From the NCBI GenBank assembly GCA_963790475.1, contig CAWBOS010000001.1:64001-128000 (forward strand): a stretch of 64,000 bases of DNA, read 5' to 3'. Position numbers and translations under genes: made by a program. This DNA is from an uncultured delta proteobacterium. GTDB taxonomy: Bacteria; Desulfobacterota; RBG-13-43-22. This document shows positions 1 through 64,000 of this stretch, one piece after another. The notes beneath the pieces are model-generated. The model did not search any database. It saw nothing but the letters and a program-made list of their open reading frames with translations, and was not told where the DNA came from. Within the stretch, counting starts at the first letter, position 1; every line of letters begins with the position of its first letter.

Positions 1-2
1 CG

Positions 3-956
3 GGAGCCTGGAGTTTCTACATTGAAAATGACACGGTGGCCAATACCGACCGCGATTACACCAGCGGGTTGAAGCTCAGCTGGACTTCCCGTTGGATTCC
101 CGCCCCGGGAACAGAATCGGATGACCAAGACAAGAAGGGCTGGGTTCCCTCGGCCCTGAATAAGTTCCCTTTTTTCAACACGCCCGGAGATCGAAGGGCC
201 CTTTCGATATCGATCGGCCAGGTTATCTATACGCCGGAAGACCTCACCCGCAGTGACCTGATTGTGAATGATCGTCCCTATGCGGGATACACCTGGTTGG
301 GCTTTGCGATACAAAGAACCAACCAAAAAATAATGGATACCCTCGAATTGAATATCGGAATGGTGGGCCCCCACTCTTACGCGGAATATGTCCAGGAAGG
401 GGTTCACGAATGGCTGGGTGATAAGGAGCCCCAAGGTTGGAATAATCAATTGAAAGACGAGTTCTCTCTGGAGCTGATTTATGAGCGCAGATGGAAGCTT
501 TGGACATCAAAGCTGGGGCATGGATTTGGCTACGATTTCATCCCCCATCTTGGCGGAAGATTTGGAAATGTCTACGTCTACGGAAATACCGGAGCGGAGT
601 TACGGTTCGGTTGGAATCCGCCCGGGGACTTCGGAACCTGCCCGATTCGTCCGGGCTGTGAAAGTAACGCTTCAACTGATCCGGAGAACGACCGCGGCCG
701 CTCCTTCGGGATCCATGCCTTTCTCAGCGTCGATGGGCGTGCTGTCCTGCGGGACATCTTTCTGGACGGAAATACCTGGGTAGACAGCCACAGTGTGGAT
801 AAAAATTATTTTGTCGCCGACCTGGGGGCAGGCATAGGGATCTCAACCAAACTATTCAAGCTGACCTACGGACTTATTTACAGGACGAAGGAATTCAAAA
901 GTCAACCCTCCAACGGTCAGGTATTCGGGACCTTGCTCATTACTTTCTACCTGTAG
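3..956 (+). CDS. Lipid A deacylase LpxR / DUF2219 outer-membrane beta-barrel protein (5'-partial)
   Basis: The frame is open to the window edge (..WSFYIENDTVANTDRDYTSG). It has the END..DRDYTSG, DRPYAG and PQGWNNQL motifs typical of DUF2219/LpxR. Confidence 0.85.
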   Translation, partial: GAWSFYIENDTVANTDRDYTSGLKLSWTSRWIPAPGTESDDQDKKGWVPSALNKFPFFNTPGDRRALSISIGQVIYTPEDLTRSDLIVNDRPYAGYTWLGFAIQRTNQKIMDTLELNIGMVGPHSYAEYVQEGVHEWLGDKEPQGWNNQLKDEFSLELIYERRWKLWTSKLGHGFGYDFIPHLGGRFGNVYVYGNTGAELRFGWNPPGDFGTCPIRPGCESNASTDPENDRGRSFGIHAFLSVDGRAVLRDIFLDGNTWVDSHSVDKNYFVADLGAGIGISTKLFKLTYGLIYRTKEFKSQPSNGQVFGTLLITFYL

Positions 957-1443
957 ATTCCCCCGTGGACTTGTTGCCCTTGGGGCCAAATCTTTAACCT
1001 TGACCATTCCTGCCGTTTCTCCTCGCCCTCGGCCCCCGGATTGTCCCCCCCCCAAGTAAATCATTTTTCAATGAGAAATACCCTCAAAGCCGTATTCACT
1101 TTTTGGCCGGTTTTTTCAAAATATCCTTCATCATCGATGAAGGGAGCACTATTTTGAAAAAGAGCATCTTGTTTTTAGGTCTCCTGGTCGGTTGTCTGAT
1201 CTTTATTATCGACTGAATGAAATCCATATCGAAATCCCCCCGTTGAGAAAAAGAAGATCGGACATACCCATCCTGACGAACTATAGAAACAGCAGCGAAA
1301 AAATATGAGCCATTAAAACCCATTTAATTTATTAGATAATTGCTAATTCAGATAACGGTCGGCTTCGGGAAAAGTTTTTTTGCAGGGATCGCACATTATT
1401 AAGTTAAAACCCCTGAATCCCTCGTGCTGGAGCAAGGGGTTAT

Positions 1444-2445
1444 TTATTCCTGGATATTAACCTTTCTTAGAAAGGCAGCATCCTTCTCTGGGGACTGGAT
1501 GTTAATATACATACCCGACCCCAGTTCAAAACCGGCCACCTTGGTGATTCTTGGGACTATAACAAAATAAAAATGAAAGAATTCATTCTTGCCCAGGGGA
1601 TCGGGTATGGAACGGAGGACAAGATTATAGTCGGGGTTTTCCAGGCCGAAATATAATCTTTTAAGTACTTCCTTCAGAACCCGGGACAGATCCTCTAATT
1701 CCATATCGGAGATGGATTCAAAGGAGGCCATATGCCGTTTCGGAAAGATCCAGATATGAAAGGGTGAGAGGGCCGCATAGGGAACAAAGGCGATGAAGTG
1801 ATCACTTTCTGAAATGATTCGTTCCCGATCCTTGAGTTCGTCTGAAGCAACTTTGCAATATAGGCACTCACCGGTCTCCTCGATATACCTCTTCGACTCT
1901 TCGATCCTGTACCCAATCTGCGGTGGAATAACCGGAGTGCCGACTATCTGAGAGTGGGGATGCTCAAGAGTCGTCCCAGCCCAGGTCCCATGGTTTTCAA
2001 AAAGGATAACCATTTTAATCCGGAGGTCCTGGTAAAAAAGCTGATACATATACTTATAGGTCCTGATCAGATCATGGAAGGCCCCTGGTGAAAGCAAGGC
2101 TGGCGGGGTATTGTGAAGAGGGGTCTCTATAATGACATCATGGAGGCCCACCCCGGCCATGGTGCGTTTGATACCGGAAATCCGCCACTCTAAAGGTCCT
2201 TCCCGAACTAAGGCTGAAAATTTATTCGGGATGGAACGAACCTTCCAGGTTTCGGTAGTGCCTACCCGAAAGGTTTCCGGAGGGGTCATGTGCTCGTTAC
2301 CTGGACAGAAGGGGCAGCCATCCTTATAATCAGGCAGAAGTTTTCCTCTCCCTTCTTTTTTAATATAATCCTCAAAGCGTTTGGCCCTCTCAGGGGCAAT
2401 AATCACCCAATCCCTGGTTACCAGATTAAATCGGAGTTCGGACAT
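1444..2445 (-). CDS. galT: Galactose-1-phosphate uridylyltransferase family protein
   Basis: N-terminal ELR...WVIIAPERAKR, CPFCPGNE Zn motif, NKF and catalytic HPHSQ. Confidence 0.9.
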   Translation of the reverse strand: MSELRFNLVTRDWVIIAPERAKRFEDYIKKEGRGKLLPDYKDGCPFCPGNEHMTPPETFRVGTTETWKVRSIPNKFSALVREGPLEWRISGIKRTMAGVGLHDVIIETPLHNTPPALLSPGAFHDLIRTYKYMYQLFYQDLRIKMVILFENHGTWAGTTLEHPHSQIVGTPVIPPQIGYRIEESKRYIEETGECLYCKVASDELKDRERIISESDHFIAFVPYAALSPFHIWIFPKRHMASFESISDMELEDLSRVLKEVLKRLYFGLENPDYNLVLRSIPDPLGKNEFFHFYFVIVPRITKVAGFELGSGMYINIQSPEKDAAFLRKVNIQE

Positions 2446-2475
2446 AACTTGCCCTCCTTAACCTGAAGATAAAAC

Positions 2476-2512
2476 CAAAAACCCCATCTCTCTTTTGAAA
2501 AATGGGGTTTCC
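2476..2512 (-). terminator. Intrinsic terminator-like hairpin in the galT leader
   Basis: Minus strand reads aaaccccat-ttttcaaaagagag-atggggtttt followed by a T-rich tail, ~30 nt upstream of the galT start. Confidence 0.5.
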
Positions 2513-2931
2513 AAGGTTCTCCACATTTGCTTACCTCCCTTTAGGGTTAAGAGGCATTGCTGGAAGACGAGTTTCCTTAATTATCAGGTCATTGAATGGA
2601 TCACATTATACATGTTTTTGCGAGCCACAAACAGGAGATTTTTCATCATGAGGCGACCAATAATTTGGAGAGGGTCCTTAAACTCTTATCACTTGAAATC
2701 ATTCAAAATTGGTCAAAAGTCAAAACAAGAGCCTGATCAGGTTCGCGCTACCCTTATGCCGGATCTTGCCCAGGCAGTAAGCAGGCACCTCCTGGACTTA
2801 TCCCGGAGTAAGATAAGCCCCCGGTTCTGACATCATCTGATTCATTTCTACACCTATCCTTACTCTGCGGACTATACCGAGGGAGAGGGCGCCCGTAGTA
2901 GAATTGGGATCGAAACCTTGAAGTAAAGGGG

Positions 2932-4197
2932 TTAAGATTTTTTCGTCCTCCGGCGGGGAAGGAAAAAGGCGCAGCCGACGGCAGCGAAAGCTATCAGAGC
3001 CGTAGTAAAAAAGCTGGAACGATAGGAGCCGCTGATATCGAAAATATATCCGGCCAGAACCGGACCGGTAGCGCTGGAGACCATGATCAGGGGGGACATG
3101 ATACCCTGGATTTTGGCAAAGGCCGCCCGCCCGAAATACTCGGCACGAATGGCCGGATCCAGCGGGATGGTACCCCCGTATCCGATTCCGAACAGAGCAA
3201 TAAAGAGGAAAGTTACCGGCATGGTATGGGCTACCATAAGAACCAGAGTGCCGGAGCTGACCATTGCGTAACAGACCATAAACAGGGCCCGTTTCTCCAC
3301 CCGGTCTCCCAAATAACCGAAAAGCAGCCGGCCGACAATACTGACCGCCATAACCAGACCAAGACTGAAGGCGGCTAAGGCCAGAGGAAGGCCCGCGTCG
3401 GTCAACGCCGGTACGGCATGAACGACAACCACCGATTGGGCCATCCCCTGGAAAAAGAAGCCACCCACCAATAGCCAGAAGCGGCGGGATAAAAGGGCCT
3501 GCCTCAGGGTAAAGTCCATTTGAGCAGGGGTGTCTTCGGACGAATCATCCGGACCGCCGACAGGCGGTAGGTCCGGTTCGGGTTCGTCGCCATCCATGAG
3601 TAATCCTTTTTCCGCCGGAGAGTTCCGGATTACCAGGGTTAAGGGCAAAACCACAGCCCAGATTACCAGACCAGTCACTACGAAGGCCATCCGCCAGCCG
3701 AAACGGCTGATAAGCAGGGCCGAGGCCGGAGCGCATATGAGGCCGCCAACACCGGCCCCCACGGACATCAGCGATAAGGCCAGTGACAGCCGACGCACGA
3801 ACCATTTGGCGATCACGGTAAAGGCCGACAGGTAAAGCATGGCCCCCATACCGATAGATAGAATCACCCCGTTGATCAGGTAAAAACTCCACAGGGAGTT
3901 CACGAAATACATCAGCACGAATCCCAGGCCGCAGAGGATCGCTCCGCCGATGATAACCACCCGCCCGCCGTACTTGTCGATCACCCAGCCCAGGATGGGC
4001 GAGGCGATCCCTCCCTGGATGCTGCGCAGGGAGTAAGCACCGGCGGTCATGGCCCGGGACCAACCGAACTCAGCCATCATCGGTTTGAAGAAGACCCCAA
4101 AGCTGTATAACCAGGTCCCGTATCCCAGGCCGCAGATGATGCCCGTGGACAGGACGATCCACCAGCCGTAAAAGATCTTTTTTTTAGCTAATCCCAT
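2932..4197 (-). CDS. MFS transporter (MCT/OFA-like)
   Basis: Many hydrophobic segments, FYGWWIV N-terminus, motif A (GWVIDKYGGR, GYLGDRVEKR). Confidence 0.9.
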   Translation of the reverse strand: MGLAKKKIFYGWWIVLSTGIICGLGYGTWLYSFGVFFKPMMAEFGWSRAMTAGAYSLRSIQGGIASPILGWVIDKYGGRVVIIGGAILCGLGFVLMYFVNSLWSFYLINGVILSIGMGAMLYLSAFTVIAKWFVRRLSLALSLMSVGAGVGGLICAPASALLISRFGWRMAFVVTGLVIWAVVLPLTLVIRNSPAEKGLLMDGDEPEPDLPPVGGPDDSSEDTPAQMDFTLRQALLSRRFWLLVGGFFFQGMAQSVVVVHAVPALTDAGLPLALAAFSLGLVMAVSIVGRLLFGYLGDRVEKRALFMVCYAMVSSGTLVLMVAHTMPVTFLFIALFGIGYGGTIPLDPAIRAEYFGRAAFAKIQGIMSPLIMVSSATGPVLAGYIFDISGSYRSSFFTTALIAFAAVGCAFFLPRRRTKKS

Positions 4198-4260
4198 TAT
4201 TCCTTAACTATCCGTTTTTTTCCGCCGCACGATATATTGACTTTCCAGTCCTGCCATCAG

Positions 4261-4457
4261 AAAGAAGTAAAAGTGAAAGGATAAAAGTAAAAAAGGATAA
4301 TCGGCGTTCATTTTTTTGCTTTTTACATTTTGCCTTTTTCTTTTTCTTGTCTTATACTCCTAACAGAAAAATAAGTTAAAAGGCAAAAGTAAAAAGTAAA
4401 AAAGAAGCCTCGACCTTAACGACCTTTTCCCTTTTAACTTTTGACTTTTAACTTTTT
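4261..4457. repeat. Two consecutive inverted arrays of degenerate 6-7-bp units (AAAAGTA / TTTTAAC-like)
   Basis: An A-rich array (aagtaaaagtgaaaggataaaagtaaaaaagg) is followed by its T-rich mirror (ttttgctttttacattttgcctttt). The pattern repeats as aaaggcaaaagtaaaaagtaaa / ttttaacttttgacttttaac. Confidence 0.75.
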
Positions 4458-4478
4458 ATTAAAGAAAGATCGGAGGAA

Positions 4479-4838
4479 ATGGCCCTGAGAAGGTTTATCA
4501 TCGAGGTTGGTATGGGTGTTGACCAGCATGGGCAGGATCACACCCGAGCCGCGGAAAGAGCGGTCCAGGATGCTATCCAACGCAGCTGCTTATGCGGCCT
4601 GAGGGAGGTTGCCGGGATTAAAAATCCCGCCGACATGGTGGTAGAAGTTCTGATCGGCTGCCCCAGACCGGAATCTGTGGACGGAGAAAAAGTGCTCAAG
4701 ATCCTTCCCTTCGGTCAGAAAAAGATCGAGGTTCGTCAGGGCGGTCTTCTGGGTAAGACCCTCTTCCAACCCGAACTGGGAGATAAGACAGACGAGATGA
4801 TTGTGGCCAACGCGATTGTGACCGTGTACGTACCGTAA
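4479..4838 (+). CDS. Lin0512 family protein
   Basis: IEVGMGVDQHGQDHTRAAERAVQDAI signature, SD ggagg upstream. Confidence 0.85.
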   Translation: MALRRFIIEVGMGVDQHGQDHTRAAERAVQDAIQRSCLCGLREVAGIKNPADMVVEVLIGCPRPESVDGEKVLKILPFGQKKIEVRQGGLLGKTLFQPELGDKTDEMIVANAIVTVYVP

Positions 4839-5001
4839 CGATCAAGTCCAAAGAACAAAAGGCGGCCAGGTTGAATTCGTTGTCCGGGTATTTCAGGAAA
4901 TGATTGACCCGGCCGAAATCGGCTTCTTAAATCCGGCTTCGACTGCCAGAAAACGAAAGCAGGATCAGAAAGGGCCCTGCTTCCCGGGCCTTTTATTCTC
5001 C

Positions 5002-5030
5002 TTGACCCCGACTCTTTCTTTCCCTATACT
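5002..5030 (+). promoter_or_regulatory. Sigma70-type promoter upstream of the glycyl radical enzyme
   Basis: TTGACC-17 nt-TATACT. Confidence 0.65.
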
Positions 5031-5216
5031 TTTACCATAAAAAATCATTTTGTTAGCAACCGGGCGGCCCGATGAGGCGAGCAATGAAATCGTTCTGGTG
5101 AATTTGTCTGTCTTGATTCCGGTTTCTTTTTTTTAAGAACTGTCGACAACGCGCCCAATCCCTTCCGTCCGGTACCGATGAGTCAGGTGATGCATCTTTA
5201 GAAGGAGTAACCCCAA

Positions 5217-7610
5217 ATGACTTCTGAACAGGTATTAAAGAGAACGCTTCGGCTGAAAAATAATCTTCTGTCCAGCCGATATGAAATATGCATCGAACGG
5301 ATGAAGTTTTTCACCGAGGCCTATCAGAATCATCCCGGGGATCCTCCGGTCCTGAAGCGGGCCAAGGCCGTGGCCCATACGCTGCAGAACATGACCATCT
5401 TCATCCGGGAGGATGAGTTGCTGGTTGGGAACGAAACCAGCAAGAACCTGGGGGAAAAGATCAATCTAGATCTGAACCGCTTCAATGGTATTGATAAAAA
5501 AAGCACCTTTGAAGATCTGGCCACCCGAAACCCTCAACCCTTTTTTATCAGCGAAAACGACATTGACGAACTCATGGCCCTGACCCCCTATTGGCAGGGA
5601 AAGTCCCTGGTTGGCGACATCATCCTGCCGAAGTTGCTGAGTAAAAATCTGATTCCGTCCCAGGGCGGCTTCGCCTCGGCGAAGCCCAACATCGCCATCC
5701 TGATCGGTACCACCGAAGGGCACCTGTCGGCCGGCTATGAAAAGCTTTTAAGGCTTGGATATAAAGGAATCATCCGGGAGGCCGACCGCTTTCAAAAAGG
5801 CTTGTCCAAAGACGACCTCGAATTTGAGGAAAAATCGAATTTCTATGAGGCGGTCAAAATTTACTACACCGCCGCCATTGATTTTTCGCAGCGTTTTTCG
5901 GATCTGGCTCTTGATCTGGCAAGCCGGAGGCAGAGAGAAGAGAGGCAAAAGGAGCTGACAGCCGTCGGGGAGATGATGCATAAATTTACGGCTCAACCCC
6001 CGGACACCTTTTATGAGGCGGTTCAATTCCTATGGTTCTCCCAGAATATCGCCAATATCATCTATCAGCGGAGCGTTCTCGCGCCGGGCCGGCTGGACCA
6101 GATCCTCTGGCCCTATTATGAAAGGGACAGGCAGGCGGGTAAGATCACCCGGGAGTTCGCCCTGGAACTGATCGAGGAATTAAACCTCAAGCTCACCTGG
6201 AACGTCCAATTGATTTCCAGGGAGGCGACCATGATCGCCAATGCCCTGGGCCAGAATACCCAGGCGATCACCATCGGGGGGGTAAAAGCAGATGGAACCG
6301 ACGCCAGCAATGAATTGTCCTATCTATTTCTTGAGGCCTATAAAAATATAAAGGCACTGACCACGGATCTGTCCGTGCGCCTTCATCGGAATACGCCCCG
6401 TGAATTTTTTCTGGAGGCTCTATCCGTTTTCAAATCCACATCCGGCATCGCTTTTTATAATGATGACGTGATTGTCCCGGCCCTGGAGAAGGCCGGCTAC
6501 ACCGCCGAAGACGCCTTGGATTATGTGATTATCGGCTGTGTGGAACCGACCGGCCAGGGAAACAGCTTTGCCGCCACCGGGCGGATGTTCCTGAATCTGC
6601 CGGGGGTCCTGGAATTAACACTGAATAACGGATCTTCCGGAATGTCCGGCCAGGTCGATGGGTTCGAAACCGGAGATCCGGCCGGGTTTCTAACTTTTGA
6701 CGATCTATACCGGGCCTTTGTCCGGCAGCTGGCCTTTAACATCGAAAGATCGGTGCAAATAGCGGAAGTGGGGGACCGGGAAACGATGACCTGGTTCCAG
6801 CATCCCTTTGTTTCGGCCATGGTGGAGGGATGCCTGGAAAAGGGAAAGGACTATGTCACCGGAGGCGCGAAATACAACCTGTCCTCGATCACCGGGTATG
6901 GTTTCGGCACCCTGGTGGATTCGCTTCACCACCTTAAAAAGGTGGTCTATGATGAAAAAATACTCTCGCTGCCGGAATTTATCAAAGTATTAAACTCCGA
7001 TTTTAGCGGACAGGAAAGATTAAGACAGAAACTCATTACACAATACGACACCTGGGGAAATAACCAGGCGGAAATCGACGACCTGGCCTGTCAGTTGTGG
7101 GATCTATTCACGCGGGAAGTCGCCAAGCACACGCCCCTGCGGGGTGGAAGATACAGCGCCGGGGCCTATTCCATGGGGTTTCACGTCCTGGAAGGGTTTG
7201 TCACCCGGGCGACCGCGGACGGCAGAAAAGCCCTGGAACCGATCTCCAACAGCCTTTCTCCGGTCAATGGGGCGGTAAAAAGCGGGATCACGGCTGTTTT
7301 AAACTCGGTGGCAAAATTGAACTACCAATATGCCGCCAACGGGGTCGCCGTCAATGTCCGAATCCATCCCCAGAACCTGGCCAAGGAAGAAAATCTGGAA
7401 AAATTTTACTGGCTTCTAAAAACCTATTTTCAAAACGGCGGTATGCAGATCCAACCCACCGTGGTGTCCACCGAGACGCTTCGGGAGGCTCAGAAAAATC
7501 CGGAAAAATATAAAGATCTGATCGTAAAGGTAGGGGGGTACAACGCCACCTATATAGATCTGGGGACTCCCATACAGAATGAAATTATCAGCCGATTGGA
7601 AAACCGGTAG
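5217..7610 (+). CDS. Glycyl radical enzyme (PFL-like superfamily), substrate unknown
   Basis: 797 aa; GRLDQ, Cys loop IIGCVEP and C-terminal Gly loop LIVKVGGYNA. Confidence 0.9.
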   Translation: MTSEQVLKRTLRLKNNLLSSRYEICIERMKFFTEAYQNHPGDPPVLKRAKAVAHTLQNMTIFIREDELLVGNETSKNLGEKINLDLNRFNGIDKKSTFEDLATRNPQPFFISENDIDELMALTPYWQGKSLVGDIILPKLLSKNLIPSQGGFASAKPNIAILIGTTEGHLSAGYEKLLRLGYKGIIREADRFQKGLSKDDLEFEEKSNFYEAVKIYYTAAIDFSQRFSDLALDLASRRQREERQKELTAVGEMMHKFTAQPPDTFYEAVQFLWFSQNIANIIYQRSVLAPGRLDQILWPYYERDRQAGKITREFALELIEELNLKLTWNVQLISREATMIANALGQNTQAITIGGVKADGTDASNELSYLFLEAYKNIKALTTDLSVRLHRNTPREFFLEALSVFKSTSGIAFYNDDVIVPALEKAGYTAEDALDYVIIGCVEPTGQGNSFAATGRMFLNLPGVLELTLNNGSSGMSGQVDGFETGDPAGFLTFDDLYRAFVRQLAFNIERSVQIAEVGDRETMTWFQHPFVSAMVEGCLEKGKDYVTGGAKYNLSSITGYGFGTLVDSLHHLKKVVYDEKILSLPEFIKVLNSDFSGQERLRQKLITQYDTWGNNQAEIDDLACQLWDLFTREVAKHTPLRGGRYSAGAYSMGFHVLEGFVTRATADGRKALEPISNSLSPVNGAVKSGITAVLNSVAKLNYQYAANGVAVNVRIHPQNLAKEENLEKFYWLLKTYFQNGGMQIQPTVVSTETLREAQKNPEKYKDLIVKVGGYNATYIDLGTPIQNEIISRLENR

Positions 7611-7808
7611 TGCGGGCCCTCTTAGGGCCTGGCCTTTATCCCTGAGCATTTTAATCCTAGCCAATTGTTTAATGATCAAGGAGGTAGAAAATGTCTTTTT
7701 CTTGCCTTATACTCTTCCCGTCTGAAGAAATTTCTTGTCAAAGACTGAATTTTTCAAGTTCGGGCAGTTTTCAGAAAGGAGCTGTCGCCGAATATTAACC
7801 TCCATCGA

Positions 7809-9101
7809 GTGGAGACCATGCTTTTCGATAAAAATTTCAACGAAGGTATTTGGCATCTGACCATAACCGTTGCCGCGGTTATCTCTGCTATTTATATACC
7901 CTTGCAATTGGTTTTTCAGTTGAACGACCTCCGGCTGTTCAGAATTTTCGAAACCATGGTCACCCTGCTCTTTTTGATTGATTTGGTTTATTATCAGGTT
8001 TCCCTGCACAGGATCGGGGATAAAACCCTTCCCCACCACCGGGAAATTCCTTTCAAGCATCGTCTATTTTGGTTCAGCGCCGATCTTCTGGCGGCCTTCC
8101 CCTTCGCTTTGGTCCAGGCTTCCCCTTATTTATCCATCCTGCGGATTCTGAAGCTGCTGCGGGTCGCCCAGTATATGCATGCCTGGCGGCAAAAGGTTTT
8201 AAAATACAATGAATATCTCAAACTGACTTTCTTTGTTTTCTGGCTGCTTATTTTTGCCCACTGGCTGGCCTGCGGCTGGCTGGCCATCACTGTAGGAGAA
8301 TATACCGGGGATGATTTAACCCAGTATCTTTCCGGCTTTCACTGGGTCATTGAAACCCTGACCACCGTTGGTTACGGTGAAACGGTTTCCACTACTAATA
8401 TTCAAAGGATATACGCCATCTTTGTCATGCTTGCCGGAGTAGGAGTTTATGGATATGTCATCGGCAACGTGGCCAGTATCCTGGCTAAGAGAGATCCTGC
8501 CAAAAGTCAATACTTCAGTAACCTCGACCAGCTGAACGCCTTCGTCCAATACCGGGAAATTCCAGGGGACCTTCAAAAAAGGATTAGAGACTATTACGCC
8601 TATATCTGGAAAAAACGCTTGGGCTTCGATGAAACGACTTTTTTGACGGCCCTTCCCCAGGGACTTCGCACGGAAGTTGAGATGCACTTAAAATTGGAGA
8701 TTCTGGACAAGATCCCTTTGTTTGAAGGACTGGACAGTGTTTTTATCGAAGAGGTGGCCCTGAATTTAAAACCGGATGTCTATACACCCGGCGAATTTAT
8801 TTTTAAGGCCGGACAACAAGGCGACAAGATGTATTTTGTCATCAGAGGTAATTTGCTGGTGTTAAACAAAAACGGTTCGGTGATCAGTACCCTGAAAGAC
8901 GGTGATTTTTTTGGCGAGATCGCTCTCTTTACCAATCAGGTCCGAAGCGCCGGTGTCCAGGCTGTGACCTACTGCGATCTCTATATCCTGGAAAAAGAAG
9001 TTTTTGAATATCTCTTGGAAAAATTTCCGGACATCGGGTCCCACATAAGAGAAGTGGCTATTAAGCGGCAGGAAAAGGATGGCCGGGCCGTCCGATCTTG
9101 A
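7809..9101 (+). CDS. Cyclic-nucleotide-gated K+ channel (SthK-like)
   Basis: S4-like ILRILKLLRV, selectivity filter TTVGYG, C-linker and CNBD (GDFFGEIAL...RSA). Confidence 0.92.
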   Translation: METMLFDKNFNEGIWHLTITVAAVISAIYIPLQLVFQLNDLRLFRIFETMVTLLFLIDLVYYQVSLHRIGDKTLPHHREIPFKHRLFWFSADLLAAFPFALVQASPYLSILRILKLLRVAQYMHAWRQKVLKYNEYLKLTFFVFWLLIFAHWLACGWLAITVGEYTGDDLTQYLSGFHWVIETLTTVGYGETVSTTNIQRIYAIFVMLAGVGVYGYVIGNVASILAKRDPAKSQYFSNLDQLNAFVQYREIPGDLQKRIRDYYAYIWKKRLGFDETTFLTALPQGLRTEVEMHLKLEILDKIPLFEGLDSVFIEEVALNLKPDVYTPGEFIFKAGQQGDKMYFVIRGNLLVLNKNGSVISTLKDGDFFGEIALFTNQVRSAGVQAVTYCDLYILEKEVFEYLLEKFPDIGSHIREVAIKRQEKDGRAVRS

Positions 9102-9287
9102 AAGTCGGCATTTCCTGTTCGGCTGGGACCTTGATCATTTCATGGGGTAACTCCCAGGGGAAGCCCCTGCCTATGGAGAAAAAAGGGGGTGGTCGGAGGA
9201 GACTCCCGAATCAAAAAAGTCAGGAAAGCCTGCTGGGTCTGCCCACTAAAATCTCAGCCGATTGTTTAACGATCAAGGAGGTAGAAA

Positions 9288-10442
9288 ATGTTGCCGAATG
9301 GAATAACGGATCTAACTGCGGATTGGCTTAATGAAGCACTTCATAGGAACGGATTCTTGACCAGGGATAGAAATATTTTATCCATCGAGATCACACCCAT
9401 GGCGGTAGGAGAGGGTTTCCAAAGTGACATGGCCCGGATCATTCCCAAGTATGACGGGGAGGACCCGGCCTTGCCCTTGTCCATGGTGGCCAAGCTGCCT
9501 ACTTCCTATGAACCGGCCAATTTTGTGGCCATGTTGTTCAACACCTATGAGCGGGAGATAAGGTTCTACCAGGAAGTCGCCCCCCGCAGCCCTGTCCGAA
9601 CCCCCCGGTTGATTCTCGGGGAATTTGATGGGGAGGCAAAACGATATGTCCTTATCCTGGAAGATTGCGGTTGTTACACACAGGTCGATCAGGTCAGCGG
9701 ACTGACCGAGGAGCAATTGGGCCAGGTCATAGATAAAATCGCCGATTTCCACGCGCACTGGTGGAATTCTCCTGTCCTGGCCTCCATTCCCTGGATGCCC
9801 GGCCCCAGGTCAGCGGCGGCCTATGCCCTGGTGGACTTTTATAAGGGTTGCTGGGATACGGCGGTAACCGTACCGGAGTTTTTAGCCGCCCTGCCTCCCG
9901 GAGGAAAAGAGGCCGGTTTAAAAATTTATGAAAATTTCCTGTGGTTGGTGGAAGCCGCCCAGGACGATCACCTGACCATCACTCATTTTGATTTTCGCGG
10001 CGATAATCTGTTTTTTGACGAGAGCGATGAAAATGACCCGGTCATCGTCTTCGATTGGCAGGCCACGAGTGTCTACCGTGGCCCTTTGGACGTAGGCTAT
10101 CTCATGGGCGGGAGCATTTCTGCGGAATTGAGGCGCAAGGTGGAGAAAAAGATGCTCCAAAGATATTATCAGCGGCTCCTGGACAAAGGGGTCAAGGACT
10201 ATTCTTTTGAAGACTGCCTTTATGATTATCTCGGCGGGCTGCTGGTCTATGCCTATATTCCGGTACTGGCTTACAGCCGGCTGGATATGAGCAGCGACCG
10301 CGGCCAGGAACTGGCCCGGATGCTGACCGAACGACATTTCTCGGCCATCGTGGATCATGACGCGGCCGGTTATTTGGGAAAATCACCAGAAGAGATCGGC
10401 CCTCAGCTCAAAGCACTCGCCGAAGAATGGCGAAACGGTTGA
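9288..10442 (+). CDS. Ecdysteroid-kinase-like / APH-family phosphotransferase
   Basis: REIRFY, HFDFRGDNL Brenner-type motif, DWQ. Confidence 0.8.
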   Translation: MLPNGITDLTADWLNEALHRNGFLTRDRNILSIEITPMAVGEGFQSDMARIIPKYDGEDPALPLSMVAKLPTSYEPANFVAMLFNTYEREIRFYQEVAPRSPVRTPRLILGEFDGEAKRYVLILEDCGCYTQVDQVSGLTEEQLGQVIDKIADFHAHWWNSPVLASIPWMPGPRSAAAYALVDFYKGCWDTAVTVPEFLAALPPGGKEAGLKIYENFLWLVEAAQDDHLTITHFDFRGDNLFFDESDENDPVIVFDWQATSVYRGPLDVGYLMGGSISAELRRKVEKKMLQRYYQRLLDKGVKDYSFEDCLYDYLGGLLVYAYIPVLAYSRLDMSSDRGQELARMLTERHFSAIVDHDAAGYLGKSPEEIGPQLKALAEEWRNG

Positions 10443-10532
10443 GGTGAATTGGGGCCGGGTGAGCTCTTGATCAAGGCCGAGGTCAGGTAATCGGCCGGAA
10501 ATAAGGAACAGCTCAACCTAACTTAAAGGAGA

Positions 10533-11174
10533 TTGCGGATGAACCAGCAAAAAAGTGCCATCCAATACAGGCCTCTGGGGGCGGCCGACGTGGAAACGGT
10601 TCCGCTTCTTCACCAGGGCACCGCCGAAGAGGTGCGTGCGCGAATCACCGCCATCGGTTCTTCGGCGATACTCGCCTTTGAAGAAGGGGACCATGTCGGG
10701 CAACTCCAATTCCGTCCCTATGAACCTGGGGTGGTATCCCCCAACGGACTTCACGACCCGCTATACTGGATGGATTTCGAAGATCAAGCCCCGACAATGC
10801 CGGACCGATCGCTCACGCTGTTCTGTTATCACGTAGGCCAGCATGACAACACCGACCGTCGCGACTCCCGCTATATGGGGCGGGGCATCGGTACGCGCCT
10901 GCTGGAGGAGACCATCGCCTGGGCGGAGAAGGCCGGCTTCTCGACGATCGTCGCCAAGGGCCTCAGTTCCCTCTGGCCCATACCCCAGATCATGGGGGGC
11001 ATGCCGACGGCGCTTTACCTGCGGCGACAATTCAAAATCGCCGCCAGCTATTACGATCAGCAACTGCTGAATTGGATTCCGGGAATGATCAATAAAACAG
11101 GACAAGAGGAAAACACAGGCGCAAACTATAAGGACGCCGCCCGCATAGACATTTGTGTGAGGACCCTAAGATAA
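10533..11174 (+). CDS. GNAT family N-acetyltransferase
   Basis: Acetyl-CoA-binding motif YMGRGIGTRLL. Confidence 0.75.
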   Translation: MRMNQQKSAIQYRPLGAADVETVPLLHQGTAEEVRARITAIGSSAILAFEEGDHVGQLQFRPYEPGVVSPNGLHDPLYWMDFEDQAPTMPDRSLTLFCYHVGQHDNTDRRDSRYMGRGIGTRLLEETIAWAEKAGFSTIVAKGLSSLWPIPQIMGGMPTALYLRRQFKIAASYYDQQLLNWIPGMINKTGQEENTGANYKDAARIDICVRTLR

Positions 11175-11214
11175 CACCATCCGCCACCTGCAACCAGAGA
11201 GGAGGAGCAAAATC

Positions 11215-12711
11215 ATGAGCCCTTTCCCCGAGTATGACCGTTACGACGCGCTGGCCTTGGCTGAGTTGGTGCGACAAGGACAGATAACTCCCCTGGAACT
11301 GTGCGAAGAAGCCATTAAAAGAATCGAAGGGGTCAATCCGAAAATTAATGCAGTGGTGACCCCCATGTATGAACAGGGCCGCCGGGCGGCGTCGGGATCG
11401 TTACCCGGCGGACCGTTGGCCGGAGTTCCCCTTCTCATTAAAGATCTGGGTTATGCCTACACCGGCGTCCCCATGACCTATGGGTGTAAGGCCCTAAAAG
11501 ATTATATCCCTGACCATGATGATGAAATAGTCTCACGTTTGAAAACGGCCGGGACCGTGATCATCGGCAAGACCAATACCCCGGAATTCGGTCTCCTGGG
11601 TATCACCGAACCCGAACTTTTCGGTCCCTGCCGGAACCCCTGGAACATCGCCCACACTCCGGGCGGATCCAGCGGCGGATCGGCAGCGGCAGTGGCCGCG
11701 GGCCTGGTTCCGATGGCCGCCGGGAACGATGGAGGAGGGTCTATCCGTATCCCTGCGGCCTATTGCGGTCTTTTCGGGTTAAAGCCCTCGCGCGGACGCA
11801 ATCCCACCGGTCCGGACCAGGGCCAGATGTGGTTGGGAGCGGCCCAAAACCACGTGCTCACTAGATCGGTCCGGGACAGCGCTGCCGCCTTGGACGCCAC
11901 CCAGGGCCCGGAGCCCGGTGCCCCTTATGACATTCGTCCTCCGGAAAGGTCTTATGGCCAAGAATTGGAAAAGAACCCCGGTTGTCTGAAAATCGCCTTT
12001 AACACCCAATCGCCGATTGGAACCAAAGTCCACCCGGAATGTATCCGGGCGGTGGAGGAGACCGCCCATTTATTAGAGGCATTGGGACACAACCTGGAAG
12101 AGGCCCGGCCGGATATTGACGGCCGGGGTTTGGCCAAAAGCTTCCTGGCCTTGTATTTCGGCTATGTAACGGCGCAAATGGAGGAATTGGAATCGTTATT
12201 GAAGCGAAAAGTCAAACCGGGGGACGTTGAAATCATGACCCGGACACTCGGTCTGCTGGGCCGGGCCTTTTCGGCGGGGTACCTGTATCAAGCCTTGGTC
12301 AGCTGGGACCAGGCCGCCCGACAGATGGGCCTATTCTTCCAGAACTATGACCTCTATCTCACCCCGACCACGGCCTATCCGCCGGCCAAAATCGGTGAAT
12401 TACAACCCAGGGCCTCGGAAGTCTTTATGATGAAGACGGTCAATGTTTTAAAATTGGGTGGGCTCTTAAAAGGTTTGGGCCTGGTGGACCAGATGGCCGA
12501 AAAAAGTCTGGAAAGGACACCGTTTACCCAATTGGCCAATCTTTGCGGACTGCCGGCCATGTCAGTGCCCATGCATTGGACCATGGAAGGTCTGCCTTGC
12601 GGCGTCCAGTTCATTGGGCCTTTCGGCGAGGAAGCTTTACTTTTCCGATTAGCCGCTCAATTAGAAAAGGCCCGGCCCTGGTTTGATAAACGGCCTCCTT
12701 TGACAGGTTAA
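11215..12711 (+). CDS. Amidase (amidase-signature family)
   Basis: GVPLLIKD, GGSSGGS, DGGGSIRIPA. Confidence 0.93.
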   Translation: MSPFPEYDRYDALALAELVRQGQITPLELCEEAIKRIEGVNPKINAVVTPMYEQGRRAASGSLPGGPLAGVPLLIKDLGYAYTGVPMTYGCKALKDYIPDHDDEIVSRLKTAGTVIIGKTNTPEFGLLGITEPELFGPCRNPWNIAHTPGGSSGGSAAAVAAGLVPMAAGNDGGGSIRIPAAYCGLFGLKPSRGRNPTGPDQGQMWLGAAQNHVLTRSVRDSAAALDATQGPEPGAPYDIRPPERSYGQELEKNPGCLKIAFNTQSPIGTKVHPECIRAVEETAHLLEALGHNLEEARPDIDGRGLAKSFLALYFGYVTAQMEELESLLKRKVKPGDVEIMTRTLGLLGRAFSAGYLYQALVSWDQAARQMGLFFQNYDLYLTPTTAYPPAKIGELQPRASEVFMMKTVNVLKLGGLLKGLGLVDQMAEKSLERTPFTQLANLCGLPAMSVPMHWTMEGLPCGVQFIGPFGEEALLFRLAAQLEKARPWFDKRPPLTG

Positions 12712-12717
12712 TAATGT

Positions 12718-12859
12718 GAGACCTTTGAAACAGGTTCCCTTTTGCCCAATCTCTGCGTCAGGCTCAAATTTCAATCCTCGAAATATTACATATATTCCTC
12801 CGGTTGAAATTTTCGCCTTCCTTGACCTTGAACAAAATCGAACCTGTTTCAAAGGTCTC
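12718..12859. mobile_element. 142-bp MITE with perfect 20-bp TIRs and a 5-bp target duplication
   Basis: gagacctttgaaacaggttc (12718-12737) and gaacctgtttcaaaggtctc (12840-12859), with AATGT on both flanks. Confidence 0.85.
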
Positions 12860-12936
12860 AATGTAATCCGGTAGGCAGCCAACGGTCAGAATAAGGATTT
12901 CCGATTCGGGCATGAATGGACCTATCGGAATCCCTC

Positions 12937-13141
12937 TTATGGGTCTTCGCTGTCCAAGATCGCCATCTGGTCAGGTAAATATCTTTGTGCGGCTACCCTC
13001 TCTCCCGGTATGGCCGCTTCTATCCCGGCAAGGTCTTCATCGGTGAGCAATAGATCGAGCCCCCCCCAGGGCTTCCTGAAGACTTTGGCGACGACGGGCA
13101 CCAACCAGGGCCACTACGTTCTCCCCCTTGGCCAGGACCCA
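12937..13141 (-). pseudogene. Aldo/keto reductase C-terminal fragment (frameshift in a G run)
   Basis: Manual translation gives WVLAKGENVVALVGARRRQSLQEALGG / LDLLLTDEDLAGIEAAIPGERVAAQRYLPDQMAILDSEDP*. Confidence 0.7.
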
Positions 13142-13265
13142 AAGTTGCCCAGTCGACGTAATTTCATTTTTCTCTCCTTTCAAAGGTCATAGTGTGGCGA
13201 AGAAACTTTAAGCTTTGGTGATTCTTCTTAATCCGATTTTATATCAGTCTTTTCCCCTTCGAAAG

Positions 13266-13607
13266 CTAACTCTTGTCCCGGCCCTTCTTCCGGCCGGTGA
13301 TCAGAAAGACCAGGACGGAACCCACGGTTGAGAGGGCAATCAATAAATAAAGGGTCAGTAGGTTTGACCCGGCCACGACCGAGGTGGCCATCAGGGGTCC
13401 GAAACCGTTTCCGGCAAAACGCGCCGAATTGAGAAATCCGAGCCCTGTTCCCCCCAGTTCTGAAGCATAATTGGCCATGGCCGTGGGGATGACTGCGGCA
13501 ATGACCCCGGTTTGAAGCATCCTGACGGCGGTAAAGCCGATAAGGCCTCCGGACAAGTACAGCAGGAGCTGCAGAAAGGCGGAGGTCAGGCAAAGCATGG
13601 TGATCAC
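13266..13607 (-). pseudogene. MFS transporter C-terminal fragment
   Basis: Only the last few TM helices are present (GFLNSARFAGNGFGPL); no N-terminal half. Confidence 0.65.
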
Positions 13608-13843
13608 CCCTTTCAGTTTTGCCCGGGGGGTCAGCCGGTCCGACTGCGGAAAAGGGCTACCCGGGCAGAAATGGGGATAGGCTGTCTTCTATAGTGGCGT
13701 CTCTGAAGGGCTTCGTCAAAAGAAAAACCGGAAGTACCTGATTCTCTTATCCTCATACAGAGAAAAGGGATTAAAATATCCCTGCGACGATAAAAGGGCC
13801 GCCAAAGGCCACCGCCCACCCTTTGGCCTGTCCGGTATTTCCC

Positions 13844-13873
13844 TTGACTCTCATTTCAACCCTGTTTTATACT
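13844..13873 (+). promoter_or_regulatory. Sigma70-type promoter upstream of the adenylate cyclase
   Basis: TTGACT-18 nt-TATACT. Confidence 0.55.
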
Positions 13874-14121
13874 CTTTCCATCTAAGGGATAACTGGTTAA
13901 TCTTCCCAACACACCCCGGATGAACATGTAAAGAATCTCATTTACTCCCAATCCAGGTCTCAGAAAGGAACCGGATTTTTTTCCTTCCATGGACCAGGGC
14001 CGGAAGAAGTATTCCGAAATCAAAGGGGCTGACGACCTCGTCGCTCTGGGTCAGGCTTAAGAACGACCGAAGGTGGATCACCTCCGCTTAAGCCAATCTA
14101 CAACATGAGGAGATTGTTCTT

Positions 14122-16017
14122 ATGACCGCAGATAAATTTAAACGTAAGCTGGCGGCCATCCTCAGTGCCGACGTCAAAGGGTACAGTCGTCTCATGGGTG
14201 TCGACGAGGAAGCCACTCTCCGTACTCTGCAGGAGTATAAGGAAGTGATGGCCAGCTGTATTCAGCACTACCGGGGCCGGGTAGTCGGGACTGCGGGAGA
14301 CAGCATTTTAGCCGAGTTTGACAGTGTGGTGGATGCGGTACAGTGCGCCGTGGAGATCCAGCAGGTGCTCAAGGCCAAGAACGCCCTGCTAACGGAGACC
14401 CGCCGGATGGAGTTTCGCATCGGGATCAACCTGGGGGATGTGATTGAAGAAGGAGATACGATCTACGGGGATGGGGTAAACATTGCCGCCCGGTTGGAGA
14501 GTTTAGCGGAGGCGGGTGGAATATGCATCTCCGAAAGTGCTTATCAACAGATTGAGAACAAGTTGCCCTTGAGGTATGAGTACCTCGGGGAACACCAAGT
14601 GAAGAACATCGCCAAGCCGGTTCGAGTTTATAAGGCGCAGATAGAGCCGGAGACAGCGCCCTCTCGGACGCGTGGAGAGAAAAAACCCGGGAAGAAGTTA
14701 TTTTTGCGGGCCATTTTGGGGATCGGGATCATTGCCTTGGGCCTGGCGGGCTTTTCCCTCTGGCATTTCGTCCTCCGTCCTGTCTTTCTTCAGAGGGACG
14801 TGGCTTCGAAGGGGAGGATGGCTTATCAACTGCCCGACAAGCCCTCCATTGTCGTTCTGCCCTTTACCAACATGAGCGGAGACCCAAAGCAGGAGTTTTT
14901 CAGTGACGGGATCACCGAGGATATCATCACCGCCCTTTCCAAGGTACCCATGCTGTTTGTCATTGCCCGTAATTCGGCCTTTACCTACAAGGGAAAACCG
15001 GTGAATGTCCGGCAGATAAGCGAAGAACTCGGTGTCCAATACGTGCTGGAGGGAAGTGTTCAGAAGTCTGCTGACCGTGTTCGGATCACCGCCCAGTTGA
15101 TCGACGCCCTTACCGGGCGTCACATTTGGGCCGAGCGCTACGATCGCCAGCTGAAAGACATATTCGCCCTGCAGGATGAAGTTACAAGCAACATACTCAG
15201 GGCCATGCAGGTGAAAATCACAGAGGGGGAACAAGCCCTGCATCGCGATAAGGGGATACGAAATCTCAATTGCTATTTGAAGTTGCTGGAAGGGAGAAAT
15301 TACTCGGATCGCTTCAATACCGAGGGTAACCAATTAGCCCGGCAGATGGGAGAAGAGGCTCTGGCCATGTGTCCGGAGTCTTCATCAGCCTACTACCTCC
15401 TGGCTGCTACCTACATGATGGATTACTGGAACGGCTTAGGCAAGTCTCCTCGGGAGTCTGTTGAAAAAGGCATTGAATTGGCAAAAAAGGCCCTGGCGCT
15501 GGATGATGCCTATGCCCAGCCCCATGGGTTATTGAGCTTCCTCTATTCCATAGAAAGAGAGTATGATAAGGCCCTGGTTGAGGGGGAGCGGGCTGTGGCT
15601 CTTGATCCTAACGGGGCTGATGTTAACGCCTGGTATGCCTCAAGTCTTATCTTCGCCGGGAAGCCGGGGAAAGCCATCCTCTTGCTACAAAAAGCAATCC
15701 GAAACAACCCTCTCGGTCCGGCCTGGTACTTTTTCAACCTCGGGAATGCCCTCCTGCACACGGGGCGATTTGAGGAGGCTGTTTTGGAATATAAAAAAGC
15801 GCTTCAGCGGGCGCCTAATAATATTTTCGCTCGTATTGGCCTGGCGGCTACGTACAGTATGATGGGCCGCGGGAAGGAGGCCCGGGCTGAAGCCACAGAA
15901 ATTCTCAGGATAAATCCAAAGTTTACTATTGATGACTATGTAAAGACTCTTCCGTACAAAGATCAATCGCAAATAGGCATTCTTGTTGATGCCAGCCGCA
16001 AGGCGGGGCTGAAGTGA
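14122..16017 (+). CDS. Class III adenylate/guanylate cyclase with TM helix, TolB-like domain and TPR repeats
   Basis: AAILSADVKGYS, GD, FRIGINLGDV, GDGVNIAARLE, PSIVVLPFTNMS and C-terminal TPRs. Confidence 0.92.
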   Translation: MTADKFKRKLAAILSADVKGYSRLMGVDEEATLRTLQEYKEVMASCIQHYRGRVVGTAGDSILAEFDSVVDAVQCAVEIQQVLKAKNALLTETRRMEFRIGINLGDVIEEGDTIYGDGVNIAARLESLAEAGGICISESAYQQIENKLPLRYEYLGEHQVKNIAKPVRVYKAQIEPETAPSRTRGEKKPGKKLFLRAILGIGIIALGLAGFSLWHFVLRPVFLQRDVASKGRMAYQLPDKPSIVVLPFTNMSGDPKQEFFSDGITEDIITALSKVPMLFVIARNSAFTYKGKPVNVRQISEELGVQYVLEGSVQKSADRVRITAQLIDALTGRHIWAERYDRQLKDIFALQDEVTSNILRAMQVKITEGEQALHRDKGIRNLNCYLKLLEGRNYSDRFNTEGNQLARQMGEEALAMCPESSSAYYLLAATYMMDYWNGLGKSPRESVEKGIELAKKALALDDAYAQPHGLLSFLYSIEREYDKALVEGERAVALDPNGADVNAWYASSLIFAGKPGKAILLLQKAIRNNPLGPAWYFFNLGNALLHTGRFEEAVLEYKKALQRAPNNIFARIGLAATYSMMGRGKEARAEATEILRINPKFTIDDYVKTLPYKDQSQIGILVDASRKAGLK

Positions 16018-16243
16018 GGGATCCCACGACAAAATCCTCAATGATCTTACATTTTTCAGTTTTTAATCCCTTACCCTCATAAATATACATTATTTTTTTC
16101 CTCAAAATACTCCCCCGCCTATATTTTCTTATTAACTTCCTTAGGCGATATTAAGACTAAAACGTGTTTATCTATGGGTATCCTTTATTTATTGCTTTGA
16201 CATTTGAAGGGCCCAATAAATTAAAAAGAAGAAGGAGGATGCT

Positions 16244-16483
16244 ATGGCTAATGCGCAGATGAGGAACCAAGAACTTCCCGCATTCAGTTTCCCACGACTG
16301 ATTGACTGCCCTCTTCAACCCGGTAACCTAAAAATCTCGGAAAGGGCCTGTCTTAAGCGTTACCAGGTCGCTCTGAATAGAAAAATTGAGAATAATAGTG
16401 GAGAAGATAGTTTTAATTATTTCTTGAATCAAGGACTTTTGAAGTGTCAACGATGCCCGATTGCAATAACGATGGCTTCATAA
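16244..16483 (+). CDS. Small hypothetical protein with four Cys (possible metal binding)
   Basis: Strong SD aggagg; DCP...AC...KCQRCP. Confidence 0.55.
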   Translation: MANAQMRNQELPAFSFPRLIDCPLQPGNLKISERACLKRYQVALNRKIENNSGEDSFNYFLNQGLLKCQRCPIAITMAS

Positions 16484-16573
16484 TATGACCCGGCAAGGTC
16501 CGGTCAGGTATTGCCCAAAAGGACAGAATAAGGCCTTTTAGGCCCGTTTCATCGCACCTGGCGTCAGGTTCAT

Positions 16574-17765
16574 TTGCCCGCCAATCGCCAAGAGACCTGT
16601 TTTCTTCAGAAGACCTCCAGGTCCCCATGCCGTTTTTCCTATTTTCTTCTTGATCCGGTCTTTTTCTTTCCCTATACTCTTTCCAATGAAAAGAGCTATT
16701 ATGGAGAAATGTCCAAGGCCATCCTGGATCGCCATGAGGAGTTACGTGAGGTAGTGGTGGATTATTGCGCTCCCCTACTGGATCCGGATCTACTCAGCGC
16801 CGAGATGCAGCAATCTTTTAACCCCCTTATAAGAATCTACCTTTCCGAGGCCAGAACAGGTCATGATGAAGGCCGTATTCCGTTTGTCCCTTATACCAAC
16901 GGAACCTGGGTTAAGCTTTACCGAGATGCCAGACCTCAAGCCCCCCCAATAGACGTCCTCATTATGGAGATGTCGCCTCCTGATCGCAACGGATTTCTCA
17001 CCTTTGGGGGATCGGTGTGGGAATCCCATTTTCATTCCAAAAGCGCCGGCCTGGTCATTGCTGAAATCGATGAACATATAATCAGGTCTCACGGTGATAC
17101 GATTCGGCACGGGTAAGAACACCAGGCATATCATCAACGAAGGCGTGTTTGATGATTGCAACGATATCGGTATTTTTTTCGAACTTGGGTGTCCGAATAT
17201 GGCTCTGCTGGTGAAACGGGGAATCGCGACCGGGAAATATGCCACCTTACACCCGGGCAAGGCTATTTTCACCGGCCTGCAAGGCATGACCCCGGAAGAT
17301 ATGGATTATATTAATGACAACCCTCTTTTTGAGCTCTATAGCGGAGAATATGTCGTTAACCTATCCAACATTTCTAAAAATGAAAATATGATGTCCATCA
17401 ATAATATCGTTGGTATAGACTTGACCGGTCAAATAACCTGTGAATCCCAATTCGGACCGAGATTGATCAATGGGGCCGGTGGGCAGATTGAATTTCATAT
17501 AGGGGCTTCTCTAGCCAAAAACGGTAAGGCTGTATCTATCCTGCCCTCTACCTATGGAGATGGTGAAATTTCCAATATTGTCCCCTATTTTGAAAAAGGC
17601 ACTTTAGTGACCCTGTCCAGATACTGGGCGGATTATGTGGTGACTGAATATGGGGTGGCTTCCCTGATTGGGAAGAGCCATCGTGAACGGGCTGAGGCAT
17701 TGATAAGCATTGCTCATCCGAAATTCAGGGATGAGCTTAGCGAGGCGGCTAAAGATTTTTGTTAG
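16574..17765 (+). pseudogene. Acetyl-CoA hydrolase / 4-hydroxybutyrate CoA-transferase, disrupted
   Basis: Two overlapping frames (SPPDRNGFLTFG; IDLTGQ..GAGGQIEF..DYVVTEYGVA..RERAEALISIAHP). The N-terminus is missing and there is an internal deletion/frameshift near 17095. Confidence 0.8.
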
Positions 17766-17851
17766 AGGCTGTTCCTATCTCGCCCGGGGACCCGATCTCC
17801 GGGTCTGTTGGAATTTTGACTAAATCTATGAAGGAGAAACAAGGAGGGCTA

Positions 17852-18301
17852 ATGGTTTCAAAAATTCTTGTGCCGACAGACGGGTCAAAGGCAGCTCAAA
17901 AGGCGGCCAGATATGCGGTTAACCTTGCCAAAGAGTTAAAGGCTCTGATAATTGTCCTGAGTGTTATCGATCAACGTTTATTGATAAACCAGGCAGTACT
18001 GGCGAGTGAGACGGAGATGGTCGCCATAGAGCCTATCGAAAATTATCTGCGGAAGGCTGCCAAAAAGTATGTCGGAGAGATAAAGAAATTGTGCGAAAAA
18101 AACGGTGTCCTTTCCAAGACGGTGATAATTACAGGGCATCCTGTTGAAGAAATTGTGAAGGAGGCCGAGAAGTCAAAGGTGGATCTCATTGTTATAGGTT
18201 CTCATGGAAGGAGCGCGTTAGCGGCCGCGGTCCTTGGAAGTGTCGCCTATGGCGTAATCCACAACGAGACAAAAATTCCTAGTATGATTGTAAAGCGGTG
18301 A
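17852..18301 (+). CDS. Universal stress protein
   Basis: KILVPTDGS, DLIVIGSHGRS...LGSVA; start taken at the ATG after ggaggg. Confidence 0.92.
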   Translation: MVSKILVPTDGSKAAQKAARYAVNLAKELKALIIVLSVIDQRLLINQAVLASETEMVAIEPIENYLRKAAKKYVGEIKKLCEKNGVLSKTVIITGHPVEEIVKEAEKSKVDLIVIGSHGRSALAAAVLGSVAYGVIHNETKIPSMIVKR

Positions 18302-18446
18302 TCCATTGGGGCTTATTTGAGCATGAAGCGGTCCCAAGGACCGTTTTAGAAATACAATCAGGCGTTTTGACTAAGGGTTTCTTTTTAGGGTAACTTAGTC
18401 AACAGCGATCGATGAAGGAAAGAAGAAAGTCTATTGTGGGAGGCCT

Positions 18447-20027
18447 ATGAAAATTCTGATATGTGACGGACTGGATGAAAGCGGTTTGGACTTACTGCGA
18501 TCAGCGGAAGGATTTGAGGTGGACGTTCCTGATCAATGGAGCATGGAAGAGATTACCGAGCAACTGCCCCGGTATGAGGCCATGATCATTCGAAGCCGCA
18601 CCAAGGTGACGGAAAAAATGCTCCAAAAAGCCGACCGGCTCAGGGTGATCGGGCGGGCCGGGACCGGGGTTGACAATATCGATGTCTCCTCAGCCAGCGA
18701 CCGGGGCATTCTGGTCATGAATACCCCGGGGGTCAACGCCATGGCCGCGGCCGAACATACCATAGCCCTGATGCTGGCTTTGTCGAGGCACATTGCTCAG
18801 GCCTCTCAATCCGTGCGCCTGGGCCGCTGGGAGAAGAAGCGCTTTCTCGGGACTGAGATCAATGAGCAGGCCCTGGGGGTCATCGGCCTGGGAAGGATTG
18901 GGTCTATTGTAGCCGACCGGGCGGCGGGGATGGGGATGGAGGTCATTGGTCACGACCCCTATATTACTCCGGAGGCGGCCTCCAAACTGGGTATTACCTG
19001 GGTGGAGTTGGACGAACTCCTGGCCCGGAGTGATTTCATCACCCTGCACACCCCTCTGAACAAGGAGACGGAAGGGATCATCAATAGATCGACCATCGCC
19101 AAAATGAAATGGGGCGCCCGGATCATCAATTGTGCCCGGGGGGGGCTGATCGATGAAGAGGCCCTCCTTGAGGCCCTTCAGGAAGGACGTATCGCCGGTG
19201 CGGCTTTGGATGTCTTCTCCTCGGAACCCCCGATCAACAATCCCTTAATCGGACTTGAAAATGTGATTGCGACCCCTCATCTGGGGGCCTCCAGTATCCA
19301 GGCCCAGACCAATGTGGCCCGCAGCATTGCCCTCCAATTGATGGATTATCTTCTGCGCGGGATTATCCGAAATGCCGTCAATTTTCCCAATATCAGTGCC
19401 AAAGCCTATGAAAAAATGCGTCCTTATCTCATTCTGGCGGAAAAGCTGGGGTCGCTCCAGGGTCAGGTAAGCTCTCTGGTTGAGAAGCTGGAGATTGAAT
19501 ACAGCGGTTCGGATCTGGAGGATCTGCCTTGGGAACCGATTACCCAGACGGTCATCAAAGGATTTCTTGAACCGGTGCTGGCGGAAAAAGTCAATCTGGT
19601 CAATGCCCCCATTCTGCTCCGGCGGCGGCAGATCGAACTGATCACTTCTTCCACCTCTGATACACGGGGGTACCAGGGCATGATTATGGTGCGGGCCAGC
19701 GGAAAGGGACAGGTCTCCTCCGCCCGGGGTACGGTCTTCCCCGGAGAAGGTCCCCGTCTGATCCGTCTCAACACCTTCCGGCTGGAGGCCGAACTGGAAG
19801 GTATTAATCTTATCCTGCAAAACCTGGATAAGCCCGGAGTCATCGGACTGATCGGCACCACGCTGGGAGAATTCCAGGTCAATATCGCCAACATGCACTT
19901 GAGCCGCACCCCGGTCAGGGACCGGGCCTTGTCCATTATCCGAATAGACCAGGAGCCGCCGGTCGAGGCCCTGGAGAGACTTCGACAACACCCGAATATC
20001 ATCTCCGTTCAATTGGTCAGATTATAA
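18447..20027 (+). CDS. serA: D-3-phosphoglycerate dehydrogenase (with ASB/ACT domains)
   Basis: GRAGTGVDNID, GLGRIG, NCARGG, TPHLGAS, C-terminal DKPGVIG ACT domain. Confidence 0.95.
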   Translation: MKILICDGLDESGLDLLRSAEGFEVDVPDQWSMEEITEQLPRYEAMIIRSRTKVTEKMLQKADRLRVIGRAGTGVDNIDVSSASDRGILVMNTPGVNAMAAAEHTIALMLALSRHIAQASQSVRLGRWEKKRFLGTEINEQALGVIGLGRIGSIVADRAAGMGMEVIGHDPYITPEAASKLGITWVELDELLARSDFITLHTPLNKETEGIINRSTIAKMKWGARIINCARGGLIDEEALLEALQEGRIAGAALDVFSSEPPINNPLIGLENVIATPHLGASSIQAQTNVARSIALQLMDYLLRGIIRNAVNFPNISAKAYEKMRPYLILAEKLGSLQGQVSSLVEKLEIEYSGSDLEDLPWEPITQTVIKGFLEPVLAEKVNLVNAPILLRRRQIELITSSTSDTRGYQGMIMVRASGKGQVSSARGTVFPGEGPRLIRLNTFRLEAELEGINLILQNLDKPGVIGLIGTTLGEFQVNIANMHLSRTPVRDRALSIIRIDQEPPVEALERLRQHPNIISVQLVRL

Positions 20028-20313
20028 AATTTTCCCAAAAAACATCCCAAGCTAAATCTAATCAAAATACCCTACCGATAATTCGAAGGGAAAAGGTTTT
20101 GTTCTTTACGGCCTCAGGAACGATTTGAAGAAAAAAATACCTAACTAACATCTTTTCCAATATTTGAGGAAGCGAGGAATCTGGACTTTTGTGTTCATTT
20201 AATATTTGGCCCCCTGACCTTTCAGAAGGCTTGAACGATGGTCAACTCTTCCAAAATATTTCTATTTCAATCCTTTTAAACAATAGAGTGCTTGGGATCA
20301 GGTTATGCCCTTA

Positions 20314-21546
20314 TTACTTTTCTTCAGGCGGTTTGATATTTTCAAAAAAAAGTCTGAACAGACCGGCATTAACAGCCAGGACAATTGTTACCAGCCACAT
20401 GGGGGCCGCCGAGGATATACTGTGCATCAGATGAGAGGCAATCGTCGGGGCGACCATACCGGTGGCCTGAGCCGGCAGACTGCCGATGGCCGCCACCTTG
20501 GACCGGCTTTTTTCCGAGGCCACACCCATAACAAAGGATTGCCGAATCGGCATACTGATAGAGTTGACCATGACCCGGATGGTGTAGGCCACAGCAGCCA
20601 CTAAAAAAGTGGGGGCCAGGGCCATTCCCGCCATGAGGACCACAGTCCCCAGACGGGTCCATACAATGGCATTGACGGCACCGAACCTCTTGGCAATGGC
20701 CGGAGCCAATAAATAAGAAAGGGCGGACAGCAGGTTGGCTACGGTGTAGAGTGCCGCTATTCCCGTGGATCGCACCCCGAAATGAACGGAAAACCAATAT
20801 GTCAGGAAAGGCCCGACGATGCCCATAACAAAACCATTTATACCGTTGGTGAGCCACAGGCGGGCGATTAAATTGCCGGTCGAGATTTTATTTTCTTCTA
20901 CCGTCGGTTTGGCAAAGGGAAGTTGAGACCTTTCCCGAACAGGGAAGGCTAAAAAGAACACGGCCAGGCTGGCCAAAGCAGCGATCCAAAAGACCGGATG
21001 AAAGGAGCTGATGATATCCATTTCAGTGTGTCTATGAAGAATCCCGGGCAAGGCCGCCACGGAAGAACCCGCGGCACCGGCCAGCACCCCCACCAAAGAC
21101 AGAGAGGAAAAGATGGTATTGCGGTCTTCGTCTGATCCGCTCCCCGCAATTAATGCCTGTTCGGCGGGATAGAAGGGGCCGAAGCCGCCGCCGCTCCCGG
21201 CCCCTCCTCCTCGTACCGAGGCCATGGCCGCCATAATGGATAGGACCCAGAACCGGGTAGTCATGGCGAAGACCGCCGACCCTATGGCCGCTATTATCGC
21301 GATTACCATCAGGATACGCTTTCGTCCATAGCGGTCGGAAAAGACGCCTACCAGGAGAGTCATTCCGGTTGAACCCGCCATAGCGAAAGAAAGCAGATAT
21401 CCCACTTGCAAAGTGGAATAACCGGCGGCAGAAACATAAAGGGGAACAACAATAACCAGGATGGCCTGGGAAAAGCTGCGTACAATTCGAGCGGCAAAGA
21501 GCCAGGGCATATTCCCGATAAACCAGGCTGGACGTTGGACAGTCAT
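20314..21546 (-). CDS. MFS transporter
   Basis: SDRYGRKR motif A, many TM segments. Confidence 0.88.
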   Translation of the reverse strand: MTVQRPAWFIGNMPWLFAARIVRSFSQAILVIVVPLYVSAAGYSTLQVGYLLSFAMAGSTGMTLLVGVFSDRYGRKRILMVIAIIAAIGSAVFAMTTRFWVLSIMAAMASVRGGGAGSGGGFGPFYPAEQALIAGSGSDEDRNTIFSSLSLVGVLAGAAGSSVAALPGILHRHTEMDIISSFHPVFWIAALASLAVFFLAFPVRERSQLPFAKPTVEENKISTGNLIARLWLTNGINGFVMGIVGPFLTYWFSVHFGVRSTGIAALYTVANLLSALSYLLAPAIAKRFGAVNAIVWTRLGTVVLMAGMALAPTFLVAAVAYTIRVMVNSISMPIRQSFVMGVASEKSRSKVAAIGSLPAQATGMVAPTIASHLMHSISSAAPMWLVTIVLAVNAGLFRLFFENIKPPEEK

Positions 21547-21547
21547 T

Positions 21548-21946
21548 TCATCCTACCATCCCGATTTTCAAGGGTCGTCGTTCCGGCCGCCGCCGGAATT
21601 TTCTGAGCAGGGCGGTCTTGCCCGAGTTGTCCTGGCGATCCTTCTCATAGGCCACAAAAAAAATAAGGGTCCGCAATTTCCCCAAATCGTCTCTTGTCGG
21701 CAAATAACCGGCCTTAGCCGTATAATGGAGATCCTTACCATTCAAGGTAATGAGGTGACGGGTAATCGAGAGGGGCTCTTTAGCCTGTGTCTCCGGGATT
21801 TCCTTGACGGTTGCTTTTCCATGAAACTGGGACCTGTTTTTCTCCGGCGCCTGCGCCAACGGTTCGGGCACCGGTACCGGGAATAAGAAGGTGATAAGAA
21901 CGAGATCCTTTTTCACTATTTGGAAGGGAAGGGCAAGGTGCTTCAT
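21548..21946 (-). pseudogene. Peptidase S10 (serine carboxypeptidase) N-terminal fragment
   Basis: SITRHLITLNGKDLHYTAKAGYL...IFFVAYEK, then the similarity stops. Confidence 0.6.
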
Positions 21947-22194
21947 CTTCTTTCCATATCTTGATCGATTCTTCTCAGGCTGAACAAAAAAGGATTTCCC
22001 TTCTTATCTTATTCCACCTGGACCATAGCGCTATTTCCAGTATGGATAAATATTTTCCCATTTATAAACGTATTAATGGAATAAAGGAATGCCTTTATTT
22101 TTTAGTGAAATACATAGTATTTTTATCCCCCTTTTCCCGTCCTAACCGGATTTTGGAAGAATACCAAGTCGAAACCCCTCCAAACCGAATTCTT

Positions 22195-22486
22195 CCATGC
22201 TTTCCGGTGTTCTGAATAGTGATCGAAAAGCAGATGAAAGGGAGGCCGTACGAAGATGTTAGGTAAGGAAGTAAGGCATTTTAAAAATTTGATGGTTTGG
22301 CATAAGAGTCATCAATTATTTCTTGACGTTGTATAGTTTAAAGAAAAAAATGCGGAACTAAAATCTTCTCACTGACATCTTCATTTGTTCTTTATGTTGA
22401 GACCCCAGACCGGACAGACTAAATAGGCCGGAAAAGGTTGAAAGATAAAATCAAAAGTGAATGAATTGGGAAATGTCCCCCTTTTC
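22195..22486 (+). repeat. Composite intergenic repeat: ORF6N tail + internally deleted four-helix-bundle cassette + 9-mer array + terminal module
   Basis: Matches 42095-42233, then jumps to the sequence at ~42514 onward. It ends with gaatgaattgggaaatgtccccctttt. Confidence 0.9.
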
Positions 22487-22522
22487 ATTGATCAGAAAAC
22501 CGCCAGTCTTGCTGCATGAAGT

Positions 22523-22848
22523 TCAGGCCAGAATGGTTGCCAGCAAGACAGCCAGGATGCCGGAAAGAAAAATGCCGTCAAAGGTGCCGGCCCCTCCGAT
22601 AGAGGCCACCGGGGCCCCCAGGTCCTCGATTTTTTTCAGATTCAACAGGTCCGCTCCGATAAGGGTGCCGAGGGACCCGGAGATATAGGCCACCACCGGT
22701 GCGTTGTTGTAGGCAATGATAAGGGAGGGGGAATGCCGATTTTTTCAAAGGCCAAGACCACCAGGTTGATCTGAACCATAGCGAAAGAAAAGACCAGGAT
22801 GAAAAAAAATAGCAACATAATCAGAAGGGAGAGGGGATTGAAAAACAT
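22523..22848 (-). pseudogene. DUF1614-like membrane protein, internally deleted
   Basis: The N-terminus (..AFEKIGIPP) is joined out of frame to the C-terminus AYISGSLGTLIGADLLNL..SIGGAGTFDGIFL. Confidence 0.7.
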
Positions 22849-23299
22849 AAAAACTCCTTTCTGGAAAATCCTGCGATTCTGAACGGTTTACTTCCCGGTC
22901 CATCAGCTTTTTCCACCGCCGGCAAGTTATTCGGCTTTCCCAGTTCTATTTTTTCGCCTTCCGCCAGGTCGATTATCCACCAGGGCCTGACACAAAACGG
23001 CGATCCAGGCGAAATCGCCCCGCCCGAACCGGAAGAAGTCTTCCAGCAAGAGTTTACAATAACGGAACGGATATTCACAAGAAGATAATATTTACGGTGC
23101 TGAAAAAAGGAAAAAGAATTCTTAAGATGGGATCCCGGACCGGATTGGAAACCGATATTTCACATCCGTTATTTCCGGATGGATGCTAATTAGGGAGACC
23201 AGATAGACTAGACGGACCAGAGAGACTCAATAGACCCTTTTTTATTTTTGGTTTGGTTTATGGAGGGGGCTAGTTTGCCCCCCCCTCGGGTTGTCACTA

Positions 23300-23495
23300 A
23301 TGAATAATGTCCCATCTTCTTTTTCATCTCCTGATCGATCCGGATAGGGGCGGTAATGGGGCCGATTCTTCGGGCACCTACATTGGTTTTTCCGTTAAAG
23401 TTCTGAACCCAGGGCCACCAGGCTAAAAAATAGTAGGCAGTGGGAAGCACGATGCAGGGGGCCTGCTCAAGGGCGTTAACACCCGGCCAATACAC
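23300..23495 (-). pseudogene. ABC transporter substrate-binding protein C-terminal fragment
   Basis: LEQAPCIVLPTAYYFLAWWPWVQNF..IDQEMKKKMG resembles family-5 SBP C-termini. Confidence 0.45.
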
Positions 23496-23666
23496 TAATT
23501 AAGCTGATCAGAGGGTTTGAATGAATCCCCTCCTTAAGTCGGATACTCCGGGGTCTTTTGAAAGGAGACGTTATTTTTGATGTTCAAATTTTGATTATCC
23601 TGTAGAATTACCCGGGCTGAAGGGCTAAAAATTTAATAATCATGAACCTCAACGGGGAGCGGAGAG

Positions 23667-24670
23667 ATGAAAGCAGCGGTTTATTATGGACCAAGAGACA
23701 TCAGGGTTGAAGAAGTGGCGATACCTAAACTGGAGAAGGGGGAGGTTCTCTTGAGGATCCGCGCCTGCGGAATATGCGGTTCGGACCTTCACACTTACCG
23801 TCAGGGGATGTTTGAAGACCTTGGAACACCTGTTGAAAACGGTCGTGTCCTGGGTCACGAGTTTAGCGGAGAAGTGATTGAGATGAACGGAGATATCCCC
23901 CACATAAGGATCGGGGACAGGGTTTGCGCCGTCGGCCCGGCGGCAACGCGGAATATGCCAGAATTCCGGCCTTAATTACCCCGATTATAACCCCGATTCC
24001 GGACACGGTCAGCTTCGAGGAAGCCGCGACGGTCGAACCGCTGGCTACCTCCCTCCATGCCGTAAACTTGGCTCGTCCTGTGAGGGGTGAGACCCATGTG
24101 ATTATCGGGGCCGGCATAATCGGGCTTGGGATTTTGCAGGTGCTGAAGGCCAAGGCCGAAGTCAATACGATTGTCATCGATCTTTCGGACAGAAGGCTCA
24201 GCATGGGCCGGGAGTTGGGAGCCGACACCGTCGTAAATGCTGCCATGGAAGAGGCCCTGGAAAAAGTCAGGGCGTTGACCGGAACGGAGATGTCATCCAT
24301 TATATCCACGCCGACAGGAATGGCCGATGTGGTCTATGACTGCGCCGGCCTGACAAAAGGATACACCGGCACCTCGGCACTACAGCAGGCGATTACCATG
24401 ACCAGACAGAACGGCAAGGTGGTTGTTGTGGCGGTTTTTGAGCGGACTCCGGAGGTCGACTTTAGCTTGATGGTGCGGAAAGGACTCACCATGTTCGGGT
24501 CCTGGGCCTGGTCTCCTGACGAGTTTTTTGCGGCGCTGGAGTTGATACGCTCGGGCAAGGTGGACAGAAAAAAGATCATCAGCCATCAATTTCCATTGGA
24601 CAGGGCCGCCGAGGCCTATGAAACACAGTCGAAGGCGGATGATGCAGTCAAGGTCATGATAGTGCCTTAG
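23667..24670 (+). pseudogene. Zinc-dependent alcohol dehydrogenase (MDR family) with a single frameshift at ~23940
   Basis: GICGSD, GHEFSG and GDRV lie in one frame; GGNAEY, EPLA and GAGIIG lie in another. One missing base in ggcccggcggc would rejoin them. Confidence 0.8.
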
Positions 24671-24999
24671 GGATTACACCTGTGGAACTTCGATTTAGGG
24701 GCTCTGCTACTCTTCTCTTGATGTCCGGCTGGATAATCTTCTTTTACATAATCCCCCCTTGAGGGTCGCTCCCTTATGGAGGCCTTCAATCTCAAGGAAA
24801 AACAAGCCCCGGTATGGCAGGAAAAAGAATTTTTAAGATGGTTTTGGGGCGGAGGATAGAGCCTCTAAATTGAATTGAAGATTTTTTTATGGTAACATGG
24901 TTATTACTGCGGCAATAAAATATCTAAAATTGTAATTGTAAAAATAAGGGGAATCCATCAAAGATAACCCGGGAAAAAAATCACGGAAAGCCAATTTTT

Positions 25000-25062
25000 G
25001 TCATTCCGACAAAAGCCGGAATCCATTCCGCCTTTGGCGGGACCGGTTTTCACCGGGGTGAC
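25000..25062. repeat. GTCATTCCG..GGAATCCA REP-like palindromic element
   Basis: gtcattccgacaaaagccggaatcca...accggttttcaccggggtgac; relatives at 27825-27930 and 29827-29850. Confidence 0.65.
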
Positions 25063-25251
25063 TTTATATTACGAGATTATCAGAAATTACGTTATCCCGA
25101 GATTAAACTTCTTAGAATTTCGATCCGAACTTATTTAGAACTTTATTTGCCGGTTTAATAATAGCGTCCGAGGCAGCAAGGAATCCGGAATTTTGTGTAC
25201 ATTTAAGACCCCTGGGACAGGGGAGTTGACATTCAATGACGGGAGGTAGAA

Positions 25252-26433
25252 ATGGATTTCAGATTTACCGAAGAGGAAGAGGCCTTCAGAAGAGAGGTTC
25301 GCGAGTGGATCAAACAGGAGGTCCCCCAGCGCTGGTACGACCTCGGGCCGGGCATCTGGGAGGAAACCGAAGAATCCTGGGCGATTTCGAGGGTATTTCA
25401 GAAGAAGCTGGGGCAGAGGGGCTGGCTGGCGCCGGGGTATCCGAAACAGTATGGCGGTGCCGAGATGGCCATCGGAAAGCAGCTTGTCCTGAGCGAGGAA
25501 CTGGCCCGGGCCGATGCGCCGATAGGCGTAGAGACGGCCATCGCAGTAGGATGGGTCGGCCCGACCATCATGCTTTTTGGCAATGATGAACAGAAAGAGA
25601 AGTACGTCAAGGGGGTGGCGACCGGCGATCTCGTCTTCTGCCTCGGATACAGCGAGCCCAATGCCGGATCGGATCTGGCTGCCTTGCAGACAACGGCCAT
25701 TGGAGATGGAGACGATTACCTCGTTAACGGGCAAAAGATCTGGACGAGCTATGCTCATTATTCCGATTACTGCTGGCTGGCCGCCCGGACGGATCCGAAT
25801 GCCGCGCGCAGGTATGATGGCGTCAGCATGTTCGTCGTCGATATGAAATCTCCGGGCATCACGGTCAACCCCATCATCAACTTGCTGGAAAGGCATTCCT
25901 TCAACGAGGTCTTCTTTGATAACGTTCGCGTTCCCGGAAAGAATCTGGTGGGGGAGAAGAACAAGGGGTGGTACGAGTTGATGATCGCCCTGGACCATGA
26001 ACGTTCACCCAGTGGAGGGGCCGCGGGTTTTGCAAAAACTTTAGAAGTGTTTATCGATGTCGCCAAGAAACGGAACATCAACAAAGACTCCCATATACGC
26101 CAGAAGATTGCCCAGATCGCTGTGGAGATGGAAGTGGCCAGAGTGCTCGCCTACCGGGTCGCCTGGATGTATGGCAAGGGTCTCCATCCCAGTTACGAAG
26201 CTTCCATATCCATTATGAAAACGAGTGAAGTATTGCGAAATCAGGCCGAGGTGGGGATGGCCGTCCTCGGTCCTTATGCGCAACTGCAACGGGAGTCCAA
26301 GTGGACCGTGGAGTTGGGGAAGATCGAAAGGCTGCTGCTGAGTTGCCTGTCCATCGGCATCGGGGGCGGGACGAACGAAATCCAGCGCAATATCATCGCC
26401 CAGCGGGCACTGGGTCTGCCCCGCGGGAAGTAA
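25252..26433 (+). CDS. Acyl-CoA dehydrogenase (alpha-type subunit of a heteromeric pair)
   Basis: LGYSEPNAGSD, NGQKIWTS, FNEVFFDNV, HER, GGGTNEIQRNII. Confidence 0.93.
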   Translation: MDFRFTEEEEAFRREVREWIKQEVPQRWYDLGPGIWEETEESWAISRVFQKKLGQRGWLAPGYPKQYGGAEMAIGKQLVLSEELARADAPIGVETAIAVGWVGPTIMLFGNDEQKEKYVKGVATGDLVFCLGYSEPNAGSDLAALQTTAIGDGDDYLVNGQKIWTSYAHYSDYCWLAARTDPNAARRYDGVSMFVVDMKSPGITVNPIINLLERHSFNEVFFDNVRVPGKNLVGEKNKGWYELMIALDHERSPSGGAAGFAKTLEVFIDVAKKRNINKDSHIRQKIAQIAVEMEVARVLAYRVAWMYGKGLHPSYEASISIMKTSEVLRNQAEVGMAVLGPYAQLQRESKWTVELGKIERLLLSCLSIGIGGGTNEIQRNIIAQRALGLPRGK

Positions 26434-26476
26434 ATATAACGAATGATAGCCGTCATCATTACTTAAGGAGGAAGAG

Positions 26477-27610
26477 ATGGATCTGGGATTTACTGAGGAA
26501 CAGGAAATATTGAAAAAGTCGGCCCATAATTTCCTTGCCAGGGAATGCCCGAAGAAACTGGTGAAGGAACTGGATGAGGGTGAGACGGGTCTCTCCCTCG
26601 AACTGTGGAAGAAAATGGCGGATCTGGGATGGATGGGCTCCATCCTGCCCGAGGAATACGGCGGCAGCGGCGGTAATTATCTCGATTTGATTGTACTACT
26701 GGAGGAGATGGGGTACAACCTCCTGCCGGGTCCTTTTTTCTCGACCATGGTCCTGGGGGCCCTGCCGATTCTTAGCGCCGGCACGGAAAAGCAGAAGGAG
26801 CTCTATCTGCCCGCCATCGCCGGCGGCGAAAAGATCTTTACCATGGCCCTTACCGAGGTCAGCGGCAAATACGACGCCGCCTCGGTCGCGGTCAAGGCCA
26901 CACCCGCCGGGGATGGGTACGTCATCAACGGCCTGAAGCTTTTCGTCCCCGACGCCCACTTGGCGGACTATATCCTCTGCGTCGCCCGCACGAAAGAGGG
27001 TGCCGATCCTGAGGACGGGATCACACTATTCATCGTCGATGGCCAGGCACCGGGGATCAAAACGACCTTGCTCAAGACCCTGGCCCGGGACAAACAGACG
27101 GAAGTCGTCTTCGAACAGGTGAAAGTGGGCAAGGACAACATCCTGGGCGGGCTGGATTGCGGCTGGCCCGTTGTCAAGGAGGCTCTGGAAAAGGCGGCCG
27201 TGGCCAAGGCGGCCGAGCTTGTGGGCCATTCCCAGGCGGCGCTGGAGATGGCGGTCAACTATGCCAAGGAACGGGTCCAGTTCGGGCGACCCATCGGAAG
27301 CTTCCAGGCGATCCAGCATTACTGCGCCAACATGCTTTCCGATGTGGACAGTGCGCGTTTCATCACCTATGAGGCCGCCTGGATGATCAGCGAGGGTCTC
27401 GAGGCGACCAAACAGGCCGCCATGGCCAAGGCCTGGGTCGGGGACGCCACCCGGCGGGTGACGCTTCTGGCCCATCAGATCTTCGGCGCCATAGGCTTCA
27501 CCATGGAGTTCGATATCCACCTCTATTATCGTCGAGCCCTGGCGGGATCTCAGGCCTTCGGCGACAGCGATTACCAGCGCGAAATCGTGGCCACAGCCGT
27601 CGGCCTTTGA
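26477..27610 (+). CDS. Acyl-CoA dehydrogenase (beta-type partner subunit)
   Basis: RVQFGRPIGSFQAIQH, HQIFGAIGFT; tandem with the upstream ACAD. Confidence 0.92.
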   Translation: MDLGFTEEQEILKKSAHNFLARECPKKLVKELDEGETGLSLELWKKMADLGWMGSILPEEYGGSGGNYLDLIVLLEEMGYNLLPGPFFSTMVLGALPILSAGTEKQKELYLPAIAGGEKIFTMALTEVSGKYDAASVAVKATPAGDGYVINGLKLFVPDAHLADYILCVARTKEGADPEDGITLFIVDGQAPGIKTTLLKTLARDKQTEVVFEQVKVGKDNILGGLDCGWPVVKEALEKAAVAKAAELVGHSQAALEMAVNYAKERVQFGRPIGSFQAIQHYCANMLSDVDSARFITYEAAWMISEGLEATKQAAMAKAWVGDATRRVTLLAHQIFGAIGFTMEFDIHLYYRRALAGSQAFGDSDYQREIVATAVGL

Positions 27611-27683
27611 TAAAGCCGCCGTCCGGGAGCCACATACTCCGGTGCAGCGGGTTGTTTAGTTCAATCAATAATAATTTCTTTAG

Positions 27684-28016
27684 GTAAACCCCCGGCTCTG
27701 CCGTGGGACTCTCAGAGTTTGACAATTTCGGGGAGCAGGGATTGGACAATATTCAATAAAAGGTATCAATAAATTTTCCAATACCTGGGCAGAGATACTT
27801 ATCGAAGATGAGTCAACCTCTGGACCGTCATTCCGGTCCCGCATCAAATGCGGGATAGACTCCAGCCGGAATCCAGGAGCTTTTCCGGGCTTAAGAATAA
27901 CCTGGACCCCGGCTTTCGCCGGGGAGACGGCTTTAAGGGGTTTGGGCTTTTGTTTTTGAGCCCCTTTGAGGGGCTAATATTTTCAAGCCTCCAGCTCTGC
28001 CGGAGGTACGGTGACT
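27684..28016. mobile_element. Non-autonomous IS200/IS605-like remnant (both hairpin ends, no tnpA) containing a REP-like insert
   Basis: Left hairpin cccccggctctgccgtggg...tttgaca. Right side has gcccctttgaggggc and cctccagctctgccggagg...tgact. Confidence 0.55.
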
Positions 28017-28118
28017 ATTAAGTTGTGTTTAAACCCGCTCAAAAAAAAAGCTCTTGTCAATTTTTTTATAATCTTCCCATCAATAATCAAGTTCCGGCAA
28101 TAAAAAGGAGGAAGGAAA

Positions 28119-29789
28119 ATGGAACCTTCTGAGGCAATGAACATGATGCGGAGGTTTTGTGTGGGGGACCTGGTCAGGCGTCGGGTGCGGAAAGCACCGA
28201 AGGATGAAGCCATCGTGATGAATTATAAAGGCTCCATCACCAGACGGTTGACTTATGAGGAATTGAACAGGGAAGCGAACCGATTTGCCAACGCCATCAT
28301 GGGCCTCGGGGTGAAGAAGGGGGACCGGGTGGCGATTCTATCGCACAATTGTGCCCAGTACGTTGTCTACATGGTTGCCCTCTCCAAGATGGGGGCCTGG
28401 ATCACTCCACTGAACTTTGCCCTCAAAGGCAGAGAGATTGTTCCTTTGCTGAATCATAGTGAACCGGTGATGCTCATCGTGGAGGACGATCTCTTGGACA
28501 CCGTGCAGGAGGTGGAGGATGAGTGCGCCTTCATTGGTCATCGCGTCATGATTAAACTGGGCGGGGAAAAGGCCCAGCCCCCGGGCTGGCTCGATTTTGA
28601 TGAGCTTTGCTCCCCCGGGTACCCCGATGACGAACCCCGTGTTGAGATCAACGGCAATGACATTCTTACCCTCATGTATACAAGCGGCACTGAAGCCATG
28701 CCCAAGGGGGTCCTGAACAGCCATGCCAACTGGTACTCGACCATCATGAGCACGGCCATGGATACGGCCAGGTCCATCAGAGATTCGGCCGTCGCGGGAC
28801 AGCGTCCGGCAAGCAAAACGGTCGGTCTGGGAGCAGCCCCCCTTTTCCACGTGGCCGGTCAGGGATTGATCTTCTCTGCCTTGGCCGGCGGTGGGAAGTA
28901 TATTCTCCTGTATACACCGGATCCCCAGGTGATCATGCGGTTGTTTGAGGCCGGGGAAGTCACGAGCGGCGCCGTTGCTCCAACCGTCGTCGTCAATCTG
29001 CTCAACCTGCCCGGCGGTGAGGACCTCATTCGGCGGCTGTGGGGGAAGTTGGAATCGGCCCTCCTTTACGGAAGCCCTGCCTCGGAGGCCCTCCTGAGAA
29101 AGATAATGGATATCCTGCCGAATTGCCGGTTTTCCAACTACTACGGCCAATCGGAGCTCACACCGCTCGGATGTATGATTTTCCACGATGACCTGCTGAG
29201 GAAGACCACGGAGGCTAACGAGAGGTTTGAAGGGGCGGAGCCGATCGGGCAGCCTCATGCCATGGTTGAGATGAAGATCTTCGACGAGCATGACAACGAG
29301 GTCCCCGCGGGGATCGTGGGAGAAATCGTGGCCCGGAGCCCATCGGTCATGATGGGGTATTACAAGGATCCGGAGAGAACGGCAGAAGTCTTTCGAGGCG
29401 GATGGCTGCACACAGGAGACCTGGGCCGGATGGATGAGGAGCACTTCTTCTATTTTGTGGACCGGAAGAAGGATATCATAAAGACAGGTGCGGAGAACGT
29501 ATCCTCCGTTGAAGTGGAGCAGTGGGTGGCGAAACATCCGCAGGTGGCCGAATGCACGGCGGTGGGCCTTCGCCATGAGAGGTGGGGCGAGGCGGTTACG
29601 GTCTTCGTCGTGCCAAGTCCGGGCGCCGTAATCGAGGAAGAGGAGATTATCGCCTACTGCCGGGAGGGGCTCGCCGGCTACAAGGTGCCGAAGCGGGTGA
29701 TCATGCTGGCGGAGATCCCGAAAAATCCAAGCGGTAAGATCTTAAAGAAGGATCTGCGGACACAATACCGTAACCTCTACCTCGAATGA
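28119..29789 (+). CDS. Acyl-CoA synthetase (AMP-binding)
   Basis: YTSGTEAMPKG, YGQSE, TGD, DRKKD, SGKILK. Confidence 0.93.
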   Translation: MEPSEAMNMMRRFCVGDLVRRRVRKAPKDEAIVMNYKGSITRRLTYEELNREANRFANAIMGLGVKKGDRVAILSHNCAQYVVYMVALSKMGAWITPLNFALKGREIVPLLNHSEPVMLIVEDDLLDTVQEVEDECAFIGHRVMIKLGGEKAQPPGWLDFDELCSPGYPDDEPRVEINGNDILTLMYTSGTEAMPKGVLNSHANWYSTIMSTAMDTARSIRDSAVAGQRPASKTVGLGAAPLFHVAGQGLIFSALAGGGKYILLYTPDPQVIMRLFEAGEVTSGAVAPTVVVNLLNLPGGEDLIRRLWGKLESALLYGSPASEALLRKIMDILPNCRFSNYYGQSELTPLGCMIFHDDLLRKTTEANERFEGAEPIGQPHAMVEMKIFDEHDNEVPAGIVGEIVARSPSVMMGYYKDPERTAEVFRGGWLHTGDLGRMDEEHFFYFVDRKKDIIKTGAENVSSVEVEQWVAKHPQVAECTAVGLRHERWGEAVTVFVVPSPGAVIEEEEIIAYCREGLAGYKVPKRVIMLAEIPKNPSGKILKKDLRTQYRNLYLE

Positions 29790-29934
29790 TCCCGCTGAGG
29801 GAAGAAGGATGGTTTTGAAAAAAGTTCGTCATTCCCGCGCAGGGGGAATCAAGAAGCAGCGAACGGAATATTATTCGGACCCAAAGAGACAAAAGAAGAA
29901 AACAATAAATGAATCTGACCAAATCGACACCTGA

Positions 29935-30066
29935 AGACCAGATAGACTAAACAGACCGGAAAGGTTGAAAGATAAAATCAGAAGTGAATGAATTGGATAA
30001 CGTCTCCCTTTTCAGGGAGCTAACATCTTTTCACTGACATCTTCTTCTGTTCTTTATGGTTGGCCG
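29935..30066 (+). repeat. Composite intergenic repeat (9-mer array + terminal module + CTAACATCT module)
   Basis: Near-identical to 22407-22486 and 41344-41416, followed by ctaacatcttttcactgacatcttcttctgttctttatgg. Confidence 0.85.
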
Positions 30067-30801
30067 TTTTGATGTGAGACGATGGCGGAGGAGGACATAG
30101 GTTGCTCCGGCGCCGCCGTCGTAGGACTGGGCGCTGGTGAAGGTGATCACCCATTTTCGCCAATGACTGCGCGTTAGCCACTCACTTACCTTGTTTTTCA
30201 AAACCGGTTCACCGGGTGAAGAGATACCGCGTCCATGGATGATCAGAACAGCCCGTTTCCCCAACCTGATTGCTTCATTGAGGAAGTTTTCGAAGGAATC
30301 TTTGACCTGCGCCGCACCCAGACCATGAAGATCGAGGTGAGCTTGTATGGAAAAATCACCCCGGTGCAATCTCTCAGCAAACTCGGGGGGGATATCGCGG
30401 CCTGTTCCTTCCATGTATTCGGGCGTCTTGGAGATAATAAATCCCTTACCATATTTTACCAGGTTATCCAGGTGCTGCATGACCTCCTGTTCCGGTTCAT
30501 GGACGAGATGGTCCGGCGGGTTGGCCAAATGGTTTTTCTCTGCATGATGTTTATCCTTTACTATCGGCCTGACGCCTTCCATGGCCTCCCGAAAGATGCT
30601 TTCTTCGTTAACCGATTGGGGGGCTTCAGCAGGCTCCGGAACCGGTTTTTTTATGGGCAGCGGATGCAGAACCCCCTTATCTTTAAGAAGTTTTCCCAAG
30701 GCCCCGAAGGGGTTATATTTTAGGGGGCTACCGGAATCATTCATCGGACTGTCAGGTTTACCCGGATGCTGCAAAAGCCGAGGAGGCTGCAGATCCGCCA
30801 A
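30031..30801 (-). CDS. Smr/MutS2-domain protein
   Basis: LDLHG, LIIHGRG..S, GGAGATYVLL; the true start may be the second Met. Confidence 0.88.
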   Translation of the reverse strand: MADLQPPRLLQHPGKPDSPMNDSGSPLKYNPFGALGKLLKDKGVLHPLPIKKPVPEPAEAPQSVNEESIFREAMEGVRPIVKDKHHAEKNHLANPPDHLVHEPEQEVMQHLDNLVKYGKGFIISKTPEYMEGTGRDIPPEFAERLHRGDFSIQAHLDLHGLGAAQVKDSFENFLNEAIRLGKRAVLIIHGRGISSPGEPVLKNKVSEWLTRSHWRKWVITFTSAQSYDGGAGATYVLLRHRLTSKRPTIKNRRRCQ

Positions 30802-30979
30802 TATGGACCTGACCCCAAGGCAGACGGAAAAGGTTAGAATCCCATGGCGGTTCCCTTCATCATGACGACAAAATCAAAGGAAGTACCTATTTAGAGGGTG
30901 ATCTATACTCATTCCCTTAAAGCCAGTCTAAGGCCGGGAATGCCCTCGTCTTACTCCTGTCCTGCAATTCTATTAATAA

Positions 30980-31393
30980 CTATCTGGTCAATACAAAAGT
31001 TCCAGAATCTCCATTACTTGCGGTGTAAGTGCCCGAGATCCTGTTATTATCATAGGTCCCACTAAAGGTCGAAGATTCTCCTTGGCCAGAGATGACGCCG
31101 AAATTAAGAGTTCCGGGTCCTCCGCTGTTAGATATAGTTCCAGAGATATTACCCGTTATATTTCCCAGCTCGGTGTTTGTTATCGTAGCTGAGCCGGATA
31201 TTTGATTTCCTGATAGTTGTAAATTGGCGTTAATGGCTCCTCCTTCACCAGCAGACTTTGTACTTGTCCATTGGCCTGACCAAGTTCCGCTAACAGTAAA
31301 TGATCCCGAGCTGCCCCCACTACCACTTCCACCGCTACAAGAGAGGGAAAACAACAGGAATACCAAAGGCAATAGGAAAATCAATTTTTTCAT
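30980..31393 (-). CDS. Hypothetical beta-rich lipoprotein
   Basis: MKK + hydrophobic stretch + LSC lipobox, Gly/Ser linker, SGTWSGQW. Confidence 0.75.
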   Translation of the reverse strand: MKKLIFLLPLVFLLFSLSCSGGSGSGGSSGSFTVSGTWSGQWTSTKSAGEGGAINANLQLSGNQISGSATITNTELGNITGNISGTISNSGGPGTLNFGVISGQGESSTFSGTYDNNRISGTYTASNGDSGTFVLTR

Positions 31394-31540
31394 GACGGAC
31401 CTCCTCAGCTTTCGCAGGTTGGTTATGAATAAAAACCCCCACCTCTCAATGAGAAATGGGGTATACTTTTTCTATCAATGGAACTCCTTGGTAAAAGGGT
31501 TACCAACAAGAAACTTCATTAAATTATCAATCATTTATTT

Positions 31541-32947
31541 GAACCTTTTGCAAAACTTATAAAAACTGCATGATGAAATATATCAGCAGGCGGTTATCCC
31601 AGTCGATTTAGGAATTTTGGGTCTTTCTTAACGACGATAGTCAGATTTGAGACTTTGGTAACAATTTTCAGGCATAGTTCTCCTCCTGACCTGAACTTTT
31701 CACCCCGTTCTTTGAAAATTTACTCAGGAAGCCAACTTTATCAACTGATCCGCAAAGAGCGCCAGGACGCCAAACATGAGATGGAGATTGACTTTCAAGG
31801 CTCCTCGGACCATGACATTCTTGGCACCGAACTCTTCTTTTAACCGGCTATTGAACCGTTCTGATGCTGTCCTTCCATTAAATCTTCTGGCCTCGTGGGG
31901 AGCCATAGGGATCACATCCTTACCGCGGAAGTTCTTGTCGATAATGGGCACATGTCCCAGAGCTCTGCTGATTGCATAGATAGATCCAGCGTCATAAGCG
32001 GCATCCATCAAATCATAAAGATAATCCACCTTGGAACTAGTCATCTTCATTAACGGTATAGCGACCTGGCTGTCATGAAGCGATGCTGCGGTCAAGACGA
32101 CACTCACCGGCAATCCGCAATCATTAACATCGGCATGGAGTTTATACCCGACCCAGGTCTCTTTGTACCCTTTGGAGTTCTTCTTGGTCCCTACGTCGCA
32201 GTAAACCGGCAATTCTTTTAAGGCCTCTTCAACTGATTGCTCTCGTTGCCTGGTCAAGCGTTTGTCTTCCTTGGAATCACGGAGTTCTCCCTTGACTGGA
32301 CGTCCTCTCTTCTTCGGCGCAGGCTTTTCTTTTACAGGCTTCTTAGTCGGCTTTTCCCGACCTTCTATGGCCGTTGCGTCTCGGGATATATGACCAACCA
32401 GTTCCGGCTTTAAACAACGTTCCACCAGGGCTTCGTGAACTTTTTCGCCAAGCCCCCCTTCGGCAAACTCCGCAAAGGCCCTGGAAAAAGTGGCCTCAGA
32501 GGGAATGTCGGATACCTTTTCGAACCCGCAGATGCGTCTTACATTAGACGTCGTTTTCAAATGTTCAATGGTTGATCTGGTGAAGGAATGGTTATAGACC
32601 GTCTTGGCCACAAAAGCCCGCGCTATCGCTTGGCGCTCAAGGATCTTCCTCCCCATCCACTGATTTAAAGAACTCCGGGGAACATATCTTTCAACCTCAA
32701 CCAGTTCCAATATCGTCACCAGCCGTTCCTCTTTTTCAGTCAAAGGCTGTTCCCAACATTCTTCTAAATCGGAAAATAAACCTTGTTGCAATCTACCCCT
32801 TAACCATGATACTTTTTTCCAGAGCTTCATCGGTGTCTCCTGTGTTTTTTTGTGTTCTTTCTAAACATCATCTTAACACAGAACCACCGCTGAGGCTCAC
32901 TCTTTATGCTTGTCTATTCCCTAAAAATAGACTTTTGCAAGAGGCTC
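31541..32947 (-). mobile_element. IS element (IS1182/IS5-like DDE) with imperfect 18-bp TIRs and a 4-bp ATTT duplication
   Basis: gaaccttttgcaaaactt vs the reverse complement of gacttttgcaagaggctc (14/18); attt on both flanks. Confidence 0.8.
31724..32830 (-). CDS. DDE transposase (IS1182/IS5-like)
   Basis: PSEATFSR, DATAIE, GYKLH, HDSQ, MDAAYD, ERFNSRLK. Confidence 0.9.
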   Translation of the reverse strand: MKLWKKVSWLRGRLQQGLFSDLEECWEQPLTEKEERLVTILELVEVERYVPRSSLNQWMGRKILERQAIARAFVAKTVYNHSFTRSTIEHLKTTSNVRRICGFEKVSDIPSEATFSRAFAEFAEGGLGEKVHEALVERCLKPELVGHISRDATAIEGREKPTKKPVKEKPAPKKRGRPVKGELRDSKEDKRLTRQREQSVEEALKELPVYCDVGTKKNSKGYKETWVGYKLHADVNDCGLPVSVVLTAASLHDSQVAIPLMKMTSSKVDYLYDLMDAAYDAGSIYAISRALGHVPIIDKNFRGKDVIPMAPHEARRFNGRTASERFNSRLKEEFGAKNVMVRGALKVNLHLMFGVLALFADQLIKLAS

Positions 32948-33108
32948 ATTTCTTACTATCTTATTCAGGGAAGGTCAAGAAATTTCACCCAGCTCTTCAG
33001 CGATTACCAATTTATGGGTTCCTTTAAAAGGCCCGTTTAACCCCTGTTAATCTTCGATCTTTACGAAGGCATGAAATGGGGCGCAACTTTTTGGGGTGTT
33101 TCCCCTTG

Positions 33109-33234
33109 TCATTCTTCCCACCTCCTTAGGATTAGCCAAGTTCCGACAAAGGTCACCAGTGTCAAACCGATGATTAGGGCTCCCCAAACAAACCACGGAG
33201 CGAATAAAACCATTGGATCAACCTGCGGTTGCAT
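33109..33234 (-). CDS. 41-aa single-TM small protein (below the ORF-track cutoff)
   Basis: SD aggagg; MQPQVDPMVLFAPWFVWGALIIGLTLVTFVGTWLILRRWEE*. Confidence 0.55.
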   Translation of the reverse strand: MQPQVDPMVLFAPWFVWGALIIGLTLVTFVGTWLILRRWEE

Positions 33235-33471
33235 AGGATACCTCCTTTCAAATCTTTAGTAAGAATTTGCTTTTTACTAGGAAGGGTATAGATTTAGAAA
33301 CAGGCAGGATCAAGAATGAAAAAGGGGCGGAAGGGAAGGGGACGGAGGGGGCCCAACCCGGTAGACTGAATAGACCTGATAGACCACACCGAACATATGA
33401 CTAATCAGACCACATAGACTAGAGAGTCAATTCCCCGGAGATTGAGAATATGGATTAGAAATTATATTTAT

Positions 33472-33705
33472 TTAACAGGTTAACACCTTCAAAACATCTA
33501 TCACCCGGTTCTTAACGGATTCCTGAGGATCCAGAACATTCATATTCAGCGGGTCGGTGAAGAGTAAATCAAAATTCTTTTTTTTCAGGAGGGAGAGGGT
33601 AGCTTTCAATGAGATCATCGATTTGATCATTATCCCTCCCTGGATCAGGATGACCATGGCTTTCCAACTGGGGTCAATGTACAAAATCCTTTTGGGCCTT
33701 TCCAT
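33472..33705 (-). CDS. Small degenerate receiver-like hypothetical protein
   Basis: RILYID ... FDLLFTD resembles a truncated REC fold; SD aggag. Confidence 0.45.
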   Translation of the reverse strand: MERPKRILYIDPSWKAMVILIQGGIMIKSMISLKATLSLLKKKNFDLLFTDPLNMNVLDPQESVKNRVIDVLKVLTC

Positions 33706-33777
33706 TGTCTTTCTCCTCTAATATAGTTAGAGCACTTTTCTCAAAGCAATAGCCTTTTTGGATAGCTGTCTTTTTTT

Positions 33778-34137
33778 CTAATTGTTGAATTCCGAGACCT
33801 GGTTGATCAGGTCATCCATTAAAAAAGGTTTTCTTAGCACATTAATAGGAAAACTCCTTTTTTCTTCCTCAAGGAGGGAATTAAATTGTTCCAAATTGCC
33901 GCTCATATAGATTGTTTTAACCGAAGGATCCTGCTCCCTTATGTGATTTATCAGCTCAAATCCATTCTCCCCCGGCATTTGAATATCGGTGATCACTACG
34001 TCCGGTCGAAACTGAAAATATTCTGAATATCCCTCCAATCCATTAAAGGCGGAGCTTACTTCATGCCCTTTTCGCTCCAGCATACAACAGATAACAGTTG
34101 TCAGGGATTGGTTATCATCTACGATTAATATTTTCAT
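33778..34137 (-). CDS. Single-domain response regulator (REC)
   Basis: ILIVDD, TDIQMPGENG, SG, KPF. Confidence 0.92.
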   Translation of the reverse strand: MKILIVDDNQSLTTVICCMLERKGHEVSSAFNGLEGYSEYFQFRPDVVITDIQMPGENGFELINHIREQDPSVKTIYMSGNLEQFNSLLEEEKRSFPINVLRKPFLMDDLINQVSEFNN

Positions 34138-34429
34138 TTCGGGTTCTCCTTAGTAAAACGTCCCTAAGATTAGGTAGTAAATAATTTTCCCGCTTAATTA
34201 TCGGACAATCCTTTCAATAAATTAATACGCAAAAAGTGTACCAAAATAATAAATTTACACAACTTGTTGATTTATAAGGAAAGTTATTCTCCAGGATTGC
34301 CCCAAGTGCCTAAAAACTGAATGGTTTTTCCTTCATTTTGGTGAGATAAGTGAAGGGTTTTAACATAAGATGAGTAAAAATAAATTTATTTACACAAAAT
34401 AAACATTTATTTCTTGAACAATTTGTTCT

Positions 34430-34861
34430 ATGGTGTTGGGCATGGATTACAATGAAGATTTTACAAAGGCTTTAATCAAATATTTAGAGCCCTTAGGGCG
34501 TGGGGGACAGACCAGACTGAGCCGCAAGACGGGGATTTCGAGCAATGTGATCTGTTCCATTGTCAAAGGAAGGCGAACTGCCAGCGAACGGACAAAGAAT
34601 AATATCGCCAACGCCCTCGGATATACTTACGATGAATTCTTGAACTTTGGCCGCGGTGATATCCCAAAGAACGACAACATTATCCCCATACGCCGCCGCC
34701 GGGACATGGACCCGAATTTTGCCAAGGTCGTAGCCTTGCTTGAGGAGATTTATGATTTAGGCAAAGAATCTCTTATCCTGGACCCGATCATCGTCATGAT
34801 CGAACAATTCCTGGTTTTATTGAAGGAGAACAAGAAGAGAAAAGTATCAGAAGGATTATAG
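34430..34861 (+). CDS. XRE-family helix-turn-helix regulator
   Basis: QTRLSRKTGISSNVICSIVKGRR...IANALG; the start may be 34442. Confidence 0.75.
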   Translation: MVLGMDYNEDFTKALIKYLEPLGRGGQTRLSRKTGISSNVICSIVKGRRTASERTKNNIANALGYTYDEFLNFGRGDIPKNDNIIPIRRRRDMDPNFAKVVALLEEIYDLGKESLILDPIIVMIEQFLVLLKENKKRKVSEGL

Positions 34862-34862
34862 G

Positions 34863-35168
34863 AGCCGAAACGAGAATAAACGAATGCGTTGAAATAAATA
34901 AAATGCTTTACGGCCTGATGAACAGTTTGAAGAAAAAAATGCGGAACTAAAATCTTTTCACTGACATCTTCTTCTGCTCTTTGTGAAGATCGACTTTGAT
35001 CTCAAGGAAAAGCAAGCCCAATACGGTAGGGGAAAAGGCAGACTAAAGGATTAGATTTTGACTGACTGTTTTTATCAATATTTTAGTTATTACCTTCAGC
35101 CTTCAGCCTTTGGTCTTCAGTTCCCTGTTTTCAACAGACCAGATAGACCAAATGACTAAACAGACTCG
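34863..35168 (+). repeat. Composite repeat: four-helix-bundle 3' end + downstream module + 7-mer and 9-mer arrays
   Basis: Matches 42452-42530 and 42595-42753 (ggggaaaaggcagactaaaggattagattttgactgactgtttttatcaatattttag...). Confidence 0.9.
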
Positions 35169-35194
35169 AAAGCCGATTCTGAAAGGAAGGAAAA

Positions 35195-36415
35195 ATGAAG
35201 GTTAAACTGCCTCAGCTTCTCTGGTATGAGAACAATGATCTTGAGATTGATCTCCCCGATTCCTGGGATGTGGAGATATGCCCCATGCAAGGGGCCGAAG
35301 CCCCGGCGCTTTCCCCGGAACAGTTGAAAGACAGGATTTTAGCACCCATCGGCGCCAAACCGTTGCGGGAACTGGCGCGAGGGAAAAAAACAGCCGTGAT
35401 CATCTTCGATGATATGACCCGGCCCACCAATCCCGGTGAGATCGCTCCCTGGGTGATCGAGGAGCTTCTGGCCGGCGGGATCGCTGAGGAGGAGATCACC
35501 TTTGTCTGCGCCCTGGGCACCCACGGGGCCCTGACCCCCATCCAGTTTCGAAAGAAGCTGGGGAACCTGGTGGAAAAATTTCGTGTCTTCAACCACAATA
35601 TTTATGAAAACTGTGTTTCCGTGGGCAAGACCAGTCGGGGCACGACGATGATGATCAACCGGGAGGTGGCCGAGGCCGACCTCAAGATCGCCATCGGCTG
35701 TGTCACTCCCCACCCCCAGGCCGGGTTTTCCGGGGGAGGCAAGCTGATCCTGCCGGGAGTGGCCCATATCGACAGCATTAGCCATTACCACCTCCAGGTG
35801 GAGGCCCTGGACCGGGGTTCAACCGGGATGGGCAAACATCCGGGCAATATCCTCAGGATGGAGATCGACGAGGCCGCCTCCCTGGCCGGGATCGATTTTA
35901 TGATCAACGTCCTGGTGAACGGCCGGGGGAAGGCTGCCGCGGTTTTTGCCGGGGACCTTATGGCCGCCCATGCCCAGGCTGTAGCTATGGCCAAGAGCCA
36001 CTACGCCACCGAGCCCAAACCTGCGAACAAGGACCTGGCCATCAGTAACGCCTTTGTCAAACCCAACGAGTTCACCATCGCCCTTCTGCCCGGGCTCCTA
36101 TCCCTCAAAGAGTACACCGGCACCGTGGTCATCCTGGCCAACTCCCCCGAGGGTCAGGTGATCCACTATCTCCTTGGCCGCTGGGGAAGGGGCTATGGGG
36201 GGCGGCAATATCCGGTAACCGCCGTTCCCGAGAGGATCAGACTCATTGTTATGGCCCCCTGCTTTGACCGGACCTTCGGAGACTGGTTTGCTAATCCCGA
36301 GGCCGTGACCTGGACCAGGAGCTGGCCGGAGACCCTGGCGCTCCTGGAGAAGGATTTTGGGCCAGGCACATCCGCTGCCGTGATTCCCAACGGCACCATG
36401 CAATATTTCAGGTAA
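35195..36415 (+). CDS. Lactate racemase LarA-family (DUF2088) protein
   Basis: DDMTRP, ALGTH, NH, PHPQAGFSGGGK..LPG. Confidence 0.85.
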   Translation: MKVKLPQLLWYENNDLEIDLPDSWDVEICPMQGAEAPALSPEQLKDRILAPIGAKPLRELARGKKTAVIIFDDMTRPTNPGEIAPWVIEELLAGGIAEEEITFVCALGTHGALTPIQFRKKLGNLVEKFRVFNHNIYENCVSVGKTSRGTTMMINREVAEADLKIAIGCVTPHPQAGFSGGGKLILPGVAHIDSISHYHLQVEALDRGSTGMGKHPGNILRMEIDEAASLAGIDFMINVLVNGRGKAAAVFAGDLMAAHAQAVAMAKSHYATEPKPANKDLAISNAFVKPNEFTIALLPGLLSLKEYTGTVVILANSPEGQVIHYLLGRWGRGYGGRQYPVTAVPERIRLIVMAPCFDRTFGDWFANPEAVTWTRSWPETLALLEKDFGPGTSAAVIPNGTMQYFR

Positions 36416-36437
36416 AATGATTAATGGAGAGGAAAAG

Positions 36438-36490
36438 TGGCGGTTGTTTTTGAAGGACTCAAGGTCATAGATGTATCGCAAACATCCATC
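36438..36490 (+). pseudogene. Stub of a class III CoA-transferase (CaiB-like) N-terminus
   Basis: SD gagg, then VAVVFEGLKVIDVSQT, interrupted just before a repeat module. Confidence 0.45.
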
Positions 36491-36513
36491 TTTAGGAACT
36501 CCTCAAAACGGGC

Positions 36514-36677
36514 GTCCCAATTCTCGGTTTGGAATCGGAATAGGTAAAGGAAGGATAGAGGTTGTCTCCCAATAGTGGCCAAATTTAAACTTGTAATTTA
36601 AATATGTCCATAGTCACTAACATCTTCTTCTGTTCTTTATGCGCGGAGTGAATGAATTGGACTACGTTCCCCTTTTG
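36514..36677 (+). repeat. Composite intergenic repeat
   Basis: About 125 bp shared with 41209-41336 (ccaatagtggccaaatttaaacttgtaatttaaatatgtccatagtcactaacatcttcttctgttc), plus the gtgaatgaattgga.. terminal module. Confidence 0.88.
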
Positions 36678-36716
36678 ACTTTTCCGATCATCCCGTGGGA
36701 AAAATTGAAACGAAAT

Positions 36717-37592
36717 TTACCTCGCCGGATGTTTTTTCCAGAACTTTCTGAGGTCGCCGGAAACGATCATCCACACAATCGAAGGAAAATGTCTGCTCAT
36801 GAACCAGGTAAATTTGTTCATCGCGCCGGGAACGATTGTAAATTTACTGCCCGCGATCCCTTTTAGAAAGGTCAAAGCGATGGTTTCCGGCTTCATGACC
36901 TTGATGTTTCCCGACAGCGCTTTTGTCTCCGGGGGCTTGATTTTATTCTCTTCCTGCAACTGCGGCGTGTCCGTGTCAGGCGGATATATCACGGAAACAG
37001 TGATGTTGTAAGGAAGAAGGTCCTGGCGCAGGCATTCGGAAAATCCGACAACCGCGTATTTCGCGGGTCCGTACGCGGCATAGCCGAACACTCCCATGTA
37101 GCCGAGAACCGACGAAACGTTGGCGATGCTGCCTTGTTTCCGCTCCATGAAATACGGCAGAAAGGCGCGCACCATGTTGACCGTCCCCATATAGTCCACC
37201 TGTATCATCGAATCCCAGACGGAATCAGGGATTTTGTCGACATACCCGGGCCAGGTGATGCCGGCGCAATTGATCAGGACGTCGATACCGCCGAGGGTGC
37301 CCACGATGCCCGCGGCCGCCTCCTTGCCTGCGGCTCGGTCCGATACGTCAAGTACCACCGGGAAGATTTTCTGGCCCTGATTTTTTGCCGCCGCCCTGAT
37401 TTCAGCGCAGGCCGTTTCGAGCCTGGCCGAATCGCGGGCGACAATGCAGACATGCGCGCCCCATCCCGCACAGACGCATGCCGTAGCCTTGCCGATGCCG
37501 CTCGATCCGCCGGTTATGACGATCCTCTTGTTTGAATACCAATCCAGGGGTTTTTCCGCGGCAGTCGTGACCTCCCGGACGAAAACGGCCAT
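36717..37592 (-). CDS. 3-ketodihydrosphingosine reductase-like SDR
   Basis: ITGGSSGIG, NCAG, YAAYGPAKYA, and KDSR-typical YPPDTDTP..EENKIKPPET; 5 bp downstream of SPT. Confidence 0.8.
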   Translation of the reverse strand: MAVFVREVTTAAEKPLDWYSNKRIVITGGSSGIGKATACVCAGWGAHVCIVARDSARLETACAEIRAAAKNQGQKIFPVVLDVSDRAAGKEAAAGIVGTLGGIDVLINCAGITWPGYVDKIPDSVWDSMIQVDYMGTVNMVRAFLPYFMERKQGSIANVSSVLGYMGVFGYAAYGPAKYAVVGFSECLRQDLLPYNITVSVIYPPDTDTPQLQEENKIKPPETKALSGNIKVMKPETIALTFLKGIAGSKFTIVPGAMNKFTWFMSRHFPSIVWMIVSGDLRKFWKKHPAR

Positions 37593-37597
37593 TTTCC

Positions 37598-38800
37598 TTA
37601 CTCCTTTATGACGCCGAGCTTTTTTCCGACGGCATGGAACTTGTCAAGGGCCCGGTCGATCTGGTCTGCAGTATGCGTGGCCATGAGGCTGACGCGGAGA
37701 AGGGAATGGCCGGTCTCGACCGCAGGGCTGATGACGGGATTGACAAAAATGCCTTCTTCCTGGAGCATCATGCACATCCTGAAACAGGTGAGGTCTTCGC
37801 CGATATATACGGGCAGGATCGGCGTCTGAGAGCCACCGAGGTTGTACCCCAGGGAAAGAAGACCGCTCGACATGCGACGGGAATTGTCCCATAGGTGCCG
37901 GATGCGCTCGGGCTCGGACTCAAGAATGCTGAGCGCGGCCATGGCGGCTCCGACGTTCGCCGGCGCGATGCTGGCACTGAAGATGAAGGCGCGAGAATGG
38001 TGCTTGAGATAGTCTATGGTGGCGGTGTCGCCGGCGATGAACCCGCCCACGCTCGCCAGCGACTTGCTGAATGTTCCCATGACGAGATCGACCCTGTCCG
38101 TGACGCCGAAATAAGAACAGGTCCCCCTGCCCTGGTTGCCGAGCACGCCGATGCCGTGCGCTTCGTCGACCATGACTGCCGCGTTGAATTTGTCGGCAAG
38201 GTCCACGATGCCCGGCAGCGGGGCAATGTCGCCTTCCATGCTGAACACACCGTCGACCACGATCAGTTTGCCCTGGTCCGGTTTGCAGGCCGCAAGCGTG
38301 CGTTCAAGGCTGGTCAAATCGTTGTGCTGGTAACGCGAGATCCGGCCATATCCCAGCCGGGCGCCATCGATGATGCTGGCGTGGTCCAACTTGTCAAGAA
38401 TGACGTGCTCGTTCCGGGTGATTATCGCGGAAATGGTGCCGAGGTTCGCCTGCATGCCTGTTGCGTATAACTGCGCCGCGTCCTTGTGGACGAACCGGGC
38501 CAGCCGTTCTTCGCATTCGATGTGGATGTCAAGGGTGCCGTTCAGAAAGCGTGATCCGCCGCAGCCGGTTCCGTACTTCCGGATCGCCGCCATGGCGCCT
38601 TCTTTTACTTTTGGATGGCTGGTCAGGCCGAGATAGCTGTTTGATCCGAACATCAGGACCTTTTTGCCGCCGAGAAGCACTTCCGTATCCTGGTCGGATT
38701 GAATCGGCCTGAAATAGGGATACAGGTTCATTGCCCGTACCTGCTGGGGGTCCTTATAGTCAACCGCTTTTTTCAGCAGGGGATTGCCTGTTCTATTCAT
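37598..38800 (-). CDS. spt: Serine palmitoyltransferase (alpha-oxoamine synthase family)
   Basis: YPYFR, MFGSNSYLGL, GSRFLNGTLDIH, DHASI, DEAH, GTFSKS; paired with the KDSR-like gene. Confidence 0.82.
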   Translation of the reverse strand: MNRTGNPLLKKAVDYKDPQQVRAMNLYPYFRPIQSDQDTEVLLGGKKVLMFGSNSYLGLTSHPKVKEGAMAAIRKYGTGCGGSRFLNGTLDIHIECEERLARFVHKDAAQLYATGMQANLGTISAIITRNEHVILDKLDHASIIDGARLGYGRISRYQHNDLTSLERTLAACKPDQGKLIVVDGVFSMEGDIAPLPGIVDLADKFNAAVMVDEAHGIGVLGNQGRGTCSYFGVTDRVDLVMGTFSKSLASVGGFIAGDTATIDYLKHHSRAFIFSASIAPANVGAAMAALSILESEPERIRHLWDNSRRMSSGLLSLGYNLGGSQTPILPVYIGEDLTCFRMCMMLQEEGIFVNPVISPAVETGHSLLRVSLMATHTADQIDRALDKFHAVGKKLGVIKE

Positions 38801-39150
38801 ATCCGCACCACCTTAGGGTAAAAGCTCATCAAGGGATACCAGTGTAACAAAAAATTATAATTTCCGGGGATAATCATTAAAAACTATTGAAAAAGGCAAT
38901 GAAGCGCTATTTAATAAGAAGTTGCTTTTTGATGGCAAGACTATAAAACAAGGGAAAGAACACCGTCAAGGAGAAAAACAGAGCGGAAGGCAAGTGGACA
39001 AAGGGGGTCTTCGGTAAAGGAACCTGGTCGATCCTTCCGAGGGCATAAATGGGGCGCAATCCTTTTTGGGTGTTTTCCTTTATGATTGACCTTAACTGTT
39101 TGTTATGGTTAATATTATAAAATTTTTATTTTTGGCTTTAATAATTCCGG

Positions 39151-39253
39151 CAACATCTTCTTCTGTTCTTTATGGTCGGCCAGACAGACCAAACAGACCT
39201 GATACACTCAATAGACCAAATGACCAAACAGACCAGACAGACCGGATAGAAAC
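39151..39253 (+). repeat. AACATCTTC module + long 9-bp tandem array (AGACCARAY)
   Basis: agaccaaac agacctgat acactcaat agaccaaat gaccaaac agaccagac agaccggat. Confidence 0.85.
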
Positions 39254-39267
39254 AGGGAGGGGAGAGT

Positions 39268-39972
39268 TTAGCTTTTTTCTTTGATACGGTCCTTCAAACT
39301 TTGGTTCAGTTTCCACCAGGTTTTTTCTACCTGCTCGCGGGTATGCTCCAAAGATCCGGAATTGTCTACAATCAGGTCACAATATCCTTTTTTCTCCTCC
39401 ACGGACATTTGAGATCGGATGATGTTCCTGGCTAATTCCTCACTGCTGCCATCCCGTTCGATCAGCCGTTTTAACTGAACTTCCTCCGGAACAGAGACCA
39501 GCAACAGATGATCAAACATAGACTGCATATTGGTTTCAATGAGAAGCGAAACCACGACTTCGATGATGAGCGGTTCTTTTTCTTGGGCATATCCTTCGAT
39601 TTGAAGCAAAAATTCTTTCCAGATTCTGAGGTGGGTAAAGCTTTCCAGTTTTCTAAGTTTTTTCATGTCCTGAAAAACGATTTCTTTCAACTTCTTCCGA
39701 TCGAGGGTTTTATCAGCCGCCAAGACCTGTTTTCCAAAAAAGGAAACAATGTCCTGATAAGCCGGCCGCCCGGGTTTCATAACCCCCCGGCTCAAGACAT
39801 CAAAATCAATGATCCTGGCCCCCATTGCTTCCAGCATCCCGGCCACGGTAGACTTTCCGGCAGCAATACCGCCCGTTACCCCAAGGAGGATTAAGGGCGC
39901 GGAAAAGGATTTGAGCCGGGATAGAAGCTCCGTTCTACGAACGGATCTGTCCTCATCTCGTTTTGTGTTCAC
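39268..39972 (-). CDS. coaE: Dephospho-CoA kinase
   Basis: GVTGGIAAGKSTV, LDRKKL, RLIERDG, DNSGS. Confidence 0.9.
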   Translation of the reverse strand: MNTKRDEDRSVRRTELLSRLKSFSAPLILLGVTGGIAAGKSTVAGMLEAMGARIIDFDVLSRGVMKPGRPAYQDIVSFFGKQVLAADKTLDRKKLKEIVFQDMKKLRKLESFTHLRIWKEFLLQIEGYAQEKEPLIIEVVVSLLIETNMQSMFDHLLLVSVPEEVQLKRLIERDGSSEELARNIIRSQMSVEEKKGYCDLIVDNSGSLEHTREQVEKTWWKLNQSLKDRIKEKS

Positions 39973-40262
39973 GACGGTTTCCTCATCGGATATAAGAACG
40001 ATGATTTATTAAAATAGTTGGGTCTGCCCCTTCTTGGTTCAATATTATATGAGGCCTACTATATTCCGGGTTTTTGAGCAATTAAAAACATCGGATGAGG
40101 CAGCAGCGAACATTGATTAACGGGGATAGACTAGATAGACTGGATAGCCAGAAAAGGTTGACTTTAACCGTTTGTTATGGTTTAGATAAATCATTCCATG
40201 ATAGCTTTTTGAACCGTCATCTTTGTGGTTAAAATTTGCCGTATCTTAAACAAGAAGGGATT

Positions 40263-40385
40263 GTGACGGGAAAAGAAGATTTGGTTTCTCAGGAAATTAT
40301 TGAGAGCAAAATTTTTCTTATCAGAGGCAAGAAGATCATGCTGGACCGTGATTTGGCTGTTCTCTATGGAGTTGAGACAAACATC
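40263..40385 (+). pseudogene. ORF6N-domain protein, N-terminal fragment
   Basis: IESKIFLIRGKKIMLDRDLAVLYGVET. Confidence 0.75.
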
Positions 40386-40410
40386 TTGATTTGGAGGCAG
40401 GAGAATAAGG

Positions 40411-41046
40411 ATGAAAGTCGTCGCATTTAATGGGAGTCCGAGAAAAAACGGAAATACGGCGGGATCGCTGAAAACGGTTATTTCAGAACTTGAAAAACAA
40501 GGTATTGAGACGGAACTGATCCATGTGGGTAAAGAAAAAATACGGGGATGCTTGTCCTGTTTTGCCTGCGTCAAAAACCAAAACGAAAGATGTGCGACGG
40601 AGGATGACCCGGTGAATGACTGGATTCAAAAAATGAAACAGGCAGACGGTATCCTTCTTGGCTCTCCGGTCTATTTTTCCGGAGTCGCCGGAACCATGAA
40701 GTCCTTTCTTGACAGGGCGTTTTTTGTCATTTCCATGAACAAGGGTCTGCTCCGTCATAAAGTGGGGGCATCTGTTGTTGCGGTAAGGCGTTCGGGGGGG
40801 ATCCCCACCTTGGATTCCTTGAATCACTATATTCTCTATTCTGAAATGATCATACCGGGTTCCAATTACTGGACTGTTGCCCATGGGATGAATCCGGGAG
40901 AGATGGAAAAAGACAGCGAGGGCAAACAGATCATGGAGGTTCTTGGCAAAAATATGGCTTGGCTTTTGAAAGTCATGGAGGCAGGGAAAAAAGAAGTCCC
41001 TCCACCGGAACCTGTGGCTAAAATATCTACCAATTTCATTCGGTAG
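40411..41046 (+). CDS. Iron-sulfur flavoprotein / flavodoxin-like FMN reductase
   Basis: NGSPRKNGNT, CxxCxxC..C, GSPVYF, RRSGG. Confidence 0.9.
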   Translation: MKVVAFNGSPRKNGNTAGSLKTVISELEKQGIETELIHVGKEKIRGCLSCFACVKNQNERCATEDDPVNDWIQKMKQADGILLGSPVYFSGVAGTMKSFLDRAFFVISMNKGLLRHKVGASVVAVRRSGGIPTLDSLNHYILYSEMIIPGSNYWTVAHGMNPGEMEKDSEGKQIMEVLGKNMAWLLKVMEAGKKEVPPPEPVAKISTNFIR

Positions 41047-41067
41047 CGGATTGCCCCCACGACAGAC

Positions 41068-41416
41068 AAAGCAGATGATAATGGGGTCATACGAAGATGT
41101 TAGGGAAAGAAGTGATGAACAGTTTAAAGAAAAAAATGCGGGACTAACATCTTTTCACTGATATCTGTATTTGGAGGCATCTTCTCACTAACATCTGCAT
41201 TGGGGCACCTCCCAATGCTTGGTTTGGAGTCGGAATGGGCAGAGGGAAGATATAGGTTGTTTTCCAATAGTGGCCAAATTTAAACTTGTAATTTAAATAT
41301 GTCCATAGTCACTAACATCTTCTTCTGTTCTTCATGGTCGGCCAGACAGACCAGACAGACCAGAAAGGGTTGAAAGATAAGATCAAAAGTGAATGAATTG
41401 GACAACGCCCCCGTTT
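41068..41416 (+). repeat. Composite repeat containing a minimal in-frame-deleted four-helix-bundle cassette
   Basis: ATG at 41097 reads MLGKEV-MNSLKKKMRD*, i.e. the first 6 and the last codons of the 42156 gene, between the same inverted units. Confidence 0.88.
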
Positions 41417-41468
41417 CCGGGAAAAATAGAAACGAAAAAGGCCAGGTCATGAGGAGCGAAACCGGGAG

Positions 41469-41867
41469 ATGACAGCGCAGAAAGAAAAATCTCGTGGGGA
41501 AATCGTCCTTTACCAGGCACCGGATGGCAAGGTTGAGCTAACTATCCGACTTGAGCGGGAAAGCCTTTGGTTGAGCCAAAAACAAATGTCGTTGCTTTTT
41601 GATAAAGACACCGACACGATCAGTTTGCATATCCGTAATATATACAAAGAAGGTGAATTGGAAGAATCGGCAACTACCGAGGAATCCTCGGTAGTTCAAA
41701 AGGAGGGTAAAAGACAGGTCCGCCGTAATGTTCGCCTGTATAACCTCGATGCCGTTCTCTCAGTGGGTTACCGGGTCAACTCGAAGCGCGGCACTCAGTT
41801 TCGTATCTGGGCGAACAATGTTTTAAAAGAATATCTGGTAAGAGGTTTTGTCCTTCCATTACGCTGA
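41469..41867 (+). pseudogene. RhuM-family (virulence/Fic-associated) protein, 3'-truncated
   Basis: EIVLYQ, LWLSQKQM..LF, YNLDAVLSVGYRVNSKRGTQFRIWA; ends abruptly. Confidence 0.8.
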
Positions 41868-41967
41868 TGATTGCTGAAAGCAATCCCAGTGAAATGGAAA
41901 CGGTGAAAAATATCGTTCTGAGCATTCTGAACAGGAGCAGACAATCGTGACGGCGTGCGCCGGCTCA

Positions 41968-42125
41968 CCGGATTTCATGTTCCAGATCACCAAGGATGAA
42001 ATGGAGTCTTTGATATTCCAATTTGGAATATCAAAGACGAGCGGACGTGGAGGCCGTAGATACTTGCCATATGCTTTCACCGAGCAGGGAGTTGCCATGC
42101 TCTCTGATGTTTTGAATAGTGATCG
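41968..42125 (+). pseudogene. ORF6N-domain protein, central fragment
   Basis: [35 protein letters not shown]. Confidence 0.8.
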
Positions 42126-42155
42126 AAAAGCAGATGATAGTGAGGCCGGAGGAAG

Positions 42156-42536
42156 ATGTTAGGTAAGGAAGTGCGGCATTTCAAGGACTTGATGGTTTGG
42201 CAAAGGAGTCATCAATTATTTCTTGATGTTGTACGGGACATTGAGAGCTTCAAGAAAGATGTGGTTTTAAGAATAATAATTGATCAGATCATTAGAAGTA
42301 TAGGCTCGATAAGTTCAAACATCGCCGAGGGATTTAACTCAAGGACGACAAAGCAGTATTTGAGCTTTCTTGATATTGTCCGAAGGTCCGCAGCGGAAAG
42401 TGAAAACTGGTTTTATAAACTAAGGGATATCGGTCAATTGGAACAAGATAAAGCCGAAACGAGAATAAACGAATGTGTGAAAATAAATAAAATGCTTTAC
42501 GGCCTGATGAACAGTTTGAAGAAAAAAATTCACTAA
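42156..42536 (+). CDS. Four-helix-bundle protein (23S rRNA IVS protein / bAvd-like family)
   Basis: [38 protein letters not shown]. Confidence 0.9.
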
Positions 42537-42773
42537 CATCTGTATTTTTAATTGGAGGACCTAACATCTTCTCACTGACATCTGCATTTTGGGGTCTCAA
42601 AGAGAAGCAGGCCCGATACGGCAGGGGAAAAGGCAGACTAAAGGATTAGATTTTGACTGACTGTTTTTATCAATATTTTAGTTTTTACCTTCAGCCTTCA
42701 GTCTTCAGTTCCCTGTTTTCCACAGACGAAATGACCAAACAGACCATATGACTTAGTAACATCAATATTGATG

Positions 42774-44165
42774 TGTTGCCTAAAGTTGAAAACTGCATAG
42801 TTTAAAATTCAAAAGTGCATAGGGAACAAGTCAATATTTTTAAGTTTTTGGACATCGATCAATTTAGTTTTTGACCAGAATCTGACCTCCGATAGTATCC
42901 TGTTCAGGGGATAGATACGGAGGGTAACCTTTTCCAAAGGGACAGCCCCGTCAATTTTAATCTGTAAACCATTGACAGATATTTTTCTATAAGCATCGAT
43001 GGTTCTATCAACTCTAAGGCAAAAGATATCTTTAGGACTGCGCCAAGGAGGCCTGATCTGGAAAGATCGGAAGAGGGATTTGTTTTCCTTAAGGGCTCTT
43101 TGGAAACGCAGATAAGGGATTTCCTGGGTGGTAGAATGAACCTGGCGGTAATTATAGCGATACAGTTCCCGATTTAAGATTTGTTGGGCTTTTTTAGTGT
43201 CGGTGACTTCTTCGCGAACCAAAGATCTGACCAGGCGATCCTGGAGCCATCCGTAGGGGCGCTCGATCTTGCCTTTGGCTTGGGGAGATAAAGCGTAGGT
43301 GACTTTAACTTGACAATCGTCTAAGACTTGTTTCCATTGGGGGGAGACTTGGTCGGTAAGTTTATAGTGATTACGCCAAAGGGAATCCCGGCCTTGAACA
43401 AAGCGGAAGATAGAATGGGAATCCACGTAATAAGTAAAGGGGCAACCGTATTTGAGGATTACCGACTGAAGGGCCGAGATATGAGCCCAAGAGGTTTCTT
43501 TTTTGATCAGGGCGGCATAAAGGATATAACGGCTGAAATCGTCCAATGAAGTGATGAGGTGCCATTTTTCTTGGGCAGCCGGAGACCAGAGGTGGTAAGA
43601 AGAGTCATGTTGGATAAGTTCTCCAATGTAATTGGTCAAGACTTCTCGGTCATGACTGGCCTTTTTCTGTTTTTTAGGCAGGTAAAAATCATTCTTTTTG
43701 GCCCTATCGATAATGGTAGGAAGGGAGACCTGTTGTTTATATTTTTGGGCTAATAGGTCCCGGATGTAACTGTAGTTATAGGTTCTCAGGGGGACATTGG
43801 GGTTTTGGATGATTTTTTGTTCGGTCTTGAGTTCTTTGATGATGTTTTTTTCGGCTGCCTTAGGAATTTTGGGGTTGGAGATGCGATGGTATTGGATGGT
43901 GAAATTTTGAGGGTCTTCTTTGTATTTTTTAAGTAAATCAAAAAACCTTCTTTCTTTGATGCCGAAAAGTTCCTGGAGATGTTTTCTGTCTACTTGTTGG
44001 TTTGTGTAGCGTTGCATCAATTCTCTTACCTGTTCATCGGTAAATGTTTTGTGGATCTGGACCATACCCTGAAACCTCCGTTTTCTTCAGAGTATGGCTT
44101 TTTAGGTATGCAGTTTTGAACTTTAAATCCACTTAAACCTATGCACTTTTCAACTTTAAATGACA
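42774..44165 (-). mobile_element. IS1202-like (ISNCY) element with a 17-bp target duplication
   Basis: TGT...ACA ends, imperfect ~27-bp TIRs with repeated subterminal aaa(a/g)(c/g)tgcatag-like boxes, and taacatcaatattgatg at both 42757-42773 and 44166-44182. Confidence 0.88.
42809..44065 (-). CDS. DDE (integrase-core) transposase
   Basis: GELIQHDSS, LDDFSR, YYVDSHSIF, SPQAKGKIER..WLQDRL. Confidence 0.9.
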   Translation of the reverse strand: MVQIHKTFTDEQVRELMQRYTNQQVDRKHLQELFGIKERRFFDLLKKYKEDPQNFTIQYHRISNPKIPKAAEKNIIKELKTEQKIIQNPNVPLRTYNYSYIRDLLAQKYKQQVSLPTIIDRAKKNDFYLPKKQKKASHDREVLTNYIGELIQHDSSYHLWSPAAQEKWHLITSLDDFSRYILYAALIKKETSWAHISALQSVILKYGCPFTYYVDSHSIFRFVQGRDSLWRNHYKLTDQVSPQWKQVLDDCQVKVTYALSPQAKGKIERPYGWLQDRLVRSLVREEVTDTKKAQQILNRELYRYNYRQVHSTTQEIPYLRFQRALKENKSLFRSFQIRPPWRSPKDIFCLRVDRTIDAYRKISVNGLQIKIDGAVPLEKVTLRIYPLNRILSEVRFWSKTKLIDVQKLKNIDLFPMHF

Positions 44166-44166
44166 T

Positions 44167-44184
44167 AACATCAATATTGATGTT
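44167..44184. promoter_or_regulatory. Perfect 18-bp palindrome, probable TA autorepression operator
   Basis: aacatcaat|attgatgtt, ending 8 bp before the toxin ATG. Confidence 0.65.
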
Positions 44185-44192
44185 GAATAATT

Positions 44193-44546
44193 ATGGAATT
44201 CAGTGTAGAATTTTATAAAACCAAATCGGGCGGTTGCCCTGTGCAGGAATTTTTAGATGATCTTAAGGAAAAGGACCCTGACGATTTTTCCATAATTCTT
44301 GCTGGGTTAGCCAAACTTCGCCGGAGGGATTATCACTGGCCGCCCTTATCAAAGCCAATAGGAGAAGAACTTTTTGAACTACGCCATGTAGGTAAGCTGA
44401 ACACCCGCGTCATCTATTTTTTTATGAAAGGTCGCAGGATCATTGCCGTCCACGGGATTCGGAATAAGGCAAGAAAGATTTCAGAATCAGATTTTAAGAT
44501 CGCCAAGTCGCGTAAAGAAGACTGGGAGAAGAGAAATTCGCGATGA
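44193..44546 (+). CDS. RelE/HigB-like type II toxin
   Basis: VEFYKT..G.CPVQEFL, SKPI..ELFELR, RVIYFF; toxin-first order. Confidence 0.85.
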   Translation: MEFSVEFYKTKSGGCPVQEFLDDLKEKDPDDFSIILAGLAKLRRRDYHWPPLSKPIGEELFELRHVGKLNTRVIYFFMKGRRIIAVHGIRNKARKISESDFKIAKSRKEDWEKRNSR

Positions 44547-44929
44547 AAAGAAAAACTAATTTTGATCGATACCTTGAGGAACAATTAAAAGATAAAGATT
44601 TTGCCGGTCGATTCAGAAAGGCCGGCCAGGCCTGGGATGTGGCCCTGCAATTGACCGCTTTGCGAAAAAAAGTCGGTCTGTCTCAGAAGGAGCTGGCTCA
44701 AAAAGTGGGAACCTCACAGCAGCAAATCAGCAGGCTGGAGTCCACTTCCTACGAGGGGCATTCCTTAAGCATGCTGCGCAGGGTGGTGGAAACCCTGGGA
44801 GCGACAGTCAAGGTGGAAATTGAGTACAAGAAGAGTCCAGAGCTGTTTCCCGTGGCTGAAAAAAAGGCTTCTTATGGAGTCAAGAAACCGGCTCATGGCC
44901 CTGCCAGTCAAGCAGACCAGATAGACTAA
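44543..44929 (+). CDS. HigA-like XRE antitoxin
   Basis: LRKKVGLSQKELAQKVGTSQQQISRLE; ATGA overlap with the toxin. Confidence 0.88.
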   Translation: MKRKTNFDRYLEEQLKDKDFAGRFRKAGQAWDVALQLTALRKKVGLSQKELAQKVGTSQQQISRLESTSYEGHSLSMLRRVVETLGATVKVEIEYKKSPELFPVAEKKASYGVKKPAHGPASQADQID

Positions 44930-44994
44930 ATGGACCTGATGGACAAAACAGACCATATGACCAAATAGACCAGATAATAACATTGGAGTTTAAT

Positions 44995-45151
44995 CCCTTG
45001 AACCCTGGAACGGCTCGGCTGAGCCTTTTCGATCAACTCAAGGCCCTGAGCGGACTCGACCTGAGCCGTTTCGAAAAACTCAAGGCCCTGAACATGTCGA
45101 AAGGCTCGCCGATGGTCATGTCGATGGGCTCGCCGCAAGCCCTTGAACCCT
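44995..45151. repeat. Nested TTCGA..CTCAAGGCCCTGA..TGTCGA repeat flanked by cccttgaaccct direct repeats
   Basis: Two copies of ttcga..aactcaaggccctga and two of catgtcga..ggctcgccg, arranged one inside the other. Confidence 0.7.
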
Positions 45152-45351
45152 GTTTTATCAAGCCTGGTCCGTGAAGCAAACCAATAAGACCCTATTTTTT
45201 AATCAAGAAAAGATGGGGTTTTTGTTTTGGAGTGGATGATAAAAGGGAGTAGGGTAATCGGGTAAAATCTAAACCAATCGGCCAAATGGGAGCAAATAAC
45301 TTGATTCAGAAAACTCATCCCTTGTCAAAGAGTGCATCATCGTATTAACGC

Positions 45352-46071
45352 ATGAAGTCTGATCGCATAAAAAACTGGCCGAAAGCAGAGCGGCCACGGG
45401 AAAGGCTGCTGGCCGAAGGGGCCGACAAGCTCACCGAGGCAGAGTTGCTTGCCATTATCTTACGCGTAGGGCAAGGCACGTTCAAGGAAGGTGTGTTGGG
45501 GCAGAATGCCTCCGATTTCGCCCGTACAATTCTGAAGGACTTTCATGGTCTCCGCGGACTGGATCGCGCTCACGTTCAGGATCTGCTGAAAGTGCCCGGC
45601 CTCGGACCCGCAAAAGTCGCTCAAATCAAAGCCGCTTTTGAACTCGGGAAAAAGGTCTGCGCTGGGAAACTGACAGTTCCTTCTTTCGAGTCCTCCCAAG
45701 CAATAGCCAACCACTTTCGCCCCCGTTTCAAGGGAAAACGCCAGGAGATAGTTACTGCCGTCTTTCTGAACGGACAGAACCAGCGTGTTGACGTAAAAGA
45801 CATCACCGAAGGGACCCCGACCCAAGCCACTGTCTATGTCCGCCGGGTCATTGAGGAAGCCCTCCGCCTCTCAGCGGCCGCGGTGGTTCTGGTCCACAAT
45901 CACCCGTCCGGCAATCCTGAACCCTCCGCCGGCGACGATGAAACTACGCGCGATCTGTTGAAGGCGTGCAAACTGGTCCAACTGGTCTTGCTCGATCACG
46001 TGATTGTCGGTGAGATCGAATATTACAGTTACTCTGACTCCGGTCGACTTAAGGAGCTTGAAAACGAGTAG
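45352..46071 (+). CDS. radC: RadC-family JAB-domain protein
   Basis: ERPRERLL, ELLAIILR, HhH GLGPAK, HNHPSG..PS..D, LLDHVIV. Confidence 0.93.
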   Translation: MKSDRIKNWPKAERPRERLLAEGADKLTEAELLAIILRVGQGTFKEGVLGQNASDFARTILKDFHGLRGLDRAHVQDLLKVPGLGPAKVAQIKAAFELGKKVCAGKLTVPSFESSQAIANHFRPRFKGKRQEIVTAVFLNGQNQRVDVKDITEGTPTQATVYVRRVIEEALRLSAAAVVLVHNHPSGNPEPSAGDDETTRDLLKACKLVQLVLLDHVIVGEIEYYSYSDSGRLKELENE

Positions 46072-46081
46072 AGGGAGATTT

Positions 46082-48331
46082 ATGGCTAAAAAGAAACTGG
46101 AACCCCAGCCCTATGTTAAACCGGACCAACTCCAGATCCGTGGTAACGAAATATTCAGCCCTATTCGCCAAAAATACGTGCCGCTAACACCCGAAGAAAG
46201 GGTGAGACAGGAGTTTCTTTTCGTCTTGATCAACGAATACGGTTATTCCCTAGATCAGATTGATGAAGAGACTCCGGTGACCAGCCGTGGTTCCGCACAA
46301 GCCCGCGCCGATTTTCTTATCTGGAGGACGCCCGACGCCAAGAAGCGACAGGAACACGCCTTGATAGTCATCGAATGCAAGGCTGACAACGTAACCATCT
46401 CCTTAAAAGACTATGTTCAGGGCGCTAACTATGCACAGTATGAACACGCACGGTTCTTTGTCACTCATAACCACCGCGAGACCAAATACTGGAAAGTGGA
46501 TGATAACCGGCGGATGCCGAACTATGATGAGATCGAGAACATACCCCATGCTGATGCAACAGACAAGGATATCACGGAATTACTGGCTCGTCTGAAGGTC
46601 TTCAAGGAGGACGAATTCGCCGATCTCCTCCATCAATGCCACAATGTCATCCGTAACCGAGAAAAAAAGGATCCTGCCGCTGCTTTTGACGAAATTGCAA
46701 AGATACTGTTCGTTAAAGTGGATATCGAGCGCCGCCTTCGCAAAGGAAAAGTCCGAAAGAATCTTTTCACTGCTGAATTCCTTGATGATCAGAGGGAATT
46801 ACATGATGATCCGATGAACGTCCTCTTCAAACAGACCAAAGAGGACTACAAAACAGATAAAATTTTCGATCCCGAGGAAACTATTAATCTGAAATTTAAC
46901 ACTGCCCGTGAAATCGTTAAGCTTCTGGAGAGATACAATCTTTCCGATACAAGTGAGGACATAAAAGGGATTGCTTTCGAGCGCTTTCTCGGAAGAACAT
47001 TCCGTGGAGATATTGGGCAATTCTTCACTCCCCGGACCATCGTTGAATTCATGGTTCGCATGTTGGATCCAAAGGAAGGCGATATTATTTGTGATCCTGC
47101 GAGTGGTTCTGGGGGTTTTTTAATCCGGTTTTTTGAAATTGTCCGTCAGCAAATCCTTGCTGATGCTGACCGCCAGTATCAGGAATTCAAGGTAGAAATC
47201 GAAGCAAAGTCAAATCTATCAAAAGAGAAGAAGGCGGAAATTCTTCGTAATAAATACGATGAGATCCAGGAAACATTGGATCCCCAAAGGCGAGGATCTC
47301 GACTTTGGAGCCTGGCCAACCAATATATTTTTGGCACAGATGCCAATGATCGTATGGCACGGACCAGTAAGATGAACATGATCATGCATGGAGATGGCCA
47401 CGGCGGTGTTCATCATCACGACGGGTTCATCAACGTCAACGGCATCTTCGAGGGCCGTTTTAATATCATTCTTACCAATCCTCCTTTTGGTTCCAGCGTC
47501 GAGGAGTCCGACATAATTCTTGAATCTGATACCACTACTGATGAAGAGGCAGAGCGCCTCTATAGTCGTGAGTTTGGTAAATTGTATTCTGAAGCCCAGG
47601 CCAAGGTAAGAGCCTCAAGAGGTAAGCCCATTGCTTCACTTTTCGAACTTTCAAAGGACAACAAAGGAAAAGTTGGCAAGGTCAAAACAGAGATTCTCTT
47701 CATTGAGCGATGTCTCTCATTATTAAAACCGGGAGGGAGGTTGGGAATTGTCCTACCTGAAGGGATATTCAATAACCCTTCGCTTGACTATGTTAGAGAA
47801 TTCTGTGAGGACCGCGCCTATATCAGAGCCGTTGTAAGCCTGCCACAAGAAACCTTTTTCTCAATTGGTGCCAGCGTGAAGGCCTCACTTCTTTTTATGC
47901 AGAAGTTCACCGAAAAAGAGAAGGCCGATCTCGATGCCAAGCAGGCCGAAGCCAACGTCGAGGTGAAGGCGAGGTATGACAACGCCATTACTAACGAGAC
48001 TGCGAGTCTGGAGTCGGCGATAGCGGCAGCCAAGGAAGCACGGGATACAGAAAAGCGAAAGATACTTCAAAAAGAATTGGCTGACTATGAGAAGCGGATG
48101 GCCGGGATCATCCTAAATGAAACCCGCGCCTTACTAAAAGAGAGATTTCCCTATCCTATCTTTCTCTACAAGGCCGAAAAGGTAGGTATTACCGCTACAG
48201 GGGAACAGGACCAAAACGAGCTGGTTCCCAACGATAACCAACCGTCGGGCATTATGAAGACGTGCATAGAGCTTTATCGGGAGTTCCGGCGCAATCCCAA
48301 GCAGTTCTTTTTGACGGAGGCAACAGAGTGA
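46082..48331 (+). CDS. Fused restriction endonuclease (HsdR_N-like) and N6-adenine DNA methyltransferase
   Basis: TPEERVRQ, ADF..VIECK (PD-D/ExK), GQFFTPR, DPASGSGGFL (motif I), NPPF (motif IV); start at the ATG after ggag. Confidence 0.9.
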   Translation: MAKKKLEPQPYVKPDQLQIRGNEIFSPIRQKYVPLTPEERVRQEFLFVLINEYGYSLDQIDEETPVTSRGSAQARADFLIWRTPDAKKRQEHALIVIECKADNVTISLKDYVQGANYAQYEHARFFVTHNHRETKYWKVDDNRRMPNYDEIENIPHADATDKDITELLARLKVFKEDEFADLLHQCHNVIRNREKKDPAAAFDEIAKILFVKVDIERRLRKGKVRKNLFTAEFLDDQRELHDDPMNVLFKQTKEDYKTDKIFDPEETINLKFNTAREIVKLLERYNLSDTSEDIKGIAFERFLGRTFRGDIGQFFTPRTIVEFMVRMLDPKEGDIICDPASGSGGFLIRFFEIVRQQILADADRQYQEFKVEIEAKSNLSKEKKAEILRNKYDEIQETLDPQRRGSRLWSLANQYIFGTDANDRMARTSKMNMIMHGDGHGGVHHHDGFINVNGIFEGRFNIILTNPPFGSSVEESDIILESDTTTDEEAERLYSREFGKLYSEAQAKVRASRGKPIASLFELSKDNKGKVGKVKTEILFIERCLSLLKPGGRLGIVLPEGIFNNPSLDYVREFCEDRAYIRAVVSLPQETFFSIGASVKASLLFMQKFTEKEKADLDAKQAEANVEVKARYDNAITNETASLESAIAAAKEARDTEKRKILQKELADYEKRMAGIILNETRALLKERFPYPIFLYKAEKVGITATGEQDQNELVPNDNQPSGIMKTCIELYREFRRNPKQFFLTEATE

Positions 48332-49710
48332 ATGCGACGCACACACCATCCCGCGCCTTTGCCGTTTGGTGGAAGGAATTCGATCGCTGGAGTGTAAGCT
48401 ATTTTCAATCTGGACGGTGGTATTGGCCACAGAGTCTTTTGAACCGTGTGGACGAATTTACGAAATCAGAAGCAATCCCAATCACGGTTAGTGAAGCTCA
48501 AAAACAGAATATCCCAATTATCTCGAAAATAAATTTCGGCGGCGAACTCTTCCTTCGCAATAGTAAAGATTACCCTAATTACAAAGGCCGTTTATTTCTG
48601 GTAAATCCTAATCGTTTTATCTTTTCCAAGATAAACGCGAAGCGTGGTTGTATTTACTATTCGCCAGAAAACCAGAAACCGTTTGCTGTGAGTTCAGAGT
48701 ATCCAGTTTTAAAGTTAGATACCAAAAAGATTTTAGGCGATTACTTTAATCTGGCTATGCGTGTGGGCCCTGCTCGTGAGGGCTTGGTCGGCTCCGCTGC
48801 TGGTATGGCAAAAGCCCGGACTAATCTTGAAGATTTTAAGAATATTCAAATACCACTTCTTTCGCTGGCCGAGCAAAAGGCCATTGTCTCACGCTGGCGA
48901 AAAGCGCAGGACGAAATCGCCGCCGTCCGTGATCGCGTGAAAAAGCGAAAATCAACGATTGATGTTCGGTTCTTAGGTGACTTGGGCTTGCGGTCGCCCG
49001 CACAAGGTTCTATACCCAAAGCCTTTGCTGTTTGGTGGCAAGATTTTCTCCGTTGGGGGGTCGGTTTCAATTTCCTTTGCCAGAGCGGTGCTGATCTGAC
49101 GCGAGGCAAGTATCCAGTTTTCGAACTAGGTGCGCTCCTCGAATTAATTCAATACGGAACAAGCGAAAAGGCAAACACTAACGCCGATGGCGTAGCAGTT
49201 ATTCGAATGAATAATATTCTTGATGGCGAACTCGATCTCAGAAATCTTAAACATCTACAGCTTTCCAAGAATGAGAGAGAAAGACTGCTTTTGAAGGATG
49301 GAGACATACTTTTCAATCGCACGAACAGCAAAGAACTAGTCGGAAAATGTGCCGTGTTTCATGCTCAGGGGGAATACGTCTTCGCTTCCTACCTTATTCG
49401 TATTCGAGCGGATTCCTCCAAAGCTAATCCCGATTTCTTAGCCTACGTTATTAACTGTCCAATCGGCCGGCAACAAATCAACGCTCTCAGTCGACAGATT
49501 ATCGGGCAGGCCAACGTCAATAGTGTTGAACTTCGCGGCCTGCAAATTCCACTCCCACCGCTAAGCGTGCAAAAACAAATCATGGAACGGGTGGCGGCGG
49601 GGCGTGCCGAAATCGCCCGCGAGCGAGAAGCCGCTGACCACCTCGACCAAGAAATCAAAGCTGAAATCGAAGCCCTGATTTTAGGCACGAAGAAAGTGAG
49701 TGATTTATGA
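48328..49710 (+). CDS. HsdS-like specificity subunit (two TRDs)
   Basis: GTGA overlap; duplicated conserved regions (AFAVWW twice; IPLLSLAEQKAI / IPLPPLSVQKQI); GDILFNRTNS. Confidence 0.9.
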   Translation: MNATHTPSRAFAVWWKEFDRWSVSYFQSGRWYWPQSLLNRVDEFTKSEAIPITVSEAQKQNIPIISKINFGGELFLRNSKDYPNYKGRLFLVNPNRFIFSKINAKRGCIYYSPENQKPFAVSSEYPVLKLDTKKILGDYFNLAMRVGPAREGLVGSAAGMAKARTNLEDFKNIQIPLLSLAEQKAIVSRWRKAQDEIAAVRDRVKKRKSTIDVRFLGDLGLRSPAQGSIPKAFAVWWQDFLRWGVGFNFLCQSGADLTRGKYPVFELGALLELIQYGTSEKANTNADGVAVIRMNNILDGELDLRNLKHLQLSKNERERLLLKDGDILFNRTNSKELVGKCAVFHAQGEYVFASYLIRIRADSSKANPDFLAYVINCPIGRQQINALSRQIIGQANVNSVELRGLQIPLPPLSVQKQIMERVAAGRAEIAREREAADHLDQEIKAEIEALILGTKKVSDL

Positions 49711-51263
49711 GCCGCGGAAGACAAAAGGTGTCATTTGAGGGTCTCTTGCAGGAGAACGTCCTTGGAACTTTTGCTGTGATACGCGGCTTTGCTGAACTAC
49801 GCGACCTCATCGATGTTTCCATAGCAATGCCTTACCAGGGCGCCATGAACGGTCAGGGCACCGGCTATCAGAGACAATTTGATGAGCAACACGTTGAAGA
49901 CCTTAAACGGTTCTTAAGCAAGGGCCGCTACCGTTTCTTCCCCGAGATAGTCCTCAGCCTCAGAAGTAAAGGGGCGACTGATCCCATAGTCTCGTATACC
50001 AAGAAGAGATCATCATTAAATGACAAAACCTACGGGATCTCCGTGGGGCTCAAGGCACTACGCAAGGATGGCTTCACAAGGATTCACAGGATTGACGGTA
50101 ACCACCGTTTGGAGGCAGCCAAACGGCTGTTAGAAGAGCAGAAGAGGTCTGCTTCTTTCAAAGATTTCACCAAAGCCCCTTTCTGCTTTGTCATCTTGAA
50201 CTCGGATAGGCAGGAGGATGACGAGTTGGCCGAAGCCATGCTTTTTAATCTGATTAACAGTAAGGCTCTGCCTATCGCTTCAGAACATAGCCTTTCGGTT
50301 CTGATGCGCGATGACGGCGCTGCCACCGAACGATTCGTTGAGGACCCTCAAGTGTATCTGACGCGTTGGATACACGACAAAGTCAAAGACTGGCCTGAGG
50401 CCTTTTATACCGCAATGGGGGAAACGCCCCTGTCTCGTATACATTCTACAGCAGGGGTGCTGCTTCGCCCCGGTGGAATATCAAACGAAACCCAGCAAAG
50501 CATGGAGACCGAAGCGGGGCACCTTTTCAGCCCCCTTTACGACTTGGTCGTAAGGCTCCGCGATGAACATTTGAAATTTGTTCACTCTTATGCATATCTA
50601 CCTGTCGCAGCCGAAGTTTATGTACGCCACTCCAAAGTCGATTCTGCAAAAGGGGCCAACACAGAAGCGGAGCGACTCCGTCGTGCGGAACGCTGGCTCC
50701 GTGACTTTGCCCGCTGGTTTGATACTGTCGGAGGTACGGACATGCCTTTGCCAGCCGATCCCTCCATTCTCTGGACTATTTTCAAGCGTGATTTTGACAA
50801 ACGAGCAGGGAAGGTCTTCGTTGCTATGTCATTTAGGCGCGAACGGGATTTTCAGGATGTAGGAATGGCAATTGATGAGGCGCTAGACCAGTTCAATACG
50901 GAGCACCCAAACACACCTCTCGCACCAAGGCGCGCGGACAAACAAAAAGGCGCGAGCTATGAAATTCCGGCCTGGATATTCTCAGAAATCGATCAGAGTC
51001 GATTGGTCATTGCAGACCTGACTGATGAGAGGCCGAACGTCTACTGTGAAGTGGGTTATGCTAAATCGAAAGGAATTCCTTTTATCCTGACCTTCCATAA
51101 AAGAAACCCTGATGACAAACCACCATGGGACCGAGAATCATCACCCGGCAATAAGGTTCATTTTGATCTAACACCCTATCGTTATATTGCATATGAGACT
51201 GCATTCGAACTGCGAGATAAGCTAAAACAGGAACTTAACGCTTTTGTTGAGCGAGCATTATAA
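49707..51263 (+). CDS. DGQHR (DndB/ParB-like) domain fused to a C-terminal nucleoside deoxyribosyltransferase/TIR-like domain
   Basis: N-terminal GYQR, FFPEIVL, IDGNHRL, LFNLINSK; C-terminal VFVAMSF, RAD, IADLT..RPNVYCEVGYA, FD. Confidence 0.8.
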   Translation: MSRGRQKVSFEGLLQENVLGTFAVIRGFAELRDLIDVSIAMPYQGAMNGQGTGYQRQFDEQHVEDLKRFLSKGRYRFFPEIVLSLRSKGATDPIVSYTKKRSSLNDKTYGISVGLKALRKDGFTRIHRIDGNHRLEAAKRLLEEQKRSASFKDFTKAPFCFVILNSDRQEDDELAEAMLFNLINSKALPIASEHSLSVLMRDDGAATERFVEDPQVYLTRWIHDKVKDWPEAFYTAMGETPLSRIHSTAGVLLRPGGISNETQQSMETEAGHLFSPLYDLVVRLRDEHLKFVHSYAYLPVAAEVYVRHSKVDSAKGANTEAERLRRAERWLRDFARWFDTVGGTDMPLPADPSILWTIFKRDFDKRAGKVFVAMSFRRERDFQDVGMAIDEALDQFNTEHPNTPLAPRRADKQKGASYEIPAWIFSEIDQSRLVIADLTDERPNVYCEVGYAKSKGIPFILTFHKRNPDDKPPWDRESSPGNKVHFDLTPYRYIAYETAFELRDKLKQELNAFVERAL

Positions 51264-51396
51264 GTCGCCTAAATATTAATGTTGGCCTTTGATGAGAATA
51301 AACATCCCCTTCAAAAAGATAGGAGTAAGTTTCTTTAGAATAACTACAACTAACAATCCAATTTTCGATTTTACATAAATATTTTACGGGGGAAAA

Positions 51397-52425
51397 TTGA
51401 TGGGCAAGTCTGAACCAATTTTTTGGGGTATTCATGCCGGTCGAGCCGGCGAAGCAGACAACCTTTTTTTGAAAAAAGATGTCATAGCTGTTGGCTGGCA
51501 TAAGATAAAAAACATGGGAAAAATACCACCTGACAGGGAAGCCTTTAAAACTAAAATCGTTGAGGCTTATCCTGAGACAAAACCAGGTGCAATTCCAATA
51601 TTTGCAGGTATGTTATTAAGGTTTGTTCATGAGATAAAAGAGGGAGATGTTGTTATTTATCCTTCCAAACGTGATCGGCAAATTCATATCGGAATTGTAA
51701 ATGGTCCTTATAAATACGATCCAAAAGATGAACCGACCTTTCCTCATCATAGACCAATTAAATGGTTGAAAACAGTATCTCGGACCAAATTTTCTCAGGG
51801 GGCGCTTTATGAAATCGGGTCAGCCATAAGCCTTTTCCAGGTAAAGACTTATTCAGAGGAATTTAAAGGAGCTTTAGAAGGAAAACCGGCTATTATTTCT
51901 CCCCCCACTAAAGATGAGGCCGTGGCTATTATTGCCAAAGAAATTGAGCAAAATACCAGGGATTTTATTTTGAAACAACTTGCTCAGGAATTAAAAGGCC
52001 ATTCTCTAGCGGAATTTATAGCCCATTTACTCGGAACAATGGGATACCGATCTCGCTTATCGCCCCCCGGCCCAGACCATGGTATTGATATAGTAGCTCA
52101 CAAGGACGAATTAGGCTTTGAACCACCAATCATAAAAGTTCAAGTGAAAAGTAGTGAGGGAAGCGTTGGGGAGCCAGTTGCCTCAGCTCTATATGGCAAC
52201 GTGGGAGAAAAAGAATTTGGGTTACTGGTTGCTTTGGGAACCTTTACCGCGCAAGCTCGGAACTTCGCCCAGAGTAAAAGCAATTTGCGTTTAATCGACG
52301 GGGAAGAACTAGTTTCTCTTATTCTCCAACACTATGATCAATTTGACTCAAGATATAAAGGGCTTTTGCCTTTAAAACGTGTACATGTGCCTGAGCCCTT
52401 AGATGAAGAAGGGAATAACGGGTAA
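51397..52425 (+). CDS. Mrr-family restriction endonuclease
   Basis: N-terminal WGIHAG..GW..EGDVVIYP domain; C-terminal PDHGIDI, VQVK, LIDGEEL. Confidence 0.85.
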   Translation: MMGKSEPIFWGIHAGRAGEADNLFLKKDVIAVGWHKIKNMGKIPPDREAFKTKIVEAYPETKPGAIPIFAGMLLRFVHEIKEGDVVIYPSKRDRQIHIGIVNGPYKYDPKDEPTFPHHRPIKWLKTVSRTKFSQGALYEIGSAISLFQVKTYSEEFKGALEGKPAIISPPTKDEAVAIIAKEIEQNTRDFILKQLAQELKGHSLAEFIAHLLGTMGYRSRLSPPGPDHGIDIVAHKDELGFEPPIIKVQVKSSEGSVGEPVASALYGNVGEKEFGLLVALGTFTAQARNFAQSKSNLRLIDGEELVSLILQHYDQFDSRYKGLLPLKRVHVPEPLDEEGNNG

Positions 52426-52456
52426 AAGTGTGTTCAAGGCGTCCTATAAAATATAA

Positions 52457-53460
52457 CTGGGGTATTCACTTGACTAAGGTTACCCCAACATATAGTAATG
52501 GGGCGTGGAATCGTACCCCAAAAGTTTGACTGAATTTTAGTCTTGGTTTTCTTCGGAACAAGATTGTCGAGACTACCTTTATCGTTTGAGATGGCCGGAA
52601 GGCTTTATCTGTCCACGATGTGGGAACCCGGAAGCCTGGCCAATTGGTACTATGTTGTTCGAGTGTTCCGGTTGCCACTATCAGTTGTCGGTTGTAGCGG
52701 GAACAATTTTTCAAGATACCCACAAGCCGTTGATGGTGTGGTTTAGGGCGATATGGTGGGTAACTGGACAAAAAAATGGAGCCAGCGCTCTGGGCCTTAA
52801 ACGCATCCTTGGTCTGGGAAGCTATCGCACGGCCTGGACCTGGTTGCACAAACTGCGTCGGGCCATGGTCCGTCCTGACCGGGACTGCTTGTCTGGTATT
52901 ATTGAAGTAGATGAAACCGTTATTGGCGGAGAGAAACCTGGTAAACGAGGTCGTGGGGCGGCCGGTAAGGTACTCGTAGGTATCGCAGTCGAAGACAAGG
53001 GAGATGACGGCGTTGGGCGAATTCGTCTTGGTATTCTTCCGGATGCCTCTGCAAACAGTCTCAACGCCTTTATTAAGGAAAGAGTCACGGGAGGAAGTAC
53101 CATTCGAACCGACGATTGGCTTGGCTACAGCAAATTGGATTCTGTTGGTTATCGGCACGTCACTATTAAAAATACTGAATTGAAGCTTGCTCACTTGGTA
53201 GTATCTCTTCTGAAACGTTGGCTTCTGGGTACCCATCAAGGTGCAGTCAGTCATGAGCATTTAGCCTACTATTTGGATGAGTATGTTTTTAGATTCAATC
53301 GCCGAACTTCGACTCACCGCGGCAAATTATTTATGCGCCTCCTGGAAAATGCTGTACAAATCGGACCGGTCACCCAATGTCAGATCATTCAGCATGTTAG
53401 AGGACGCAAACCCAAAGAACACAACATATAGGGAATACCTTAGTCAAGTGAATACCCCAG
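52457..53460 (+). mobile_element. IS1595-family element with perfect 24-bp TIRs and an 8-bp duplication
   Basis: ctggggtattcacttgactaaggt / accttagtcaagtgaataccccag, with aaatataa on both flanks. Confidence 0.93.
52505..53431 (+). pseudogene. IS1595 transposase with an in-frame TAG at codon 12
   Basis: GTG at 52505 gives VESYPKSLTEF*SWFSSEQDCRDYLYRLRWPEGFICPRC; also Zn ribbon, EVDET, TD, YLDEYVFRFNRR. Confidence 0.85.
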
Positions 53461-53550
53461 AAATATAATACGTGGAACCGTTGAAATAGTTGAATTGGTA
53501 TTTTATGGCCCCCGAATAGACCCCCAAAAGATCTAACAATATAAAATATT

Positions 53551-54633
53551 ATGATGGGAGAATTGGGAATGGCATCAAAACCAGTTTTTATAAGTCACGC
53601 AGTACTTAACAAGGGGCTTGCTGACAAGTTGGTTGACCTGATTGAAACTGGGATAGGTATTTCTGCTTCTGATATATTTTGTTCCTCTTTGGAAGGGCTT
53701 GGGATAGATAGTGGAACAAATTTTATTGATTTCATACATAAGCAAATAAGTAAACCCAAAGTGGTAATATTACTTTTAACTCCCGAATATTTTAACAGCA
53801 ATTTCTGCCTATGCGAATTAGGAGCATCTTGGATTCTTTCACACAGAATTATTCCCTTACTTGTTTCACCATTGGAATATTCTGATGTTAAGGCAGTTCT
53901 TACTGGAATACAACTTCTTAACATAGATCGTAAATCTGACCTAAATCAAATGCTCGACGAACTGACTTCTGTTCTTCAGAAAGAGGGAAAACCTTTTGCT
54001 CGTTGGGAGGTCAAACGTGACAAATTCCTTGAAGAGATGTCTGGTTATCTAGCGACTTACAAGCCATCTAAAAAAATATCACAAAATGAATTTGAAAATA
54101 TTAAAAAAAAATATAATGAGGCAGTTGAAGAAATAAAATTAATGCAAAAAGAAATCGAGAAAAAGAATGATTTAATTGAAAAATTAAAACGAGCCAAGGA
54201 TTCCAATGCGGTAAAACAGATAGTCTTTGAAAATGTCAAATTTGAGGACTATTTTGATGAGCTTTTAGAAAAAGGACAAAAATCTATTATGAATTTATCC
54301 TATATCGTCAAGGAAGCCTTATATTATCATTATCGAGGTGAAAGATTACCAATACCAAGGTTTGGTGAAGATGATATAAGAGACCAAATTAAATATGCTA
54401 TCGAATTAGATTTTCTAAAAGAATATGAAGATGGGATCGATTTGGTTTACGATGACCCAAAAATTTCCAATGCAATAACTGCTCTCGATGAAATTCAACA
54501 ATTTTTGTCGAAGGTTGAGGAAGACGGAGAACTGGAAAAAGATGGAAAAGAATTTTTAGAATATTATGTCGACAGGTATCAACATAAACCCACATTAGCT
54601 TCAAGGCGTTTTTGGCAAACACACTTTAATTGA
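53551..54633 (+). CDS. TIR-domain protein with coiled coil
   Basis: VFISHA, IFCSS, SNFCLCELGASW (catalytic-type Glu); visibly AT-rich; the start may be 53569. Confidence 0.85.
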   Translation: MMGELGMASKPVFISHAVLNKGLADKLVDLIETGIGISASDIFCSSLEGLGIDSGTNFIDFIHKQISKPKVVILLLTPEYFNSNFCLCELGASWILSHRIIPLLVSPLEYSDVKAVLTGIQLLNIDRKSDLNQMLDELTSVLQKEGKPFARWEVKRDKFLEEMSGYLATYKPSKKISQNEFENIKKKYNEAVEEIKLMQKEIEKKNDLIEKLKRAKDSNAVKQIVFENVKFEDYFDELLEKGQKSIMNLSYIVKEALYYHYRGERLPIPRFGEDDIRDQIKYAIELDFLKEYEDGIDLVYDDPKISNAITALDEIQQFLSKVEEDGELEKDGKEFLEYYVDRYQHKPTLASRRFWQTHFN

Positions 54634-55017
54634 TCGTCAACAAAATTCATTGTAATAAAGTGAGTTGTATGTTGTTTGAGTTGTGGTCGGACCACGCGAA
54701 CGGATTGAAGTCTCCAAGAAAAGAATAAAAGATAGGGGGGTAAAAGCACCATACTTAAATTTTAACCAGAAAAACATTAAATTAGGTATAGTGTGCCCCG
54801 TTTAAGTCAGAGAAATCAGGGAAAGTGATAAGGGGTATCGGCTTCTGGAGAAATCTGCTCCCTATAATGTTCTTTTGGGCGCAAAAAGACGATATAGTCC
54901 TTGAAATACCAGCTTAGGGCACAGCCAGGCCAAAGTCATGAAATGCAAAATAAGAAGAACTGCCGAAACAGATGTCGCCGCATGGGTAAACAGGGAACTG
55001 TTTATGGCTCGGGGTGA

Positions 55018-55341
55018 AATTGGGGTCGGGCCACGGGAATTATTTGATTTGACAACGGAGACTGTCAATTCTGATCCCTGAAGCGGGCCTATATTGTGTT
55101 TTTTGGGGCAAAAAGGACGTTATTCGAAAAACAAATGGGAAGGGCAAAGCGACATTGCATTCCGGGCTGCATCGAGAATGTGAAAGCACTTTTGGGCTTC
55201 AGAGCCATGGGGAAGAAAGTCATAGAAGGCGGAGGAGGGTATCATCTTCGGGAGGGAGATGCACCCTATAAAGCTCTTTTTGGGCCTCAAAAAGAAGATA
55301 TAGGCCCTGAAAACACTTTCTTCTGGGAACTTTTATTCTGA
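55018..55341 (+). mobile_element. Internally deleted RAYT/Y1-transposase element
   Basis: The left-end module and start codons (MGRAKRHCIPG) are fused directly to a C-terminus nearly identical to 61621-61780. Confidence 0.8.
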
Positions 55342-55404
55342 GCAAAAAAGGTTAAACAGAAACTGGATAACACCCAGGGATCATCGGCTCTATCCTTCAG
55401 GCAT

Positions 55405-55698
55405 TTAAAAATTTTCGGGTAAGTGGCCTCCTCGGGTCCTCTTAAAACGATAATAAACCTTTTCATATTCCTCTAATCTCTGTTGCCAGCTTGACAATTC
55501 CTGAATCTCCTTTCGCCATTTTTGAAAGTCTTTATTCGGTTCGACCAAAGGGTTTTCTTCTAAGTATTGGACAAAGGCCTCGGTGGTCATCCCATATTTT
55601 TCTTCTCTCCGGCGAAGGGTTTTTTGTAGCTTCCTACAGACTCTTCGACAGAGGCTGACCTCCCTGCTGAGTGAGATCTCATATTCATCAGTATGCAA
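55405..55698 (-). CDS. Hypothetical protein
   Basis: SD ggag + TTG start; MHTDEYEISLSRE..EEKYGMTTEAF. Confidence 0.55.
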   Translation of the reverse strand: MHTDEYEISLSREVSLCRRVCRKLQKTLRRREEKYGMTTEAFVQYLEENPLVEPNKDFQKWRKEIQELSSWQQRLEEYEKVYYRFKRTRGGHLPENF

Positions 55699-55932
55699 AG
55701 GTGGTCTCCCTTACCATTTGTAAGTTCAAAGATTGGACAAAAAGAAAGTTTATGAAATTATAACTTATTTAATTTAAATTTAACGCAGAGTTGGCAAAAA
55801 AGCAAAAAGGAATTTTTATTTCTTTCCTCTAAGAGGACGGGAAGAAAGACTTATCGTGGCTCAACCGGAAAGGGGGACGTTGTTTCTGAATTGACTCTTG
55901 GTGTAACGAATTCTCTGAGGGCTTTCAGGCTA

Positions 55933-56142
55933 ATCTCTCGCCCGCTCCTTTCGGTCGCTTGAGTTCACAGAGAACTCAGATAAAGAATATTTTATAAAAT
56001 TGCCGAGAGGACGATTTTTTAAAACCCTCGCGCCTCCGGCGGGGATTCCTTTGCGTAGCAACGAGATTTTTGTAATTGCCGTCCCCTCAACGGCAATTAC
56101 AAATTATTTTTCTCTGCGAACTCTGGGCGCTCTGTGAGAGAT
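55933..56142. repeat. MITE-like palindromic element with CACAGAG/CTCTGCG 9-mer-type ends
   Basis: atctctcgc...cacagagaactcaga on the left, tctctgcgaactctgggcgctctgtgagagat on the right; internal hairpin ttgtaattgccgt/acggcaattacaa. Confidence 0.6.
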
Positions 56143-56215
56143 CGTCTTTGAGGTGGGACAAGGGTGTGTTGAAGAAGCCTGTCGATATTATTTTGAGACT
56201 GTTAATAATCTCTTT

Positions 56216-57556
56216 TCATTTCGAAGAGCCCGCGGTGCAGGGATTGGCCCCTTCCTGGCGAGACACGACAACCGGTGAGAGGGGTTTAGCGAAAAAGACG
56301 GTCACCATGGCCAATAGGCTGGCGGCGGCAAAGATGGTAAAGGCAATCCCGTAGTCATGGGTGGCATCGAAAATAACGCCGGCGATCAGCGGACCGAAGG
56401 CCGAGCCGACGCCCGAAAACAACCCGGTTAAACCGAAGATAGTGCCGAAAGAGACCGTTCCGAAGCACTCGCCGATGAGCAGGGACTGCATCATGACCAC
56501 CCCACCCATAGTCAAACCGAAAGCAAAGGTCCCCAGGTAAAGGACTGCTACCTGACGGAAATGGGATAAAGAAAGAACGGCCACCCCTTGGATAAGAAAG
56601 CAGAACATGGCCATAAATCTTTTGTCGGAACGGTCGGCCAGAGGTCCCAAGAACAGGCGTCCGATGATGCTGGCCCCGGTCGTAATGCTCACAGCCAAGG
56701 CGGCTCCCGCGGCTCCCAGGGTTTCACTGAGAAAAGATACCTGATGAACCAGAAAGGCATTCTGACCGGTCAAAGCCAAAAGAAAGGAAACCACAATAGC
56801 CCAAAAGGCCGAGGTCCGCATGGCTTCGGCCCTGCTCCAGACCCTCATTTGAGCGGCATAGCTTCTTCGAGTAGGCGGGATCATTTTGGCGGGAGTCACG
56901 GACGGCTCTCCGTCCGGTAGTTGGCCCACATCCGAAGGACGCTGTTTAATGAGGAAAACCGCGGTCGGCACGACGATCAACCAAAATACGATCCCCAGGA
57001 TCGGCAACGTTGTCCGGAGACCGAAGTGGGATGAAAGGTAAACGGAAAAAGGGACCAGCACCATTCCTCCCAGGCTCAGTCCGGTCATGGTCAGTCCCAT
57101 GGCCAACCCCCGCCGGCGGAAAAACCAACTGGAGATCAAGGTGCTGACCGGGACCAAGGATGTGCCGCTCCAGCCCACGGCCATAAAGAAGTAAACAACA
57201 AAAAACTGCCAAAGATTTGTAACCCGGCTCAGTAGAAAGAACCCGATGGCCATGGTTGTCGAACCGAAGATCAGGACCGGTTTTGATCCGTATCGATCGA
57301 TGAGTCTGCCGGTAACCATTCCCATGATGCCGGCAACGGCGAAATACATGGAGACCGCCAAGGAAATGATTCCCTTGGACCAGCCGTATTGCGCCCGCAA
57401 GGGGTCCAGAATGGCGCCGTGCCCGTAGAAGCCGATGCCCGAAGAGACGAAGAGGATGGCCGTGCTTCCCAGGACGATCCACCAACCGTAAAAGCCTCTT
57501 TGAGGATGTGTCGGTTTTAAGTTGTTGGGTTCAATTTTGATAGAATTTGGTTCCAA
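56216..57556 (-). CDS. MFS transporter (paralog of 2932-4197)
   Basis: FYGWWIV, GRLIDRYGSK, many TMs. Confidence 0.9.
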   Translation of the reverse strand: MEPNSIKIEPNNLKPTHPQRGFYGWWIVLGSTAILFVSSGIGFYGHGAILDPLRAQYGWSKGIISLAVSMYFAVAGIMGMVTGRLIDRYGSKPVLIFGSTTMAIGFFLLSRVTNLWQFFVVYFFMAVGWSGTSLVPVSTLISSWFFRRRGLAMGLTMTGLSLGGMVLVPFSVYLSSHFGLRTTLPILGIVFWLIVVPTAVFLIKQRPSDVGQLPDGEPSVTPAKMIPPTRRSYAAQMRVWSRAEAMRTSAFWAIVVSFLLALTGQNAFLVHQVSFLSETLGAAGAALAVSITTGASIIGRLFLGPLADRSDKRFMAMFCFLIQGVAVLSLSHFRQVAVLYLGTFAFGLTMGGVVMMQSLLIGECFGTVSFGTIFGLTGLFSGVGSAFGPLIAGVIFDATHDYGIAFTIFAAASLLAMVTVFFAKPLSPVVVSRQEGANPCTAGSSK

Positions 57557-57721
57557 CTCAAATTTTTTAAGTAATCTTTTTGAATCCTAAATCCCACTCA
57601 CTATACAAAAAATGGCCTTACAAAACAACAGCAAACCACCGCTATTTTCGCAAAGGATGAATTATGGAAGAAACGGGTTCCAGACTTTATAAGGGACGTT
57701 CGTGCAGAACGTGCATTATCA

Positions 57722-57824
57722 AATTGGGGTCGGGCTACGGGAACAATTTGATTTGACAAGGGATGCTGTCAATTCTGATCGCTGAAGCGGGCCTACGTAA
57801 AGGGGGATGTTGTTCATTTCATTC
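57722..57824 (+). repeat. RAYT left-end module followed by an inverted gaatgaa..aacatcccc terminal module
   Basis: Similar to 55018-55091 and 58452-58525; 57799-57824 is the reverse complement of the 41391-type motif. Confidence 0.75.
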
Positions 57825-58451
57825 AGAAACTTAACAAGTAAACAGGGAGCTTCTTAAATTAGTTGAACGGTATTTTATGGCTGGAATAGAATACAATAGA
57901 TCCCAAAAACGCCGAACTGTCGCCCAGATTAGCGAGCGAACACCAAATGAAAAAATTTACCTTACAGGGAAGATTCCCCGCACCTTGCGCGCGGGGAGCT
58001 TCAATTAGAAATCCTTATTTTCGTCCAGAGAATACCCCCTTTTTATTTCCAGGGTTCTTTTATTTTCTTCTTTCAGCTTAAAAAGGTCAAGAAATTTCAA
58101 AGTCCCGGGCCAGGCCGGCTGCCGATTTGCCCATCTCAGAGGTGCGGAAGGTCTGAATAATCGGCCACTGCCTGATTAAGTGTCCCATACTTACGAAAAA
58201 CTGCCTGTTTACCATTCTTAAAATTGTGTATAATGGGATCCATTCCATGACCTCATAAGCGAGTTAACCCGTCTTCCAACAATGCCACTTTGCCTGTTCT
58301 CTATAATAACTTGGTCGGCGGCCGGACGAAGGAGGATGACCGAATGGAACTGTCGCTCAAAACCTATACGGCATACAGCATCGGCTGCGCTGTTGTATGG
58401 GCTGTCATTTTGGCTGTTGTTTCATCTGAAGCCAGCAAAGACAATGCGCTG

Positions 58452-58589
58452 AAATGGGGTCGGGCCACGGAAACAATTTGGTTTGACAGGGGATGCTGTC
58501 AATTCTGACCCCTAAAATCGGCCTATATTGTGTTTTTTGGGGGCAAAGAGGACGTTATCCGAAAAACAAATGGCAAGGGCAAAGCGACA
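58452..58589 (+). mobile_element. RAYT left end including the first codons (MARAKR), truncating a small membrane-protein gene that starts at 58344
   Basis: Near-identical to 55018-55154. Confidence 0.75.
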
Positions 58590-58627
58590 AGACCTGGTCC
58601 CCTTGACATTACTAAAGGAGGCGAGGC

Positions 58628-59086
58628 ATGTTTAAGGTCAGATTTGTTCTGTTGGGTCTGCTAACAGGCGCAGTCGTTGCCGGTTGTGCATCTTTGGGGT
58701 CGACTGGTGGAAATAGCCAAGGATTGGTAGGGGCGTGGATTGTGACAGCCAGCCGCCCGCCTGGTGTGGGAAAGAACCTTCTTACCTTTTCGTCGGATGG
58801 CACTTTCTTTCGAAGCGGGGATACACATCCGGTTCTCAGTGGCGGGCATGGGGCCTGGAAGCGGGTCGGCGATAGGGAGTTTGATGCCACTTATATCGCG
58901 TTTCGATTCGATCAAAACGGAAAGTGGATCGGAAGCACCAAGACGCGAATACACATTATCTCTGGCCCTGGAGACAACGAATTTACGGGCGTGGCCAAGG
59001 TCAGCACACGGGACTTGAAGGATGATGAGATTGGGACGTCCGAAGTGCGTCTTGAGGGAAAACGTATCCAGGCTGAGCCGTTCTGA
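58628..59086 (+). CDS. Hypothetical lipoprotein (beta-barrel-like)
   Basis: SD aggagg; VVAGC lipobox; LVGAW, GHGAWKRVG. Confidence 0.75.
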   Translation: MFKVRFVLLGLLTGAVVAGCASLGSTGGNSQGLVGAWIVTASRPPGVGKNLLTFSSDGTFFRSGDTHPVLSGGHGAWKRVGDREFDATYIAFRFDQNGKWIGSTKTRIHIISGPGDNEFTGVAKVSTRDLKDDEIGTSEVRLEGKRIQAEPF

Positions 59087-59305
59087 CATCACGCCTTACA
59101 GCGTGGTGTTGGCTAAGATGATTCGCAGCCTTTTAAGATCAGGGTCGAATTTCAAACCATGACAATTTTAATTCATATAATCCGGTGTGTTGTTGCATTA
59201 GTAAATTGCGAACCCTATAGACTTCCAAATCACCGAACCGTCTGGCCACATGACTTACGGGCCAAAGAAGGTTTTTCGATTCTTACCTAAAAGGAGGGAA
59301 TTTCG

Positions 59306-60526
59306 ATGAAAAGGTATGGGGATTTTATCACTTCGGACGAAGATCTGGCCCTTTTGACATCCATTCGAAAATATATCGATAAAGAGGTGATGCCGATTCG
59401 CCTGAAACTGGATGAAGACTATGCTGCGTTTGAAAAGGCCTATGAAGGTCTGGTCAAGCTTGGAGTCCAGAAGCGGGGTTTCTCGCCCGAATATGGCGGC
59501 TTGGGGATCCGGTCGGCAACCACGATCTGCGCCATCACCGAAGAGATATCCCGGGGAGACAGCGGGCTGTCCCTTCACGCTCTCATTATCCCCTGGTGCC
59601 TGGCTGCAGCCATGGGTGCCCGTAATAAGCCCCTCATGGACCAGTTCATTCCCATGTTCTGTGGAGATACTCCTCGATGCGGATGTTTGGCCATTACCGA
59701 ACCGGCCGGAGGCTGCAATATTGAAGATGCGGCCGAGAAGGGGCTGACCATTCGGACCAGGGCCAGGCTGGATGGAGACGAATGGGTGATCAGCGGTGAA
59801 AAAATGTGGCCCAGCGGAGCCGGTGTGGCCGACCTCTACTGCGTGGTCTGCACAACGGATCCCAAACAGAAAGAACAGGGGATGGCTCTGATCTATGTCC
59901 CCAAAGACACCCCTGGCCTTTCCTTCGGGAAACCGGAACAAAAAATGGGAATGAAGGTAACGGACTTCAATGGCGCGATCTACTTTGACGACGTGAGGGT
60001 GCCTAAAGAATATCGAGCCGGTGGACCCGGGATAGACTGGCAGCTTTTCAGGAACAATGTTTCCTGGGGCCGACTCTCGAGCGCCCCCATGACCCTGGGA
60101 AATGCCCAGGCCGTTTTAGATATCGTCATCGAACATACCCGGACAAGGACCTATGGAGGGAAACCCGTTCGGAACCATTCGCTGCAGGCAGCTTTGATCG
60201 CGGACATGGCCATCGGCATAGAATCGGCCCGCGCCTTTTACCTATCCGTGGCGGCCATGTTCAACAATCGGAAGAAATATGGAAATCCTAATGAGGATTA
60301 CCTGATGGCCCGGACCAGTGCGGCCAAGGTCTATGCCTGCGATGTAACTGAGATGGTCTGTAACCGGGCAATGGAACTCATGGGTTCTTATGGCTATGCC
60401 CGCGAATACCATGTGGAGAAGTACCTCAGGGACTCCAAGATCATCCAGATATGGTTGGGGGGCGGACAACTGGGAAGGTTGGATGTGGTTCAAAGCTATT
60501 ACCCATACATTGAGGGCCAAAAGTAA
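59306..60526 (+). CDS. Acyl-CoA dehydrogenase family protein
   Basis: AITEPAGG, GEKMW, FDDVRVP, MGSYGY..EYHVEKYLRDSKIIQIW. Confidence 0.9.
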   Translation: MKRYGDFITSDEDLALLTSIRKYIDKEVMPIRLKLDEDYAAFEKAYEGLVKLGVQKRGFSPEYGGLGIRSATTICAITEEISRGDSGLSLHALIIPWCLAAAMGARNKPLMDQFIPMFCGDTPRCGCLAITEPAGGCNIEDAAEKGLTIRTRARLDGDEWVISGEKMWPSGAGVADLYCVVCTTDPKQKEQGMALIYVPKDTPGLSFGKPEQKMGMKVTDFNGAIYFDDVRVPKEYRAGGPGIDWQLFRNNVSWGRLSSAPMTLGNAQAVLDIVIEHTRTRTYGGKPVRNHSLQAALIADMAIGIESARAFYLSVAAMFNNRKKYGNPNEDYLMARTSAAKVYACDVTEMVCNRAMELMGSYGYAREYHVEKYLRDSKIIQIWLGGGQLGRLDVVQSYYPYIEGQK

Positions 60527-60636
60527 GGATTGGGGCAAATCTACTTTTGACCTTTACCCTCTGTTCCATCTTTTCCCAGGACGTCCGGTTTACCGCCCCG
60601 GCTACCCGGTTGATATAGATAATTTTCTTTATCAGG

Positions 60637-61023
60637 TCATGGAGCGGTTTTTGGAATATTCAAGGACATCAGGCACATTCCCCACCGACCATCGACTTTG
60701 GTCACGATCCAAAGTGCCTCGTGCGTCATATATTTGGTGCCGTCGGCTTTATAACGGCTGTAAGCCAGCTTGAAGTGAACTTTGTTTTCCCACACCTGCA
60801 CCGGCTCGATATAGTCAAAGGCGCTATGGTGCCAGCCCTCGGTTTCTACCAGTGTCTGGGTAGGAGATTCGAAATCAGAGGCCTTGGCGACAGGCCGCAC
60901 ACGGGTGTTAATAATCCAACTGAAGGGGAAATGCAGGTATTTGCGGATAGCTTCCTTATCCTGCGCGTTAAAGGCGGCAAAATAATCTTCCATGGCCTTT
61001 TTGGCCTCTTCAACTGCGGACAT
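60637..61023 (-). CDS. NTF2/SnoaL-like protein
   Basis: MEDYFAAFNAQD..HFP, GWHHS, WIVTKVDGRW. Confidence 0.7.
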   Translation of the reverse strand: MSAVEEAKKAMEDYFAAFNAQDKEAIRKYLHFPFSWIINTRVRPVAKASDFESPTQTLVETEGWHHSAFDYIEPVQVWENKVHFKLAYSRYKADGTKYMTHEALWIVTKVDGRWGMCLMSLNIPKTAP

Positions 61024-61156
61024 GATAATCCTCCCTATAAAATTTTTGTCTTGAAGCGCGCTGAGAATAATGGCCAACGTATTTCTTTTTCATAAGGAGT
61101 ATAGGAAGATCGATATTGGCTGTCAATATAGTTTTGATCCGACCTTCTGCAATAGA

Positions 61157-61792
61157 AATTATACGGTCACCTCCAACCACATTCACCTGCTCGTTGCTGA
61201 TGATGGAGGCAGAGATGTCATTCCCAATTCAATACAACTGGTGGCTGGACGAACGGGCCAAGAGTTTAATCAGAGAAAGAATCGAAAAGGGGCCTATTGG
61301 GAAGATCGCTATCATGCCACGGCAGTAGAAAGCGGCAATCATCTGGCAAGATGCATGGTGTATATCGACACGAATATGGTACGTGCCGGTGTGGTCAGCC
61401 ATCCATCATCGTGGCCTTTTTGCGGATATAATGAAATTCAAGCGCCTCGAAGAAAAAATGTGCTGATTGACTATGAAAGGGTGCAAGAGTTGCTTGGAGC
61501 TGGATCCTATGAGCAGCTAAGGCTCATTCACAAAGGATGGATTGAGGAATACTTGGGAAAGGGAGACAAAACCCGTCAAGACGAATGGACGAAAAGTATT
61601 GCCGTGGGAAGCAGGACTTTCATCGAGAATGTGAAAGCACTCTTGGGCTTCAGGGCCGCGGGGAGGGGGATCATAGAAGGCGGAGGAGGGTATCATCTTC
61701 GAGAGGGAGATGCATCCTATAAGGCTCTTTTTGGGCCTCAAAAAGACGATATAGGCCCTGAAAACACCTTTTTCTGGGACATTAATTATTAA
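61157..61792 (+). pseudogene. REP-associated tyrosine (Y1/HUH) transposase, 5'-truncated
   Basis: NHIHLL (HUH), YWEDRY, YIDTNMVRAG..HP..W. The N-terminus is absent; the right end cgtggcccgacccaat is at 61808-61823. Confidence 0.85.
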
Positions 61793-61945
61793 TAATCCAC
61801 AAGTTGTCGTGGCCCGACCCAATGCCAGCAATGCCACTTTTTCACCTATTGATTGGGGACCTTATTACCAATTGGTGGAGGCCGGAATGGCGTGTCTTGA
61901 ATGTCCCCAATAACGAAAACCTTAACGGTCCGTTTAGGAGAATTT

Positions 61946-63130
61946 ATGCAAAAGTTTTTGATCTTTTTTTTAATCTTCATAGGTTTGGTGATAGTCCTGG
62001 TGGCGGGAATTACTATTTTTGGTAAGAATAGATTTATAAAATTAGTTTTACTGAAGATATCAAAGCCCGGTTCCGGCTTTGAATTATCCTACCGGATTCC
62101 GGCACCCGATTATGCCCGACCGGAAAACTGGGCGGCACTGCCTGATAGAAAAGACCTGGCCGATTTAGTCCCGAAAGGGGTTGCGCCGGGAGACGGGCAA
62201 GCGAAGGCCCCTGTTGACGTATTTTTTATTCACCCGACCGGGTATCTGCATGGCGACAGCTGGAACTCGCCTATGGATCCGAACAGCATTACCGAAGAAA
62301 ACACCCAATGGATGATGGCCAATCATGCCAGCGTTTTCAACGGATGCGGCAGGGTTTACGCGCCCAGGTACCGGGAAGCCGTTCTTTATTCCTTTATAAG
62401 TGATGACCAACAGCAGGCCGCAAAGGCCATTGATTTTGCCTATCGGGATGTGGAGGCGGCCTTCGATTATTTCCTGGAGCATTTCAGCCGGGGACGCCCC
62501 TTTATTATCGCCAGCCATAGCCAGGGTACCTGGCATGCCCTCAAACTCCTCGCGAATCGCATTGACCGAACCGATCTAGTGCAGCGGTTGATTGCCGCCT
62601 ATATCATCGGCGGCCAGGTGACCGTTGAAGATATTGAACGGATGACCGATATTAAGGCCTGTAAAAACTCTACCGACCTCCACTGTGTGGTCCATTGGAA
62701 GACGTTCGCTGAGGGTGGCAAGGAAGATCGAATAAAACCGAACGAAACGTTTCTGTGCACCAATCCCTTATCCTGGAAGGTCGACAATGAGAGGGTACCG
62801 GCTGACTTCAATCGTGGAGCGGTTTTGCCGACCGGTAAATTTAATTTGAAACTTTGGGGAAAGGATAAGGCTAAAGGAACCGTATTCGGACCGCTGGAAA
62901 GCCCGATACCGAAACACACCTGGGCCCAGTGCCAATCCGGACTGCTTTATGTGGCAAAGCAAACAGACAAGGGGTTTTCAAAGTATCGGGCAATGAAAAA
63001 CTACCACGGATTGGACTATGCGCTTTTTTATATGGATATTCGGGAAAATGCCATTCAACGGGTCGATACCTATCTGAAGATGCACGGCTTAACCTGTAAT
63101 AAACACAGCTTGCCCGACGGCAAACATTGA
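61946..63130 (+). CDS. DUF3089 alpha/beta hydrolase
   Basis: DVFFIHPT, YAPRYR, SHSQG nucleophile elbow, CTNPLSW, YH..DY.LFY. Confidence 0.85.
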   Translation: MQKFLIFFLIFIGLVIVLVAGITIFGKNRFIKLVLLKISKPGSGFELSYRIPAPDYARPENWAALPDRKDLADLVPKGVAPGDGQAKAPVDVFFIHPTGYLHGDSWNSPMDPNSITEENTQWMMANHASVFNGCGRVYAPRYREAVLYSFISDDQQQAAKAIDFAYRDVEAAFDYFLEHFSRGRPFIIASHSQGTWHALKLLANRIDRTDLVQRLIAAYIIGGQVTVEDIERMTDIKACKNSTDLHCVVHWKTFAEGGKEDRIKPNETFLCTNPLSWKVDNERVPADFNRGAVLPTGKFNLKLWGKDKAKGTVFGPLESPIPKHTWAQCQSGLLYVAKQTDKGFSKYRAMKNYHGLDYALFYMDIRENAIQRVDTYLKMHGLTCNKHSLPDGKH

Positions 63131-63190
63131 CAAAGAAATTTTCTCTTCATATACTCCAGCAATACCTGATGCAATAGAAATGAGGCAAGT

Positions 63191-63778
63191 ATGAAGAAAC
63201 CGATCAAAATAATACTGCGCCTTCTGGTTGTAATTGTACTGGGCAGCACCATCGGCATTGGATCCGCTATACTGGCTATGAAAGTCGTTTATAGTGCCGG
63301 AGCTGTTACGAATGGCCCGTGGCGAACCAATCTGACTATGGGCAGCCGGCAGGCGAATATGTATACGCGCGCTGCTATTGCCCTCTCCGCCCTTTTCGCC
63401 CTTAACCAGTCCGAGACGATCTATTATTCAGCCATGGGTGATGACAGCAGGCAAAGGTTCAGCGGCGATAATGTTTACCGCATCGAAGGTAAAGCGCCGG
63501 AAGCCCGGTGGTGGAGCATAACAGCTTACGGCGCTAATAATTTTCTCATCCCTAACGAAATGAACCGTTATTCATACAGTGGCAACAGCGTCACGTTTGA
63601 CCGGAATGGCACATTCATCATATATGTATCGAAAATCCGGAAGCCGGGCAACTGGCTGCCGCTGGGAGACAGGAAGAGATTTTCCCTGACCCTCCGGTTG
63701 TATAACCCTGGGGAGTCGATACGAAAGAGTCCCGCAACGGTGGCATTGCCCCACATCATCAAGGAGGAAGGCCAGTGA
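63191..63778 (+). CDS. DUF1214-domain protein
   Basis: YTRAAIA..ETIYY, ARWWSITAY, NWLP, LTLRLYNP. Confidence 0.85.
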   Translation: MKKPIKIILRLLVVIVLGSTIGIGSAILAMKVVYSAGAVTNGPWRTNLTMGSRQANMYTRAAIALSALFALNQSETIYYSAMGDDSRQRFSGDNVYRIEGKAPEARWWSITAYGANNFLIPNEMNRYSYSGNSVTFDRNGTFIIYVSKIRKPGNWLPLGDRKRFSLTLRLYNPGESIRKSPATVALPHIIKEEGQ

Positions 63779-64000
63779 AAAAATGGCTTTTATGGACTTC
63801 CCTGGGCACACTGGTTGTCGCAATAGCTGTACACGTCATCACCGTTATTGCTGTCCCTAGAATCATCATGAAAGTCGCCTTCGCCAGGCCCCCTACCAAC
63901 CAACTGGTGAAAGGCTCAAAGATTACCGCACGTAGCAGGACGGCGGTCAGGCCCAGCCCTGACCTCGTCTATTCCAGAGTCTCCTATGATGTGAGCAAAG
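63775..64000 (+). CDS. DUF1254-like protein (3'-partial)
   Basis: GTGA overlap; N-terminal TM, then VRPSPDLVYS..YDVSK; the usual partner of DUF1214. Confidence 0.7.
   Translation, partial: MKKWLLWTSLGTLVVAIAVHVITVIAVPRIIMKVAFARPPTNQLVKGSKITARSRTAVRPSPDLVYSRVSYDVSK

What the first reader, a model, noticed from the sequence alone, without database searches (positions are those of the whole stretch)
45352..51263. DGQHR(ParB/DndB-like)-NDT fusion translationally coupled to a helicase-less RM operon: candidate new anti-phage system
Seen: radC, REase-MTase, the S subunit and a 518-aa gene form one tight operon (10-bp gap, GTGA and ATGA overlaps). The last protein has DGQHR-family landmarks (QR, FP.I.L, a variant DGNHR, F..IN.K) and a C-terminal Rossmann-like domain (VFVAMSF / IADLT..PNVY.EVGYA). 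Known: DGQHR domains belong to the ParB-like nucleotide-binding superfamily (DndB, DUF262), NDT/TIR-like domains are nucleotide-cleaving effectors, and RM operons can carry back-up 'guard' effectors such as PrrC. Inference: a nucleotide- or DNA-sensing switch that triggers nucleotide depletion when the RM complex is inhibited. I do not recognise this architecture as a named system.
Basis: partly seen in the sequence, partly recalled or inferred. Interest (0 to 1): 0.85.

Follow-up and report, generated by a model that had tools for sequence, protein, structure and literature searches.

The report
Restriction-operon ParB-like N-glycosidase accessory gene
The last gene of this restriction-modification operon encodes an unnamed protein that joins a ParB/DndB-like nucleotide-switch domain to a base-sugar-bond-cleaving domain; relatives almost always sit behind the same kind of restriction enzyme, so it is probably an undescribed add-on anti-phage effector.

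Summary
radC, a nuclease-methyltransferase fusion (REMT), an S subunit and a 518-aa gene lie head to tail, with a 10-bp gap and GTGA and ATGA overlaps.

The 518-aa protein has a DGQHR/DndB/ParB-like N-domain and an NDT/MilB/DNPH1/TIR-like C-domain. Sequence matches are all below curated cut-offs. The C-domain fold match is clear (Z 12-13), and the family's invariant Glu aligns with the NDT/DNPH1 catalytic Glu.

The RM part is an ordinary BsaXI-like Type IIB design, so no helicase is expected.

New information:
- After de-duplication, 44 of 45 related loci with enough upstream DNA carry REMT upstream and 57 of 63 an S gene. This includes a clade only 27-34% identical.
- REMT+S also occurs without this gene, with Fic, PRTase or BrnT genes next in line.
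- RadC is facultative (20 of 33).

So the gene depends on the RM module, not the reverse. Best reading (0.42): a PrrC-style back-up N-glycosidase effector. Main rival (0.25): a DNA-directed glycosylase.

I found no paper or PADLOC model for it. Seven earlier notes of this scan describe the same family.

The parts
45352..46071 (+). radC (UPF0758 N-terminal HhH domain plus RadC/JAB domain, JAMM-type motif HNHPSGNPEPSAGD); first gene of the operon here, facultative in relatives
   Evidence: Pfam RadC 4.5e-37 and UPF0758_N 1.4e-24. NCBIfam NF000642 scores 207 bits against a cut-off of 180. It is one of 3 RadC copies in the genome. Upstream of REMT in 20 of 33 related loci with at least 4.3 kb upstream, and also in REMT+S loci that lack the 518-aa gene (L132, L133, L138).
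46082..48331 (+). REMT: N-terminal HsdR_N-type PD-(D/E)xK nuclease domain fused to a gamma-class N6-adenine methyltransferase (749 aa); RM subunit of a BsaXI-like Type IIB enzyme
   Evidence: Pfam HSDR_N_2 7.1e-22 and N6_Mtase 2.6e-34. PADLOC MTase_I PDLC03018 3.2e-227. Best solved relative is RM.BsaXI 8w0p, 5.3e-26. The nuclease motif aDF...(V/I)ECK is kept in all 30 aligned REMTs, and NPPFG is present in the window's REMT.
48328..49710 (+). S subunit (two target-recognition domains, 460 aa from GTG 48328); hypervariable among relatives
   Evidence: Pfam Methylase_S 4.5e-16. PADLOC Specificity_I PDLC03148 2.3e-71. 17-48% identity to S proteins of related loci whose REMTs are 60-79% identical.
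49707..51263 (+). 518-aa DGNHR-NDT protein, the subject of the finding
   Evidence: Translation. 195 relatives. 1014 cluster representatives at E<=1e-3. AlphaFold2 model with mean pLDDT 82.5.
49707..50276 (+). N-terminal ParB/Srx-fold, DGQHR/DndB-like domain (about aa 1-190) with QR, FPE, RIDGNHRL and FxxIN motifs
   Evidence: TIGR03187 3.3e-8, 33.6 bits against cut-off 58.85. PF14072 9.3e-4, and 17 of 40 family members match it. PADLOC DpdB matches 14 of 40. Best fold matches of this part are ParB-N Z 6.3, sulfiredoxin 6.1, PadC 5.9, KorB 5.5 and SspE 5.2, all weak. ParB-CTP chains rank in Foldseek.
50094..50108 (+). DGNHR pentapeptide (aa 130-134), the family's version of the DGQHR/DGQQR/GERR nucleotide-binding box
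   Evidence: Invariant in 40 of 40 sequences.
50277..50801 (+). Middle all-helical domain (about aa 191-365) of unknown role; invariant W337
   Evidence: Secondary structure. Only weak matches to small helical bundles (Z 5-6).
50802..51263 (+). C-terminal NDT/MilB/DNPH1/TIR-like flavodoxin-fold N-glycosidase domain (aa 366-518)
   Evidence: VIA-align: MilB Z 13.3, NDTs Z 12.6-11.7, TIRs about 11. Foldseek: MilB 6.1e-4. PF05014 matches 14 of 40 members, best 7e-9. PADLOC 'TIR effector' PDLC00733 matches 34 of 40 members.
51048..51050 (+). Codon of Glu448, the predicted catalytic nucleophile
   Evidence: Invariant with N444, V445 and G450. Aligned by HMMER to the Glu of ...GYELG... in Rcl/DNPH1 and ...FEVG... 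in the T. brucei NDT. That this Glu is the nucleophile in those enzymes is established knowledge, cited in PMC3710099, passages seen.
51397..52425 (+). Neighbour, probably a separate unit: DUF8426 plus Mrr_cat nuclease (PADLOC candidate PDC-S02); recurrent but facultative neighbour of the family
   Evidence: Mrr_cat 1.6e-23. PDC-S02 3.7e-134. DUF8426 is a lead from the Atlas. An AT-rich spacer of 133 bases lies before it. The same family is directly downstream in 3 of 37 surveyed loci and overlaps or abuts the gene in 2 of 4 distant members, L087 and L088.

Best explanation
The locus is a horizontally spreading defence cassette. Its core is three translationally coupled genes:
- a nuclease-methyltransferase fusion (REMT);
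- its S subunit; REMT and S together form a self-sufficient BsaXI-like Type IIB restriction-modification enzyme;
- a dedicated accessory protein.

In the accessory protein, a ParB/DndB-type nucleotide-binding and DNA-sensing switch (RIDGNHRL box) controls an NDT/MilB/TIR-type N-glycosidase domain with catalytic Glu448. radC is an optional fourth gene.

Shown:
- the anatomy of the locus;
- the two folds;
- invariant active-site-like residues in both domains;
- near-obligate, order-conserved linkage of the gene to REMT+S, while REMT+S can exist without it.

Inferred: the accessory protein is a second-line, PrrC-style effector that depends on the RM complex or on what that complex does to DNA.
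- It stays silent in the uninfected cell.
- When restriction is blocked or overwhelmed, the ParB-like switch, loaded with an NTP and/or DNA, releases the glycosidase.
- The glycosidase then cleaves a base-sugar bond in an abundant nucleotide. NAD(P)+ or (d)NMPs are the most likely substrates.
- This stops phage replication at the cost of the cell.
For: 1. Coupling in the window: a 10-bp gap, then GTGA and ATGA overlaps.

2. Coupling is conserved in 27 complete trios (not de-duplicated):
- The S to third-gene spacing is -4 in 10 of 11 clade-i trios.
- It is 0 to +3 in 15 of 16 clade-ii trios.

3. Linkage. 86 loci collapse to 74 groups at 97% nt identity. Counting only loci with enough upstream DNA:
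- REMT lies upstream in 23 of 24 close and 21 of 21 distant-clade loci.
- S lies upstream in 37 of 41 close and 20 of 22 distant-clade loci.
- The distant clade is only 27-34% identical in this protein, while its REMT stays 60-69% identical.

4. Deeper relatives on viral-collection contigs keep the same partners in other orders:
- L089: REMT-like (29% identical), then DGNHR-NDT, then S.
- L091: REMT-like, S, a TIR gene, then DGNHR-NDT.
- L088: DGNHR-NDT follows a sigma70 plus S-type TRD fusion.

5. Asymmetry. REMT orthologues were found in 11 of 401 genomes of the phylum sample.
- Three carry an intact third gene: G000, G327, G166.
- Two carry broken or cut copies: G360, G264.
- In one (G316) the REMT is only partly matched (residues 1-234) and no S or DGNHR-NDT match was found downstream.
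- In the other five, the genes that follow S are Fic (G318), RhuM-Fic (G140), PRTase (G161), BrnT (G241) and unknown genes (G135).
- The loci without the gene are nested among bearing lineages in a quick REMT tree.
- The REMT nuclease motif is intact in all 30 aligned REMTs.
- So the RM works alone, and the slot after S holds exchangeable toxin-type genes.

6. Both halves look catalytically alive. Invariant residues in 40 sequences 21-88% identical are Q55, R56, E80, R128, D130, N132, H133, R134, F180, W337, F371, N444, V445, E448 and G450.

7. E448 aligns with the nucleophile Glu of DNPH1/Rcl and NDT. The C-domain fold matches MilB at Z 13.3 and NDTs at Z 12.6-11.7.

8. Precedents:
- The NDT-like N-glycosidase effector of Retron-Eco1 hydrolyses NAD(P)+ (PMC12673091, passages).
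- NDT domains were predicted as toxin modules of Abi-type proteins (PMC3710099, passages).
- PrrC within the EcoprrI hsd locus is recalled knowledge and comes from no call.

9. Setting and distribution:
- The setting is a defence island with a Gp49/HTH pair, a PDC-S02 Mrr nuclease, an IS1595 transposase and an SpbK-like TIR gene, at lower G+C than the flanks.
- Distribution is sporadic: two-domain matches in 5 of 401 genomes of the own phylum, 3 of them intact, plus an N-domain-only match and a C-terminal fragment, and 1 of 351 genomes in a second phylum, that one being the centre genome itself.
Against: - No experiment or expression data exist.
- Every sequence match of the protein to a named family is below the curated cut-off. 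The ParB-fold matches are weak: Z 5-6, and Foldseek E >= 0.01 for the N-part alone.
- Nothing in the data says what triggers the protein or what it cleaves. The best fold matches (MilB, NDT, DNPH1, TIR) are tied within about 2 Z units and act on different substrates.
- A ParB/DndB-type DNA-binding domain and the tight tie to a DNA-specificity system fit a DNA substrate at least as naturally as a soluble one.
- Partner clades i and ii are mixed on the REMT tree (L072, L076, L079). That tree is a quick one whose careful search did not finish. The mixing argues against a highly co-adapted protein interface.
- The linkage survey covers only two of about four sequence clades. These were the 80 best of 441 metagenome relatives, chosen by likeness to this protein, and kin share ancestry. 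One distant member (L087) shows no RM gene in the 800 bases available upstream.
- Fic, BrnT and PRTase genes after S may be independent island cargo and not functional equivalents.
Confidence: 0.42

Rival explanations
1. The protein is a DNA-directed N-glycosidase, a second restriction arm. The ParB-like domain loads on DNA, possibly gated by an NTP as in ParB, GmrSD or SspE. The NDT-like domain removes bases from DNA that the (RM)2S complex marks as foreign, or from hypermodified phage DNA that escapes the methylation-based enzyme. The resulting abasic sites and breaks act directly, without cell suicide.
For: - DGQHR/DUF262-type domains are DNA-acting modules. DUF262 proteins sit in Type I RM loci (PMC3632139, passage).
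- The GmrSD-like TgvAB pair embedded in a V. cholerae Type I RM operon restricts phages with hypermodified DNA (10.1101/2024.04.04.588119, abstract and section 11).
- SspE appears among the N-domain fold matches at Z 5.2.
- The top C-domain matches, MilB (including an entry in complex with hmCMP) and DNPH1 (some entries titled 5-hydroxymethyl-dUMP N-hydrolase), act on 5-hydroxymethyl-pyrimidine nucleotides by their PDB titles.
- NDT domains were proposed to deglycosylate DNA (PMC3710099).
- The gene is strictly tied to a DNA-specificity module.
- Mrr-type nuclease genes abut the gene in L087 and L088 and follow it in the window, L013 and L066.
Against: - REMT keeps its own intact nuclease motif in all 30 aligned REMTs, so a second DNA-damaging activity is not needed for restriction.
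- No solved member of the NDT/MilB/DNPH1 group in the hit lists is named as acting on polymeric DNA.
- The Z scores of MilB, NDT and TIR are too close to read a substrate from them.
- The Mrr neighbour is present in only 3 of 37 surveyed loci.
Confidence: 0.25
2. The protein is a regulator or helper of DNA modification and not an effector. It could act as a DndB-like repressor or timer of the RM operon. It could also act as a DpdB-like NTPase whose NDT domain exchanges a base in DNA, giving a second, non-methyl modification.
For: - The N-domain's nearest named families are DndB (17 of 40 members) and DpdB (14 of 40).
- DndB regulates the dnd operon (PMC4507180, search listing only).
- NDT enzymes catalyse base exchange on deoxyribose (established enzymology; PMC7308715 abstract in the listing).
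Against: - All matches to DndB and DpdB are far below cut-off: NF041060 scores 12.6 bits against 300.
- No dnd, dpd or base-precursor genes are in the window region.
- A mere regulator would not need an invariant catalytic-type Glu and the N444/G450 set.
- REMT+S lineages lose the gene and persist. That is unexpected if the gene controlled a lethal nuclease or made the protective mark.
Confidence: 0.1
3. The protein is an independent single-gene defence system (sensor plus effector in one chain) that merely hitch-hikes behind REMT+S as island cargo. The linkage would reflect common descent of a successful mobile cassette, not functional dependence.
For: - The slot after S also holds unrelated cargo: Fic, PRTase, BrnT.
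- L087 and L088 show full-length members without a REMT gene in view.
- Many defence proteins with a sensor domain and a TIR/NDT-type effector work alone (general knowledge).
- TgvAB is found 17 times more often outside RM operons than inside.
Against: - Linkage survives divergence to 27-34% identity with S turned over completely.
- It also survives a change of gene order in L089.
- Start and stop codons stay overlapped or 0-3 bases apart.
- Only 1 of 45 informative loci lacks REMT.
- L088 still pairs the gene with an S-type TRD protein.
Confidence: 0.1

Closest known systems
PrrC with EcoprrI (anticodon nuclease encoded inside a Type Ic hsd locus); recalled knowledge, not from a call
   Same: An effector gene sits inside a restriction-modification operon. 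It has two parts, an NTP-binding regulatory domain and a destructive enzymatic domain. It is linked to the RM genes, whereas the RM type exists widely without it.
   Different: There is no homology. PrrC has an ABC-type NTPase and a tRNA anticodon nuclease, and its partner RM has an HsdR motor. Here the parts are a ParB/DndB-like domain, an NDT-like N-glycosidase and a motor-less Type IIB-like enzyme. Masking by the RM complex and a phage trigger are unproven here.
GmrSD / BrxU / SspE family, and TgvAB embedded in the V. cholerae VPI-2 Type I RM operon (10.1101/2024.04.04.588119)
   Same: An N-terminal ParB-fold domain carries a DGQ(Q/H)R-type box with QR and FxxxN motifs (PMC4619093), fused to a C-terminal damaging enzyme. 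TgvAB lies inside an RM operon. SspE is among the N-domain fold matches.
   Different: The effector is an NDT/TIR-fold glycosidase, not a DUF1524/HNH nuclease. Pfam GmrSD_N matches only 1 of 40 members. TgvAB is mostly found away from RM genes, 1744 hits against 102. This family is with REMT in 44 of 45 loci.
DndB / DpdB / DGQHR-domain proteins (PF14072, TIGR03187, NF041060)
   Same: These are the nearest named sequence families of the N-domain. QR, the pentapeptide box and FxxxN are all present.
   Different: The box reads DGNHR in all 40 members. Scores are below every curated cut-off. There are no dnd or dpd genes nearby, and there is an extra helical domain and an NDT-like domain.
NDT / DNPH1 (Rcl) / MilB-BcmB N-glycosidases, bacterial TIR NADases and the Retron-Eco1 N-glycosidase effector
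   Same: The flavodoxin-like fold is shared (Z 13.3-10). The conserved Glu is at the nucleophile position. The Retron-Eco1 effector shows that this fold serves as an NAD(P)+-hydrolysing anti-phage effector (PMC12673091).
   Different: PF05014 is below cut-off in the window protein (18.7 bits against 28.8). Pfam TIR models match 0 of 40 members. The fusion to a ParB-like domain and the tie to RM are not features of those enzymes. The substrate is unknown.
BsaXI / BcgI Type IIB restriction-modification enzymes, (RM)2S (PMC11997821)
   Same: For the two upstream genes: a PD-(D/E)xK nuclease and an N6A methyltransferase in one chain plus a separate two-TRD S subunit, with no motor. RM.BsaXI is the best solved match, 5.3e-26.
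   Different: The match covers only the methyltransferase part (residues 177-613). Cleavage on both sides of the site is untested. PADLOC files the family under Type I methyltransferases. BsaXI has no third subunit in the abstract read.
MADS (methylation-associated defence system, mad1-mad8)
   Same: REMT resembles MAD2 and S resembles MAD5.
   Different: Both are far below the NCBIfam cut-offs (286 against 720 bits; 29 against 400). None of the ATPase, nuclease or kinase modules of the eight-gene operon (PMC13662399, passage) is present.

Membership tests
DGQHR / DndB domain (TIGR03187, PF14072) | Score at or above the curated cut-off of the family model | tested here: not met
   TIGR03187 scores 33.6 bits against 58.85 (E 3.3e-8). 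PF14072 scores 18.8 against 29.1. 17 of 40 family members match PF14072 at E<=0.01, best 6.5e-6.
DGQHR / DndB domain (TIGR03187, PF14072) | QR pair, nearly invariant DGQHR pentapeptide and FxxxN motif (as listed in PMC4619093) | tested here: inconclusive
   QR (Q55, R56) and FxxIN (F180, N184) are present and conserved. The pentapeptide is DGNHR, with Asn in place of Gln, in 40 of 40 sequences.
ParB / sulfiredoxin fold | Fold of the N-terminal domain | tested here: inconclusive
   All best matches that cover residues 17-189 are ParB/Srx-fold proteins, but they are weak: Z 6.3-5.2, Foldseek E 0.012-0.8 for the N-part alone and 2.4e-3 for the whole model.
Nucleoside 2-deoxyribosyltransferase / DNPH1 / MilB superfamily (PF05014) | Pfam gathering score | tested here: not met
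   18.7 bits against 28.8. 14 of 40 members match at E<=0.01, best 7e-9.
Nucleoside 2-deoxyribosyltransferase / DNPH1 / MilB superfamily (PF05014) | Flavodoxin-like fold with the nucleophile Glu after the third strand | tested here: met
   MilB Z 13.3 (rmsd 3.0, 130 aligned). NDTs Z 12.6-11.7. Invariant E448 aligns with the Glu of Rcl and of the T. brucei NDT. The structure is a prediction (pLDDT 82.5).
TIR domain NADases | Match to TIR family models and TIR fold | tested here: inconclusive
   Pfam TIR models match 0 of 40 members. PADLOC 'TIR effector' PDLC00733 matches 34 of 40 members, but in the window protein only over about 48 residues around the Glu motif. TIR structures score Z 10-11, just below the NDTs.
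GmrSD / BrxU / SspE (DUF262 + DUF1524) | C-terminal HNH (DUF1524) nuclease domain | tested here: not met
   No such match in Pfam or PADLOC. The C-domain is NDT-like.
PrrC-like RM-dependent back-up effector (functional class) | Encoded within, and evolutionarily dependent on, an RM operon | tested here: met
   REMT is upstream in 44 of 45 informative loci. REMT+S is found without the gene in 5 genomes of the phylum sample.
PrrC-like RM-dependent back-up effector (functional class) | Kept silent by the RM complex and released by a phage anti-restriction factor; abortive infection | not testable with these tools
   This needs genetics and biochemistry.
Type IIB restriction-modification (BsaXI/BcgI) | Nuclease and methyltransferase in one chain plus a separate S subunit, no motor | tested here: met
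   No ResIII helicase match falls inside the window; the nearest on the contig is more than 100 kb away.
Type IIB restriction-modification (BsaXI/BcgI) | Cleavage on both sides of a bipartite site | not testable with these tools
   This is an enzymatic property.
Type I restriction-modification | HsdR subunit with an SF2 motor | tested here: not met
   The PF04851 search of the whole genome gave 31 matches, none in the window region C1:64001-128000.
MADS | MAD2 and MAD5 equivalog scores and the other mad genes | tested here: not met
   286 bits against 720, and 28.9 against 400. The neighbours are unrelated.

The most novel reading that the evidence does not exclude
The third protein is a new kind of restriction subunit: an NTP-gated, ParB-like DNA clamp that carries an NDT-fold DNA N-glycosidase. 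The S/REMT complex, or hypermodified bases, recruit it to foreign DNA, and it destroys that DNA by base excision instead of phosphodiester cleavage. That would be restriction by deglycosylation, coupled to a methylation-based self mark. It would also be the first NDT/DNPH1-fold enzyme shown to act on polymeric DNA.
Probability: 0.2. Interest if true: 0.85.

Novelty: new variant of a known kind. Interest (0 to 1): 0.62.

Why it matters
Restriction-modification systems are the commonest bacterial defence, and phages routinely evade them. A dedicated, widely spread third component would add to the few known cases, such as PrrC, of a built-in second line behind restriction. The family has 258 cluster representatives at E<=1e-10 and occurs in several phyla.

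It would also give a function to an unnamed family that pairs a ParB-type nucleotide switch with an N-glycosidase. This links two themes of current immunity research: CTP/NTP-gated ParB-like switches, and NAD+ or nucleotide depletion by TIR/NDT-fold enzymes.

The cassette is small (three genes, about 5.2 kb) and directly testable in E. coli.

Tried and rejected
- Complex prediction of the S subunit (A2) with the 518-aa protein (A1): no answer, score 0.00. This is neither for nor against binding. REMT could not be included because of the size limit.
- RNA evidence: no RNA holder listed. Only 3 DNA metagenome runs hold part of the stretch.
- Promoter and terminator scan of 44800-52600: 9 and 12 sites against 8.4 and 9.2 in shuffles, so uninformative.
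- tRNA scan of the window: none.
- A docking motif in S: the conserved C-terminal E(I/V)E..(M/L)ILG tail is also present in S proteins of loci that lack the gene, so it is not partner-specific.
- Third-slot proteins of L134 (448 aa) and L135 (417 aa) compared with the family profile: no relation, hhalign probability below 1%.
- Foldseek of the N-terminal 365 residues alone: nothing at E<=1e-3. The middle helical domain gave only weak AAA-lid-like matches.
- MADS and classical Type I were considered and rejected.
- Plasmid collection: 2 records.
  - One is a Leisingera 'N-6 DNA methylase' in which the N-terminal half of a methyltransferase runs straight into RIDGNHRL...NDT (26% identity, E 2e-18). 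I read it as a deletion chimera like L033, so at most weak support for linkage in a further clade.
  - The other (Leptospira) matched only the NDT-like C-domain and was not followed up.
- Clades iii and iv of the family (for example P0164, P0188-P0268) could not be surveyed for context.
- A first call with 'of' set to a locus id was an input error. It was corrected through a handles search.
- Literature: 0 papers for DGQHR plus deoxyribosyltransferase, and nothing relevant. Supplementary tables of recent large defence screens (for example PMC13069673 and PMC13092281, seen in the listing only) could hold this family, and I could not see them. DefenseFinder was not available.

Full report
**1. 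What is in the window**

Four ORFs lie head to tail on the + strand.
- radC is 45352-46071.
- The nuclease-methyltransferase fusion, here called REMT, is 46082-48331.
- The S subunit is 48328-49710.
- The 518-aa gene is 49707-51263.

- Ten bases holding AGGGAG separate radC from the ATG of REMT.
- GTG 48328 overlaps the REMT stop codon.
- ATG 49707 overlaps the S stop codon.

An AT-rich spacer of 133 bases follows the 518-aa gene, before a DUF8426 plus Mrr_cat gene at 51397-52425.

The stretch from about 39 kb to 56 kb has lower G+C than its flanks, 0.33-0.53 against about 0.54. Besides the operon it holds:
- a RhuM fragment;
- a 23S-IVP gene;
- an rve-like gene;
- a Gp49/HTH pair;
- an IS1595 transposase;
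- an SpbK-like TIR gene.

It is a defence island. The window is G000:C1:64001-128000 of a 6.3-Mb assembly.

**2. The RM part is ordinary**

- REMT has an HSDR_N_2 nuclease domain (7.1e-22) and an N6_Mtase domain (2.6e-34).
- Its best solved relative is RM.BsaXI (8w0p, 5.3e-26, residues 177-613).
- BsaXI is a Type IIB enzyme, an (RM)2S heterotrimer with a canonical PD-(D/E)xK site in the N-terminal domain of the RM chain (PMC11997821, abstract).
- The motif aDF...(V/I)ECK is kept in all 30 REMTs I aligned.
- A whole-genome search for ResIII helicases gave 31 matches, none inside the window.

So 'helicase-less' is expected for this design. MADS was considered because REMT and S resemble MAD2 and MAD5. 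The scores are far below the NCBIfam cut-offs, 286 against 720 bits and 29 against 400, and no other mad-type gene is near.

**3. The 518-aa protein**

Sequence matches are all sub-threshold but consistent.
- TIGR03187 DGQHR: 3.3e-8, residues 48-209.
- PF14072 DndB: 9.3e-4.
- PF05014 NDT: 0.002, residues 381-464.
- PADLOC 'TIR effector' PDLC00733: 6e-9 over residues 419-466.

Across 40 family members, the matches are:

| Model | Members matching (of 40) |
|---|---|
| DndB (PF14072) | 17 |
| NDT (PF05014) | 14 |
| Pfam TIR models | 0 |
| GmrSD_N | 1 |
| PADLOC PDLC00733 | 34 |
| PADLOC DpdB | 14 |

There is no full-length PADLOC model.

In an alignment of 40 sequences 21-88% identical, the invariant residues are G12, R26, S38, Q55, R56, E80, R128, D130, N132, H133, R134, F180, W337, F371, N444, V445, E448 and G450. 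So RIDGNHRL is the family's own box and not a variant of one member. Both halves keep active-site-like residues.

A profile search of solved structures aligns E448 with the Glu of Rcl/DNPH1 and of the T. brucei NDT (E 0.007-0.012).

The AlphaFold2 model (pLDDT 82.5, pTM 0.63) gives three parts.
- **Residues 367-518.** These match MilB (Z 13.3), several NDTs (12.6-11.7) and TIR domains (about 11). Foldseek puts MilB first at 6.1e-4.
- **The N-part.** I modelled residues 1-365 alone (pLDDT 81). Residues 17-189 find only ParB/Srx-fold proteins as their best matches: ParB-N 6.3, sulfiredoxin 6.1, PadC 5.9, KorB 5.5, SspE 5.2. These Z values are weak, and Foldseek found nothing at E<=1e-3.
- **The middle helical domain**, residues 191-365, has no convincing match.

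**4. The family and where it sits**

The word-index search returned 195 proteins. The 120 listed are 62-88% identical to the query and mostly full-length. They come from metagenomes and MAGs labelled Binatia, Terriglobia, Deltaproteobacteria and Lentisphaerae, among others. Their names are only 'hypothetical protein' or 'nucleoside 2-deoxyribosyltransferase'. The exhaustive search found 1014 cluster representatives at E<=1e-3, 258 at 1e-10 and 37 at 1e-30. Many are 470-560 aa and match over both domains.

I fetched 6 genome loci and the best 80 of 441 metagenome relatives, and searched them with the window's proteins. After collapsing to 74 groups at 97% nt identity and counting only loci with enough flanking DNA:

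| Neighbour | Close clade | Distant clade |
|---|---|---|
| REMT upstream | 23 of 24 | 21 of 21 |
| S upstream | 37 of 41 | 20 of 22 |
| RadC upstream | 14 of 16 | 6 of 17 |
| Mrr-type gene just downstream | 2 of 25 | 1 of 12 |

The misses for S fall into three groups.
- L012, L019 and L049 have under 500 bases upstream.
- L058, L066 and L083 have room for an S gene that tblastn did not detect.
- L006 and L033 are deletion remnants.

The one REMT miss counted is L054.

The distant clade is 27-34% identical to the window protein (nearest A1 members P0133 and P0142), while its REMT is 60-69% identical. S is only 17-48% identical to the window's S, as expected for changing specificities.

In 27 complete trios, the S to third-gene spacing is -4 in 10 of 11 clade-i loci and 0 to +3 in 15 of 16 clade-ii loci.

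**5. Deeper relatives**

Four full-length members lie on contigs of the viral collection.
- L089: a REMT-like gene (29% identical), then DGNHR-NDT, then S.
- L091: REMT-like, S, a TIR gene, then DGNHR-NDT (603 aa).
- L088: an RdRP-like gene, a 280-aa gene, a sigma70 plus S-type-TRD fusion, DGNHR-NDT, then an overlapping Mrr-type gene.
- L087: a Ymh (HEPN) gene, DGNHR-NDT, then an abutting Mrr-type gene. Only 800 bases are available upstream.

The other 38 loci hold no two-domain member. 37 hold only NDT-like domains in shorter proteins, and L101 holds only the N-terminal DGNHR part.

Two further clades (iii and iv of alignment A1) remain unsurveyed.

**6. The reverse question**

I sampled 401 genomes of the window's phylum.

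The family profile hits 16 genomes at E<=1e-20, but most of these are C-domain-only proteins.
- Intact two-domain matches: G000, G327, G166.
- In pieces: G360, G203.
- A C-terminal fragment only: G384.
- N-domain only: G264.

REMT orthologues (63-79% identical) are in 11 genomes.
- Three have the intact third gene.
- G360 is broken.
- G264 has a 182-aa N-domain remnant followed by an unrelated 417-aa gene.
- G316 matches only REMT residues 1-234, and no S or DGNHR-NDT match lies downstream.
- Five have other genes next after S: Fic (G318), RhuM-Fic plus Fic-like_C (G140), a PRTase (G161), BrnT (G241), and unknown genes of 448 and 340 aa plus a 1208-aa gene (G135).

In a quick REMT tree, whose careful search did not finish, these loci are nested among lineages that carry the gene. 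Clade-i and clade-ii partners are clustered but mixed.

In a second phylum, only the centre genome itself, 1 of 351, has the gene. The gene is therefore rare, patchy and mobile. It depends on REMT+S, and REMT+S does not depend on it.

**7. Mechanism**

Shown:
- a self-sufficient Type IIB-like RM module;
- a dedicated, translationally coupled third gene whose two domains both keep catalytic-type residues.

Inferred: the third protein is an accessory effector. I prefer the back-up (PrrC-like) reading at 0.42, for four reasons.
- The dependence is one-way.
- The slot after S is otherwise filled by toxin-type genes.
- The architecture is a nucleotide-binding switch plus a destructive enzyme.
- An NDT-fold effector that hydrolyses NAD(P)+ is already known in Retron-Eco1 (PMC12673091, passages).

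The main rival, at 0.25, is a DNA-directed glycosylase. It is favoured by four observations.
- The N-domain family has a DNA-acting character.
- TgvAB, a GmrSD-like pair embedded in a Type I operon, targets hypermodified phages.
- The top fold matches act on hydroxymethyl-pyrimidine nucleotides.
- Mrr-type nucleases recur as neighbours.

Regulatory or modification roles (0.10) and mere hitch-hiking (0.10) are less likely. The reasons are given under the rival explanations.

**8. Novelty**

I found no paper that describes this architecture.
- DGQHR plus deoxyribosyltransferase: 0 papers.
- ParB-like plus NDT plus restriction: only the HEPN survey, which mentions NDT as a predicted toxin domain in other fusions.
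- Neither the Pfam accession search nor the DGNHR search gave anything relevant.

Seven earlier notes of this scan on other genomes describe the same family with the same reading. Others describe the BsaXI-like pair and its Mrr neighbours. They are AI notes and not independent evidence, and I read them after my own survey.

The logic (an RM system with a linked effector; a ParB-like domain plus an effector) is known. This domain combination and its obligate tie to a Type IIB-like enzyme appear undescribed, so I rate it a new variant of a known kind.

Noticed in passing
window 51397-52425 (+); also L087:2281-3294, L088:9511-10587, L013, L066, L057: A DUF8426 plus Mrr_cat nuclease (PADLOC candidate PDC-S02, 3.7e-134) follows the operon. 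The same family abuts or overlaps distant DGNHR-NDT genes in L087 and L088 and lies next to the cassette in a few other loci, but in only 3 of 37 surveyed loci. It may be a facultative partner.
   Followed up: partly
L088:2138-7985: Upstream of a distant DGNHR-NDT gene lie a 1016-aa protein with a weak match to eukaryotic-type RNA-dependent RNA polymerase (PF05183, 4.8e-10), a 280-aa gene, and a 649-aa fusion of sigma-70 regions 2 and 4 with a Type I S-subunit TRD. This is an odd set of genes.
   Followed up: no
L142 (plasmid NZ_CP109788.1) 5789-8032; L033:6799-9380: Chimeric ORFs in which the N-terminal half of an N6-methyltransferase (up to NPPF) or of REMT runs directly into the RIDGNHRL...NDT part. 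They look like repeated deletions that remove S and the start of the third gene.
   Followed up: partly
G000:C10:1552172-1553128 (L130:997-1953) and G000:C10:1546590-1547378 (L131:1411-2199): Two further proteins of the same genome (318 and 262 aa) carry only the NDT-like domain (profile E 5.4e-15 and 2.6e-13). The first lies just before a 1123-aa ResIII helicase gene. Similar 300-340-aa NDT-only proteins occur in about 9 other genomes of the phylum sample.
   Followed up: partly
window 53551-54633 (+): A 360-aa protein with an N-terminal TIR_2 domain (1.9e-10) resembling SpbK (PADLOC 4.3e-27). It is separated from the operon by an IS1595 transposase gene (52586-53431).
   Followed up: no
window 44193-44929 (+): A Gp49-like (DUF891) toxin-type gene and an XRE-type HTH gene overlap by 4 bases. 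This is a likely toxin-antitoxin pair just upstream of the operon.
   Followed up: no
window 41469-41867 (+) and 42156-42536 (+): A truncated RhuM-family gene (132 aa, against a 252-position profile; PADLOC PDC-S05) and a 23S-rRNA-intervening-sequence-type four-helix protein. Both are typical island debris.
   Followed up: no
L134:1126-7285 (-): In a genome whose REMT+S lacks the third gene, S is followed by unknown genes of 448 and 340 aa and a 1208-aa protein with a weak family-B DNA polymerase match (8.7e-5).
   Followed up: no
L091:6346-7134: A 262-aa TIR_2 protein is inserted between S and a 603-aa DGNHR-NDT gene. It is 27% identical to the N-part of the window's own TIR protein at 53551-54633.
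   Followed up: no
G000:C13:9172-9531 and G000:C6:590256-590600: The genome has three RadC/JAB genes. The one in the window is therefore probably island cargo and not the only housekeeping copy. The C6 copy lies within 10-17 kb of two ResIII helicase genes.
   Followed up: no
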